From NCBI RefSeq assembly GCF_009914755.1, contig NC_060930.1: DNA of 64,000 bases, one strand, 5' to 3'. Below the pieces are notes generated by a model, which saw only the letters and a list, made by a program, of their open reading frames with translations, searched no databases and was not told the origin of the DNA. The stretch is from the human T2T-CHM13v2.0 reference genome, Homo sapiens. Both the position numbers and the translations under genes were made by a program. Numbering within the stretch: position 1 is the first letter of the stretch; every line of letters begins with the position of its first letter. Shown here piece by piece: positions 1 to 64,000 of the stretch.

Positions 1-183
1 AGCCCCCTACAATAGCCAAGTCTATGAAGTCCTCGTCTTATCTCTCAAACTCAGTTACCTCTCACCTTCCCCACAGCCATTACCCTCACTCTAGCACCTA
101 ATACCTTTTGCCTGAATTACCATTGCTGTCTCCTAACTGGCCTCACTTCCTCAAATCTTGGAAATCTCTGCATCTAACAGTAT

Positions 184-785
184 GTGACAATACACCCTAA
201 GGTGACCCCACTGCGCCATGCACTTGTATAACACCCTCCCCTTGAGTATGTGCAGGACCTGTGACTTGTTTTAACTTAAAAAAGAATATGGCAAAGATGG
301 TGGGCTGTCACTGCCTTGATTACATTGCATTATGTAAGAATCCATCTTAGCCAAAAGAAGTGAGAGATTCTCCTTCTGACTTTGAGGAAGCAAACAGCTA
401 TCTTGGGAACTGCCTATGGTGAGGGCCATGTGGAACAGAGCTGTGAGCAGCCTGTAGGAAATGAAGGGGGCTGACAGCTGACAGCCACTAAGAAGCCAGG
501 ACTCCCATCTATATAGCTGCAGGGAAATGAATTCTTAAAAAAAAAAAAAAACACTCATTGAACTTGAACTTGGAAGCAGATTTTTCCCCCAGTCAAGTCT
601 CAAGTCTCAAGTCTCTGGATGAGAATGCAGACGAGGAGACACTTGACTGAAACCCTGTGAGACTCTGCAGAGGGCCCAGTTACATTGCGTTTGATCAGTC
701 AGGTAAAAAACTGAGATAGTCATTGTGTGTTGTTTTATGCCAGTAAGTTTGTGATAAATTGTTACTTAGCAATGACAACCAATAA
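184..785 (+). mobile_element. MLT1-family (MaLR) solo LTR (MLT1F/G-like)
   Basis: MLT1-type blocks: 'ccccttgagtatgtgcaggacctgtgacttg', 'agaatatggcaaag', 'ctgacagccactaagaagccagg' and the 3' end 'gtaagtttgtgataaattgttacttagcaat'. Confidence 0.75.
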
Positions 786-929
786 AAGCCCAATACTTTA
801 TTCATGTTTAAACTCAAGAAAAAGCAGTTTGATTATTTACTTCTTCAAACCCGTACTCCCTTGACTCCCACGTCCACTCCATTCTTTCTAAATCAGTGAG
901 TGTTCCTTCTGCAGTGCATGTCCCTTATA

Positions 930-1545
930 CCCTGGCACTTCCCAGGGCTCCACTGTTGACCACTTCCCCACTAGCTCTTTGTAGTCTCCTTCGTCAGTGT
1001 CATCTACTCCCTCTGACTCTGCACTGGTAAGTCTCAGATTCAGACCTATCTCCTGAACTGCATAGGGGACAGATCCAGCTAGAGGACTCACAGGCCCCCA
1101 AAATTCAACCTGTCCAAAAGTAAAGCTATCATCCTTTCTGTTAAACTTGTTCTTACTCCTCTTCTCTCCTTATTTTATGGCCAGAACCTAGAATCACCCT
1201 AGACCCTTTCTCCCTTCAAACTGATGCCTTGTCAACCACCAAGACTCAACAGTTTGCCTTCTATTTCTCTATGTCTACTGCATCCCATTCTCTCCATACC
1301 TATCACCTTTGACCTGGGTCAGGTCTTCATCCTCTCTCATGGTGTATATCACAAGGATCTCATAATAGGTCACTCTACTTCAAGTCTTGCCACCCTAAAA
1401 TTCACCCCCTGCATAACTGCCAGAGGGGCTATACAAAACATAATCTGACCACTATTCAAACTATTCAGTGTAGCATCATGTCAAAGATACGCAAGATGCT
1501 CCACAACCTGGCCTTTGCCCATCTCCCCAATCTGAACTTCCATCA
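930..1545 (+). mobile_element. L2 LINE fragment
   Basis: Degenerate L2 motifs 'aaattcaacctgtccaaaag', 'gccagaacctagaatcaccctagac', 'ctccacaacctggcctttgccc'; L2 sequence resumes at ~4180 after the L1 insertion. Confidence 0.6.
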
Positions 1546-2624
1546 CTTTACAAAGCCAACTTTAGTAGCTTTACTGAAATATAACTAGCATATAATAAGC
1601 TATACTTATTTAAAATGTAACATTTGATACGTTTGGGCATATGTATACATCCATGAAACTATCACCACTATCAAGATAGTAAAAATATCTATCATTCCCA
1701 AAGGCTTACTCATGCCCTTTTGCAATATCTCCCTCCCACCTTCCCCAACTCATCTTCCCAAGCAACCACCCATCTGCTGCCTGTCACTATACATTTATTT
1801 GCATGTTCTAGTTTTAAAATAAATAATTTATCTAGTAATTCTTATTTCTGTCTGGATTATTTCACTCTGCATAGCTATTTTGATATGCATCCATATTGTT
1901 GCATGTATCAGTTAATAGTTAATTCCTTTTATTACTTAGTAGTCTATCATGTGTCTATGTCATAATATGCTTATCCATTCACCTGTTGATAGATAATTGG
2001 TGGTTTCCAGCTTTTTGGTTTTTACAAATAAATGCACTGTGAATATTTGTGTATGCAAGTCTTTGTATGAATATATGCTTTCTTTTGTGGGGGTAAACAA
2101 CCAGAAGTAGGATGGCTGGATCATAGAGTAAGTATATGTTTAACTTTTTAAGAAACTACCAAACTGTTTTCCAAAGTGGTTGTACCAATTTACATTCCCA
2201 CCAGCAGTATATGAGAGTTCTAGTTCCTCCACATGCTCACCAACACTTGGTATGATCACTTCTTTCTCTTTTAATCATTCTAGTAGTATCCCATTATGGC
2301 TTTAATTCTCATATCCTTAACAACTAATAAGTTTAACATGTTTTCATGTGCTTATTTGCCATCTATATATTTTCCTTGGTAAAGTGTCTGTTTAAATCTT
2401 TTGGTCACTTTTTTTGTCAGGGTAGACATGGTTTACTTTTTATTATTGAATTTTGAGAGTCCTTTATATATTCTGGATAGAAGTTCTTTATGAGATAGAA
2501 AATTCTGCAACTATTTCTCCCTAGTCTGTCTTTTTTTAAGCTCTCAACAAAAGATTTTAATTTTGATGAAGCCTAATTTGTCTTTTTTTTTTTGTGGATT
2601 AAGCCTAAGAAAATTTAGGCTTGA

Positions 2625-3079
<455 letters not shown>

Positions 3080-3574
3080 AAGGTTGTTGTTTTTTTTGTT
3101 TGGTTTTGTTTTTTGTTTTTTGTTTTTTTTAGCATGTACATATCCAATTGTTCCAGCAACACTTGTTGAAAGATTCTTCTTTCTCTACTAAATTTCCTTT
3201 CCACCTTTGTTAAAAATTAGTTGTTCATATACATGTGAGATTATTTCTGTACCTCTATTCTGTTCCATTGTCTATGTTAATGCCAATACCAGGCTATGTT
3301 AATTATTGTGGCTTTATAATAAGTCTTAAAATTAGATAGTATTAGACTTCCAAATTTATTCTATTTTAAAGTTGTTATGACTTGGTCCTTGTGAATTTTG
3401 GAATCAGCTTGTCGTTTTCTACTGGTAATACCCATTTGCAGCGATTCTGTTTGAAATTGCATTGAATCTGTAGATCAACTGATATCTTAACATCACCGAG
3501 TCTTCCAACTCATGAACAAGGTATATTTCTCCATTATTTCTTCTCCTTTAGTTTTTCTCAAAAGTGTTTTATAA

Positions 3575-3866
3575 TTTTTTTTTTGAGATAGAGTCTCACT
3601 CTGTTGCCCAGGATGGAGTGCAGTGGTGTAATCTTGGCTCACTACAACCACCACCTCCCAGGTTCAAGTAATTCTCATGCCTCAGACTCCCAAGTAGCTA
3701 GGACTACAGGCATACACCATCACACCCAGCTAATTTTTGTATATTTAGCAGAGACAGGGTCTCATCGTGTTGGCCAAGCTTGTCTTGAACTCCCGACATC
3801 AGGTGATCCACCCATCTTGGCCTCCCAAAGTGCTGGGATTACAGGCGTGAGCCACTGAATCAGGCT
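3575..3866 (-). mobile_element. Alu (AluS-like) with TSD
   Basis: Full antisense Alu; 'gtgttttataatttt' occurs on both sides (~3565-3579 and ~3868-3882). Confidence 0.95.
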
Positions 3867-4516
3867 GTGTTTTATAATTTTCAGTGAAACATAGCCACCT
3901 TGGTCTCCTAGGAACCTTAGCTTTGTGACCTTAATTCAGGAAGTCTACCTCTACTTGGTTTCCCTCCCTGCACCATAACCTGGAATCTATCTCAACGCAG
4001 CAATATGGGGATATCTTAGAGGTCATTCTCAAGGACCACTGTCCATTCCCTGATGTCCAGTTTCTTTAAAACTGTGTTTTACACTATTTGTCTGAGTTTT
4101 TCGGTTATTCCAGGCAGGAAGCTAAGTCTGCCCGTTACTCCTCTTAGCAGAAGCAATAGTCTCTGTAAGCTGATTGTCTTTCTCCCCAGCATGCCGTTCT
4201 GCTTCCTTCTCCCATGCTTTGCTCATGTTTTTTCTTCTACATCGAGTGCCTTTTCCCCCTTTTAACCTGGGTAACTCTTGCTTATCTCTCAAAACAAAAC
4301 TCAAATCAAACATTAACTTCTCTAAGAACATCTCCCCCGTATCCCAAGGCTAAGTGATGCTCCCCCTCCTCTTTATCCCCATATTATTCCATGGATGTAT
4401 CTGCTACTCTCATCTTTACCACTTTAATTTTCAAATTACCTGTTTATATAACCATCTATACACTTGATTAGAAGCCCTCAAAGAGAAGGGTCAAGGCTTA
4501 TGTTTTTTCTAATTTT

Positions 4517-4836
4517 CTTTTTTTTTTTTTTTTGGGGGGGGGGAACAGAGTAAGAGACTCTGTCACCCAGGCTGGAGTGCAGTGGCACAATGATCACTCA
4601 CTCTAGCCTCAACCTCCTGGGCTCATGTGATCCTCCCATCTCAGCCTCCCAAGTAGCTGGGAATACAGGCACACACCATCATGCCAGGCTAGTTTTGTTT
4701 TTTGTATTTTTGTTTTGGTAGAAACACAGTCTCACCATGCTGCCCAGGCTGGTCTTGAACTCCTGGGCTCAAGCAATCATCCTTCTTTGAGCCTCCCAAA
4801 GTGCTGAGATAACAGGCGTGAGCCACCATGCCAAGC
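4517..4836 (-). mobile_element. Alu (AluJ-like) inserted in L2
   Basis: 'ctctgtcacccaggctggagtgcagtggcac...tcctgggctcaagcaatc...gagccaccatgcc', flanked by L2 3' sequence ('ggtacatagtaggcactccgtaaatatt'). Confidence 0.92.
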
Positions 4837-5339
4837 ATACTTCCTAACCTTAATGTATTGTGAAGGCTTTGGTACATAGTAGGCACTCCGTAAATATTAG
4901 TTGACCCACATCTTTGAAATACAAATTATGAACAATCATTAAGAGATGCCTTTCTTCCCTTATAGACTATAAATGCCAGGAAGGCAGGGATGGTGTCTCC
5001 TGAAAACAGCAGTCAATTCCACTAATTAAATTCCACTATTGCCCAGCGTAAGCTGAGTAAGCTGCTTCTAGAAGCCGAATTGCTGGTTTAAATAGTATTT
5101 TAAACAGAAATAACTAATGGCAAATTATTCTCCAGAAAGCTATCAATAATGTATAAGAGTTCTCATTTCTACTCATCCTCAGCAACACTAAATATTATGC
5201 CTGTTTTTTCAATGTTGCCAACCTAATGTGAGAAAATCGTTCTAAAAATTACAATTTAGTACTTATTTGTGAGGTTGAGGAGCTTTTAAATGAATCTAAT
5301 GTTTATTAGATACTAAGTTTTAAACTGTGGATTTCTATT

Positions 5340-5698
5340 TATCACTGTCCTATTTATCCTCTGTTTCCTCCCTACCCCACCACATCCATTCTTTACTCTC
5401 CTATGCTGTGTTCTGTACCATGCGGGCTGACTTGTAAGAACTGCACCACTCAGGCTCAGACCCAGGAGGCAAGTCCCCTCATCCAGAACTCTAGCTCTCT
5501 CCGAGCTCCAATAAGCAACTCCTTCCCCTGATGCCTGCAGATCTAGACATGGTAATGGTTTCTGGATTTTGCTAGTATTTTTGTTGTTTATTCTCACAAC
5601 CTGGCCACAACTCTAAAGACTGTTCCTTCGTTAAACTCTTCACTGAAATTCTTTGAGTAAGCCATTGTTTCCTGCTGGGAAAGACAGACAAGAGACAC
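5340..5698 (+). mobile_element. ERVL LTR (LTR33-like)
   Basis: 3' end 'ccttcgttaaactcttc...tttgagtaagccattgtttcctgctggga' and internal 'ggctgacttgtaagaactgcacc' resemble LTR33 as recalled. Confidence 0.55.
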
Positions 5699-6294
5699 AG
5701 ACCTGGGGGAGGCATGAAGATAGAGCACTGGAATTGGACTGGAGTTTAGAGACTCAAGCCACATCTCTAAGTCATGATAAAATTGAAACATGACTGAGAA
5801 GATACAATAACTTTGCCTGTTTTGATATCGTAATTTCATTTTATATGTAATGATTTGTAGGAGCTCTTTATATATTGTCGATATATTTCTCTTTGCTAGT
5901 ATATACATTGCAAATATTTTCTCCCAATTTGTAGTTTGGTTTTTGAGGTAGTCTTTGTATTTTTTTTCCTTTTTTTTTTTTTTCCTTTGGTTCAGCTTAA
6001 CAGTTGCAACACTAAATCAGAAGGGGGTTGGGGGCAGGGAACACACTCTGGCTTACTCCCAGATTTTATTAGAAACTTATTTATATAGCATTCTTAATTC
6101 ATTTCCTGGAGTCAGGTTAGGTCTTTCCTGGAGTTAATACAACCTGGATTACATCAGGCTAATTTAGCATCCAAGTGCTCCCAGCCTTCTATTTAGAGAT
6201 TCCTGTGGAAGAATTCAGATTGCCATAGGCCTCATAGCTGTCTAAGCTTCCTCTCTCTTCAGTTGTCCAATGGCATAAGTAGGAAAGATCTAAC

Positions 6295-6436
6295 TTCTCT
6301 AATATACTAAGCTCCAAGAAGACGGGGATCTTGTTTCTATGTCACCACTGCATCCCCAGCTTCTAGCAACAGTGCCTAGCATGGAATCAGTGTGTAATAA
6401 ATATTGAATGAATGAGTGAATGAATGAATGAATGAC
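6295..6436 (+). mobile_element. L2 3' end
   Basis: 'taagctccaagaagacgggga...acagtgcctagcatgga...taataaatattgaatgaatgagtgaatgaatgaatg' with the L2 (TGAA)n tail. Confidence 0.85.
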
Positions 6437-8822
6437 AGAGGAGAAGGAATAGCATTTCCTCTCTACCTTCCTGCTCCTCAATTCTGTATCACCATGACAC
6501 AACCTCGCTGATGTTGGGCCAGTTATTATCCCTTATGAAATGCAGTTTTGTTGCTTCTTCTATCCCATTAAATACCCATACATAGCATCTATGCTTCCTA
6601 AGAACCTTTATAAAGTCAATGAAAAGTGTGAGCCCAGAGGTGAGCAGTCAGATTTCACATGCAGATAATGTATTTGTCCTGTAGCAAAAATCTTGACAGA
6701 CTATAAAGTTGTGTTTTTGTTTCCTTTTCTTCATCTTAGAACTGTAAAGGTAGCTCCCCTTTGGAGGGGATATATGTATGGATCAGGACAGCTATCCTAA
6801 GACTAGAAGAAGGAATGCTATCATTTGGATAAAAGAGTAGAATCAACATGTTGTTCATTTTTTCTGTGAGAAGGCTAAGATGAGGGGCAAGAGAGACATA
6901 CTGGGGGGAGTTATGGAGATTGGGTATTGGAACTGTACTGGAGATTGGATACCTGGACCATATCCCTGAGTCATGATAAAGTTGAACCATGGCCCAGAAG
7001 ATGCAAAAGCAGTGCATCCGGAAAGCAACCACTATGTGAATCACCCAGCCAGTCTTAGCAGGCTGTCCCTGATGTGAGTAGAGCCATTCATTCAACAAAC
7101 ACTCTTCTAATTATTTAGGATACATCAGTGAACAAAATATCAAATTTATATTTTAGCCATCATCTTTTCTGTGCACTGAAACCTTACCTATTCGCTCTCC
7201 AGATATTGCCTGTATGGAAGCATGACCTACAGGTAAAAGTTCTCTAATAGATATTCATTTGTCCACTGATGCCCCAGATACTTATAACCCCTGAGGCCAA
7301 AAATCACCTCTAGAGTCCTAGCAGAGTGGAGAAGCAAGGATGCCTATGTGGGGTCTGCTAGGACACTCCCCACAGGAAAGAAGGGATGTGGGTCCCCCTG
7401 GGACATGTTCTTTCATTCTTATCAAACAAATCAAAATAAAATACAGCTTATTCAATAGAGTCTTCCATCACCTCTTATTCTCCAGAGCAGAGGCTGAATG
7501 TCAAACATTTACTTAGTTCTTTCTCTTATTGCCAACATAAACCACATTTAATCAAAATTCCAAAACATTCTTCCAGGGTGGTTAGGAGAGGTTAATGATT
7601 GATTGCCTGTCACAAAAGAGCTGACAGGATGATCATTCTCAGAAGCTGCTTGAACTGAGTCCTCCACTGAATATTTAGCTGTTCTGTGGACCCATCTCAT
7701 GGCCAACCTTGTAGCTGGTTTGTGTTCAAAGAGTCCAAGATCCATACTGGCATCTGGGATCCACTGACCTTCTTAGTGCTACACGCTTGCCCTAAAATTC
7801 TAGGGTCTTCCTCAGAACTTTATTTTTCCTGACATAAATGCTAATAATATTTTCCCTGAGAAGCTGAACTGCCATCTCAGCAGCGATTATTTGAGGTAAT
7901 ACATCTAGTGTTCTCTGCCCAAGAGAAATTCAGGAGGGGGGTTTCAGCATGAAAGGCTTTTGTATTTGGGGGGAGGTGGGAATTTCCTACTGTTCAACAG
8001 GTTTTTGTTGTAAACATTAACTAGGTGACCTGCCAGCCTTGGGTTTGGAGGGCAGGGTGAAGCTGGGGAAACATGTGGGAGGGAGTGCCACTTCTGTCCC
8101 AGGAGGGAGGCCAGGCACCAGGCAGCCTGCATTCACCATTCTCCTGACGTCATGTGGGGACCTCCCTCCCAATTCTCCTTCAAATGATTTTCAGGAAGAC
8201 TGGTGATCTGTATCGATGTGTCCATCAGAGGGTTTAGACAGAAAATTCACTCTTGTTTTGGGGGAAAAAAAAGGAGAGAAAGGCTCACTTCAACCAGAAT
8301 TATTGCAAATGAGTAATTTCCAGCCCTAGCCTTTTCTGAAAGTGGGAAGGCACTGGGGATGGTAACTCAAGAGGCAACTAGTAGGGAAAAAAGAAGGGGT
8401 TTCACCAGTTGCTGCTCACCAAGAACTAAGGGTTTTTTATGTAACCTGAGTTTCCACTGGCCCCTGTCCCCTACATACATTGGAATGTAGTGGCAGATAG
8501 GGTGTCATCATCAACCCAAATGTCACAGGAACTTGCTCTTTTCTACACGTTCAGCAGAACCTTAGCTTCCTTCCCCCCAACATGTTAAAATTTCTGGCTC
8601 TCCTCTGAGAAGTTTTATATGCTCACAAGTAAGTGCATCAGCTACCAATGGCCTCTGCTAGATGCTACTGGCAGTTCCTTGGGAACCAAAGATTGAAAAA
8701 TGGATGCCACACTACTTTATGTGCAATATAATTAAACACCCCCTCTGACTCAATCATTCTACAAATTTAATTTATATACATTTTACATACACCAAATATT
8801 AATATAATAAGACTCACACGTA

Positions 8823-8944
8823 AGCCAGGCAAGGTGGCATGCACCCATAGTCCCAGTGACTTGGGATCCCTTGAGCCCAGGAGTTGCAATCCAGCCTAAG
8901 CAATATAGCAAGACTCTGTCTCAAAAAAAAAAAAAAGAAAAAAA
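8823..8944 (+). mobile_element. FLAM/Alu monomer
   Basis: 'gccaggcaaggtggcatgcacccatagtccca...ttgagcccaggagtt...gcaagactctgtctc' followed by poly-A. Confidence 0.85.
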
Positions 8945-10394
8945 TACATAAAGAGCAAGAGAGCAATGTGGCCTCTTTATTCTTGTATGATAATCTCCTA
9001 GATGGAATTAGTGATAGGTGAAACTATTGCTCCATTACAAAAGGAAAAAGCATAATTCCAAATGGTGGAATTCAACCTGGTACTCTGAAGAAAGTTGATT
9101 TTTCATTGTGGTTGAAAAATGTAAAAGGCAGTCACTTGGCTGTCTCTCCAGTTTGCCTGCTTTTGTACCCTTAGGCATTTTCCAATGGTGTAAGCTTATT
9201 TCACCATTTTATATGCAAGTATATTTAAATCTATAGAATCCATGACTGTCAAATATCATAGCCCCTGAGGATGACAAACACCTTCTTCACTCAGCTCCAT
9301 GCCATAATAGTGTAAAATAATTAACTTGAAAGAAGTCAGCCCAGAGTGCCACAAAAACAGTCACTTTTTTCCTCAGCTCTTCTCTGCTCTCACTCCAACC
9401 CCAAGCAAACATTTTTCAGCTGGTTAGGCTAGATGTCTGAAAACTGGAGTAAACAGAGACCTTCTAACAGGTACAAGGACACAGACAGTTTTAGGGGAAC
9501 CGCTTCCCAAATCCTTGGCTCCCACATATATTCAGAGAGTACTCTGCTGAAATTCATTTCTCACTACTTCAACCAGGTTGTCCATTTCTATTTCTCCTTT
9601 CACAGCCTTACTTTTTCCACTGTACAGAAAGAAATATACACCTTTAATTTCTCCTGATTCTTCCTGTGGTGCATTTTCCCAAGGTGTAATAAAAACTCTG
9701 GGGTGTCAAAAATGGGCAATTCGAAATGTTGGTGTCTGTAAAACCTGCTTCAATCAAGACAATGAAGCTACAGTAGAGCTGCCTGTCTTTTCCTTCTTTG
9801 ATATATTTCTGTTACTACAAAGTCTGGCATTAGAAATGGGAATTTGAGCCAATATTAGGGTGTTCTAAATTTAGATATGTAGAAGAATAGGATGGCAGGA
9901 GTGATGACAATTTTAAATTAATGACTTTATCTCTTTAATTCCATATCATTAAAATAGACATGGCTCCAGAGAGAAGTCGCATAAGATTAGATATAAACAA
10001 TTATATAAATCTTGCAGTATCTTTTATTTTCAAACATCTAGATTTGAAAAATAAAACTATTAAATTTTTGTTAATGAAAACTGAGGAGATTGGCAAAAAT
10101 GTAAATAATTTTAATGTTTTCATGTAGTTATCAAAGTTGACTTTGGAAAATCTATTACAAATTAGCAACATTCATTGCAAAAAATGGAAAGTATTGTATG
10201 ATTGTAGAAAAAGTTATAATTCTTTATGCACTGTTGATAGCTACAATTATGCTAGATGCCAAGAGCATCACTCATTAACTCCGTGATTCATTAATTCACT
10301 CATCCACCAACTGTTGTTGGATGAATGAATTCATCCAACAATTAATTCATTCATTAATTCATTAATCCAAGGGCATCACTCGTTAACTCAGTGA

Positions 10395-11935
10395 TTCATT
10401 AATTCATTCATCCAACAAATATAAGTAACTACTAAATTCCAAGCACTATTCAGGGTAATCAGGATACATTAGTAACAAAATAGAGATTTCTGCCCTCATG
10501 GTGTTTATAAACTAGCAGGTAAAAGCATAGAGAAGTATTAGCTATCTATTATGGATATCAAATTGCCCCAAAACTTAATGGCTTAAAAGCACATACATTT
10601 TTTTGTACACAGTTTCTGTGGGTCAGAAATCCAGGTACAACTTGACAAGATCCTCTGCTTCACAGTCTTTCACAAGATTGCGATCAGAGTGTCAGCCCAG
10701 GATTTGGTCTCATCCGAAAGCTCCAGTATGGAAGGATCCACTACGAATTTCATTCAGTGATTGTTGACACTGAGTCAACAGTTCCTTGTGGGTTGTTGGA
10801 CTGAGAGCCTGTGATTATCAGGCTTCTGGCCAGAGGGCGTCTCAGGTCCTTGAGACATGAGCTTCTCCCACATGGCAACTTGCTTCATCAAAGAATGCAA
10901 GTTGAGAAGGCAACAGACAGAATCTGCTAGCAAAATAGAAGTCAAAGTCTCATGTAACCTAATCATGGAAGTGACATCCCTCAACTTTGTCATATTCTGT
11001 TAGTTTGAAATGAGTTACTCAAAGAGAAAGGATTGCACAAGGCTGTGAATACCTGAAGGTGAACTGGGGGCCATCATAGAGGCTGCTTACCGCAGATGGT
11101 AAAGGGGAATTAGGAGTGTAAGCCAAGGAATATGGGTAGAAATTTTTAACATTAATAGCATTCCCAGAGTAGGCCTCATTAAAAAGACAACTGAACAAAA
11201 ACCTAAAGGAGGTAAAGTTGTCGGCCATATGAATATTTGTGGAAAACATTTCAGGCAGAGGAAATAGTGACTGTGAAAACTCCAGAGTGGAAATACCTTT
11301 GGCATGCAGAAGAAACATCAAGGAGGCCAGTCAATGTTGTGAGGGGAGTGGGCAAAGGGGAAGAGTAATAGGGGATGAGCTCAGGGAATTGGGTGGGGAA
11401 TTACATGGCCCATTGTAAAGACAATGCTTTTATTCTGAGTAAAAAGGGCATGCTGCAGGGCATCCTGCAGAGAATGGACATCATCTGACTTATGCTTTTA
11501 AATGATTGCTTCAGCTGATCTGTTGAAAATAAACTGTAAGAGGGACAGGCAGAAGCAGGGCTCTGCCTTCTTATGAGTTAGGAGGCTATTGCAGTAATTC
11601 AGACAGAAGAAGACAGTGCCTCAGGGTAAGGTAGATATGGTGGAGGTGGTGGGGAATGATCAGATTCTGGATATACTTTGAAAGGGAGCCTATAGGATTA
11701 TGTGATCAAATGGGTTTGAGGTGAAGATGAAGACAGTAGTCAGGGATGACTGACCTGAACAACAGGAAGGATGAAGTTGCCGACAACAGAGATTGGGAAG
11801 GCTGAAGATGAAATTATTTTAGAATTAAAGATTAGGAGTTCAGTTCTAGAGATGCTGAGTTTGAGAAATCTGTTGGAAATGATGGGGGAGATACTCAGCA
11901 GGCAGGTGAACATGCCATTCAGGAATTCAGGAAAC
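10395..11935 (-). mobile_element. L2 fragment (antisense) split by an MLT1 LTR
   Basis: (TTCA)n tail at ~10395-10418, then 'ctgccctcatggtgtttata', 'aggaggccagt', 'ggaggctattgcagtaattcag', 'caggcaggtgaacatg'. Confidence 0.75.
10535..11093 (-). mobile_element. MLT1F-like solo LTR
   Basis: 'caaattgccccaaaacttaatggcttaaa...cacagtttctgtgggtcagaaatcc...ggaagtgacatccc...gggggccatcatagaggctgcttaccgca'. Confidence 0.8.
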
Positions 11936-12921
11936 AGCATTTCTGTAATTAAAGGGATTCTCTAATCAGATACCTTGGTACCTCATTGAAAAGATAGTTG
12001 GCAGATTGTCGCAAAAATTGCAGTAGACAAAACATCTCCCTTACCTATTAATGAATCCAGGGATATTTTTACTCTCTCTCAATTAATAATCTATATCCAC
12101 TATTACAGCAAAGGAAATAGCATTACTGTTTAAAAAAAAACTATAGCATGCAAAGACTTTTCTGGTCTTGCATTGGAGAAATTATTTTCAAATTTTCCTA
12201 CTTTTATTTGTGTTGATTTGGGCTTTCTTTGGAAAGAGTGAATAAGAACATCTATCATCTGTGGAGCTGCTTCAATGCCCAGGCATGGGAGAGGCTTCAT
12301 TTTTCAGATCCATTCTTTTCATCTTAATGAAATGCTACTTTATTCATGAACAAACTTGAGTTGCCAAAAGGTTGAGTCTAAATTTGCCCAGAACATTAGA
12401 TATTGCCTTTAAGATGGCAAAATGGTATAAAGCTAAGAGGACTGAATTCCATGTTTTTGAGGAGATACGTAAAGAAACTCATACCCATTCATTGTTTTCT
12501 TCAGAAATAAAATGGATGTCCCAAAAAGACATCTAACACATTTATTTGGATTGAAAAAAATAAAGGCAGATAAGTGACATCAAATAAGTTTATTTTGGCT
12601 GATTGTCTGACCAATAGGGATAGGCTTTGCCAATCAGACATTCCCAAATATCGAATGAACTAAGTCTGTGGCTCCAAGTTTAGATGAATTTATATTTAAA
12701 GAACATGACAATATTTTAAAGTGATTTTCAAAAATATCATATTGACAAAGGTATACCAAAGCTAACAAATTTAAATTTTGCCAACACTTTGATTTTATTA
12801 TAGCAAACAGGGCATCTCCATGTGAAAGAGTAACTGGTACAATTAGCCATCATTCAGTGAGTTGGGGTAATGTCTTCTTGGCATTCTTCCCAGAAATTAA
12901 AAATATAAATAAGTCAGGGTC

Positions 12922-13386
12922 TGTGAAGGATCTGGGATTTTTTTCTACTTGCAAGCTAATAAGCTAGTCTGCTACAATTTCATGGACAAGACATGGAACT
13001 CCTGGCTCAGAGACTACAACCTCTATTATTCTCAACACAGCAAGAAGCATGAGCGTGATGTTGGCTCATGTCAGTTTCCCATGTTCCCCATGTTGGTTTC
13101 CCATGTCCCCCATGTCTAAATGGATACTGTGTACACTGTGGGTTTGTATCATACTGAGCTTGGGAGATTCACCACTTTCATAGAAGCAGAAGCAACTCTG
13201 GTGTGTGTGTTTGTCTGTTTGTTTGTTTGTTTTTGGTGTGGTGACAGATGTAAACTCATCTCAATGTTGCTCGTTACTCTGAGAAATGTCCCTGGTAAAA
13301 AGCAATAAGAGCCTTGCATTCTTGGCATACTCAACAAGAATGTGCAGGAACAATCAGGGCCCATGGCAGAATGCCTCTCCCAAGAA
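12922..13386 (-). mobile_element. ERVL LTR (MER54-like)
   Basis: The reverse complement begins 'ttgggagaggcattctgccatgggccctga...gtatgccaagaatgcaaggc', matching the MER54 5' end as recalled. Confidence 0.65.
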
Positions 13387-13569
13387 AATACTCTCATGAT
13401 TGGGTAACAAATTTCTCTACAAGTTGCATCATTTCCATTTCTTAACCTTGAACAAAACTGAAGGAGAACCTCATCAAGTTGTCAGTGATGGACCATTAAT
13501 AATAATCTTCATAATAGAATACTACATGGTTTCTGACAGAAAACTCAGATATAGTTAAAAGAATTTTGT

Positions 13570-14580
13570 GAAATTGCCATAATAAAATTCCTTCCATTCC
13601 CACCTTCTTATTTATGTGAGAGCAAACACTCTCAGTGCTCACATCTGTAAATGGAAAAAAAGAATAGAGTCAATGCCAAACCTTCATGCAATTAGTAACA
13701 TCCATTCTGGATATATGAACTCATGGAAAAATTAAAAGCCCTATCAATTTTTAAGATCTATTTCCAATAAATGTTAATTTTAATATTTAGTAATTATTGT
13801 TTGTAACTTATTTATGCTATTTCGAGTAACCATGTACTAGTAATAATGATAATGATAATTCAGTCCAAATGAAAAATGTTAATACTTAGCTCTATAGTTG
13901 CTAGAAATTAAAGCAATTTTATTGATTGATTGATTGATTGATTGAGACAGGGTCTCCCTCTGTCACCAGGCTGGAGTTCAGTGGCATGATTGCAGCTCAC
14001 TTAACCTCTGCCTCCAAGGTTCAAGTGATCCTCTCACCTCAGCCTGCTGAGTAGCTGAGACCACAAGTGCACACCACCATGCCCAGCTAATTTTTGTATT
14101 TTTTTGTAGAAATTGGGTTTCGCCATGTTGCCTAGGCTTACTTTTATTTTTAATTACAAAGTTTAAATTTGAAGTTTAATTTCAAGTTTGTATATACATT
14201 TATCTGTTGAAGTCTCTAATAGAGTAATAAATAACATATTTGCAAACATAATGCATTACAGTACGATAAAACTTGTCATGGGAAATAAAATGGGATAACA
14301 CAGGTTCCGGAAGGAAAAGGAATGCTGCAAATTTCCAACTGTTTAAAAGAGCTTGCATTTATCTTTCTTTAATGAAAGAGGGTGGGTGTCAAATTGCTAT
14401 GGATTAGATTTCATTGCATATACTTGGAAGAATAAAAGAACATTTGAACTGAAATGTCAATATTTACAAGACACCAGAAATTAAGTCCTTTACATAATTA
14501 TAATTTTAAAATTCAGATATAAATTTTCAAATGTGTTAGAGGATATGTCATTTTTAAAAGTTATTTTAAGTAGCATACAA
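13570..14580 (+). mobile_element. hAT-Charlie DNA transposon remnant
   Basis: 'ccttccattcccaccttcttatttatgtgagagc...ctctcagtgctcaca' resembles the hAT dimerisation motif LPFxxxYLCExxFS; decayed and interrupted by an Alu. The right boundary is uncertain. Confidence 0.55.
13920..14137 (-). mobile_element. Truncated AluJ-like element with (ATTG)n tail
   Basis: (attg)x6 followed by 'agacagggtctccctctgtcaccagggctggag...gccatgttgcctaggct'. Confidence 0.9.
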
Positions 14581-15121
14581 ACAAGACATAGGCTATATTT
14601 TTAAAAATAATAATCTGAAGGCAGTAGAATATGAGAGACAGGGAAAACCACCCCTATTCTTGAAGCTTAGCATACATTGGGGGCAAAGAGAAGTTTTGTA
14701 AAGATTAAATGAAAAAAGTGTATGAAAACACCCAGCTTGGAGCTGTCTCATACCAGGGATCTGATACAACATAGTTTCCCTTATATTGAACTAAAATCCC
14801 TTTGTTGCATTGAAATCACACGTTCTTCTCTTATATACAGGGGAAACAATCACACGACTGGTAATCAACCTTCATTAATACCTCTTCATAACCTAAGGAG
14901 AGTTAAATCACCTTTCCAGTTTCTCTTAAATAAGCTTTAAATGTTAATATTCTTAAAAGAAGAAGAAAGAAAGGACAAGGGAAGGGAGAAAGGAAGAAAA
15001 GGGAGAGAGGAAAGGAGGGAGCTTTTAAACACTACAGCACTGCTTTCCAAAACCAAGCAACTGAGATAACTTTTGTGTTGATTTAAGCACACATTTAGCC
15101 AAATGAATTTTCCATTGTCCC

Positions 15122-15275
15122 CACCTGTTTCCCAAATAGTTTCAACTGTTTTGCCTTTGACCTGCTTTAGCCCAATCCTATATGAAGTCTGTGCTCTCGG
15201 AATGTCCACTTCTGGACTCCTCCACTGCAGGGTTGCCCTTAGCAGCAGCTGGGAAAACCTCCTGGGGAACAGCTG
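15122..15275. promoter_or_regulatory. Myogenic E-box cluster, candidate distal enhancer
   Basis: CACCTG 15122-15127, CAGCTG 15246-15251 and CAGCTG 15270-15275 in non-repeat sequence; MEF2 consensus TTAAAAATAA at 14601-14610. Confidence 0.45.
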
Positions 15276-18109
15276 GTGTCCAAGGCCCCAAAGCTCTGCC
15301 ATCACCCAGGGTGATTACCAGTTTTCTGCAATAACGGGCTTTGGGGGACACATTTCAATAAAATAACACTTCACATTTGTGTAGCATTCTACTGCTGATG
15401 GATAACTTTCACAATCATTATCTCGTTTGTTCTCACTTGGTCATGAGAAAAACCTGGCAGACTCTGTAACATCATAGCTTATTCCAAGACTGACAATGGG
15501 GAGAAAAATCACTTTAACTCTCAAGAACCCATTTCCTTACTACACAATGAGAAGCCCAGACTAGATGTTCCCTTGAAATGTATAATTGTGGGCAAATGCC
15601 TCATACTCCATCTACTGCTGAATCCACCTTCATGAAACCCAAACTGATCTCTGTGCCTTCATCGCACTACTTACTGCTTACACACTCAAAGGACAACTAA
15701 AACAACCAACACACAAACCAAAGAAGTTACTTCACTTAAATCCTCCAAACAAGCTAGTAAGAGAGGTGGCTAGGTTATTATTACCTCTGGATTTTAGAAG
15801 AGGACATTAAGGTGAGAATCAATGACTTCGGCAATTACACAGTAGCAAAATCCTGCCTTCTAGTTCAAGGAAACTAAACCATCTTGGAAACAAAAAAGTT
15901 AACAGAAGTTTATTGCTGACACTATCTTCATGGATATCCAGCTCCACAACACTGACAACTGTCAACCATTTGGTTAGAGGCAGGATAATAAACTAGGGCA
16001 CATGATGCTTTAGTTTATCTCTGGTCTACACAAGCCAGTTCGTGGAGCCATACATGTCTCTACATCAAACTTGACATTCTGAGCACATTTTCAAATTGCT
16101 AATTCCTTAAAAGCAGAGATGGTGTCTAAACTGAAGTCTTCACCTCCAAGAGGCTCTGCCCTGTGTGTGCCCTGCAAATACTTGTTGATTTGTTTCTCCT
16201 GTATTGGGGTGGGTCTCTCCTTGACAACTGGGGTCCACATTTAGCCAAGCAGCTGCCCACTGGCATCTAAAGCCTGCGATATGTAGTTCTGGCAGTATCT
16301 GAAAGGATTTATTATTACCATCCCATGATTTCACTATTATTACTATCACCCTTATGACAGTCAGTGGCTGAGCCCACTATAAAGCATTAAAACAGTTTTT
16401 AACATGGAACAGTCTGTTTTCTGCATTCCCCCACACTCCCACAGTTACGGAGTTTTTTCACCTAGTTTCTGCTCACTATTGTAGGGCTCTAAGAGATGGG
16501 CCTCCAGCCACGAATAAGGCAACCTGAGTATTCCCTTCACTATTATCACCCTGTCCCAGTGGTGGCCTTGGGGAAGAGAAGGCTCTTCAAGAGGCTCATG
16601 ACCAAACAGGAGACAATCATGATGCCTGTGTGTGATACAAAGCACACTTACCAAGGAGTCAGGAGATGCGGGTTCTGTGACAGGGGGCAAGACTCATTGC
16701 TAAACCGGGCCTTGGTTCTCTAACACACTAAGTAAATAACCAAGTAAGATTTTCCTGAAGAATACTTCTTGCTCAGGACCAGCTCTAATTTAACCTTTTT
16801 CCTCGCTTCTGGAGATTTCCACAGGAAAGATCATCTCACTGGAAAAGATCTCAGGAACAGTCCCCACTCCTCATGTTCACTTCTAATACTTCACTCATCA
16901 AGTTGCATCATTTTAAAACCAACCCGATTTACATAAGAATTTAGAGAAAACGAAAGTAGTTCTTTATCAGGAAGTCAAAATTTCTGACCTAAAAGGTGCT
17001 GAGGTGAAAAAAAGATTTAATTAGGAATTATAAGGCTTGAATTTGATCCTATATTTTTCAATAGATGATCTCATCTTTTTCCATGTGGCCCTCAGCAAGT
17101 CTGCTCATTCTTCATCTTCCAAATTTGATTATCAATACCTTTGGCTTACCTAACCAAAATAGTGCATGAGACTCATAAGGATTTGTGACTTGAAAACCTA
17201 AAGTATAATCCTATATATAGATGAATTATTAAATTAACATCAGTTCCCTCTTTTCACCCTAGAAAAATCTCAGAAGAACTAAAGGCTTGTCACGGTATTC
17301 AGAAGATGTTTAGTAATGTGGCCGCTGGGTTTGTATTTTGTATTCTCTTGGACAGTTTTAGTGTTTTAGTGAACCTTTTGATCCAATTTGACTTCAGCAA
17401 CCATTCATTGGGAGGCCACTGTGTCCTTATATTGTGCTGCAAACAAGAGAAGAAATCAAAATAAGTATAAACTTGACCTCCAGAAGTTTACAGTGCTGTG
17501 AATTCTAGACTTACATAAAAAGAAATTGTAAAAAAAAAAAAATGAAACAGGAAAAAGACATGTTAAAGTGTATCTAGACCCATAACAAATGCATAATCCA
17601 GCCAAGGTGGAATCAAGCTTTCAGTAAGTGGAAAAAGTGATGTTGAGTAGACTTTAGGGCCAACTGTGTGAGGGAGACAGAACCGGTGATAGACTGTGAA
17701 TGAGTGGGGCTAGCAGTTTTCTACATTTATAACAGCAGACCTTCAGTAACAAATGCCAGAAAAAAAAATAATAATAAAAAGACTTAATATTCTAAGGATT
17801 AGAGAGAAATGTCTATTTCTCTCTGAATATTCAATAGCAACAAATTTCAGACCATGATTATTCAGATAATAATTATCAAATCATCCAAATTCATATGCAT
17901 TTATAGAAACCATATCAAAACAGAATAGCACTACTCTTTTCAAATATAGCTATCTGTAACTGTGTGGTCTGAAGGAACTCTTTAAAACATTGCCATCTCC
18001 TACCATGAGTATAGTTTCCCAGAAGGGCTCTTTGTGCCCGAGGCCTTTCCCAGGCTGACCCCTTCACAAAGCATTGGATCCAGCCACAGGTTAATCAGTA
18101 TTTCCTGAA

Positions 18110-18500
18110 CACACTCTGCACATTCCTGCCACTATGTCTTTGCTCAAGCTGTTCCCACATCTGAGAAAGCCCTTCCCTCCCTCTCCATGTATATAAGCTC
18201 TCCCTATCATTCAGGACCTAGCTGAAACCCGTCTCCTCCATGAAGCGTTTACTACCTGGCCCACCACTTGTTAATCTCTGCTTCTGAATACCGAGAGTGC
18301 TTATTTGCCATTCTATCAGTCTGTAATTATTATATTTTATATATGTGTATATATCTGTGCGTGTATTTCCCCCAGATTCAAGTCCTATCCCCAAAAGAGC
18401 CTGTAAGTCTCTCAAGAGCAGGGAACATAAACAACTTATTTCTAGTGCTTAATATGGTGCACTGTGACCTGACAGGCAGTCACTAGACACATGTTATCAA
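18110..18500 (+). mobile_element. L2 fragment
   Basis: 'ctttgctcaagctgttcccacatctgag', 'ctcctccatgaagcgttt', 'ctgtaagtctctcaagagcaggga'. Confidence 0.6.
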
Positions 18501-18799
18501 GCATCCAGTCAAGCCCCACACCACCCATGTTTCCCATAACTCCACTATAACTACATCCCACTTGAAAAATGGCCCAAATAACTTATTAACAAGCTTAAAG
18601 AGCTGTATCTGAGGTCATACATAGTGATACAACCTAAAAGAAACCCAGTATCAAGAGACAGGGATTCATTCATTTGAAAAAATTAATGTTCTTACTCTTT
18701 AAAATAACACATGCATCATTTCAGTATATTCCATCAACAGAGGCATTAATATAGATTTGCCTATCTGAAAAAGGATTTAGCAGAGATCGTTTCTCCTTG

Positions 18800-20040
18800 C
18801 AATGGGACAGCTGAAGAGGTGTAATTTAACAGCTTTCAGAGGCCCGTCACTGGGGTGATTGAGGTGGACAGAAGGCATGGACAGGACCAAGTCCCTTAAA
18901 AGACACAAACAGGTGGGAGAGTGTGCTGGGGGTGGGCAGAGGACTGGAGAGTACAAAAGGAGGAGGCTCCCCTTCGGAGAGCAGAGATAAGAGGAGGCAG
19001 GGAGTGAAACTGCCTGAGGAACAGAGAGGAGAGGGGAGGAGAGGAGAGGAGAGGAGAAGAGAGCAGAGGAGAGATCAGATCTGTAGCTAGGTCACATCTG
19101 GACAGGACCCAAGTCCAAGGTAAATCGAGAACAAGTGATGGAACTAAAGAATGAAGGAGAAATGGGTGGACAGGGCACAAATTGGGGAATGACAGCCTAT
19201 TCAGTGAGGATAGGAAATGCACATAAAGGACAGATGAAGATGATTTCTCTGTGTGTGATTAGAAGGATAGCAATTACAAAGATAAGAGTGAAAGGAGAGG
19301 GAGGAAAGGGGAAAAGGGAATAAGTAAGAAGACAAAATAAGCAATGAGTGTCTAAGTACCGATCTGAATGCTTAGAAAATCACCAGGCTGTTAGGCTGAG
19401 CCAAAAGAAGAGCCACAGCCGTACCCAAGAGGGGACCATCGGAAAGACAGAAGCAGGCAATTTAAGTAGCTAGCTACTGGGGTAAAATGAAAAAAAAGAA
19501 AAAATAGAAGATGGAAAAGGTGAGAAGCAAAAGAGGGAAAACCCAAAGGAGACACTGGCCCAGAAACCTTTTTAACTTTCTGTAAGAATCTTCAAGGCCC
19601 CAAACTAGGCCAAGATTCTGACTGACATTTCTGAGCTCACCAGCTGCCGTTTCCTTGAGAGAATTCTGACAGGAAGGCATAGAAATGCGAACCAACACTG
19701 CCAGCTCTGGAAAATAAATAAATAAGTAAATAACTATCCACATCCTAAACACCTCAGTGGGGGCCGAAGCCTGCTGGGGAAGAAAGCCCAGCGAGGAGGA
19801 GGGACCCGCCTGCAACTTTTCCCCAGGTATGTGCTGAGCTTTCCCCGCGTGCTGCTTTCTCCTCCAATTGTCCTCTGGCCGTTCCTGCCTTGCCCATCTG
19901 TCTTTCTTTCTTTGTGAATTTTTGGGAAGCCCTGCAGGCGATCTGCTTCTGTCATCTGAAGCCAGCAAGGCAGCGTCTGTAGAAGCAGGTGAAGCTCCAA
20001 GTTCTGCATCTCAGACAGGTGGGGGCAGACAGCTGGAGTC
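18800..20040 (+). promoter_or_regulatory. Candidate distal promoter and 5' exon region of linc-MD1
   Basis: E-boxes: CAGCTG 18808-18813, 19641-19646, 20030-20035; CAGGTG 19986-19991, 20016-20021; CATCTG 19895-19900, 19953-19958. Candidate donors: CAG|GTGGGA (18913), AAG|GTAAAT (19120), TAA|GTAAAT (19726), CAG|GTATGT (19827). Confidence 0.55.
19021..19075 (+). repeat. (GGAGA)n purine microsatellite
   Basis: 'agaggagaggggaggagaggagaggagaggagaagagagcagagga'. Confidence 0.85.
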
Positions 20041-21144
20041 CAGATCCGACAGGCAGAGCCAGGCATGGGGAAATGAATAAGAGAAAAGCCCCCAACCCCC
20101 AGGCTGAGTGCATGGGAATGACTTGTTCGCCAGTACTGACAGTGGACTTGCTTCTGGGTGCTGGAGACTGAAGCAAAGGCAGAGGGGGAGGAGGGTGGGC
20201 CTGGAAGACAAGAGGGACAATGAGGGGAGAGATTTCAAAGTAATCCCGGAAAGGGCTGGTCAGTTACCTAAAGAAGAGCTACCGGTGTTAGGAGAGACGG
20301 ATGAGAACCTGACAGCATGTGACCTTGTACTTGTGGCTTGCCCTTCGAATGCCTTGGCAAAGTATTTTGAATATCTATTGAATTTTGCTCTCAAGCAATT
20401 CAAAGGAATTTATTTTTAATATTTAATTTATCTCAAATATTCAATTGCTGCATGAGGATGGGTTTTTGGATGACCCCATAGATGTCCCCACTAAGACAAT
20501 TTAACTATTCCACTAAGAAATTAAGTCCCTGAGCAATGTATTTATTTGGAAAACTAGGACGAGAACCCCATGCTCCTGACTTGGTCCCTGGACCTTGGGC
20601 AATTCTTAATCCTCACTCAATTTAATAGGTGCAGGTACAAATTTTTTTTTTTAAGTAACAGTTTTGGGAGCTGTAATAAAAAGCTTCATCATTATTCTGT
20701 ATTATTAAATTGTATTATATTATCTTTATGATCCCTCTGCAAATGTGATATAAAGTCAAGTGAGTCAGTGGACTCTCTGCTGGGCTATCTTCTCAAGAAA
20801 AATACTCATCTCATTTTATACACATTCTTCACCAAAACACACAGAAAACTTGTTGGTAAAATTTGGAAACCAATGAAATCATTGCTGGTGGCAAGCAACT
20901 GCTCAAGCCAAAAGCACTAAGTGACTTCCAGCAGTGTTTCCCTCTCTTTTGAGTGCTGACTGCCTGTCCGCACCCTCATCAGTGAAAGCACCTACAACCA
21001 TGCCCTTGGAAAGGGCTCACACCTTCCTAACTTCTGTGTGGTTTCTATTCCTCTCCCTCATCTCTTTGCTTTTAGGAAGCTCAGAATATAAGGGCCAATT
21101 TTTTGCCCTCAAAGTGTGGAGTGTCAGAAACATTGACCTAGAGC

Positions 21145-21315
21145 AGTGGTTCTCAGAGTGTGGGCCCCAGACCAGCAGCATCAGCATCACCTGGGAACGT
21201 GCTAGAAATGAACATTCTCAGTTCCTACCCCGGCTTCCTGAATCAGAAACTCTGGGGGTGAGACCCAGCAATCTGTGTTTCAGCAAGCCATTCACGTGAT
21301 TCTGATGCACTAAAT
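21145..21315 (+). mobile_element. MER5A (hAT-Charlie MITE)
   Basis: 'cagtggttctcagagtgtgggccccagaccagcagcatcagcatcacctgggaac...gaatcagaaactctgggggtg...gtgattctgatgcac'. Confidence 0.9.
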
Positions 21316-22134
21316 TAATCAAAAGGTTAAGAGTTTTTAAGGACCTCTTCCCAGAATCCTCAGTATTCAGATCTCCTTACGTGCTGATCATCTACAGAGC
21401 TAGAATTTGTAAAAGAGACCCGTCCACCAAAAAACAACCTCTCAATTCCTTGTTCCCTCCACCTGTAAAATAGAAATATTTCTAATATACGTGTTACAAT
21501 GCTTAAAAAAGACCTGCACACTGTGCTCTGTAAGGGTGGTGGTAGTGGTGGTGGCTTTATCCGCTTGACCCTTACTGTGCAAAAGGCCTTTGGCAGATGG
21601 CTGAGAAATCAAACATGAAGCAGTTAGAGTGCTGGCCCTCTAGGAGAAGAGATGTAGACGCATTACAGGTACACGAGGAATTAGACTGCAAAATAACATG
21701 TGATTTATGCCCAATTACAGACATAGGAACTAAGAAGAGGAAGAGAATGGAGAGGAAACTTTGGGAAGAAAGTGGTTTTGAACTTTGGGAAGAAAGTGGT
21801 TTTTGAACTAAGCCTTAAAGCAAAGAATTTTAACTAGTGAAGTTGGGCAAAGGAAAAGGAATATTCCTGGTGGAAACTGAGCCTAGGGAATATTGGGAAG
21901 GTTAGATATTAGTGGTCACCTCTAGCATTCCTGTCACTAAGATGTTGACTACTCATATTGTACAGAGGGATCACCCTGTTTCTGGATCTAACCATTTATC
22001 ACCATGTTTGCAGAAATTCATCCTTTAACCCAAACTAAGTAATTTTCTTTGGACTGCTGTGAAGTGAGTCCTTTCCAGGATTAATGATTTTATTGCTATA
22101 GAATCCATATCCCTCTTTCTTGTTTATTTTTAGA

Positions 22135-22525
22135 TCATTGTTTTTCAAAGTCTTCTGGCCACTTGTAACAGAATAAAATGGTGGGGGTGGGGAGGACGAT
22201 GATGTGCAAAAATGCAGGTTCCTGGGCCCTGACCCAGATCACTTATCTCAGTGTCTATCAGATCAAGTCAGAAGAATCTGCATAGAAACTTGGGATTCTA
22301 ACATTTCTTCAAGCATGAAAGCAACTGTCCTAGAGCTGTTATTTCCTAAATTTGCTGAGCATAGAAGTCACCTAGGAGTGATTGCTTTAAAAGTGGATCC
22401 CCAGCTATTACCTTGGAGATTCTGATCCCGTGGCTCTGGAGTGGAGTGCTCCCCTACCAGGGAACAGGGATATTAATAAGCGCCTCAGAGACACCAAGAA
22501 TCAGGCAAGGTTTGGAAATACAGCA
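22135..22525. mobile_element. Adjacent MER5-family fragments
   Basis: 'aaatgcaggttcctgggccctgacccaga' and 'agaagtcacctaggagtg...ggagattctgat...ggcaaggtttggaaatacag'. Confidence 0.5.
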
Positions 22526-25500
22526 TATTAGAACAAATGTGAGCTTTGGGTTAGAGAGTAACATCAAGTCATAAGTCTGCCATTTACTTGCTGAATGATT
22601 TTGGCAAGTTTCTTAGCCACTCTGTCTCCAAATTACTTAGCCTGCTTGTGACAGTTTCATCAAATGCCTTTCACAAGATTGTTGTAAGCATGAATCCTCT
22701 AAACAAACGGCTTAGTATAATGTTGGCTCCCTCTCCTCCCCTTACCCTCCCCTCCCCTGAAGTTCCAGCTCCAATTCTCCTGGATGAGAAGCAGGGCAAG
22801 GACAACAGTGATGGTGAAATGCCACTGATACTCACCTCTTCTGGGGAAGGTGGCAGAATGCCAGCAGGAAGAGAAGGTGGGCTCTTGGAGCTGGCATTGC
22901 TCTTGGCTGCCCCTGGGAAGTTAAATGGGACTCCTGTCTAAGATTAAATCAACATTCAGAACTAGCCAGTTCTCTAAAAATAGCAAGACATTCTGGCTGA
23001 GCCCCAGAAAAAATAAGGTCTTATCCCGAATTACTACCCCATGCTTGCCTTAAAAGGAGGGACCTCTACTTTATTTCCGACCTCCTCAGCCAGATGATGG
23101 TAAGCCCCAAATAATTTGGCTTTCACTTAGTGAGCAGCAGAATCACTTCTGTTTCACAGACAGCCACCAAGAACACCAGGAAGAGATACCAGTGTTTAAG
23201 GTCACAAGTCCTCAGACTTTGAAGTGGGTGCATCAGTGCAGGCCATGCCTTCTGCAGACACTAGTAGGGCTCTAATTCCCATAAAAGCATACAATTCTGA
23301 TTACATTTTAGCAAGCTAGTATCAGTTGTTTAAAACTTCCAAGCTTCACCAGGGGCAGAGAAGGAATAGGGAGAGCTAAGATGCCTATATTAGAAATTCA
23401 GAGAGTCACCTACAGGTGATTGTTCTGCAGAGAATCCTGGTTTTCTATCCTCATCCAGCAAACAAACTAAGATCAGATCTATTATCAGAGGGAAAATCCC
23501 CTGTGGTCAGTAAGGGGACAGTCTGAGCATCTCATCACATATATCCTTTCATAAAACTCCTAAAAATGAGACTGGCATCCCAGACATTCGGAACCTGTAA
23601 TGATTCTTGTCAGAAATGATACTGATTAATACCTTTTTTTAACAAATCTACTAAAATTGTACGACGAATATTTTTGATAATATTTTTGCTTTCTCAAGTA
23701 TCTTTGAATCACCCCTTACATAAAAACAATTGTCATGTTAATGAAACCCTTTAAAGTAGATCAAATATAAGGATTTCCATGTAGTAAGTAGATTCCATTG
23801 CCAGATTAATACTAATTAATATATCAATTACACATTAATTAATAATATAATACATATAATTATTAATAAGATCAATATTATGTTGATTGTATATTATTAA
23901 TAGATAATGTTAATAATAGTAATAGAGATTATTTATTAAACTTCAAATATTATGCTCATGGCACACTACATAAATCTAATTCCTCCCGTTGAGGAAGCAC
24001 TGTTAGTCTCACTTTACAGATGAGGAAGCTGAGGCTGAAAGAGGTTAAATAGCTTGCTCAAGTCACAGATGTCCAAGCCATGCTGTTTCTCCCTGCACCC
24101 CTCATAGCCAATAACCTTGAAGATCACATTTGTCTTACTCAGACTTCTCTCGGTCTCAACCTGTCCTCGATTTTACCCAAATCCAATAGGCTTTCTAAGG
24201 ACCATTAATGAGAAATAAGCATCCTTCTATCTCTTTAATGTGTTGAGTCATTTATGTTCAAATACTGTCCTGCTCAGCAAAAGAAACTGAAAAAGAACTG
24301 TGATTGCTGTTTATGCTTTTGAGGCTACTTTTTTACTGTTACTTAAGTCTGGAACGCTTTTAAATGGTACTTGCTTCTCAGGACAAGGGAAAGGACATGT
24401 TAGTAATTTAAGGGTTTTGAGCAGTTGTCTGATCATGAGGCAGGGCTGGGGTGTGGAGTAAATCTTGTTTTCAATAACCTGTTGAGTGACATTTTATATT
24501 GCCATTGGCCCATTCTCCTAAGAAACTCAAGATATTCACATGTGTTATCTCATTAATCTTCAACCCATTCTTTGGTGGGCAGCTGGGGTTACACAACTGC
24601 TATTTACAGATAAGTAGCATGGGATTTGGTATAGGAATGAAGACAGAAAGCTGGTAATTTGGCTAATATCACCCAGCACACAATTGGCCAAGTGACACAC
24701 CACATCTCCTAATTCTTTCCATTAACAGTGCCTACTAAAGTCAAAAGATTTGGGTAGATAGGAAACTAGATAAATAATCTGGAAAAAAAACCCACATCCA
24801 ATTGTCATATAGATGCCCTTGCCCTATGCAAAGCACAGAGAAACGTGTCTTTATGTTCTCCATCCCAGATTTTTTTACCTACTATTTTTGTCTTGTCTGA
24901 AATATGTTGGTTTTGCCGTAGTTTGTTTTTCCAGTCTACCTTTCTCTCCATTTTCTAACCTGTTCCATGACTTTTCTTTCTTGTGTCTTAAGCTAGATGT
25001 CCAGGAAAATGGGAAGAAGGTTTAAACAAGGCTTTCATCATAGATATTCCCATTTCAAACTCTCTCTCTCGACTTTCAAAATTCTCTATTCATTCTAAAG
25101 TGATAAGAATTTAGTTACCTGGACTCATTAATTGTCAAGTAATTGGTTATTAACAATTTGTTTTTCTCCTGCAGATTTTGCAGTGAACTTTTAAGTAATC
25201 TTTTCACCCTACAAGGTTGGGCTTGGCAAAGACAAAACAATTCACACCCAAATGTTGGGGACAGTCTAATGGGATAGTTTACACTGTCTTGGCTATCTCA
25301 AATCTTTTCCCTGGAAATCTTTTTCTTTTGTATTCCTACATAAATGTATGAAGCTCAGCCTGGCTCATGAATAGCAAGTCTCTTAAAGTTGGCTCTTTCT
25401 AGTTCTTTGAACATAAAACTTGATGGTTCCTCTCATCGGTGCAAACCCTCACTCCTCACAACTCAAATGCCAAACACTTTGGAGGATCTCCATCTGACAG

Positions 25501-26299
25501 ATGTAACTAGTTAAAATGGACATTTATTCAGCTCTTAAGTTCCCTGGTTCTATGAAAGAAATGAGACATTTTTATTTTCTTAGAGGCACAGACACACCTC
25601 CTTCCTCCTTTGACCAAGCTGCCTCCCTGCCATCAGCCCCTGATAGTGTGTTTTTGGTTGCCCACTGCCCCCAAACTTAGAGAAGGAAGGGTAGCCCCAA
25701 ACTCTCACTTCTATGAAGTTCATACTTGACTATGGGAGAAAACAGTGTTTTCAGAGCAGAAGCTTACATAGCCATTGGATGGAATTGGATGAGCCATTGG
25801 ATGATTCCCAAGGTCAGCCCGAAAGATTTTGACTGGGATGCTAGAGACATTTTCCTATTTTCCTAAGAAACAGTATGGTTTCTAAGCCACCTCCATCAAC
25901 AACACCCCAAGCGCAGAGTTACAGAAAGGATAAAGGTACACCAAGTCAAAAACCCATAGTGTTTCCTTTTCTTCCTTCTCAACATTTTTTTTACCTTCTA
26001 AGCCTCTCTCCATGGGTTGATCCAAAACTGTGCCTCCAATCTGATTAGTTTTTTTAAATAATTACCATTTATAAATATGATAATTAATACATTTCTACGA
26101 TCCTCATTTTCCTCATCTGTAAAATCAGATAAAATGGCTACATTTCATAGAGTAGGTAGGAGTCAAGGTGCTCACATACGCAAAACACTGTAATGATTCT
26201 GTTATAGAAAACATACTTATAAAAAGTTACCTCTTATTTTTTATTACTGTGATTAAATGTTTTTAACCACCCCAGCCAGTGCTGTGAGCCTCAAACCTT

Positions 26300-26900
26300 T
26301 TTTGGGGGCCAACTCTTCCTTTGGCATATGTTTCCCCATTTTCTGGCAGAGAATCAGATACCACAAAGTTCAAAACCCCATCTCCCTCCAGCCAGGGTGG
26401 CCATCCAGACCCTGAGTGGCTCAACAGCTGCCAATGTCCCTCATCCTTCTGAGGCTCAGGCCTCACAGATTGTGGGGCAGGTGATGGGCTAGGGGGAGCA
26501 GAAGCCCGACAAAAGGATCCTTCCCGCAGTGAACAATGGTGCTTGGAATGCTGGATGGGCAGCTGCTGCCCATCAACAAGCACCCAAAACAGATAGACGT
26601 ACAGTAGGAAGTACAGGAGGGCCGGTGTGTTTCTAAGCATGAGGGGCTCTCTGCGTGAATGTGGAAAATTTCTCTGTTGGATTCTCTCTTCTTTTTAATT
26701 TTCCCTTCACTGGATCCCAAACATTAAAAAAGAATCACATTCAAAATGCACAAAAACAGCAGCAGTGAATTAATTAGTAGTAATAACAAAGGACTGGATA
26801 GACTGTAGCTGCACAAGAATAAGCCAGGGAAACGTGGTGCTGCTTATCTGTGAACAAACAGTAGGAAGGATTTGGTCCCAAGCAGCACTGCCATTCCTCA
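26300..26900 (+). promoter_or_regulatory. miR-206 proximal promoter/enhancer (MyoD/myogenin E-boxes)
   Basis: AACAGCTGCC (CAGCTG 26425-26430), CAGGTG 26478-26483 and GGCAGCTGCT (26560-26565), 490-630 bp upstream of the hairpin; fits the known MRF-driven proximal element. Confidence 0.7.
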
Positions 26901-27056
26901 CAACAGATTTATTTCAGCATGATTTGGTCGGGCGGGGGGGATTTAGGATGAGTTGAGATCCCAGTGATCTTCTCGCTAAGAGTTTCCTGCCTGGGCAAGG
27001 AGGAAAGATGCTACAAGTGGCCCACTTCTGAGATGCGGGCTGCTTCTGGATGACAC

Positions 27057-27142
27057 TGCTTCCCGAGGCCACATGCTTCTTTATATCCCCATATGGATTA
27101 CTTTGCTATGGAATGTAAGGAAGTGTGTGGTTTCGGCAAGTG
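27057..27142 (+). ncRNA. MIR206: pre-miR-206 hairpin; mature miR-206 UGGAAUGUAAGGAAGUGUGUGG at 27109-27130
   Basis: Exact miR-206 mature sequence; the 5p arm 'ccacatgcttctttatatccccata' pairs with the 3p arm 'tatggaatgtaaggaagtgtgtgg'. Confidence 0.99.
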
Positions 27143-28513
27143 CCTCCTCGCTGGCCCCAGGGTACCACCCGGAGCACAGGTTTGGTGACCTTCTTCCTCA
27201 TCAGGGCTTTGTGCCAGCAAATGACTCCCTCACCAAGGAAGCAAGAGCCTCTGAATCCCATCTGGGCTCTTCCTGAACACCCCTATCTCCCCCTCTTGAG
27301 GCGTCCTCGCTCAGCCCAAGGTTTCAGGCACACTGACTGCTGTCCCACAGTCCCCGCTGTGGCCAGCCTCCCAGACCTGGCTCCTCTGGCCAGCCTGGTG
27401 AGGAAAGGCCTTTCCCCCAAAGGTTTTTCACAGAATCAGCCCTCACCCTCCTAGTTCCTTCCTCTGGTCATATTACTTCTGAAATGAGAGGTTTCTATGA
27501 ACCAAACTGAATCATAATCTCTTTCAAGCCATGTGTATTGCAAGCGTTTCTCAGGGCTTGCATTGTACTGAGGCAGGTGCTGTGAGTGAGGTTCAGGAAA
27601 CCATAATAAGTAGTTCATCCGGGGTCACAGTCCCCTGACTCTGCTCTGCTGTCCTTTCCACTTCACACCACAACCCTGTCACAAATGGACTCTGCAAGGC
27701 TGTTTGAAGAAACACCTTGAGATGCTAAAATAGCGATTAACTCAACTAACAGGCAAGTTCCTTTCTCCTCTGTTTCCTAAACCCCTGTGTTCCCAGCTCT
27801 GACTCCAAAGGGCTTGAACCCACACCAAGAAAGTGCTGAATCTACAGAGGGAAGCCTTGAGCAGGAGGGGAGGCTGCAGTCACCCAAGGCTCATGCCATC
27901 ACCCCACGAAGAGTTTCAGAACAAGGGAGGAAGATGAAGAGGCCTCCTTCCCTCACTTAAACCCCCATTCCAGGATGGCTCTTACATCCCACACCTCTGA
28001 CTCCTTGTTTTTAGGGTGAGTGTGTGTGAGAAATTACAGCTGGGACCACACTACATTTACACCTTGAGTTCTTAAACAAAACCACAAAAGAAAACCCGAG
28101 AAGATTTGACCAAAATGTGCCAAGATGCACAAGACAGGACTGTCAAATGAAACTGAGCAGCAGCAGAACAAGGACATGGGAGAGGAGGAAAGGGAGGGAA
28201 GAAGGGAGGATGCACCATGTTTGCATAGGAGATGGCAGAGGAGTGCACAGCAGCTGGTGATGAGGGGCCCCCTGCCCAAGGAGGCGACAGCACCCAGAGC
28301 ACTGGGCCAAGGCTCCCCTCTGCCCTAACTGGGCTCAGTAACACCTGCAACACAAGCCTCTCACCTCTTCCAGAAACCAGACAGTTATCTAATGGCCTTT
28401 AAGGGCATAAAACCTGTATTTTTGGGGGGGTGGAAGGAACTTGGAAGAACATGGTAAATTACTAGAGATGGGACAGCTACAGAACTGAGCACAGAAACTT
28501 CTCACTTTAGATT

Positions 28514-28736
28514 AGTGGCCCTTCAATTGGAGATGATGTCGTTCCCCAGGGGCATTTGGCAGTGTCTAGAGACATTCTCAATTGTCACAACTCGGGGGTT
28601 CCTGGCATCTAGGGATTGGGGACCAGGGATGCTGCTGAACATCCTACAATGCACAGAACGGCCACCCCAACCCTCCAACACGCAGCAAAGAAATATCCAG
28701 CCCAAAATGTCAACATGCTAAGGTTGAGAAACCTGG
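28514..28736 (+). mobile_element. MER20 (hAT-Charlie)
   Basis: 'ccccaggggcatttggcagtgtctagagacatt...ggcatctag...gggatgctgctgaacatcctacaatgcacag...cagcccaaaatgtcaac...ggttgagaaacc'. Confidence 0.9.
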
Positions 28737-29834
28737 TTTTTTGATAGTGGTGCTTTGAATAAATGAAGTCTCTGACATCAGCATATTATGGCACATTATA
28801 TTTTGCAATGAAAATTACTGTCCTTCATTCTAAAAACTTTGGTCTTCATGTCTGTAAAATAGGCGGATAGCTCAAGGTTGTCCTTCTTTCCAATGACGTT
28901 TTCCCTTTCCTAAATCATACCTGTTCTAATGATACACTTCCTTTTCCTATCCTGGAGTTTAATTTCATGTCCTCTGCTCAGAAACTGGGGGTATGTTGTA
29001 TGGGTGGCTGTGCTGCTGGGGGTGGGGCAGGACGTGAGTAAAGAAGAGAAGAGAGAGATGGTGGGAGAAAGTGTCCAGAATTGAAGAAACTGCACAAAAA
29101 AGAGGTTTGTCATTCTGGCTGGCAAGCTGGACACATGTGCTTTTCAGTCCTGATTTCAGACCAATGGGCTGCCCTCTGCCCCCACAACTGCCTGCTTCCT
29201 TGCTCCCCAGGAGGAGCTAGAGAAGGAGCAGAGGTTAGCCAGAGGAAGAGCTGGCAGGCAGCAGCTTCAAGACAGCTATGTCACTGGCAGGAGGAGGCAG
29301 AAGGTAAGATGCCAGGACTACAGGGCCAGGAGAATGCACACCAAGGAGGAGAGGACAAGCCAAGACAGAAGCTTCAACGTAACCCTGCACAGACCACTCT
29401 AGAACCAAGCCATGTTCTGTGGTGCCCTGCTTTCTCACCACCACCATCATTGTGGGCTTTTACCTTGTTGCCATTTCTACAGTGCCTTATTGAGTGCTTT
29501 GATGTCTGGGATATCTTATTTATTCCATACAGAGCTCCCAAGCTGGAGTCCATCTTGCAGAAGTTGGCATCGCTGGTTAAACTCATTCTGTGTTTCCTGA
29601 TCAGCAGTTTCAACAATTTCAATGATGAAGTGCAAACACTTGCAGCTGAGGAAGGGAAACATGTAAAGGACAGGCTGGAGTTGAGAGTGAACTTCTTGGC
29701 CTCCAAAGCAGTCAGGATTGTCTCTAGGACTTTCCCACACCCCTGACACTGTCCATGGTGCCCACTAGGGACACAGTGCACCTTTCCTTCCTTGTCATTA
29801 AGCCTCGCAACAAGCAGGCAGAGTAGATACAACC

Positions 29835-29965
29835 TTCTCCTGCTGTGCAGATGTAGAAACTCAGGTTAAAAGATGTTATGTAACTTCCTAGAAGCAAAAG
29901 AGCCAGGAAAGCATTGGTAGGATTTGAACCCAGATAAGTGTGACTCCAAGGCCACATGCATTCCA
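29835..29965 (-). mobile_element. MIR fragment
   Basis: 'cagatgtagaaactcaggttaa...ggatttgaacccagataagtgtgactccaaggcc'. Confidence 0.75.
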
Positions 29966-30429
29966 CTTAGTTTTACTTGTCTTCATCAGGAAGAGAAAAT
30001 AAAAGGGCTGCAATGCCTAGCCCCCAGGGAGAAGGACAATTTTCTAGCATCATTCAAACTATCCTTTCTGCCTACCTCTTTTCCCACCTGCTCCCATACA
30101 TCGTGAAGACTGGCAGGCCACCTTTCTGGGGAGTTTCTTCTTCTTAGTCAGCTCTCTCCCACAGCTCACACCTCCCTAGAAACAGAGAGAAACCAGTGGG
30201 TACTCCTATTAGTTCAGTGGTTCTCAAACTTGAGCTGCATCGGAATCACCCAAAGGGCAGGTTATAGCACTAATTTCTGGGTCCTACTTCCAGATGTTTC
30301 GGGCTGGTAAGTGTTGCCATTCTTTTACAAGGCCAACATACAAATCCAGAGTTCTCCTTTAAAATCTGCAAGAATCAAAGATTTTTCCACCTCCTTTGAG
30401 AAACAGTTTAGTCAATGCTATCCCCTTGT

Positions 30430-31220
30430 TAAACCAAACAACCTCAATGTCTATGGCTGGGAGAATAAATAAATTATAGTATATTCACACAGTAGAAAAC
30501 CATAAAGCAATGAAAATTAATAAACTGCTGCTACCACATCAATATGGATGAATCTTGCAAATATCATTTTAAATGAAATATCAAGTCACAAAACAATACC
30601 TATGATATGATGCCATTATATACTAAAATATGCATATATATTGTTTAGAAATATATGCATAAATGGTAAAAACTATAAAGAAAAATATCAAAATCATAAG
30701 AAAAAATAAATTCAGTGTGATTGTTACCTCCGGGGGGAAACATAAAGAAATAAATTGGAAAAAGCATTCAGTACAAAGAAAGTAATAGTATAAAACAGTA
30801 AAAAATAGTTCTTTTTAAAAGGTAGATCGTTGGGCCAGGCGTGATGGCTCACGGCTAAAATCCCAGCACTTTGAGAGGCTGAGATGGGTGGATCACCTGA
30901 GGTCAGGGGTTTGAGACCAGCCTGGCCAACATGGCAAAACCCCATTTCTACTCAAAATACAAAAATAGCGGGACATGGTGGCAGGTGTCTGTAATTCCAG
31001 CTACTCAGGAGTTTGAGGCAGGAGAATCACTTGAAACAGGAGGCAGAGGTTGCAGTGAGCTGAGATAGCGCCACTGCACTCCAGCCTGGGTGACAGAGTG
31101 AGACTCCATCTCAAAAAAGTAACAACAAAAAAAAGTAGATCGTTGTTCATGGGTATTGGTTTTACCATTATGTACCATCACTTATATATTATAAATATTC
31201 TTTTATAAATATATCATACT
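30430..31220 (+). mobile_element. Old L1 (L1ME-like) 3' fragment, interrupted by an Alu
   Basis: 'aaattatagtatattcacacagtagaaaac', 'atggatgaatcttgcaaatatcatt', 'ggtaaaaactataaagaaaa'. Confidence 0.6.
30833..31134 (+). mobile_element. Alu (AluS-like) with TSD
   Basis: Full dimeric Alu; 'gtagatcgttg' occurs on both flanks. Confidence 0.95.
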
Positions 31221-31630
31221 TGAATTAAAAACATAATTTAAAGAAATTAAAATGTTAAGCATTCAAAGAATATATGCCAAAATGTTACATTTCTTTCGGA
31301 AAATGGGAAGAGGAAGCATTATGGCATACTGTCATTTTTCATATTCTATAATTCTATAGCATATTTGATCTTCATGATGTTTCTATTTGAAAAAAGATTA
31401 AAGATTAAAGAAAAAATAAATTGAAGTCATGCAACATGAAATACAAATTATGTATGATTTGTATGTACAAATTGTATGAGATGTATGTACAAATCATGTA
31501 AGAGGACATTCTGGACAAGGCAAGCTCCTGGCATTTGACAGATGCTAATGCTGCTTCTTTTTGCATTACAGGCTTAGACAAATGATGCTTGAGACACACC
31601 AAGATACCTGCACACTAGAGGCTGCAGTCA

Positions 31631-31749
31631 CCTCAGAAGAAAGATGCCCCCTGCTCTGGCTGGTCAAACGGAACCAAGTCCGTCTTCCTGAGAGGTTTGG
31701 TCCCCTTCAACCAGCTACAGCAGGGCTGGCAATGCCCAGTCCTTGGAGA
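31631..31749 (+). ncRNA. MIR133B: pre-miR-133b hairpin; mature miR-133b UUUGGUCCCCUUCAACCAGCUA at 31696-31717
   Basis: Exact mature sequence with the terminal A that distinguishes 133b from 133a; 5p arm 'gctggtcaaacggaaccaagtc' at 31659-31680; starts 4574 bp after the MIR206 hairpin start. Confidence 0.99.
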
Positions 31750-32289
31750 AACAGAAGAGATTCAACTGCAACTGAAATTACCTACTAAAACTTTCCTTGA
31801 GAAAACAATTCTGGTTTTTTCACCATATTCTTATGCTCCCAGGAAGGAAGAGAAGAGGAGTCCTGGAGTCAAAAGTGAGCAAGATTTTAATGCTCAACAC
31901 ACACTGTTCTGTGCCTTTGCACTCACAGCTGCAGCCACTTACATGCTTTTGACAGACACACAGTCAAGAAAGAGTTTGAGGATGGAGTTTGTGCCAACCC
32001 TAAGCCAGCCAGGGGAAGAGCATGAGACATAGAAGACAGGGCTCCTGCTCACTAGGGGCTAACAGTCTAAGGAAAGAAATTAGACATGTATATATGGTGT
32101 GATCCAATTGAATTGCAAGTTATAGCATGGCTAGTTCCAAGGCATAATTCTTACCTATCCCACCAAATATGCCTAGCACATTATGTATCATCAAGTCTCT
32201 ATTGATCTATTCAGCCCAAGATATCTATTCACTAAGCAATCATTTCTCAGTTCCCTGATCTGTAGAATAGGGATAATAGTACCTGTCAC

Positions 32290-32530
32290 ACCAGGCACAG
32301 TGGCTTATGCCTAAAATCTCAGCATTTGGGGTGGCTAAGACAGGGGATTGCTTGAGGCCAGGAGTTCCAGATCAGCCTGGTCAACATAGCAAGATGCTGT
32401 TTCTACCAAAAAAAAATTTTTTTTGTTTTAATTAGCTGAATGCGGTAGTGCACACCTATAGTCCTAGCTACTTGGGAGGCTGAGGCAGGAAGATCACTTA
32501 AGTCCAGGAGATGGAGGCTGTAATGAGCTA
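32290..32530 (+). mobile_element. AluJ-like, 3' truncated
   Basis: 'ccaggcacagtggcttatgcct...cttgaggccaggagtt...ctacttgggaggctgaggcaggaagatcactt'. Confidence 0.9.
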
Positions 32531-32769
32531 AGTTCTCATAATCGCTACCTTTTACTAAGGGAGAATTCTGACCTGTCCTTCCAGTTTATCTTTTAAGATT
32601 TGTATCTTTTATGGTGTGTGTCTGGAACTTAGACAGTAATAAGTAAATATTTGGGTTTTAAATTCTATAGACATGTGTGTTCACATGCTGTATTCTGACA
32701 CAAATGGGGTAGCATAAGTGCCTAGAGCCCACCACAGTGACCTCAGAGGAGAACACAGAGCTTACTAGC

Positions 32770-32990
32770 ACAAATCTTTGCATTCAGGAAGACCTGGGGT
32801 TGAATGCTGCCCCTCTAATTTATTAGCTGTGATATATCCTCTCCGCAGCTCAATTAACATTGCACAAGCCTTAGTTTACTCATCTGTAAAATGGGGACAA
32901 TGATACCAACCTCAGTTACCGTAAGGCTTAAAACAGACAGTGTTAATAAAGAGCCAGATATAAGCCCTTAAGAAATAGTAGCTGTTGTTT
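32770..32990 (+). mobile_element. MIR
   Basis: 'gacctggggttgaatgctgcc...tagctgtga...ccttagtttactcatctgtaaaatgggga'. Confidence 0.8.
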
Positions 32991-33069
32991 TACTGCTGTA
33001 AATGGCAACAGCACAAGGACAATGCTGTGTCCACAGGCACTTGTATGTAGAAGGAAAGAGCCAAATTAA

Positions 33070-33457
<388 letters not shown>

Positions 33458-33709
33458 TATAGGGTATTTTTATATTCCAACTATTAATTCTACTAGCATG
33501 TAGCATACATGCATTCACCCTAGTACATATGACTAGCATATAATATGCTTTACTTTTAAAAAATGCTTTATACATGAGACTGATCTTACCATCTTCAATA
33601 TCCTGTCTGGAAAGCCTTCATTTGTGAGTGCTGTTGAGATCACATGTCCTCCCAGGTAGGACATGGAGTGTGAAGGCCATTGAGTGGGTGTTCCAAAGGG
33701 CAGCACAGA

Positions 33710-33930
33710 ATGGAGTTTAGTTGAAGGTGCTGGGGACACACTACCTGGGCTCAAGTCCCAGCTCCCCACTCTCCAGCTGTGCCACTTGAGCAAGTTGCTT
33801 GACCTCTCCAGGCCTGGGTTTCCTCATCTGTAAAGTAGGAATATTGATAATAATATCTACTTCATAGAGTTTCATGAGAATACATGTAAAGGCCTGAAAC
33901 CAGTATTGGGTACATAATAATACATTCTTA
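33710..33930 (+). mobile_element. MIR
   Basis: 'cctgggctcaagtcccagctccccact...gcaagttgcttgacctctc...tttcctcatctgtaaagtagg'. Confidence 0.8.
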
Positions 33931-34521
33931 AGAGTCTTTATTTCTGACAATGTACCTGAAATGTTCCTGAAATTAAGTTGGTGTTCAATAAAAACATGTT
34001 CACTGAAAGATCAGCTTCTTTGTTTATTTTAAGCACAAACTATGGGATCATGTAATTTTTGGTTCAACTATTTCTACTTATCTCTTTCAATGCAGCACAC
34101 TGGTTCAAAGCAGTAGTAAGGTGTGGGGGAAGGATGGCAACAAGCTTCTCTCTGCTTCCCAGGTCTGTGATGAAATGGAACTTCCCTGCGAACTAGGGGT
34201 ATGCCTCTGGGAGTAGAAGCAGGGTGATCTTGAAGCGCAGTCGCAGAGCTGTCACCCGGAAGTCACCTGGCAGAACAGAAAACAAACATGATGTGGCCAA
34301 ATACCAGCTGTCCTTAACAGGAGGGATCTTTTCCATCTGGAAGGGCAGAGGTCATGTAGGTAAAGATTAGATAACAATGCCAGGTATAGGTAAAAGGAGT
34401 GTTAAAAAAAGGGTCACTTTCATATTTGGGATATTATGGCTAAAATGCCTGATAAAACTGGACAAGACATATAAGGCTAAGACTAAATAATGTCTTCTCT
34501 CTGTTAGAAAGAAGCCAGCCA

Positions 34522-34985
34522 GGCCAGGCATGAGGGTTCTTGTCTATAAATCCCAGCACTTTGGGAGGCCAACGCTGGCGGATCTCTTGAGCTCAGGAGT
34601 TCAAGACCAGCCTGAGCAAAACTCCATCTCTACAAAAAATACCAAAAATTAGCTGGGCACAGGGATGGGGACGCTGAGGTGGGAGGATCGCTTGAGCCCA
34701 GGAGTTTGATTGAGGCTGCAGTGAGCTGCGATGGCACCACTGCACTCCAGCCTGGGTGACAGAGTGAGACCCTGTCTCAAAAACAAAAGAAAAAAAAAGA
34801 AGGAAAGAAGAGGGAGGGAGGTAGAGAGGGAGGGAAGGAGTGAGAGAGGGAGGGAAGGAAGGAAGGAAGTTAAGAAGGGAGAGAGGGAGGGAGGGAGAGA
34901 AAGAAGGTAAAGGAAAGGAAGGAAGGAGAGAGAAAGGAATAAAGAAAAAGAAAAGGAGAGGAGGGGAGGAGAGGGAAGGGGAGCA
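34522..34985 (+). mobile_element. AluJ-like element followed by a ~190-bp GA-rich purine tract
   Basis: Alu at 34522-34800, then (GGAA/GGGA/GAGA)n to ~34985. Confidence 0.9.
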
Positions 34986-35830
34986 AGCTAGCACACTTCT
35001 GGCAAGGGTTGGAGAACACGAGTGAACATTGTCATCCAACTTTCTACCTATCCCCTTGCCCTCAAGGGTCTTTGCAGAACACATCTTTGAGGGCCACAGG
35101 ATGGAAGGAGTTCTAGTCATAGCCTGCCTCCAAAGTCAAAATATCGTACTGTCCCCTCTTATTCACTCCTGGAGAATTCAACTTCCATTCACATTTCTGT
35201 TTGATTTTCCTTAAACCAGGAGGGGAGCAAATGTATTCCTGCTCCCACTCACCACTATAAAAAGACAGAACCTTTAAGAAAACATGTTTTCTGGTAAGTT
35301 TGAATGACCTTGATATCCATGTTCAAAGGTCCCACAAGCCCAAACTCTCCATTTCCGTAAGAAATCAAGAGGAATCAGAGAATGGGGACTGCTGCCCACG
35401 GGTTGCGGTTGCTCATCCTGCCACAGCCCCTCTTCAGGGCAGAAATCTAGGTTAGGCCACCCAGTGGGGTGTGTGGTTTTGTGATTGCTGCTGTGTCCCT
35501 TTATGTGTGTTCCTGTATCATCATCAGTCCTGTGCCAGTAAGTGGCAGCCCATGATGTCACACCGGTCAAACATGACGACTCTTGGTCACCCTCAGAATG
35601 GACCCCACCCCCACATCTGGTGAGTGTTGGGAGGAAGAAAGTGATAGCACAGGCGTGCTGAAGGAGCTCTTCCCCGGAAGGAGTTGACGGAAAATAGTGC
35701 GGGGCTATCTAACTGGCAGGAATCCAGACAAACAAGAAAATCCCATTAGTGCAGTCCATCAACGAGTTTCTTTCTGATGGTAATTCCCAGGGCTGGCAAG
35801 ACTGTTAGAAAACAGGCAGCTCATACATAG

Positions 35831-36268
<438 letters not shown>

Positions 36269-37740
36269 CCCTTGGCTATTCTTAAAATTACCTCTCCCTC
36301 CCTCCATTCACCATGCTTCCCCAAGAACCTTTACAACCATGCACCTTTCTCTAACTTAAGCCATCCTAGTGAGCCCTTTCATGGGAGTTTGGATTATTGG
36401 TCTATAAAAATTAAAGCTGTGTTTCCTTGGAAAGTTAAAATAGAAAGATGTGAAGCTTCAAAATTATTCCCAGTATTTCTCAGTAGTGCTTAGTAAGAGA
36501 TAAGAATGAACCAATTACTTAAAAAGAAACCAAAGAGAGAACAGATACAGAGCCCCAGAGGTATTTCAGTCCTGGACGTGGTTGTTCCCAAGGCCCAGTT
36601 CCTATATTCTGTATTCCTTTTTACCTAAGGCACTTAACACTGAAATTACATCATTTGCAAACAAAAGTGCCCTAACTCATATAGCATCAAATATATACCC
36701 TTTGACACTCTGGAGACATATTGTTAACTCACAAAGGGAAACTAACACAATCCATTTCTGTTTTTAAGAAAAATACATGTATGTATATGTTAAGAAAAAT
36801 ATGGAAGAATCTAGACCAAAGGTCCAAGAGTAAATATTTCTAGACAATGGATTTTTGGAGGACGGCCTCTCTGAATTTTCTAAATTTTTCCCAGCTAGCA
36901 TGTATTACTTGTAACAAAAAGTAAGCCACAGAGATTTTTTATTTTTATGTCTTTTTATTTTTCCCAAAGCTATACATGTACAAGGTTTAAATTTTTAAAG
37001 CTTATAATGTAAAATAGTAATCCCCTGCCCCACTCCCAATTTCCAACTGTCAGGGCTATCCAAATTTAAAACAATAAAAATATGTAAGGAGAGAACACAG
37101 GTCACTATGGCAGATGAAGTTTGGCAGCCTGCTGTGAATCAGATCTCACCATCCTTGCTGTACATCTGGCCATTCCTTCACCTAATGGCTCTTTCAAAAA
37201 CAAGGCTGAGTTTTACCCTAACTCACCATTCACTAAATCACCATTCAGTGTCCCCCTAAATCCCTACAGACAGGGAGAGCTGGGGGAAGGGTCGGTGGGG
37301 TCACCTTAGACACTATGTCATCCAAGACCCCGTGTGGTCCCTGCTCTGACCATCCTGTATGCCAAGGAAACATGCTCCATGCACATTCTTGACAGAACCT
37401 TGTCCTGAACACGCTCCTTTATGCCCCACATAAACCCCCCCCTACTGCTGTGTAAACCCATTTCCTATTGAATTTTCCTCTGGGGAAACTAAGAATAGCT
37501 GCATTTTCATCCACCCCAAAATAATTTTCAGTTCTTTCTTCATAGAAGGCCAATAAGTGGGTCTCAGGTACTTAGAGTTTTCAACCAAAATATCAGGAAT
37601 TATTGTTCTCTTAATAGAAAAAAGTATTATAAACAGGAATTACACTTATGAAACCACACTTCCAAGATACAGAAGCCGATGTACTCACAGCCAAATTTCC
37701 TGACATTCCACAGCTTGACTCACCGGACCACACCCAGGTA

Positions 37741-37800
37741 TTAGGTTGGTGCAAAAGTAATTGCATTGTTGCAGTTACAATTACTTTTGCACCAACCTAA
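37741..37800. mobile_element. MADE1 (Hsmar1 mariner MITE), internally shortened
   Basis: Perfect 23-bp TIRs ttaggttggtgcaaaagtaattg / caattacttttgcaccaacctaa, with TA on both sides. Confidence 0.93.
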
Positions 37801-37835
37801 TAGTCTCTTCACAAAAAATGTAAATTATTTTATAG

Positions 37836-37889
37836 ATAGAAACAGAACCAATATATATGAATATATAAGTACATATTCACATATATGTG

Positions 37890-37925
<36 letters not shown>

Positions 37926-38281
37926 GAGACAGAGAAACAGAAACAGATTTATTGCAGGGAATTGGCTCATGTGACTACGGAAGCTGACAAGTCCCAAAAT
38001 CTGCAGGAAGCTGAAGACCCAGGAGATCCAATGATGTAATTCCAGCCCAACGTTAGTCAAGCAGGACGAATTTTCTCTTACTCAGGGGAGCATCAACATT
38101 TTTTACCTGTTTGGGCCTTAATTTTACTGGATGAGGCCCACCCACATTATGAGGGCAATCTGCATTACTCAGTCCACCAATTTAAACATTCATCTCATCC
38201 CTCTCAGAAACACCCAGATTAACACTTGACCAAACATCGGTGCACTCTGTAGCCAGTCACGTTGACACATTAACCATCACA
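37836..38281 (-). mobile_element. MLT2-family (ERVL) LTR with internal (CA)n
   Basis: 'gaaacagaaccaata...ggaattggctcatgtgact...ggatgaggcccacccacatt...gttgacacattaaccatcaca'. Confidence 0.85.
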
Positions 38282-39414
38282 ACAGGCTTGTCTTCCAGTT
38301 AGTCCAAAAGACAGAATCGTTTCTGTTTTCTCATAACTCCAAGAGGGGGAAAAAAAGTCTATGTGAGAGAATAAAAAACTTCATGTATCTTTAATGTTGC
38401 TATTTAAAATTTCCCTCTCTTTGCTCATATTAGCCCGAGTATCTAAAATTTTATTGTGGCCATTTTGACACAGCTGTTTGGACCCCAGTGATTTGGACAT
38501 TTACACGCATTTCATGTCTTTTTAAAAACAAACCACTAACTTTTCAACTTTTCCTTATTATCAAGTTACATATATGGCCACATTACCTCTCTCTGAGCCT
38601 CAATGCACCGCAGATCTCACTCCATCCCCAGACTTCCTCCAATCCCAAATTTTTACCTGCCTCTCTGGGGTTGGTTGCAGAGGAGGCATGCAGTGAAGGT
38701 AGTGTGGGCAGATTACCTGAGCTTGCTTTTTATAAAAAAAGCTAAAGACCCATGCCTCCTTTTTCAGTTCTCATTGAAATAGACCAGTAGCAACATTACA
38801 ATGGCTTTTAAAAATATCCCTTCAGTCATCACACACAAAACCGCAGGTACTCAGGAAGTGCCTGGAGGAACAGGTTTCAGTGGTGTTTGACAGCCCTTAG
38901 AGGGCAATCAAATTGTGACCAGTGGCATCCTCTAAGTAATGTGCACATTTCCTGCCTTTGTGGGCTTTGTGGTGAAGGACCATTGGTCAGAGAGATTCCA
39001 CCCAGTGGCCTAAGCTCACAACAATGCCCTTGTAACTGCTTGACCCTGCTTGGCTCAGCTGTTTCGCATATGTGAAAGCCCTCATGGCCTCTGTCTCCTC
39101 TTCCCACTTCCCCCAGCCCCCGTCATTCCACATCCTCTTCCAGAACCAGCAACTGTGGGCACCTTGGAGAACTGGAAAAATGCCACCCCAATAAAACAAC
39201 CACCTGTTGACCAGCTTTTCCTGGGCTTCAACCTCCCTAACCAAGGACACTCAGTAAAACGTGTTGGCCCGAGTGACCCACTGTTCTACCTGACTTACCC
39301 AAACTGGAATGTCCCACAGCAGCAAGGGGCACCCACAAAAATAAAGCACTTTCATTTACAATGGAGAAAAGCTCTCTTCCCTGCCTGTGGCAGTGGACAG
39401 CACTCACCCTGCCT

Positions 39415-39418
<4 letters not shown>

Positions 39419-39460
<42 letters not shown>
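39419..39460 (+). repeat. (CA)~21 microsatellite
   Basis: Perfect AC run. Confidence 0.95.
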
Positions 39461-39463
<3 letters not shown>

Positions 39464-41479
39464 TAGGGTAAAGAAAGAAAATCCAGAGAAGGAAAGAGAA
39501 AAGGAGTCCTTTTAAAAATAAGCTTCTTATATTACAGACATTCCTCTGGCTCCCGGCATTTCCAAGTGGCAAATGGCACTTCTCGGCACTCTCTACTGAA
39601 GCTCATCATTGTGTTTTATTCATCACCACACATACATGTGCAAGGATTGAGTGTGCTGGGGCATGAGGGTATGAGAGGGGGTGAAAAAGAGTGGAGAAAG
39701 AAGGATGGAGGAGAGTATGGTGGAAAAAGAAAGGTTTTATTAAAAATACCGAAAGCAAATACTGCATTCCTGAACCGTATATTTTCCAAAAAACTAGTTG
39801 CATGTTGGCAAGTAGCATCTTTTTATTTAATCCACAGAATGCTTTTCAATGAAGAAAAAGGAATCCAAAACAGTCCCAAGGGGAATTGGCTTGAAGAATT
39901 ATCAAGAGGCAAACATTTAGAACACAAAAACCCAGTGGAGAGTGTAAACACTAAAAAAATTCTCTGTGTGTTACTAGTTTCAAGTATGTCTCTTTGTTAT
40001 CTTATTTTCCTCTCTCACTTCTCTTTGTCCCTCCCTGCCTCCATCTCATTGGGTCTCCCTGGGAGGCCCTGCCTTCATTGTGTACATCATAACGAGTCAC
40101 AATATCATCAGACTGGGCCGAATCTCTGAGCATCACCCTCAGGAGGGAGCCTTGGTTCCCTCAGTCCCAGGGACCCCACCTAGCCCAGTCCCTCAATCAT
40201 TTGCAAGAATGTCGCTGAGTCCTTCCAGCCAGAGCTGCCAAGCTTCAAACTGCTAAAATAGTGGAGGAACTGAGCCAACAAACTTCCCTCTGCATCAGCT
40301 TTAGGTGGGAGTAGGGGGAGGTAAATAAAACCAGACTAGGAAAAAGCCAAGAGCATCCGGGAGAGCTGACATGACCATGAGCTGGAGCCTGTGTAGAGCA
40401 CCCTATTTCCACGGAACTCACCCAGCATGTGTTGGTCATCATTTATGCCACTCCTACTTCCCCCAAAGAACACAGACTGTAGACACTTGGTATTACAGTT
40501 TTGACTCTTCATCAGTGACTCCAAAAGCCCATGACGTAGTCATTTATAATTTAACTAAAACAGAAATCTGTGCTCCCTCTGAGGCTGTTGTGTAGAAGTG
40601 AGTCATTTAGGAAGTGAGTGAGTCCCAACAGGCTGCCCTGCATCTGCCTCTCAGCTTTAAGGTTCTCATTTCATTCACCATTTCATTTAATCCTGATAAA
40701 AACCTAGCAGATGGCTGTCTTTATCTCCATGTTGAAGATGATGAGCTGGCCAAATCAAATGCTACAATCAGGTACTTGAGATTTAGATAGTCTCAAAGAT
40801 TTTAGAGCTCTTAATAACAGAGAGTCAGAGTATGGTCTGAAATAAGTACATGAGAGAAGAACCCAGAACTTGGGAAAAGATGGTCACTGCTGTCAGGCAT
40901 TAAACCTAGCCATGAGCTTCCTGGCAGCCAAGGCAAGGAGGAAATACAAAAATGTTCAACCAACTAAGTAGCTTACCATTTCAGTCTTTATGATATTGCT
41001 TACTGAATCATCTATATTTGGTTGGTTGTTAGATAGAGACATGCTGAAAAACACTTCTTCAAAGAGTCAGGGCCCATCAGAGTTTGAGCTTTTGTCTCAT
41101 GGGTCAGTTCCCTCACTGGAATCCAAGTGACAAAACTCACCATTCACCTCATACTAACATATCAGTGCTACTAAAACATGTGTTGTCATCAGTGAAATTA
41201 TTTACTTCAAAGGTTTATCAAAAAGGGACTACTTCTTAGGGTTGTTTTTATTTTTAAAAAAATTACAAAATGGTGCTAAATGTACCCCAAAAAAATGCCT
41301 CAATGGATGGCCAAGAAAAGAAACAAGAGAATGCACTAGTAGCCAGCAGGCCAAATGATCATAAAAATTTCCAAGGACCATATTCTTCTTATTAATATGT
41401 TTTTCTTATAAATGTATTTGTTATAAATATAATAATAAAACAAGAATATTGAATGAACATAAATGGTAATCTAAAACTA

Positions 41480-43660
41480 CCAAGAGCCCTCTACAGGTGA
41501 AAGCTACCAAAACAGAGTTAATACTCACTTTAAAGATTGTCCAGAAAATAGAAAAAGAGAAAACGCTACCCAATCCATTTTAGGAGACTAGTGTAATCTT
41601 CATTCTGAAACCATTTACAAACTATACAAACAAGAAGATTTTTCTCTCATTCGTAGTTTTGAATATGAATGTGATCACCCTGGGTAGAATACTTGCTGAT
41701 CAAATCCAAAGAGTAATAGATAATAACATATCATGATCAAGAAGACTTCCTCCCTCAAGAAATACAATAGTTCATTTTTAAAATCTGTTAATCTACCACA
41801 CCAATAGATTAAAAGAGCAAAATCATCTCATTATTTCAATAGGTGCAGAAAAGGCATCTGATAAATTTCATCAACTATTTATAACTTTTAAAACAACTCT
41901 TAACAAACTAAGTTGATATTTCAAGTTGGTAAAAGTTATACACCAGAAATTAGGAGCAAACAACACTTCATAGAGAAACTTTGATGCATTTTCTTTAAGA
42001 TCAGGAACAACGTAAATAATCCCCCCCAACACACACACACCCACTACTGTTTCAAACATGGAATTAGAAGTCTCAAACAGTATTGGGTAGGGGAGAAAAG
42101 GAGAAAAGAGGTTTAAACATTGGAAAGGAAGATATAAAACTACCATTGTTTGTAGATGGTATGATTATCCCACAAATAAATACCAACAGAATCAACAGAT
42201 AATCTATTAGAAAATAAAAAAATCAAAAAGAGAATTCAGCACAGTGGATGGATACAAGATTGGGCATTAAAAAAAGCAATAGCATTTCTTTAACATCAGC
42301 AATAACCAACTGCAAAATACGTTTTGAAAATTAGATACCATTTGGAGTTGTACCAAAACTATGCAGTATTTTAATTGAGAAGTTCTCTTTAAAGAAAACT
42401 TTTAAACCCAATAAGGGACACAGAGAATGATCTGAATACATGGAGAGGCATTCTTTGGACTGGATGGTTGATATCATATAGCAGACAATTCTTCCCATTA
42501 ACCTGTATATTTAATGTAATCCCAAATGAAATTATATTTGAGTTACTTTTTTTAACAGACCAATTACATTTAGTCAGAAATTAATGAAATAATAAATGTC
42601 AAAAGCTGGTTAAGTCAACCTATAAAACAAGATAGGTATCTTGCCCTAATAGATACTAAAACCTACAATAAAACCATAGTTTAGTGCAGTATTAATACAA
42701 AACAGAACAATAATGAAAAATATTAGACAGACTAGGGACAGTTCCATATACACAGAAAAACTTAACATAAGATTTTTTAATAGTCCCATAAATCAATGCA
42801 GAAAAAAATGCAGTATTATGAAGATGGTGTAGAGAAAATTGGCTCATTTTATGGAAAGCAATGAAACCAGATTTCCATCTAACATCACATACAAAGGTAA
42901 ACTCCAGGTGGAGTACAGTTAAATGTGAAAAGTAAAGCTTTAAAGTTAATAGAAGAAAATGTAAAAGGACACCCTTGATGCCTAGTGAAGAAGCACTTTT
43001 TAAAATCTCCAACCATGAAACAAAAATACGGATGAGTTTTATTATATCAAAATTATGAATTTCTGTTCAATAAGGAATACCCATGCAAACACCAACAAAT
43101 AGACTATTGATTCAGAGATCTTTTCAAAGTATAAAACAGGTACTGTAAGTCTAAACAACTAATATTTATAATATACAAGTAAATCCCACCAATAAAATGA
43201 AGAAATCCAAAAAGCTAACAAGCCTAAAAAGAGATGTTCAAAGTTAGTTATAATCAGAGAAATACTGATGAAAACAACAGTGAGATATAACTTGACTAGT
43301 AGATTTGCATAACATCTAGAGCTGGCTATAAGAACTATCACGTACTTCTGGAGGGAAGAAAGACCGAAGAGAGCTCTGACACATCTCCCTAGAGTAGATA
43401 TGACCAGACTTTGTGACTCAGAATTTCTACTCCCATGTATATAGCTTAAGTAAGTTCCTATCGAGACCATAAGTGGCATGTACAAGGATATTTATTTGTA
43501 GTAGAAGCAGAGGGGGAGTTGGCAGCAAACTGAAATCCATCCCTGAAAGAGGGGCTGGCTGAAATGCACAGCATACACACCATGGGGTCAGAAACAATGG
43601 TCAAGGTGTTCATGGAGCAACTTGGATTGCCCTTATAGCAATATCATTTGGGTAAGTTTA
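41480..43660 (+). mobile_element. Decayed old L1 ORF2/3' region
   Basis: 'atttcaataggtgcagaaaaggcatctgataaatt', 'gtttgtagatggtatgatt', 'aatcagagaaatactgatgaaaacaacagtgagata'; many stop codons. Confidence 0.75.
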
Positions 43661-43664
43661 AAAA

Positions 43665-44374
43665 CATCAGAGGATGTATGGAAACGCCTGGATGTCCAGG
43701 CAGAAGTCTGCTACAGGGGCAAAGCCCTCATGGAGAGCCTCTACTAGGGCAATGAAGAGGGGAAATGTGGGATTGGATCCCCCACACAGAGTCCCCACTG
43801 GGGCACTGCCTAGTGGAGCTGTGAGAAGAGGGTAACTGTCCTCTGGATGCCAGAATGGTAGATCCACTGACAGCTTGCACCATGCACCTGGAAAAGCTGC
43901 AGACACTCAATGCCAGCCTGGGAAATTAGCCACGGAGCCTGTACCCTGCAAAGCCATAGGGGTGAAACTGCCCAAGGCCTCGGGAGCCCACCCCTTGGAT
44001 CAGTGTGACCTGGATGTGAGACTTGGAGTCAAAGGAGATTATTTTGGAGCTTTAAGATTTAATGACTGCCCTGATGGCTTTTGGACTTGCATAGGGCCTG
44101 TAGCCCCTTTGTTTTGGCCAATTTTTCCCATTTGGGATGGGAGCATTTAGCCAATGCCTATAACCCCATTTTATAACACCTTGGAAGTAACTAACTTGCT
44201 TTTGATTTTACAGACTCATAGGTGGAAGGGACTTCCCTTGTCTCAAATGAGACTTTGGACTCGGACTTTTAGGTTAATGCTGGAATTAGTTAAGATTTTG
44301 GGCAACTATTGGGAAGGCAAGATTGATTTTGAAATGTGAGAAAGACATGAGATTAGGGAGGGGCTGGGGCAGAA
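43665..44374 (+). mobile_element. THE1/MST-type MaLR internal sequence (3' part)
   Basis: 'cagaggatgtatggaaacgcctggatgtccaggcagaag...gtcaaaggagattattttggagctttaagatttaatgactgcc', ending in the PPT 'ggaggggctggggcagaa'. Confidence 0.9.
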
Positions 44375-44739
44375 TGATATGGTTTAGCTCTGCGTCCCCA
44401 CCCAAATCTGATCTCGAATTGTAATCCCTGCATGTTGAGGGAGGGATCTGGTGGGAGGTGATTGGATTATGAGGGCAGTTTCCCCCATGCTGTTCTTGTG
44501 ATAGTGAGTTCTCAAGAGATCCGATGGTTTAAAGGTGTAGCACTTCCCCCTTCATTCTCTCTTTCTCTCCTGCTGCCACGTAAGACATGCCTTACTTCCC
44601 CCTTACCCTTCTGCTGTGACTCTGAGTTTCCTGAGGTCTCCCTAACCTTGAGGAACTATGAGTCAATCAAACCTCTTTTCTTTATAAATTACTCAGTCTC
44701 AGGTAGTTCTTTATAGCAGTGTGAAAATTGACTAATCCA
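44375..44739 (+). mobile_element. THE1D-like LTR
   Basis: 'tgatatggtttagctctgcgtccccacccaaatctgatctcgaattgtaatccc...ctttatagcagtgtgaaaattgactaat'. Confidence 0.88.
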
Positions 44740-45399
44740 CTTTCCTTTTAGGTACTTTCCATAGACAAAGGTCTTCACAATATTTTAAGCAAATTATAAA
44801 TGCATATTATGAATATGCCATAGAAACAACTGTATTTCAAACTGTAAGGCTGGAGGCATTTAAATAAAATGGAGTTTGTACTGCTTCTCTCCTGAATATC
44901 AGTGGAACACTGTCTTAGTGACTCTCTCCACCTACTGTTGCTTAAGCATATTCTGTCCACCTGGTGTTTCTGACAGTCCCACAAAGAGTTTGGCCCTATT
45001 GTTTCTAGATTCTCTTTCAGCCATTACAATGTTTGTGGAACCAAAACCTTAGTTAGAAGACTGTCATGCAAAAGAAGTGAAGGAGGTTGTATTGATTGGA
45101 TTTTCAACTGCACCAGCCAAACACCTACTTCCTTCTCATCCTTCTCTCATGTATGTTGAACCTCTAGCTCATCATAAGGCCAGGCTTTAAGAACAATGAT
45201 CCTGTCCAATCCCATCATTTTATATAAGAGAAAATGGGACCCAGAGAAGGGGAATATGACCAAGGCCAGACTAACGTAAGTCTCTCTTGAAACAAGAAAG
45301 TATTATTAACTAGGTAGCATTAGAGCTAAAACTCAAAACCAAATCTCCCACTTCTAGTTTATTCTCCTTGTTGGCCATCTTAGCTTAGTTGTTCATTGT

Positions 45400-45650
45400 A
45401 AAGCAGTGGTTAAGAGCACAGGCACAGGAATCAGATCTCTTGGAGTTACAATTCTGACTCTACCATTTATCAGTGGTGTGATCTGTGCAAGTTACTCAAC
45501 CTGTCAATGCCTCAATGGTATAAAAAGAAGATAATAATGATATCCACTTCATAGAAGTTTCATAAATACTAAATAAGATAATCCATGTGAAGCACTTACA
45601 ACAGATCCTGGGCTTAAGTACAGTTTCAATAAATATTGGTTATTACTGTT
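45400..45650 (+). mobile_element. MIR
   Basis: 'gcagtggttaagagcacagg...ctctaccatttatcag...gcaagttactcaacc...gaagcacttacaacag'. Confidence 0.8.
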
Positions 45651-45976
45651 ATTACCTGAAGAAAGATGACCTAAGGCATTAGTTTATTATAAATCCTAGT
45701 TCTGTCAAGAAACTTAATCATATGAATCTTAATTTGATCATATGCTAGAGGCAAACACAGTCGGAATCCATTTTGCCAAATATCAAGAGAACATTACTGT
45801 TCAATGCAGAAGATTTCTGCCATTCCTCAAATTTGCCACCAGATGACAGCAGTTGATAATAGGAAAGACAGCTCAGGTATGACTTGACTAATGCTTCCTC
45901 CTTTAAAATAAAAGCACCCTTTACAACCTTTGTAAAGCCCTCTTAAAGAGTCAATTTCCTTTCCTCACTATAACTC

Positions 45977-46330
45977 CGTAGGGGAGAAAAAGTAATATTC
46001 TTTTCTCAGTCCCACAAGGGTCATGGCTGACATCCCTATAAAAAAAGACACATTAAAAAAAGAAATGTATAACAAATTTAACAAAGTTTTACATGAGTCT
46101 TAAGAAATGAAGACCCAAAGACCCAGGGAAAATTGTGGATGTTTATGTTAAGTCTGATGAAAGAACTGGATGGTTGTGGAGAAATGTGATTGGACAAAAA
46201 GGAGTAGGATGTAATGGTAATAAACAAGGGGAGCTCAACAAGGCCTGTTTGTTCATATTCTTTTCTGTCTCTGTAGGACATTCATTCCCTGCAGATACAG
46301 GGCAGGACACCTGTCGCATAAGGACCAACT
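45977..46330 (-). mobile_element. ERV1 MER4-group LTR fragment
   Basis: 'gaaatgaagacccaaagacccagggaaa...tgtggagaaatgtgattggacaaaaagg...aaggcctgtttgttca'. Confidence 0.55.
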
Positions 46331-46519
46331 AATAAACAGATCTTTAGTTCTATCAAACAGCACCCAAGAACCAGTGTTCTCTCTCTGAAGTCCCCAGGTC
46401 TGAGAATGATCCAGGGATTGCATCACCATTGCATCACATAATTCATGTTTAATGCATGTGTTGGCATATGTTGTCTTTTCTACTATCTTATGAATGATTT
46501 TTATGTTATTGTATGCCGA

Positions 46520-46658
46520 AATGATAGCATTTTAGATAAATTTGGTTAAATAAGATATATTGTTAAAATTAATTTCACCTGTTTCTTTTCACTTTTTTAA
46601 AAATTTGAAATAATATATATGTCTCTCATTATATCTCTATTACTTAGTGCTGTTCTAA
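46520..46658. mobile_element. MER3-like hAT fragment
   Basis: 'ttggttaaataagatatattgttaaaattaatttcacctgtttctttt...cattatatctctatt...gtgctg'. Confidence 0.6.
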
Positions 46659-48271
46659 AGGAACTACATTCAGAGAGTCACCTTATCAGGAAAGAGCCTG
46701 AAACAGAAGATTTGGCCCCTCACATACACTCCTTGGTGCTATGCCTTTGTGCTTTGAATACATAAGTTGCTTGAGCTTGAACTAGAACAAGACACAAAAA
46801 TTGGCTCAAGATTTCTTAGCTCAAAGGTGAAATCCATGTGCAGCAGATAAAAGATAACTGGCTAGGGAGTAGGATAGCAGGAAGCTCACCCGGTCATAAA
46901 CTAACTTAGCCTTGACTAAGTTGTTTAATTTCCTTACACCTGCTTCCTCACCCAGGGTGGGCTAAGATACTTCCTAAGATGCATTGATATTGTAAGTTTC
47001 ATGATTAAACCAAGCTACCAGGGTCCATTCTCTTCCAGGTTATTGAAAAGTCAGTCCATGCTCACAGATTCAGCAAGACAAAATCAAGGCTTTGCCCTTT
47101 GTGACAAGGAGGAAGAGGGTGGACAGACTGTGGGAGGACCAGCACAGAGCCTTCACTCTCTGGGAGAGACAAGTTCTGCACACTAACTCATCATCTACAG
47201 CCGATCCACTTGGTTGTTCACACACACCCTCCCCACCCACATCCCATTATCTGACCAAGCACAGATATGGACCTGGCCTCCAGCCAATACCCACTGAAAA
47301 GATGACACTAATCTCAAGAGCACTTCTTCATCCACTGAGCAAATAGTGTGCATACACTGTTCACAAGGCACAAGATTGATGCTGGGGAGAGCATGGGAGC
47401 AAGATTGAAATATTGCCTACCTTCAGGGAGCCTAAATTCCAGCAGGAGAAGAGACATGTAAGAAAGGGCTGGACAGATAATTACTTAGTGTGGTACAAAG
47501 TAGGAAGAAGAAACACCGAGTGTGAAGAGAGCTTAGAATAGGGTCACCCATGCTGTCTGGATAGTGTTTCTGACATGCATGGTAAGCCAATGTGGTTGAG
47601 TAGTGAAGAAATTGGAATCCACGTGCAGATGGTTGGGTTCAAAGTCCAAATGTGCAGCCTGCTAGTGATGAGATTTTGGCCACACTGTTTTAGGCATTCT
47701 ACTCTTTGTTCTTCTCACCTGAAATATAGGGATGATACTAATAGTATCTACCTCCAAGGTAGTTGGAAAAAGTTAGTGGGTCAATACAGAACACCAATGG
47801 GTCAGTTAGAAAATGCCTGGCAAGTAGTAACACTACTTCCCAAAGGTTTGTTAATTATCACTGGAGATTCCAATGGAGTTTGGAGATTCTCAGATATCCA
47901 TTCATAGTTAAGCCCATTTTAGAGACTTTCTTTAGTCACAGCTAATAGAAGATTCTACTGGGGACCTGAGCCAGTCTCCCAAGTACAGGGTCCTCCCCTT
48001 ACAAATGTTAGCCTCCCTCCAGGTAGTCCCAGGTGTCAGCAGAGAAGCAATTCCTTCCATACGTTTCCAGACCCAGAAAAATTGCTGATAATTCACAGAA
48101 GAGGAATAACCAAGAGCTAATAAACAAGAAAAATTGCCCAACTAACCAGCCTCCAAAGAACTGCAAATTAAACAGCTAAACACAATTCGCTGTGTATCAA
48201 TTAATGAGATTTTTGCCTTTATTGATGTCAATGTTGTTTTTTTCTAATTTCAATTGGCTTTTATAATTCTA

Positions 48272-48559
48272 TTTTTATTTTTTATATTTTAGAGACAAAG
48301 TCTTGCTCTGTCATCCAGGCTGGAGTGCAGTGGTGTGATCAAAACTCACCCCTGGGTTCAAGGGATCCTTCCGCCTCAGCCCCCTGAGTAGCTAGACTAC
48401 AGGTGCACACCACCACACCCAGCTAAATTTTTTATTTTTTTGTAGAAATGGGGTCTCTCTATATTGCCCATGCTGGTCTTGAACTCCTGACCTCAAGCAA
48501 ACCTCCCAGCTCAGCTTCCCAAAGCACTGGGATTATAGGCATAAGCCACTGTGCCCAGC
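48272..48559 (-). mobile_element. AluJ-like
   Basis: 'gagacaaagtcttgctctgtcatccaggctggagtgcagtgg...gccactgtgcccagc'. Confidence 0.92.
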
Positions 48560-48787
48560 TTCGTTTAGATTGATTTTAATAATAACAATGCCAGGAAGGG
48601 TTCAATGAAACAGATAGTTATCATTCCTTTCCTTCAATAATTAAATAATACGTATACTAGAAACTGTGCTGTCTTTGTCAGCTAGTAGGAGTATAAATTA
48701 GAAACCAGGTGTTCAGAAAGCAATGTGACAATATGTAACACAGCTCCCAAAAATGTTCATACCCTATACATTTCACTTTTAGGGATT

Positions 48788-49011
48788 TTGTTTGTTTGTC
48801 TGTTTGTTTGTTGTTTTGAGACAGAAATCTCACTGTTGCCCAGGCTGGAGTGCAGTGGCGCATCTTGGGTCACTGCAACCTCCACCTCCCAGATTCAAGC
48901 AATTCTCCTGCCTCAGCCTCCCGAGTAGCTGGGACTACAGGCACCTGCCACCATGCCTGGCTAATTTTTGTATTTTTAGTAGAGACGAGGTTTCACCATA
49001 TTGGCCAGACT
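48788..49011 (-). mobile_element. Truncated AluS-like element within an old L1
   Basis: 'gagacagaaatctcactgttgcccaggctggagtgcag...tttcaccatattggccagac'. Confidence 0.9.
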
Positions 49012-49734
49012 AGGGTCCTAAGAAAATAATCCAAAGTGGAGACAAAGATTTATGCACAGAGATGTTTATTACAGTATCATAGTAGAATACTAGAAATAGT
49101 CTAATTACTCAATAATATGAAAATGTTAAACAAGTTATGGTGCAGACACACAAAGTTATTTTAGGTATCCATTAAAGATTTTTACAAAGATTTTTAACAG
49201 TATATGGAAATATATATCCCATAATTTAAAATTTTAAAAATGTCAGGCATAAAATTGCATATCCAGACTATCTCAACCACTTAAGACAATTAGACATAAA
49301 AAGAGGGAAATACACCAGAAAATTAATAGCATTTATCTTGAGGTGATAAGTTATAGGTGGATTTTACTATTATATGAATATTTTTCTACAGGTTCCACTT
49401 TTTCAAAATGTGCATAGAAGCGTTGCTTGCTTTCGTGTTACTCCGAGCCAATGGCAATAAGCATGGGCATGTGACTGCAGATGTCCAGGACTGCAACTGG
49501 AGCTGAATTTGGAAGAGTAGCTTCAGATCCTGGGGTCTCTAGTCAAGGCTACAAGCCCAGGATTTAAGAATAGCAAAGACTGTTCTCTGAACACACGATA
49601 AAGGAGGAAGATTTCTCTCCTTTGTCCTTTTGACACTCCGTTCTACACCCTTTTGTCATTCTACCCTTTCCCCACTGCTTCCTCTCCTCAATTTCTGGGT
49701 GCTCTTAGAGTCACAAGAAAGACTTATCAAGTAA

Positions 49735-50022
<288 letters not shown>

Positions 50023-50239
50023 TACTTTCATATTAATAAAAAGACAGTTTCAGGAAATGGCAAAGCTTGTCTGTAGGCAAAGAAATGTACCTTGGACAAT
50101 GTCCTTTCTAGCACTATAGGACTGCCTGGTGAGAAAAATATGACAATCTGACTATGTTTTGAAGATACTGTGGACCTAGCCCCTCCTAAGTGCAAATACA
50201 GCCTGGACTTTGGCAGCTGAAGTTTTAAACCTTCTATTT

Positions 50240-51600
50240 CAGAACAGAGAACCCAGAAATAAAGCTGCACACCTACAGCCATCTGATCTTCAACAAAGTT
50301 GACAAAAATAAGAATGGGAAAAGGACTTCCTATTCAATAAATCGTGGTGGTGTAACTGGCTAGCCATATGTAGAATAATAATACTGAACCCCTATCTTTC
50401 ACCATATACAAAAATTAACTCAAGATGGATTAAAGATTTAAATTTGAGACCTTAAACTATAAGAATCCTAGAAGAAAACCTAGGAAATACCATTCTAAAC
50501 ATCAACCTTGGGAAATAACTTATGACTAAGTCCTCAAAAGTGTTGAAACAAAAACAAGGATTAACAAGTGGGATCTAATCAAACAGAAGGGTTTCTGCAT
50601 AGCAAAAGAAAACTATCAACAGAGGAAAGAGACAACTTAGAACAGGAGAAAGTATTGTAAACTATGCATCTGACCAAGTTCCAATATCCAGATTCTGTAA
50701 GAAACTTAAATCAATAAGCAAAAAGCAAATAACCCCATTAAGAGGTGGGCAAAAGACATGAACAGACATTTCTCAAAATAAAACATACAAATGGCCAATA
50801 AACATATGAAAAAAATCTCAGCATCACTAATCATCAGAGAAATGCAAATCAAAACCACAATGAGATACCACCTTACAACAGTCAGAATGGCTATTATTAA
50901 TATTAAAAAGTCAAAAACAACAGATGCTGGCAAGGCTTCAGAGAAAAGAAAATGCTTATACATTGTTGGTGGGAATGTAAATTAGTTCAGCCACTGTGGA
51001 AAGCAGTTTTGAGATTTTTCAAATAACTTAAAACAGAACTACCATTCAACCCAGCAATCCCATTACTAGGTATATACCCAAAGGAAAATACATCATTCTA
51101 CCAAAAAGGTACATGTACTCATATGTTTATTGCAGCACTATTCACAATAGCAAAGACATAGAATCAACCTAGGTGCCCATCAACAGTGGATTGGATAAAG
51201 AAAATGTGGTACATATACACTATGGAATACTACGCAGCCATGAAAAAGAACAAAATTATGTCATTTGCAGCAACATGGATGCAGCTGGAGGCCATCATCC
51301 TAAGTGAATTAACACAGGAATAAAAAATCAAATACTACATTTTCTCACTTATAAGTGGGAGCTAAACATTGAACACACATGGACATAAAGATGGGAACAA
51401 CAGACACTGAAGACTGCTAGAGGGAGGAGGAAGGGAGTGGAGCAAGGGTTGAAAAACTAACTATTGGGTCCTATGCTCAGTACTTGGGTGAAAAGATCAA
51501 TCACACCCCAAACCTCAGCATCACACAATACAGCCAGGTAACAAACCTGCAGGTGTATCACTGAATCTAAAATAAAAATTGAAATTATTAAAAACAAAAG
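50240..51600 (+). mobile_element. L1 3' end (old primate L1PA/L1PB-like), ORF2 C-terminus and 3'UTR
   Basis: ORF 50791-50985 '[33 protein letters not shown]' is the L1 ORF2 C-terminal motif; the 3'UTR ends 'ctgaatctaaaataaaaattgaa'. Confidence 0.93.
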
Positions 51601-51801
51601 CAAAAACCTTCTGTTCCGTTTCCCTGTGGGCACCAAAAAGTTTTCCCTCCCCTGCATCATCTTAATCAGTCTCTAGTCTCTAGTCCCAGAGACCCTTGGA
51701 TGGGTCTCACCTCACCCAAATATGGAGTGAATCTCATTAAAGAAAAACGAACTGCTTCAGTTTTCCTCAAACCCCACCTCACTTCAGTCTCTGTTACAGC
51801 A

Positions 51802-54054
51802 TGCATTAGTTCATTTTCATGCTGCTGTTAAAGACATACCCGAAACTGGGAACAAAAAGAGGTTTAATTGGATTTACAGTTCCACACGGCTGGGGAAGCC
51901 TCAGAATCATGGTGGGAGGTGAAAGGCACTTCTTACATGGTGGCAGCAAGAAAAAAATGAGGAAGAAGCAAAAGCATAAATCCCTGATAAACCCATCAGA
52001 CCTTGTGAGACTTATTCACTATCACAAGATCAGCCCCCATGATTCAATTACGTCCACCTTGGTCCCTCCTATAACACATGGGAATTCTGGGAGATACAAT
52101 TCAAGCTGAGATTTGGGTGGGGACACAGCCAAACCATATCATTTCACCCCTGGCCACTCCAAATCTCACATCCTCACATTTCAAAACCAATCACGCCTTC
52201 TCAACAGTCCCCCGGTCTTAACTCATTTCAGCATTAATCCAAAGTCCACAGTCCAAAGTCTCATCTGAGACAAGGCAAGTCCCTTCTGCCTATGAGCCTG
52301 TAAAATCAAAAGCAAGCTAGTTACTTCCTAGATACAATGGTGTTACAGGTATTGGGTAAATACAGCCATTCCGAATGGGAGAAATTAGCCAAAGCAAAGG
52401 GGTTACAGGGCCCATGCAAGTCCAAAATCCAGTGCTGCAGTCAAATTTTAAAGCTCCAAAATGATCTCCTTTGACTCCAGGTCTCACATCCAAGTCACAC
52501 TGATGCAAAAGGTGGGTTCCCATAGTCTTGGGCAGCTCCACCCCTGTGGCTTTGCAGGGTACAGCTTCCCTCCTTGCTGCTTTCACTGGCTAGGGTTGAG
52601 TATCTGTGGCTTTTCCAAGTGCAAGGTGCAAGCTGCCAGTGGATCTACCACTCTGGGGTCTGGAGGACGGTGGCCCTCTTCTCACAGCTGCACTAGGCAG
52701 TGCCCCAGTAGAGACTCTGCATGAGGGCTCCAACCCCATGTTTCCCTTCTCCACTGCCCCAGCAGAGGTTCTCCATGAGGGCCCCAACCCTGCAGCAAAT
52801 TTTTTCCTGGGCATCCAGGCATTTCCATACATCTGAAATCTAGGCAGAGGTTCCCAAACCTCTGTTCTTGACTTCCGTGCACCCACAGGCTCAACATCAT
52901 GTGGAAGCTTCAAGCCTTGGGGCTTCTACCCTCTGAAGTACCTTGGACCCTTTCAACCTAGGCTAGAGCAGCTGGGACACAGGTCACCAAGCCCCTAGGC
53001 TGCACACAGCACGGGGACCCTGGGCCCCGCCAATGAAACCACTTTTTCCTCCTGGGTTCCAAGCCTGTGATGGGAGAGGCTTCCATGAAGGTCTCTGACA
53101 TGGCCTGGAGACATTTTCCCTGTGGTCTCAGGGATTAACATTAGGCTATTTGCTACTTATGCAAATTTCTGCAGCTGGCTTGAATTTCTCCTAAAAAAAA
53201 ATGGGTATTTCTTTTCTACTGCATTGTCAGGCTGCAAATTTTCTGAGCTTTTATGCTCTGTTTTCCTTTTAAAACCGAATGCTCTAAACAGCACCCAAGT
53301 CACCTCTTGAATGCTTGGCTGCTGAGAAATTTCTTCCACCAGAAACCCTAAATCATCTCTCTCAAGTTCAAAGTTCCACAAATCTCTAGGGCAGGGGCAA
53401 AATGCCGCCAGTCTCTTTGCTAAAACATAACAAGAGTCACCTTTACTCCAGTTCCCAACAAGTTCCTCACCTCCATCTGAGACCACCTCAGCCTGGACCT
53501 TGTTGTTCATATCACTCTCAGCATTTTTGTCAAAGCCATTCAACAAGTCTCTAGGAGGTTCCAAACTTTCCCACATTTTTCTGTCTTCTTCTGAGCTCTC
53601 CCAAACTGTTTCAACTTCTGCCTGCTACCCAGTTCCAGAGTCGCTTCCGCATTTTCGGGTATCTTTTCAGCAACGCCCCACTCTACTACTGGTACGAATT
53701 TACTGTATTAGTTCGTTCTTATGTTGCTGATAAAGACATACTCAAATCTGGGAACAAAAAGAGGTTTAATTGGACTTACAGTTCCACATGGCTGGGGAGG
53801 CCTCAGAGTCATGGTAGGAGGCAAAAGGCACTTCTTACATGGCAGCGGCAAGGGAAAAATGAAGAGGCAAATGCAGAAACCCCTGATAAACCCATCAGAT
53901 CTCATGAGACTTATTCACTATCACAAGAATAACATGGGAAAAACGGGCCCCCATGATTCAATTACCTCCCCCTGGGTCCCTCCCACAACACATGGGAATT
54001 CTGGGAGATACAATTCAAGTTGAGATTTAGGTGGGACACAGCCAAACCATATCA
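51802..54054 (-). mobile_element. Full-length THE1 (THE1A/B-like) MaLR provirus: LTR 51802-52141, internal 52142-53703, LTR 53704-54054
   Basis: Two homologous LTRs ('...gagatttgggtggggacacagccaaaccatatca'), THE1-int sequence between them, and a 5-bp TSD CAGCA at 51797-51801 and 54055-54059. Confidence 0.95.
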
Positions 54055-54972
54055 CAGCATCAGATCTAAGATCCACTTACCTAATCAAGCAGGTCCACAA
54101 CAAACTCTTCACTCATCTGCAGCTACATGAGATTAAGAATGCTGGAGTGTAGCTTTCTAAGAGGGTTCCCACAGTCTCAGGAGATAGTTTTTATTATGGA
54201 AGCATGTACTATTTCTAACGACCAGGAATGTGCCATGTAAACCACAGCCTCTGGGGCCCGTTAGCCTGGGGCTCAGATACCTGAAAGGTATCCAAGGGCA
54301 TCTGAGGCCTCTTAAAGCGTCGCATGCAAGAAAGAGGATTATTTCCTCCTCAGTTGTGCCAAGATGCTGGTATTCTGCAAACTCCTACATCAGAGACATC
54401 TGAAGAACAAAGCTCACAATTATACCCATTTTCAAAAGATCCTTAAAATTTTGAAAAAAATTTTGTATTTTCTGACCATTTTTCCTTTCCATTTGTATTA
54501 ATTCACCTTAAAGAAATAGCTTTTTAAGAAAGATAAAAAATTATAAAATATTTATTACCGTAACAGTGCAGATTTCATTTCAGTTACAATTTCATTCCTT
54601 CTTATATTTCCAATATTTAGCTTTGATACATTTTTGGGCTGTCTTTTTAATTGCCATGTTGTTTGAGATATCAAATCAAAGTCATTATATTTTTATTCAA
54701 TATATATTTCTCATTACATGCTATTTTACTTATACTTCTAAGACCACATTTCTATGCCATCTGCTAACCTTTCATCAATTTTTTTTATTTCTTCTAGGGA
54801 TTGTATTGTCAGATTATTAACTTCAATCAGAAAATCTTTTCGTAGGGAAAATACAACCCTTTTACTTCTCTCATCTTGTCGATTTCTCATCAGTAAGCTA
54901 TGATCTCTTTTCATTTGCATAGTTTCTGTTAGTAAACTTGAAACTTTATTTCCTTAGAAAATAGGTCATAAG

Positions 54973-55395
<423 letters not shown>

Positions 55396-58300
55396 GGAAA
55401 TAGGTCATAAAATAATCTTAACTATTAAGAATCCATCTATTTTTACTAACATCCAATGATTAGTAAGCTGCAACCCAGCAGTTTAAATTATAGTATTAAC
55501 CTATTTTGTTAACTCACCAACACTAGATCATTCTGTCAGTTGATATAAACTATGGATTCTTCTTCCCTTAATAATCTTAATAATATCTCTTAATAAAGAA
55601 ACTATGTACAATGAACTTCCTCCTCTTGCACTTATTTGTATTTGAGTGCCTGAAACCTATTAGACATTCTCCTTTTGTACCTCATAGTTGTAATACGGAT
55701 CTAATTTACCAATGAATTCTACTTAGTTAAATTTGAATTCATTTATTTCTGAAGTGTCTCTTTATTAAAAAGCTGTACTTTTATTATATTTAGCATATGG
55801 AATTTAAGATACATTGTTTTAGCTACTTTGCTTTTAAATATATCTTTCTGCCCTTAAATATAATCAATCTCAATTCTCAGTATCCAGCATTTTTAACTGA
55901 CTGCAGTGAATTGATCACATTCTCATCAATTAGCAATTAATTGACTAAAGATGAAGAACCATGGCTTAGGAAGTTTGTATAGTTTATTTCAAACAGCTTA
56001 GATTGTAGAAGAGCCATGATTACAACCCATGTATCTGACTCCAAATACCCTAAAAGAGCTTAGAATATTACTGGAAAATATAAACACTCTCACAAAGAGA
56101 GAGAGACAGAAACAAATGTTAAAACCCCTTTTTTTAAACAAGTGGTACATGCAATATGTGTCCTCAACTGGAGTGTATGGTGGGGGATTATTCAATGAAA
56201 TCTTCTCAACCTCATCCCTAGCTAAGAAGACGGCTCCAGGAGGAAAGAGTGAAAGATTAGTCAAAGGTCAGCAGAGATAGCCCCATGGATTTGAATGGGA
56301 TCACAAGACAGGTAGGTAGGCTATGGATATTGGGTGTGGGAGTGCTGTAAGTGAAAGACTTTTCTGGCAAACATCAATCATCAGAGCTGCAGAAAGGGAG
56401 TTCTTCTCACTGCCAGCTGCGCCATCTTGCTTTCCATCATTCAGCTAAGACAGACCCTATCACCCTCCCCCCATACCCTACCACTTTCCTAAGTTGCCTC
56501 TTCTTCAGAGTCACATCTTCAAATCATCTTTATCAAGTATTAAAAGGAAAAATCACAATAAATAAATATGAAAGCAAAAAAACTGAACATACAAGATGGC
56601 AGATATGAAACTTAGATAGCTAAACTCTAGTCACAAATTTCTTAACCAAGAAAATGTTCTAAAGACATACAGGTCCCTGCATGTCTTTTCATCTACAAGG
56701 ATACCCCTGCCTGAAATTATTTTAGGGGGCCTTGTTAAAAAGGAGATTAGTCCTTTCCGGAATTCAGTTTTTAGTCTTTCAAGGATGCCCCACATTCCCT
56801 TCCCCCAAACTAGTCAGTTGCATCCTACTCCCAAAATCAGTGCTCTGAATCAGCCAAATCTGTGATTTCCCTAATCTCTGGCCTCTTTCGGTGACAAAAG
56901 TCCTTTTCCAATCTGGGCCTAAGAAGTCCTGGGGGACTCTGACCCTCTAGGGGTTCTAGGATCATCTTGTGTGTGTTCTCCTGGCCTGTGATAGTGCTTG
57001 GCTCAGCATTTAGTGAGACGGCTTCTTCACCTTGAATTTCCCCAAGCGCAGCATCTAAGCAAAGACTCCATCACTGTGGTATAGCATGAGGTGGCAAGTT
57101 TCATGTTGGTCTGGCTCAGTCCCAACTTCCCACACTCTTTTGGCCAAATCCCTAATTAAATCTGTTTGCCAAATGTCCTTTGTCTTTTAATGAGAGCTGT
57201 GGATTCACCCCCTGAAAACAAATGCACACACACATGAATCTTTGCATGTGATTTTAGGAGGTTCACAGGTATTTGGAATCTCATTCATGGATTTTCTAGA
57301 GATCCATGGACTCTACTTTAAGAACCCCTGTCTCATAACCTCCCATCTTTCCCAGGTTCTGGTCTAAGGAAACCATACAGTACCTAGCTTGTGTGTAAGC
57401 ACAGATGTCTCATAGCTGCAAATCTCATGTCATCAATCTATCCTCTCAACTCTGCTTTCCTACGATGGACTAATAACAAAAGTTGAAGCCTTTATCATTG
57501 CAGTTTTCAAATCATGGAGCCATACAACCGTCAAAAAGAGAGGGACTGTCTACTCTCTGAAGAAATAATTTACAGGAGAAAAGACATGGAGAAACAATGG
57601 GATCACTTTGAAAGACAGAAAACTAGCTGAACAGAAGCAGAGCTGGAGTTATAAAGGACGAGGCTAGGCAAGAAGGGCAGCCCCACATGCGGAGGCCTTG
57701 ATGTAAAACTGAAAAGTCCAAGCTATCCTATAATAATTTTACTTAGGAAAACCTTTGAGGAGAGCAATGGCTTAGAAAGATGGATGTGGTTTTGAGGAGC
57801 AAGATGGACAGCAAGGACGAGGGTCTAGAAACCAGAAAGTCCATAGCAGGATGTGGTGACTAAGGTAAAAGCATGAGGGAGTGGGGGTCTGAACAAGGAT
57901 AGAAAGAACTTCTCCAACTACATAGCAGAACTATAGAGAATCAATAGGACTCTGCAGCAAATTGAAATTGGTGACAAGACTCAGAGGGAGGTAGAAGGGG
58001 AACAGGAAAAGATAATGAAAAAGCTTTGAGCCTAGTTGATTTTGAAGATACTGCTTAAGGATAAAACAAAACAATTAATGGGATTTGCAACTGGAATTAG
58101 TTCAGTTAGAAATGAAGATAAATTTCCACTGCAATTGTAGCATCTCTTTCGCTGAATTGTTTAGATAAAGCATAGATGCTTAGCAAGTTTCTAACACCTA
58201 GCAAATTGACTGGATACGCTCTCAGGACAATTTCTATTTTTCATTCTGTAAGTCCATGAGTCTAAAGCCATATAGACATGCTGTCCAATGCTGCAGATGA

Positions 58301-58524
58301 AAAGTGAAAAATCAGCCCACCTGGATATTATGGTACATAACTAAGTTATATTTGTCAACTACTAGGCAAGGCATTCTAATGAGCTGGATTTTTCTTTCTT
58401 CAAATGTCTTGTTATTTCACGAATCCACCCCATGTGAAGCAATCTCCTACTTACAGTGACAGCCTGGGCAGGTAGAACTTATTTCCTGTATATTCCGCAA
58501 TGCATAAAATTTTGAGCTTCATCA

Positions 58525-58911
<387 letters not shown>

Positions 58912-58919
58912 TTATACAC

Positions 58920-59085
58920 AGTATCTACTCTAATCCTTACAGTAACTTTATGATGTAAGTGCTATTATTATTATTGCCATTTTAAAGATGAGGGGTTTGA
59001 GGCTTAGAGAATATTAAGTACCAAGGTCATGTAGCTACTAGGCAACAGAGTAAATCCAGGTGCGTTTAACTCCAAAGCTTTTCTA
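58920..59085 (-). mobile_element. MIR
   Basis: 'taatccttacagtaactttatgatgtaagtgctattatt...gatgaggggtttgaggcttagaga...ccaaggtca'. Confidence 0.75.
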
Positions 59086-60039
59086 TTAGTGTGTGAACAG
59101 TTTGAGTGTGTCTAAGCCAGTGGTCCTTGTAAAACTGTATATTCCCTGCTGCTCTTTTTAAAACTAATTCTTCAATAAATGTTTATTAGATGGATAGATA
59201 GGATGGTTGAAAGGATAGATAAATGGATGGGTGGGGATGTTTGATGAATTAGGACAACCAATGGACAATACATTTCTGCTAAGAACCAGGCTCCCAAACA
59301 AAAGCATTTGTAGAGCCTTCCTGTTTGTGTACCAGGTACTCAGCTGAAGTGCCTCTTCTAGCAACAAGCATAAAGGCAGGAGATAAGTGTGTTTCTCACC
59401 TGTGTCAAGTGGTCTGTCAACCACTTCCCTGATGGCTATTAACTCATCATCTCCAGCAGATGTTGTGTTTAACCCAGATAGGGCCCTGGCTCCCCATCTC
59501 TCACTTTCAGGTGTTAACCTCACTACATGTGGTTGCAATGCTCTATACAGCATATCTTACCAAAAAAAATCTAAAAACCACATAAGTTCAGCAGGATCCA
59601 CATAGACGTGTATAAAGCACATAACTATTTTTAAAGGTGACAGAAAAAATGTCTACATCCAACCTTTCCAGACAGGGAGAGCATCTTTAAAAGATAATAA
59701 ATAGACATGTACTATACATCTATCATTTATGTTTTGCACAATACTAAGAACTACAACTTAATAAATTTAAGTGGAGATGGACCAAAAAATTTATAGATAT
59801 AGATATACACACAAAATTACACATATGGATTATACAACACACATATACATGCACCTTATATATAAGCTATATATGTATGTATAAATAATTGAAATATAAT
59901 GCAATAAATAAAATAGAAGCAATTACAACACTCAGACTGATGAGAAATAATAGAGCTCAGAGCTGGAGGCATTCTTTGCCAAGACTCAATGGTATGAAGG
60001 AAAGAAACTATGCCATCTACTACATTTTTCCTCTGTTGT

Positions 60040-60515
60040 GGAGAAAATTAACTTAGAGTGCACACCTTTTAGAATGTCTGCCCAGCCCACACCCCTCTTC
60101 TTTGAGAACAGGCCCCCCAGCATCCCTGTGTGTACTACACGAGCCTGTCCAACCATTGCTGATTAGACACATGACTCGAGTCAATCAGACTCTCCTGAAA
60201 ATGTGGCTTGCAACTGAGAAATGCCTATCAAAAGGGACCTGAGAATGTGTGAACTTGGGAGAGCCAGAAGCATAAAGACATAGATGATAGGAATCTGCAG
60301 AGAGAGAGAAATGATACAGTTCAGGAAAGAAGGATTTTGAGAGATTAAGAAAGTAATTGCCTTGACACCTGTTAGTTTTTAGCTCTTGTTCCAGTACTTT
60401 CCTGAATCCCTGCTTTAATTCCTGCCTTTATGTCTTTGAGGCATCTTTATATGCTTATAATTGGTTTCTCATTTGTGCTTAAACTAGCTCTATTGACTTC
60501 CTATTACAGGCAAAG
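60040..60515 (+). mobile_element. Ancient ERVL LTR (LTR16-like)
   Basis: 'gacacatgactcgagtcaatcagactctc' and 'tttgtgcttaaactagctc' resemble LTR16-family motifs; highly diverged. Confidence 0.4.
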
Positions 60516-62499
60516 GAGGGAACTATATAATCTTCAAGATTCTTTAGCAAAACATATGCAATAATATAAAAACCTTATATATCCTGTAGTATGATATATA
60601 TTTGAGCAAAAATCTGACTAGTATGATTTTTATCACTGTATTAATAGTAAATAATTTAGAGTGAATTTAAAATATGTTAATAGATGAAATAAATTATGGT
60701 ACATACACACAACTGAATTCTAGCCAAACATTTTTAAATGATATGTACATCAGAGAGTTTTCAAAATTAGTTATTTTTTCCCTATTATCTTCTTATGCTT
60801 GGCATCAGGTTCATGGAGCAACTTAATACTGGTCAAATATTTAAAATGCTGACTACTGCAAAGTTTTTCTACAAAAACTAAATGCATAGCTAAATGCATT
60901 ATGACTATAATGTCTTAGTTATTCAGAACAAATGAAGACCAATCTGTTCACAGCCATCATATAAGATTACTCTGTGATTCTCATATGTAAATTATGCTTC
61001 CTTCAACCCCCTTTTTAAGAAAAAAAAGGAAAAGAAAGTTTAATGATCTTCTAATCCAGCCAGGAAACTAAGCACAAATCCTGTTACCTCGATCTTCAGT
61101 AAAACATAGACATATATGCACCTCTCTTTGCACCTCCCTTATTTTTTATGGAAATCTCTACTTCAATGGGATTAAAAAATAAATAAATGTTGGGATTCTC
61201 ATAGTCTAGACATAGGAATAGCCTAATCTAGCACTAGACAGAGAGGGGTTGTCACTAAAGCAAAGATAATGGACAAGGGTAAATGAAAGAAGTGATACCA
61301 CCAAATGGATAAACCAAAGATAATTTGATAATTTTTGAGACTTCAAAATATCAGAAAGTCAGATGCAAAATAATTTTTTAATTGGCTTTCAATATCAGTG
61401 TTTTTAGTGTGCCATAGTGGAAAAACCCATAGACTTGAAAGTCAGCAATATCTGTGACAAAACAGGACCACCACCTGCCTACTGGATGACTTCAGGCCAA
61501 TCACTGAAACTTGCCAAACCTTAGTTTTCTTCCCTGTATATTTGGACAATAGTATCCTAAGGAATTGTTGTAGAGATTAAATGAAATAAAAGAATGAATA
61601 ATTTTTTTAAGTCTTGCTCTTTGATGCCATACTGATTGCCATATAATGACATAAATACTATACTGTAATAGTATTTATGTCATTGACCTTTGGTGCCTAC
61701 CATATGGCAAACCACTTTTTTGCAAAGTCATTAGCCTTTGTCTTGTAAATATTTTTGTTGATATCTTTTTTATGACTATTGCCTCTGTAATATCATTACT
61801 TAGAAGGTTTAACAAGCTTCATAGATCTCTGTCCATTTATCTTAAGCATTAAAATAGAAATTTGGGAGCAATCAAAATATTTAACAATAGGCAACCAGTT
61901 AAACAGCCTATTTCTCATCTCTTTCTCAGGATGTTAGGTAATCAATCTGTTTCAAACACACACATACACATACACAAGCTTTAAAAAAAGGGCAAAGTGT
62001 TTAGAATATATTGTAAGATGAGAAAAAAGTTTACAAAACAGTATTATAATGTGGCCCAATTTTGTAAAAACCAAAATACATTTAGTAGAACAATACACTT
62101 AAAATGATCCCAATTTTGTAAGATAACAGAAGGTGTACCTTGAAAGCTTATTTCTAGCAACTAGGATTATGGATTAATTATGCTTGCTTTCTTTTGCATA
62201 CGTGTGTATGTGTGCAAATAGATAGCTAAATAGAAAAAAAGATAGAGTCTAAAATACACACAGAATGGCAGTTCTTGGTTAAGTTTAATATAATCTGTGG
62301 TAAACCTTGAAATTCCTTAATTGTTGGTGCAGTAATATATAAATCAGGAAGGCAACTTCATAATTTGTAGCAAGGACTATTCCTTTCCAGTAACTAGAAA
62401 GCCTGTGTCTGTTATCCAGGGCCCTGGTTTCCAGGTTTCCTACCTGAGAAGCCTAATTCATTATAAGCAAATAGGCTGGTAAACTCAAAATATGAATAA

Positions 62500-62625
62500 A
62501 GGGACTATACTACCCTGAATGTCAGTTTCTTAAAAGCAGAGCTTTGTCTGCTTGCCCTGCTCTATCCTGAGTCCAGCACAGTGCCTGGCACGTAATAGGT
62601 GTTCAAGAAACATTTGTTTAATGAA
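62500..62625 (+). mobile_element. L2 3' end
   Basis: 'ccagcacagtgcctggcacgtaataggtgttcaagaaacatttgtttaatgaatg'. Confidence 0.8.
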
Positions 62626-63499
62626 TGTCTATTTCATCTAGGACATGTGGAAGCCTGAAGATATCTCCCTACTTCCTCACAGAGTAGATATTCAAATGAG
62701 CAGATAACTAGTGTCCCTCAGACCCAATGTCTCCCTTTCCTCGAAAAGTTTTCTCTGACAGATTCTCACACACACACATTCCTGTTAATATTAACATTGA
62801 ATCAATATTCACTGAGCATTTAATACATGCCAGGCCACATGTATTATTTCATTTACTACCTATAAAGCATGTTCTATTGTTATTTTCCTGTTGTAGGTAC
62901 GGAAACCTAAATGTAGATGGTGTAATTTTCCCAAGGGCACACGGCTATTAAGGTGGAACTGGGGTGTGATCATGGGAATGTCTGAAGCAAAAAAATTGTC
63001 CTTAGCCAATATGCTATATAGGATCATCTATAAGCCTCAGACAAAGATTTTATCTTAAAATGTAATGATAGGAAAAACATCTACCTCAGGAATTAGCTAG
63101 CTTTTTCCTTCTGAAAATGAGACTTAGGTAATTGAGCATTTCTCCTTTTTTTTTTTTTGGCTGCCAGGAAGCTTGGAGACAAATGTAAATATGTTGGCCC
63201 TTACAGACAATAACTTTGGGTTTTCTTTTCCTAGACCTTGACTTTTGTCTCTGTTTCCACGTCCTCTGAGCTTGATTTATATTTCTACTTCTACTTTACT
63301 TTGCTGAATTTTTGCTATAATTACCTTAAATTCTCTGGAGGATTTCAGAATAAAAGAATCATTCATTTGGTATAGAGAAATACATCATTATGTGTTGATT
63401 TTTTTGTATCTCCAATTCACGAAGCTACCACCTCACCGTAGCAACCTCTATATTGCCTAAAAAAAACAATTAACAATTTGTTCCAGGTTCATATACTGT

Positions 63500-63900
63500 A
63501 TCTTCCTTTCAAATATATTCTGTGGTTGTCTCTAAATCATATTAACTTCGAAATTGCTGAAAAGAAAATAAAGCTGATAACTTGATAGCCCAACCACAAT
63601 GTGTGGTTTGGTTTTCTTGTTTAATTTTAGACCCTACTTTTCAGTGACATCCGTTCAGACTTGAAACTTCAGTCACTTGCTGACCTTAATTCTTAGAGTA
63701 TCAGATGAAGTCAGCATTACCAAAGGGAAGTCCACCATAAAACAAATTTGCATGTGCCTGCTAACGTATAGGTGTATAATTCTACATGTATTGTTTGAAA
63801 AAAAAATGGAAAGTTTTCTGACCCACTTTAAATCAGTGTTTCAGTAAAAGACTAATGATAAACTCACCTAAGGAAGAGGCTTGGTTTCCATGAGGTTAGT
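63500..63900. promoter_or_regulatory. IL17A upstream enhancer (CNS2, ~-5 kb) with ROR response elements
   Basis: Consensus RORE AAAGTGGGTCA (- strand, 63819-63829) within 'gaaagttttctgacccactttaaatca', which I recall as the CNS2 ROR site. Also a second RORE-like TGACCTTAATT 63681-63691, RUNX AACCACA 63592-63598 and TGTGGTTT 63602-63609, octamer ATTTGCAT 63746-63753 and kB-like GGGAAGTCCA 63725-63734. IL17A itself lies beyond the window. Confidence 0.8.
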
Positions 63901-64000
63901 AGTTATTACTCAAAGGATAAATTGACATGCTCATATTATCTGCTTGATTGTAGATTTTAATGTAGGGACTGGGGAAACACTGTTGATGGTTTGCAGTTGT

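What the first reader, a model, noticed from the sequence alone, without database searches (positions are those of the whole stretch)
18850..31800. One locus, three RNA outputs: intronic miR-206, exonic miR-133b and the linc-MD1 lncRNA as mutually exclusive fates
Seen: a clean 3' splice site (branch CTAAT 31545-31549, 'gcttctttttgcattacag|g', exon start 31572) sits just upstream of the miR-133b hairpin. miR-206 lies upstream of that acceptor, and strong donors lie ~12 kb further up (19120, 19827) in an E-box-rich island. Inference: splicing releases miR-206 without harming the lncRNA, but Drosha cropping of miR-133b cuts the last exon, so each transcript yields either the miRNA or the lncRNA. 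The lncRNA also keeps the 5p arm, which is complementary to miR-133 and could act as a sponge. Established: this is the published linc-MD1 competing-endogenous-RNA system in muscle differentiation, so it is not new. The human exon boundaries given here are my inference.
Basis: partly seen in the sequence, partly recalled or inferred. Interest (0 to 1): 0.8.

Follow-up and report, generated by a model that had tools for sequence, protein, structure and literature searches.

The report
Human linc-MD1 / miR-206 / miR-133b locus
This is the already published muscle locus in which one RNA can become either the microRNA miR-133b or a long non-coding RNA that soaks up microRNAs; the human exon map proposed here is plausible but unproven, and the official human gene model with that name lies on the opposite strand.

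Summary
Motif strength alone does not single them out. The 31572 acceptor ranks 37 of 4678 AG sites; donors 19827, 19120 and 19726 rank 16, 77 and 706 of 2965.

Independent support comes from mouse Lincmd1 primers in two papers. They map to human 18852-18921 on the + strand with 0-1 mismatch.

The mechanism is published for mouse. That covers Drosha cropping versus export of the intact RNA, HuR control, and the miR-133b* arm as the miR-133 site (Legnini 2014; Boettger 2014). It is not new.

- A stronger donor at 18913 inside the conserved block.
- A likely middle exon at 25584-25812 with two miR-135 seed matches.
- RefSeq LINCMD1 is a separate antisense GT-AG spliced RNA with no miR-133 or miR-135 seed match.

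The strand problem was noted in print in 2016. Two recent human studies still target the antisense RNA. The human junctions remain untested.

The parts
18808..18829 (+). E-box CAGCTG (18808-18813) and AT-rich TAATTTAA (18822-18829) just upstream of the conserved block. Inferred core of the distal promoter.
   Evidence: Sequence. The promoter role is inference. Distal and proximal promoters are described for mouse in passages of PMC9834662 citing Cesana 2011.
18852..18921 (+). Block orthologous to the 5' region of mouse Lincmd1. Inferred start of human sense exon 1.
   Evidence: The mouse RT-qPCR forward primer (PMC6798001 Table I) maps to 18854-18875 + with 1 mismatch. The mouse ChIP primers (PMC6172026 Table 1) map to 18852-18872 + with 1 mismatch and to 18900-18921 - with 0 mismatches. 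In each search 0 of 100 shuffles gave any match. The block is single-copy in the own genome.
18884..18894 (+). GGACCAAGTCC: a canonical miR-133 7mer-m8 seed match (18884-18890) that continues like the miR-133b 5p arm.
   Evidence: It is 1 of 3 + strand GGACCAA sites in 64 kb. Mean unpaired probability is 0.63 in a model spliced RNA.
18913..18914 (+). Donor candidate CAG|GTGGGA, overlapping E-box CAGGTG at 18910-18915.
   Evidence: 9.58 bits against 7.44 for 19120. It lies inside the 22/22 mouse-identical primer site.
19105..19116 (+). GGACCCAAGTCC: a second 5p-arm-like element with a one-base bulge, ending 3 nt before the 19120 donor.
   Evidence: (repeat family D2). Unpaired probability 0.74.
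19120..19121 (+).
   Evidence: Rank 77 of 2965 + strand GT sites.
19827..19828 (+). Supported by its motif only.
   Evidence: Rank 16 of 2965. No conservation or site evidence.
25584..25812 (+). Candidate middle exon (alternative start 25637). It holds two tandem AGCCATTGGATG units, each with a miR-135 6-mer match (25770, 25792), and one miR-133 6-mer (25612).
   Evidence: Acceptor 8.8 bits, donor AAG|GTCAGC 7.6 bits. Of 22 candidate internal exons between 19120 and 27056, only these 2 carry any miR-135 6-mer, and both carry two. The miR-135 motif is recalled.
26425..26565 (+). Three CAGCTG/CAGGTG E-boxes (26425, 26478, 26560) 0.5-0.6 kb upstream of miR-206. Inferred proximal promoter or enhancer.
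   Evidence: The role is inferred from the mouse proximal promoter.
27057..27142 (+). MIR206 hairpin. It would be intronic in any model that splices into 31572.
   Evidence: Rfam mir-1 family at 27062-27137, 75.2 bits. RefSeq row in the finding.
31545..31571 (+). Branch-point-like CTAAT, pyrimidine tract and AG of the proposed last-exon acceptor.
   Evidence: Rank 37 of 4678 AG sites, and the best acceptor motif within 1.4 kb upstream of the hairpin. It is not shared with the chr18 and chr20 mir-133a loci.
31572..31830 (+). Proposed last exon (minimum extent; 3' end unknown).
   Evidence: Inference. No AATAAA or ATTAAA between 31750 and 32944. ACTAAA at 31784, AATAAA at 32945, ATTAAA at 33065.
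31645..31731 (+). pri-miR-133b stem-loop: 35 predicted base pairs. Mature 3p is 31696-31717. The 5p arm carries GGAACCAAGTCC at 31670-31681.
   Evidence: The 5p seed-match region has a mean unpaired probability of 0.13.
29522..33731 (-). RefSeq LINCMD1 (NR_131248.1): an antisense three-exon RNA (33731-33590, 30175-30076, 29645-29522). Its first intron spans miR-133b in antisense.
   Evidence: Canonical GT-AG at all four minus-strand junctions, and AATAAA at 29524-29519. 0 of 8 miR-133, miR-135 and miR-206 seed patterns match in its 366 nt.

Best explanation
A + strand, muscle-specific host RNA, the human counterpart of mouse linc-MD1, starts at about 18850. It is spliced, probably through a middle exon upstream of miR-206, into a last exon that begins at or near 31572 and contains the whole pri-miR-133b hairpin.

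miR-206 sits in the intron before that exon and can be cropped without destroying the spliced RNA. It can also come from its own proximal promoter.

Each molecule of the spliced RNA has two possible fates. Microprocessor can cut at about 31658 and 31717, which releases pre-miR-133b and severs the last exon. [quoted passage not shown]

Basis of each step:
- Shown in mouse by others: the alternative fates, the repression of cropping by HuR, and the miR-133b* arm as the miR-133 site.
- Shown here: strand, hairpins, motif positions, and orthology of the 5' block.
- Inferred: all human junctions, the transcription start, the 3' end and the fate switch in human cells.
For: - Both hairpins are on the + strand.
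- Human 18852-18921 (+) matches three mouse Lincmd1 primers, with 42 of the 43 distinct covered bases identical by my count. The block is single-copy.
- 31572 is the best acceptor motif within 1.4 kb upstream of the hairpin, with a YTNAY branch 23 nt upstream of the AG.
- The hairpin (31645-31731, 35 bp) lies 73 nt inside the proposed exon, so both Drosha cuts fall in exon sequence.
- Mouse architecture: three exons, miR-135 sites in exon 2, and the miR-133 site equal to miR-133b* in exon 3. The exon 2 sites were unaffected by a deletion running from miR-206 to miR-133b (PMC4272821 passages).
- Mouse mechanism: linc-MD1 and the 5' cut-off products vary inversely, and HuR knock-down shifts the balance (PMC3919156 sections).
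- A human counterpart, 'linc-hMD1', was detected in HuR immunoprecipitates from human myoblasts.
- The candidate exon 25584-25812 is the only one of 22 candidates with miR-135 6-mers, counting its two alternative starts as one.
Against: - No transcript data were available. RefSeq on T2T lists no + strand host RNA here, only the antisense LINCMD1 (finding's table).
- Splice motifs of this strength are common: 36 + strand AG sites score higher in 64 kb, and three of them lie between the two miRNAs.
- The mouse RT-qPCR reverse primer and a mouse antisense-oligonucleotide target from nt 401-521 have no human match at 3 or fewer mismatches. Parts of the RNA are therefore poorly conserved.
- There is no canonical poly(A) signal for 1.2 kb after the hairpin, whereas mouse Lincmd1 is only 521 nt.
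- The mouse HuR heptamer AAUAUUU is absent from 31000-32500.
- The 5p-arm site has a bulged seed, not a canonical one, and is mostly paired (unpaired probability 0.13).
- The mouse knock-out of miR-206, miR-133b and exon 3 had no overt phenotype.
Confidence: 0.7

Rival explanations
1. In human muscle the two miRNAs come mainly from an unspliced or differently spliced pri-miR-206~133b transcript driven by the proximal promoter just upstream of miR-206. In that case the 31572 acceptor and the 19-kb donors are chance motifs, and the hairpin is not in a spliced last exon.
For: - Three CAGCTG/CAGGTG E-boxes lie at 26425-26565, just upstream of miR-206.
[quoted passage not shown] A probe set between the two miRNAs, outside the known linc-MD1 exons, detects that RNA.
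- Acceptor-like motifs of equal or higher score occur about once per 1.7 kb (37 in 64 kb).
Against: - The 5' block at 18852-18921 is conserved with a sequence that lies in the mouse transcript, since it carries an RT-qPCR forward primer.
- A human counterpart RNA has been reported.
- The two routes are not exclusive. Mouse has both promoters.
Confidence: 0.2
2. The RNA annotated as LINCMD1 (minus strand, 29522-33731) is the real human linc-MD1, and the sense model is wrong.
For: - RefSeq names it so (finding's table).
- All four of its splice junctions are canonical on the minus strand.
- It is reported as highly expressed in myotube nuclei (PMC5137429 passage).
Against: - It is antisense to both miRNAs, so it cannot host miR-133b.
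- The hairpin lies in its intron.
- Its 366 nt hold 0 of 8 tested miR-133, miR-135 and miR-206 seed patterns.
- The mouse Lincmd1 5' primers map to the + strand 10.6 kb outside its annotated span (29522-33731).
- PMC5137429 itself raises the possibility that it is misannotated.
Confidence: 0.05

Closest known systems
Mouse linc-MD1 (Lincmd1): Cesana et al. 2011 (not held; known through citing papers), Legnini et al. 2014 (PMC3919156), Boettger et al. 2014 (PMC4272821)
   Same: - Same pair of miRNAs on one strand, with IL17A downstream (finding's table).
- The 5' region is nearly identical over the primer sites.
- The miR-133b* arm is present as a potential miR-133 site.
- The hairpin lies downstream of a good acceptor.
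   Different: - The human exon junctions are unverified.
- The mouse HuR heptamer is not found near the human hairpin.
- No 60-nt extended stem is predicted in human. The predicted stem has 35 bp.
- There is no canonical poly(A) signal within 1.2 kb, against a 521-nt mouse RNA.
- Human exon 1 has an extra canonical miR-133 seed match at 18884. I could not check its presence in mouse.
Other lncRNAs that carry an exonic miRNA hairpin, such as H19/miR-675 (named together with linc-MD1 and LEADeR/miR-205 in PMC10667839 passages)
   Same: One primary transcript serves either as a functional long RNA or as a miRNA precursor.
   Different: Different loci and partners. Whether HuR also acts on H19 is my recollection and comes from no call.
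RefSeq LINCMD1 NR_131248.1
   Same: It shares the name and the genomic neighbourhood.
   Different: It lies on the opposite strand, does not contain the hairpin in its exons, and has no miR-133 or miR-135 seed match.

Membership tests
Rfam mir-133 (RF00446) and mir-1 (RF00103) | Covariance-model score above the gathering threshold | tested here: met
   71.8 bits (cut-off 55.5) at 31651-31723 +, and 75.2 bits (cut-off 45.6) at 27062-27137 +. The genome holds three mir-133 loci: chr18, chr20 and chr6.
linc-MD1 orthologue (sense host lncRNA) | Same strand as miR-206 and miR-133b, with a 5' region orthologous to mouse Lincmd1 | tested here: met
   Three mouse primers map to 18852-18921 with the transcript sense on the + strand, at 0-1 mismatch each. 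0 of 100 shuffles matched in each search.
linc-MD1 orthologue (sense host lncRNA) | pri-miR-133b hairpin inside the last exon | tested here: inconclusive
   An acceptor motif lies 73 nt upstream of the stem, rank 37 of 4678. No transcript evidence.
linc-MD1 orthologue (sense host lncRNA) | miR-133 response element equal to the miR-133b* sequence in the last exon | tested here: met
   The 5p arm GGAACCAAGTCC lies at 31670-31681. It pairs to miR-133 nt 2-8 with a one-base bulge and is mostly paired in cis.
linc-MD1 orthologue (sense host lncRNA) | Two miR-135 sites in a middle exon upstream of miR-206 | tested here: inconclusive
   The candidate exon 25584-25812 has two 6-mer matches. It is the only one of 22 candidates, counting its two alternative starts as one. 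The seed motif is recalled. No 7-mer match.
linc-MD1 orthologue (sense host lncRNA) | [quoted passage not shown] | tested here: not met
   No AATATTT on the + strand in 31000-32500. A U-rich tract at about 31811-31817 is the nearest candidate.
linc-MD1 orthologue (sense host lncRNA) | Polyadenylated cytoplasmic RNA induced on differentiation, with its level set by Drosha and HuR | not testable with these tools
   Needs expression data. Reported for mouse and stated for human in reviews.
RefSeq LINCMD1 as the published linc-MD1 | Hosts miR-133b in sense and carries miR-133 and miR-135 sites | tested here: not met
   It is a minus-strand GT-AG transcript. The hairpin is intronic and antisense. 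0 of 8 seed patterns match.

The most novel reading that the evidence does not exclude
Human linc-MD1 may carry its effective miR-133 decoy in exon 1 rather than, or besides, the hairpin's 5p arm.
- The 8-mer CCAAGTCC occurs only three times on either strand of the 64-kb window. All three are on the + strand: in the miR-133b 5p arm (31674) and twice in the proposed exon 1 (18887, 19109).
- The 18884 copy is a canonical 7mer-m8 site. It is predicted to be mostly unpaired (0.63), against 0.13 for the 5p arm.
- The AAGTCC extension is specific to miR-133b and is not found in the miR-133a paralogues.

If these are working sites, decoy capacity would not be tied to keeping the hairpin intact. The 5' fragment left by Drosha would still hold them.
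Probability: 0.2. Interest if true: 0.45.

Novelty: already known. Interest (0 to 1): 0.27.

Why it matters
The mechanism is textbook for competing endogenous RNAs, so the finding adds no new biology.

Its practical value is in annotation.
- The human sense host RNA is still missing from RefSeq on T2T, while an antisense RNA bears its name.
- In both human studies whose oligonucleotides I could read, the reagents hit the antisense RNA. One is a TaqMan assay and one is a therapeutic antisense oligonucleotide.
- The TaqMan study explains its result by the sense-RNA mechanism. The antisense-oligonucleotide study proposes a different role, binding of DZIP3.

A concrete, testable exon model may help to correct this: a 5' exon from about 18850, a possible middle exon at 25584-25812, and a last exon from 31572.

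Tried and rejected
- I first meant to reject the 5p-arm sponge idea. The seed match is bulged and the mean unpaired probability is 0.13. Boettger 2014 then showed that this arm is the published mouse site. I keep the idea, with the structural caveat.
- An RNAduplex scan of miR-133b against the whole + strand did not discriminate. The best energies fell at unrelated places.
- The mouse reverse RT-qPCR primer target and the mouse antisense-oligonucleotide target have no human match at 3 or fewer mismatches. Local alignments were at noise level.
- I looked for the 60-nt extended stem reported for mouse pri-miR-133b. It is not predicted in human. The 259-nt fold has z = -1.69.
- Paralogue comparison: the chr18 and chr20 mir-133a loci share only the hairpin, so they say nothing about the acceptor.
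- 1-kb E-box frames showed no enrichment for 18850-19849. Wider frames did.
- The own-genome DNA search with the hairpin found only itself.
- Papers not held: Cesana 2011, Twayana 2013 and Cazzella 2012.
I therefore did not see the primer tables of Legnini 2014 (Table S2) or of the leiomyoma LINCMD1 paper (Table S2). They could show the human sense primers.
- Paper searches gave no exon map of human linc-MD1. I found none in print with these searches.


Full report
**What is in the sequence**

The window is human chr6:51956001-52020000 (finding's table). Rfam finds a mir-1 family hairpin at 27062-27137 (75.2 bits) and a mir-133 hairpin at 31651-31723 (71.8 bits), both on the + strand.

- CTAAT at 31545-31549.
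- A pyrimidine tract ending in AG at 31570-31571, so an exon would start at 31572.
- GT at 19120 (AAG|GTAAAT), 19827 (CAG|GTATGT) and 19726 (TAA|GTAAAT).

The miR-133b stem-loop is predicted at 31645-31731 with 35 base pairs. The 3p strand (31696-31717) pairs to 31657-31678. Both Drosha cuts would therefore fall inside an exon that starts at 31572.

**Are the motifs more than chance?**

I scored every GT and AG of the window with a simple splice matrix that I recalled.
- The 31572 acceptor ranks 37 of 4678 + strand AG sites.
- Donor 19827 ranks 16 of 2965, donor 19120 ranks 77 and donor 19726 ranks 706.
- Three stronger acceptor motifs (29211, 27205, 28015) lie between the two miRNAs.
- 31572 is the best acceptor motif in the 1.4 kb upstream of the hairpin.

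Motif strength alone is thus suggestive, not decisive.

The 'E-box-rich island' depends on the frame chosen.
- 18850-19849 has 5 CANNTG against a mean of 5.3 per kb.
- Frames of 1200-1250 bp from 18800 or 18850 have 10-12 (mean 6.4-6.6; equalled by 3-12% of frames).
- The same frames have 4-6 boxes of the CAGCTG/CAGGTG type (mean 1.3; equalled by 1-5% of frames).

**Independent anchor for the 5' end**

Two mouse papers print Lincmd1 primers in their main text.
- The RT-qPCR forward primer of PMC6798001 (Table I) maps to human 18854-18875 on the + strand with one mismatch.
- The ChIP-qPCR pair of PMC6172026 (Table 1) maps to 18852-18872 + with one mismatch and to 18900-18921 on the - strand with none.
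- In each search 0 of 100 shuffles gave a match.

The block is single-copy in the human genome. Only the GA-rich repeat at 19016-19074 finds other places.

An E-box (18808) and an AT-rich TAATTTAA (18822) lie just upstream. This fits a start near 18850, but that is inference.

It scores 9.6 bits against 7.4 for 19120 and lies within the primer site that is 22/22 identical to mouse. I cannot tell which donor is used.

**What is published**

Legnini et al. 2014 (PMC3919156; abstract, Introduction, one Results section and passages read) make these points:
- linc-MD1 harbours pri-miR-133b, and the two products are mutually exclusive.
- HuR binds at the base of the stem-loop and represses Drosha cleavage.
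- 5' cut-off products rise as linc-MD1 falls.
- A human counterpart, 'linc-hMD1', co-precipitates with HuR in human myoblasts.

Boettger et al. 2014 (PMC4272821, passages) describe the mouse gene:
- The miR-135 sites are in the second exon.
- Their deletion from miR-206 to miR-133b removed exon 3 but not the exon 2 sites. This places miR-206 in intron 2.
- The knock-out had no overt phenotype.

Distal and proximal promoters are described through PMC9834662 (passages).

Cesana 2011 and Twayana 2013 were not held.

**The strand conflict**

RefSeq LINCMD1 (NR_131248.1) lies on the minus strand.
- All of its junctions are canonical on that strand: ATG|GTAAGA after 33590, tttctag|G before 30175, GAG|GTAGGC after 30076 and ttcctcag|C before 29645. 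AATAAA lies at 29524-29519.
- It is thus a genuine antisense spliced RNA. Its first intron spans miR-133b.
- Its 366 nt contain 0 of 8 tested miR-133, miR-135 and miR-206 seed patterns.

Zeng et al. 2016 (PMC5137429, passage) already wrote that human LINCMD1 is on the reverse strand and 'may be misannotated'.

The confusion persists.
- The custom TaqMan primers of PMC13132963 map to minus-strand exon 2 and the exon 2/3 junction.
- The 'human-specific' antisense oligonucleotide of PMC13042636 targets minus-strand exon 3.
- PMC13132963 explains LINCMD1 as the miR-133b host with mutually exclusive biogenesis.

These were 2 of 2 human studies whose oligonucleotides I could see. A third keeps its primers in a supplement that I could not open.

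**Additions to the human model**

(a) A two-exon model (18850-19119 + 31572-31830) has no miR-135 seed match, but mouse has two in exon 2. Between 19120 and 27056 I listed 22 candidate internal exons (acceptor and donor each at least 7 bits, 50-300 nt). Only two carry any miR-135 6-mer, and each carries two, in a tandem AGCCATTGGATG. They share the donor at 25813 and start at 25584 or 25637. This is a candidate exon 2, held with low to moderate confidence. The seed motif is recalled.

(b) The 5p arm reads GGAACCAAGTCC. It pairs with miR-133 nucleotides 2-8 only with a bulged A. In a model spliced RNA its mean unpaired probability is 0.13.

(c) The proposed exon 1 holds two look-alikes. GGACCAAGTCC at 18884 is a canonical 7mer-m8 site, one of three + strand GGACCAA sites in the window. 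GGACCCAAGTCC at 19105 ends 3 nt before the 19120 donor. Their unpaired probabilities are 0.63 and 0.74.

The 8-mer CCAAGTCC occurs three times in the window on either strand, and these are the three places. The count itself is as expected by chance (mean 2.4 in shuffles). It is the placement that stands out, and I noticed it post hoc. The AAGTCC part is specific to miR-133b among the three human mir-133 hairpins.

**Differences from mouse**

- The HuR heptamer mapped in mouse (AAUAUUU) is absent from 31000-32500.
- No extended 60-nt stem is predicted.
- There is no AATAAA or ATTAAA between 31750 and 32944. Only ACTAAA occurs, at 31784. Mouse Lincmd1 is 521 nt.
- The mouse reverse primer and a mouse 3' oligonucleotide target find no human counterpart.

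**Verdict**

The specific junctions are open. My estimates:
- Acceptor 31572: about 0.5.
- Donors 18913 and 19120: about 0.35 each.
- Donor 19827: about 0.1.
- Donor 19726: unlikely.

Novelty: already known. The useful residue is a testable human exon model and a documented annotation trap.

Noticed in passing
window 29522-33731 (-): RefSeq LINCMD1 is an antisense GT-AG spliced RNA, not the miR-133b host. A TaqMan assay (PMC13132963) and a human antisense oligonucleotide (PMC13042636) both map to its minus-strand exons. The strand problem was flagged in 2016 (PMC5137429).
   Followed up: yes
window 18887, 19109, 31674 (+): The 8-mer CCAAGTCC occurs exactly three times in the window on either strand: in the miR-133b 5p arm and twice in the proposed exon 1. 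One of the two exon 1 copies lies in a canonical miR-133 seed site. The count is as expected by chance; the placement is not. This was noticed post hoc.
   Followed up: partly
window 25584-25812 (+): Candidate middle exon with a tandem AGCCATTGGATG (two miR-135 6-mer matches) and a miR-133 6-mer at 25612, flanked by fair splice motifs.
   Followed up: partly
window 19016-19074: A GA-rich 10-nt periodic repeat (GAGGAGAGGA-like) lies inside the proposed exon 1 if donor 19120 is used. Similar tracts occur at many places in the genome.
   Followed up: partly
window 31750-32944 (+): There is no AATAAA or ATTAAA for 1.2 kb downstream of the miR-133b hairpin. Only ACTAAA occurs, at 31784, followed by a T-run at about 31811-31817. 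The 3' end of the human sense RNA is therefore unclear.
   Followed up: partly
window 31000-32500 (+): The HuR-binding heptamer mapped at the base of mouse pri-miR-133b (AAUAUUU) is absent here.
   Followed up: partly
window 58100-59800: This stretch has the highest density of CAGCTG/CAGGTG-type E-boxes in the window (up to 7 per 1250 bp). It overlaps a masked repeat (58546-58895).
   Followed up: no
window 31582 onward (+): A 68-codon ATG-initiated open frame starts 10 nt into the proposed last exon and runs through the hairpin. It is probably chance and was not examined.
   Followed up: no
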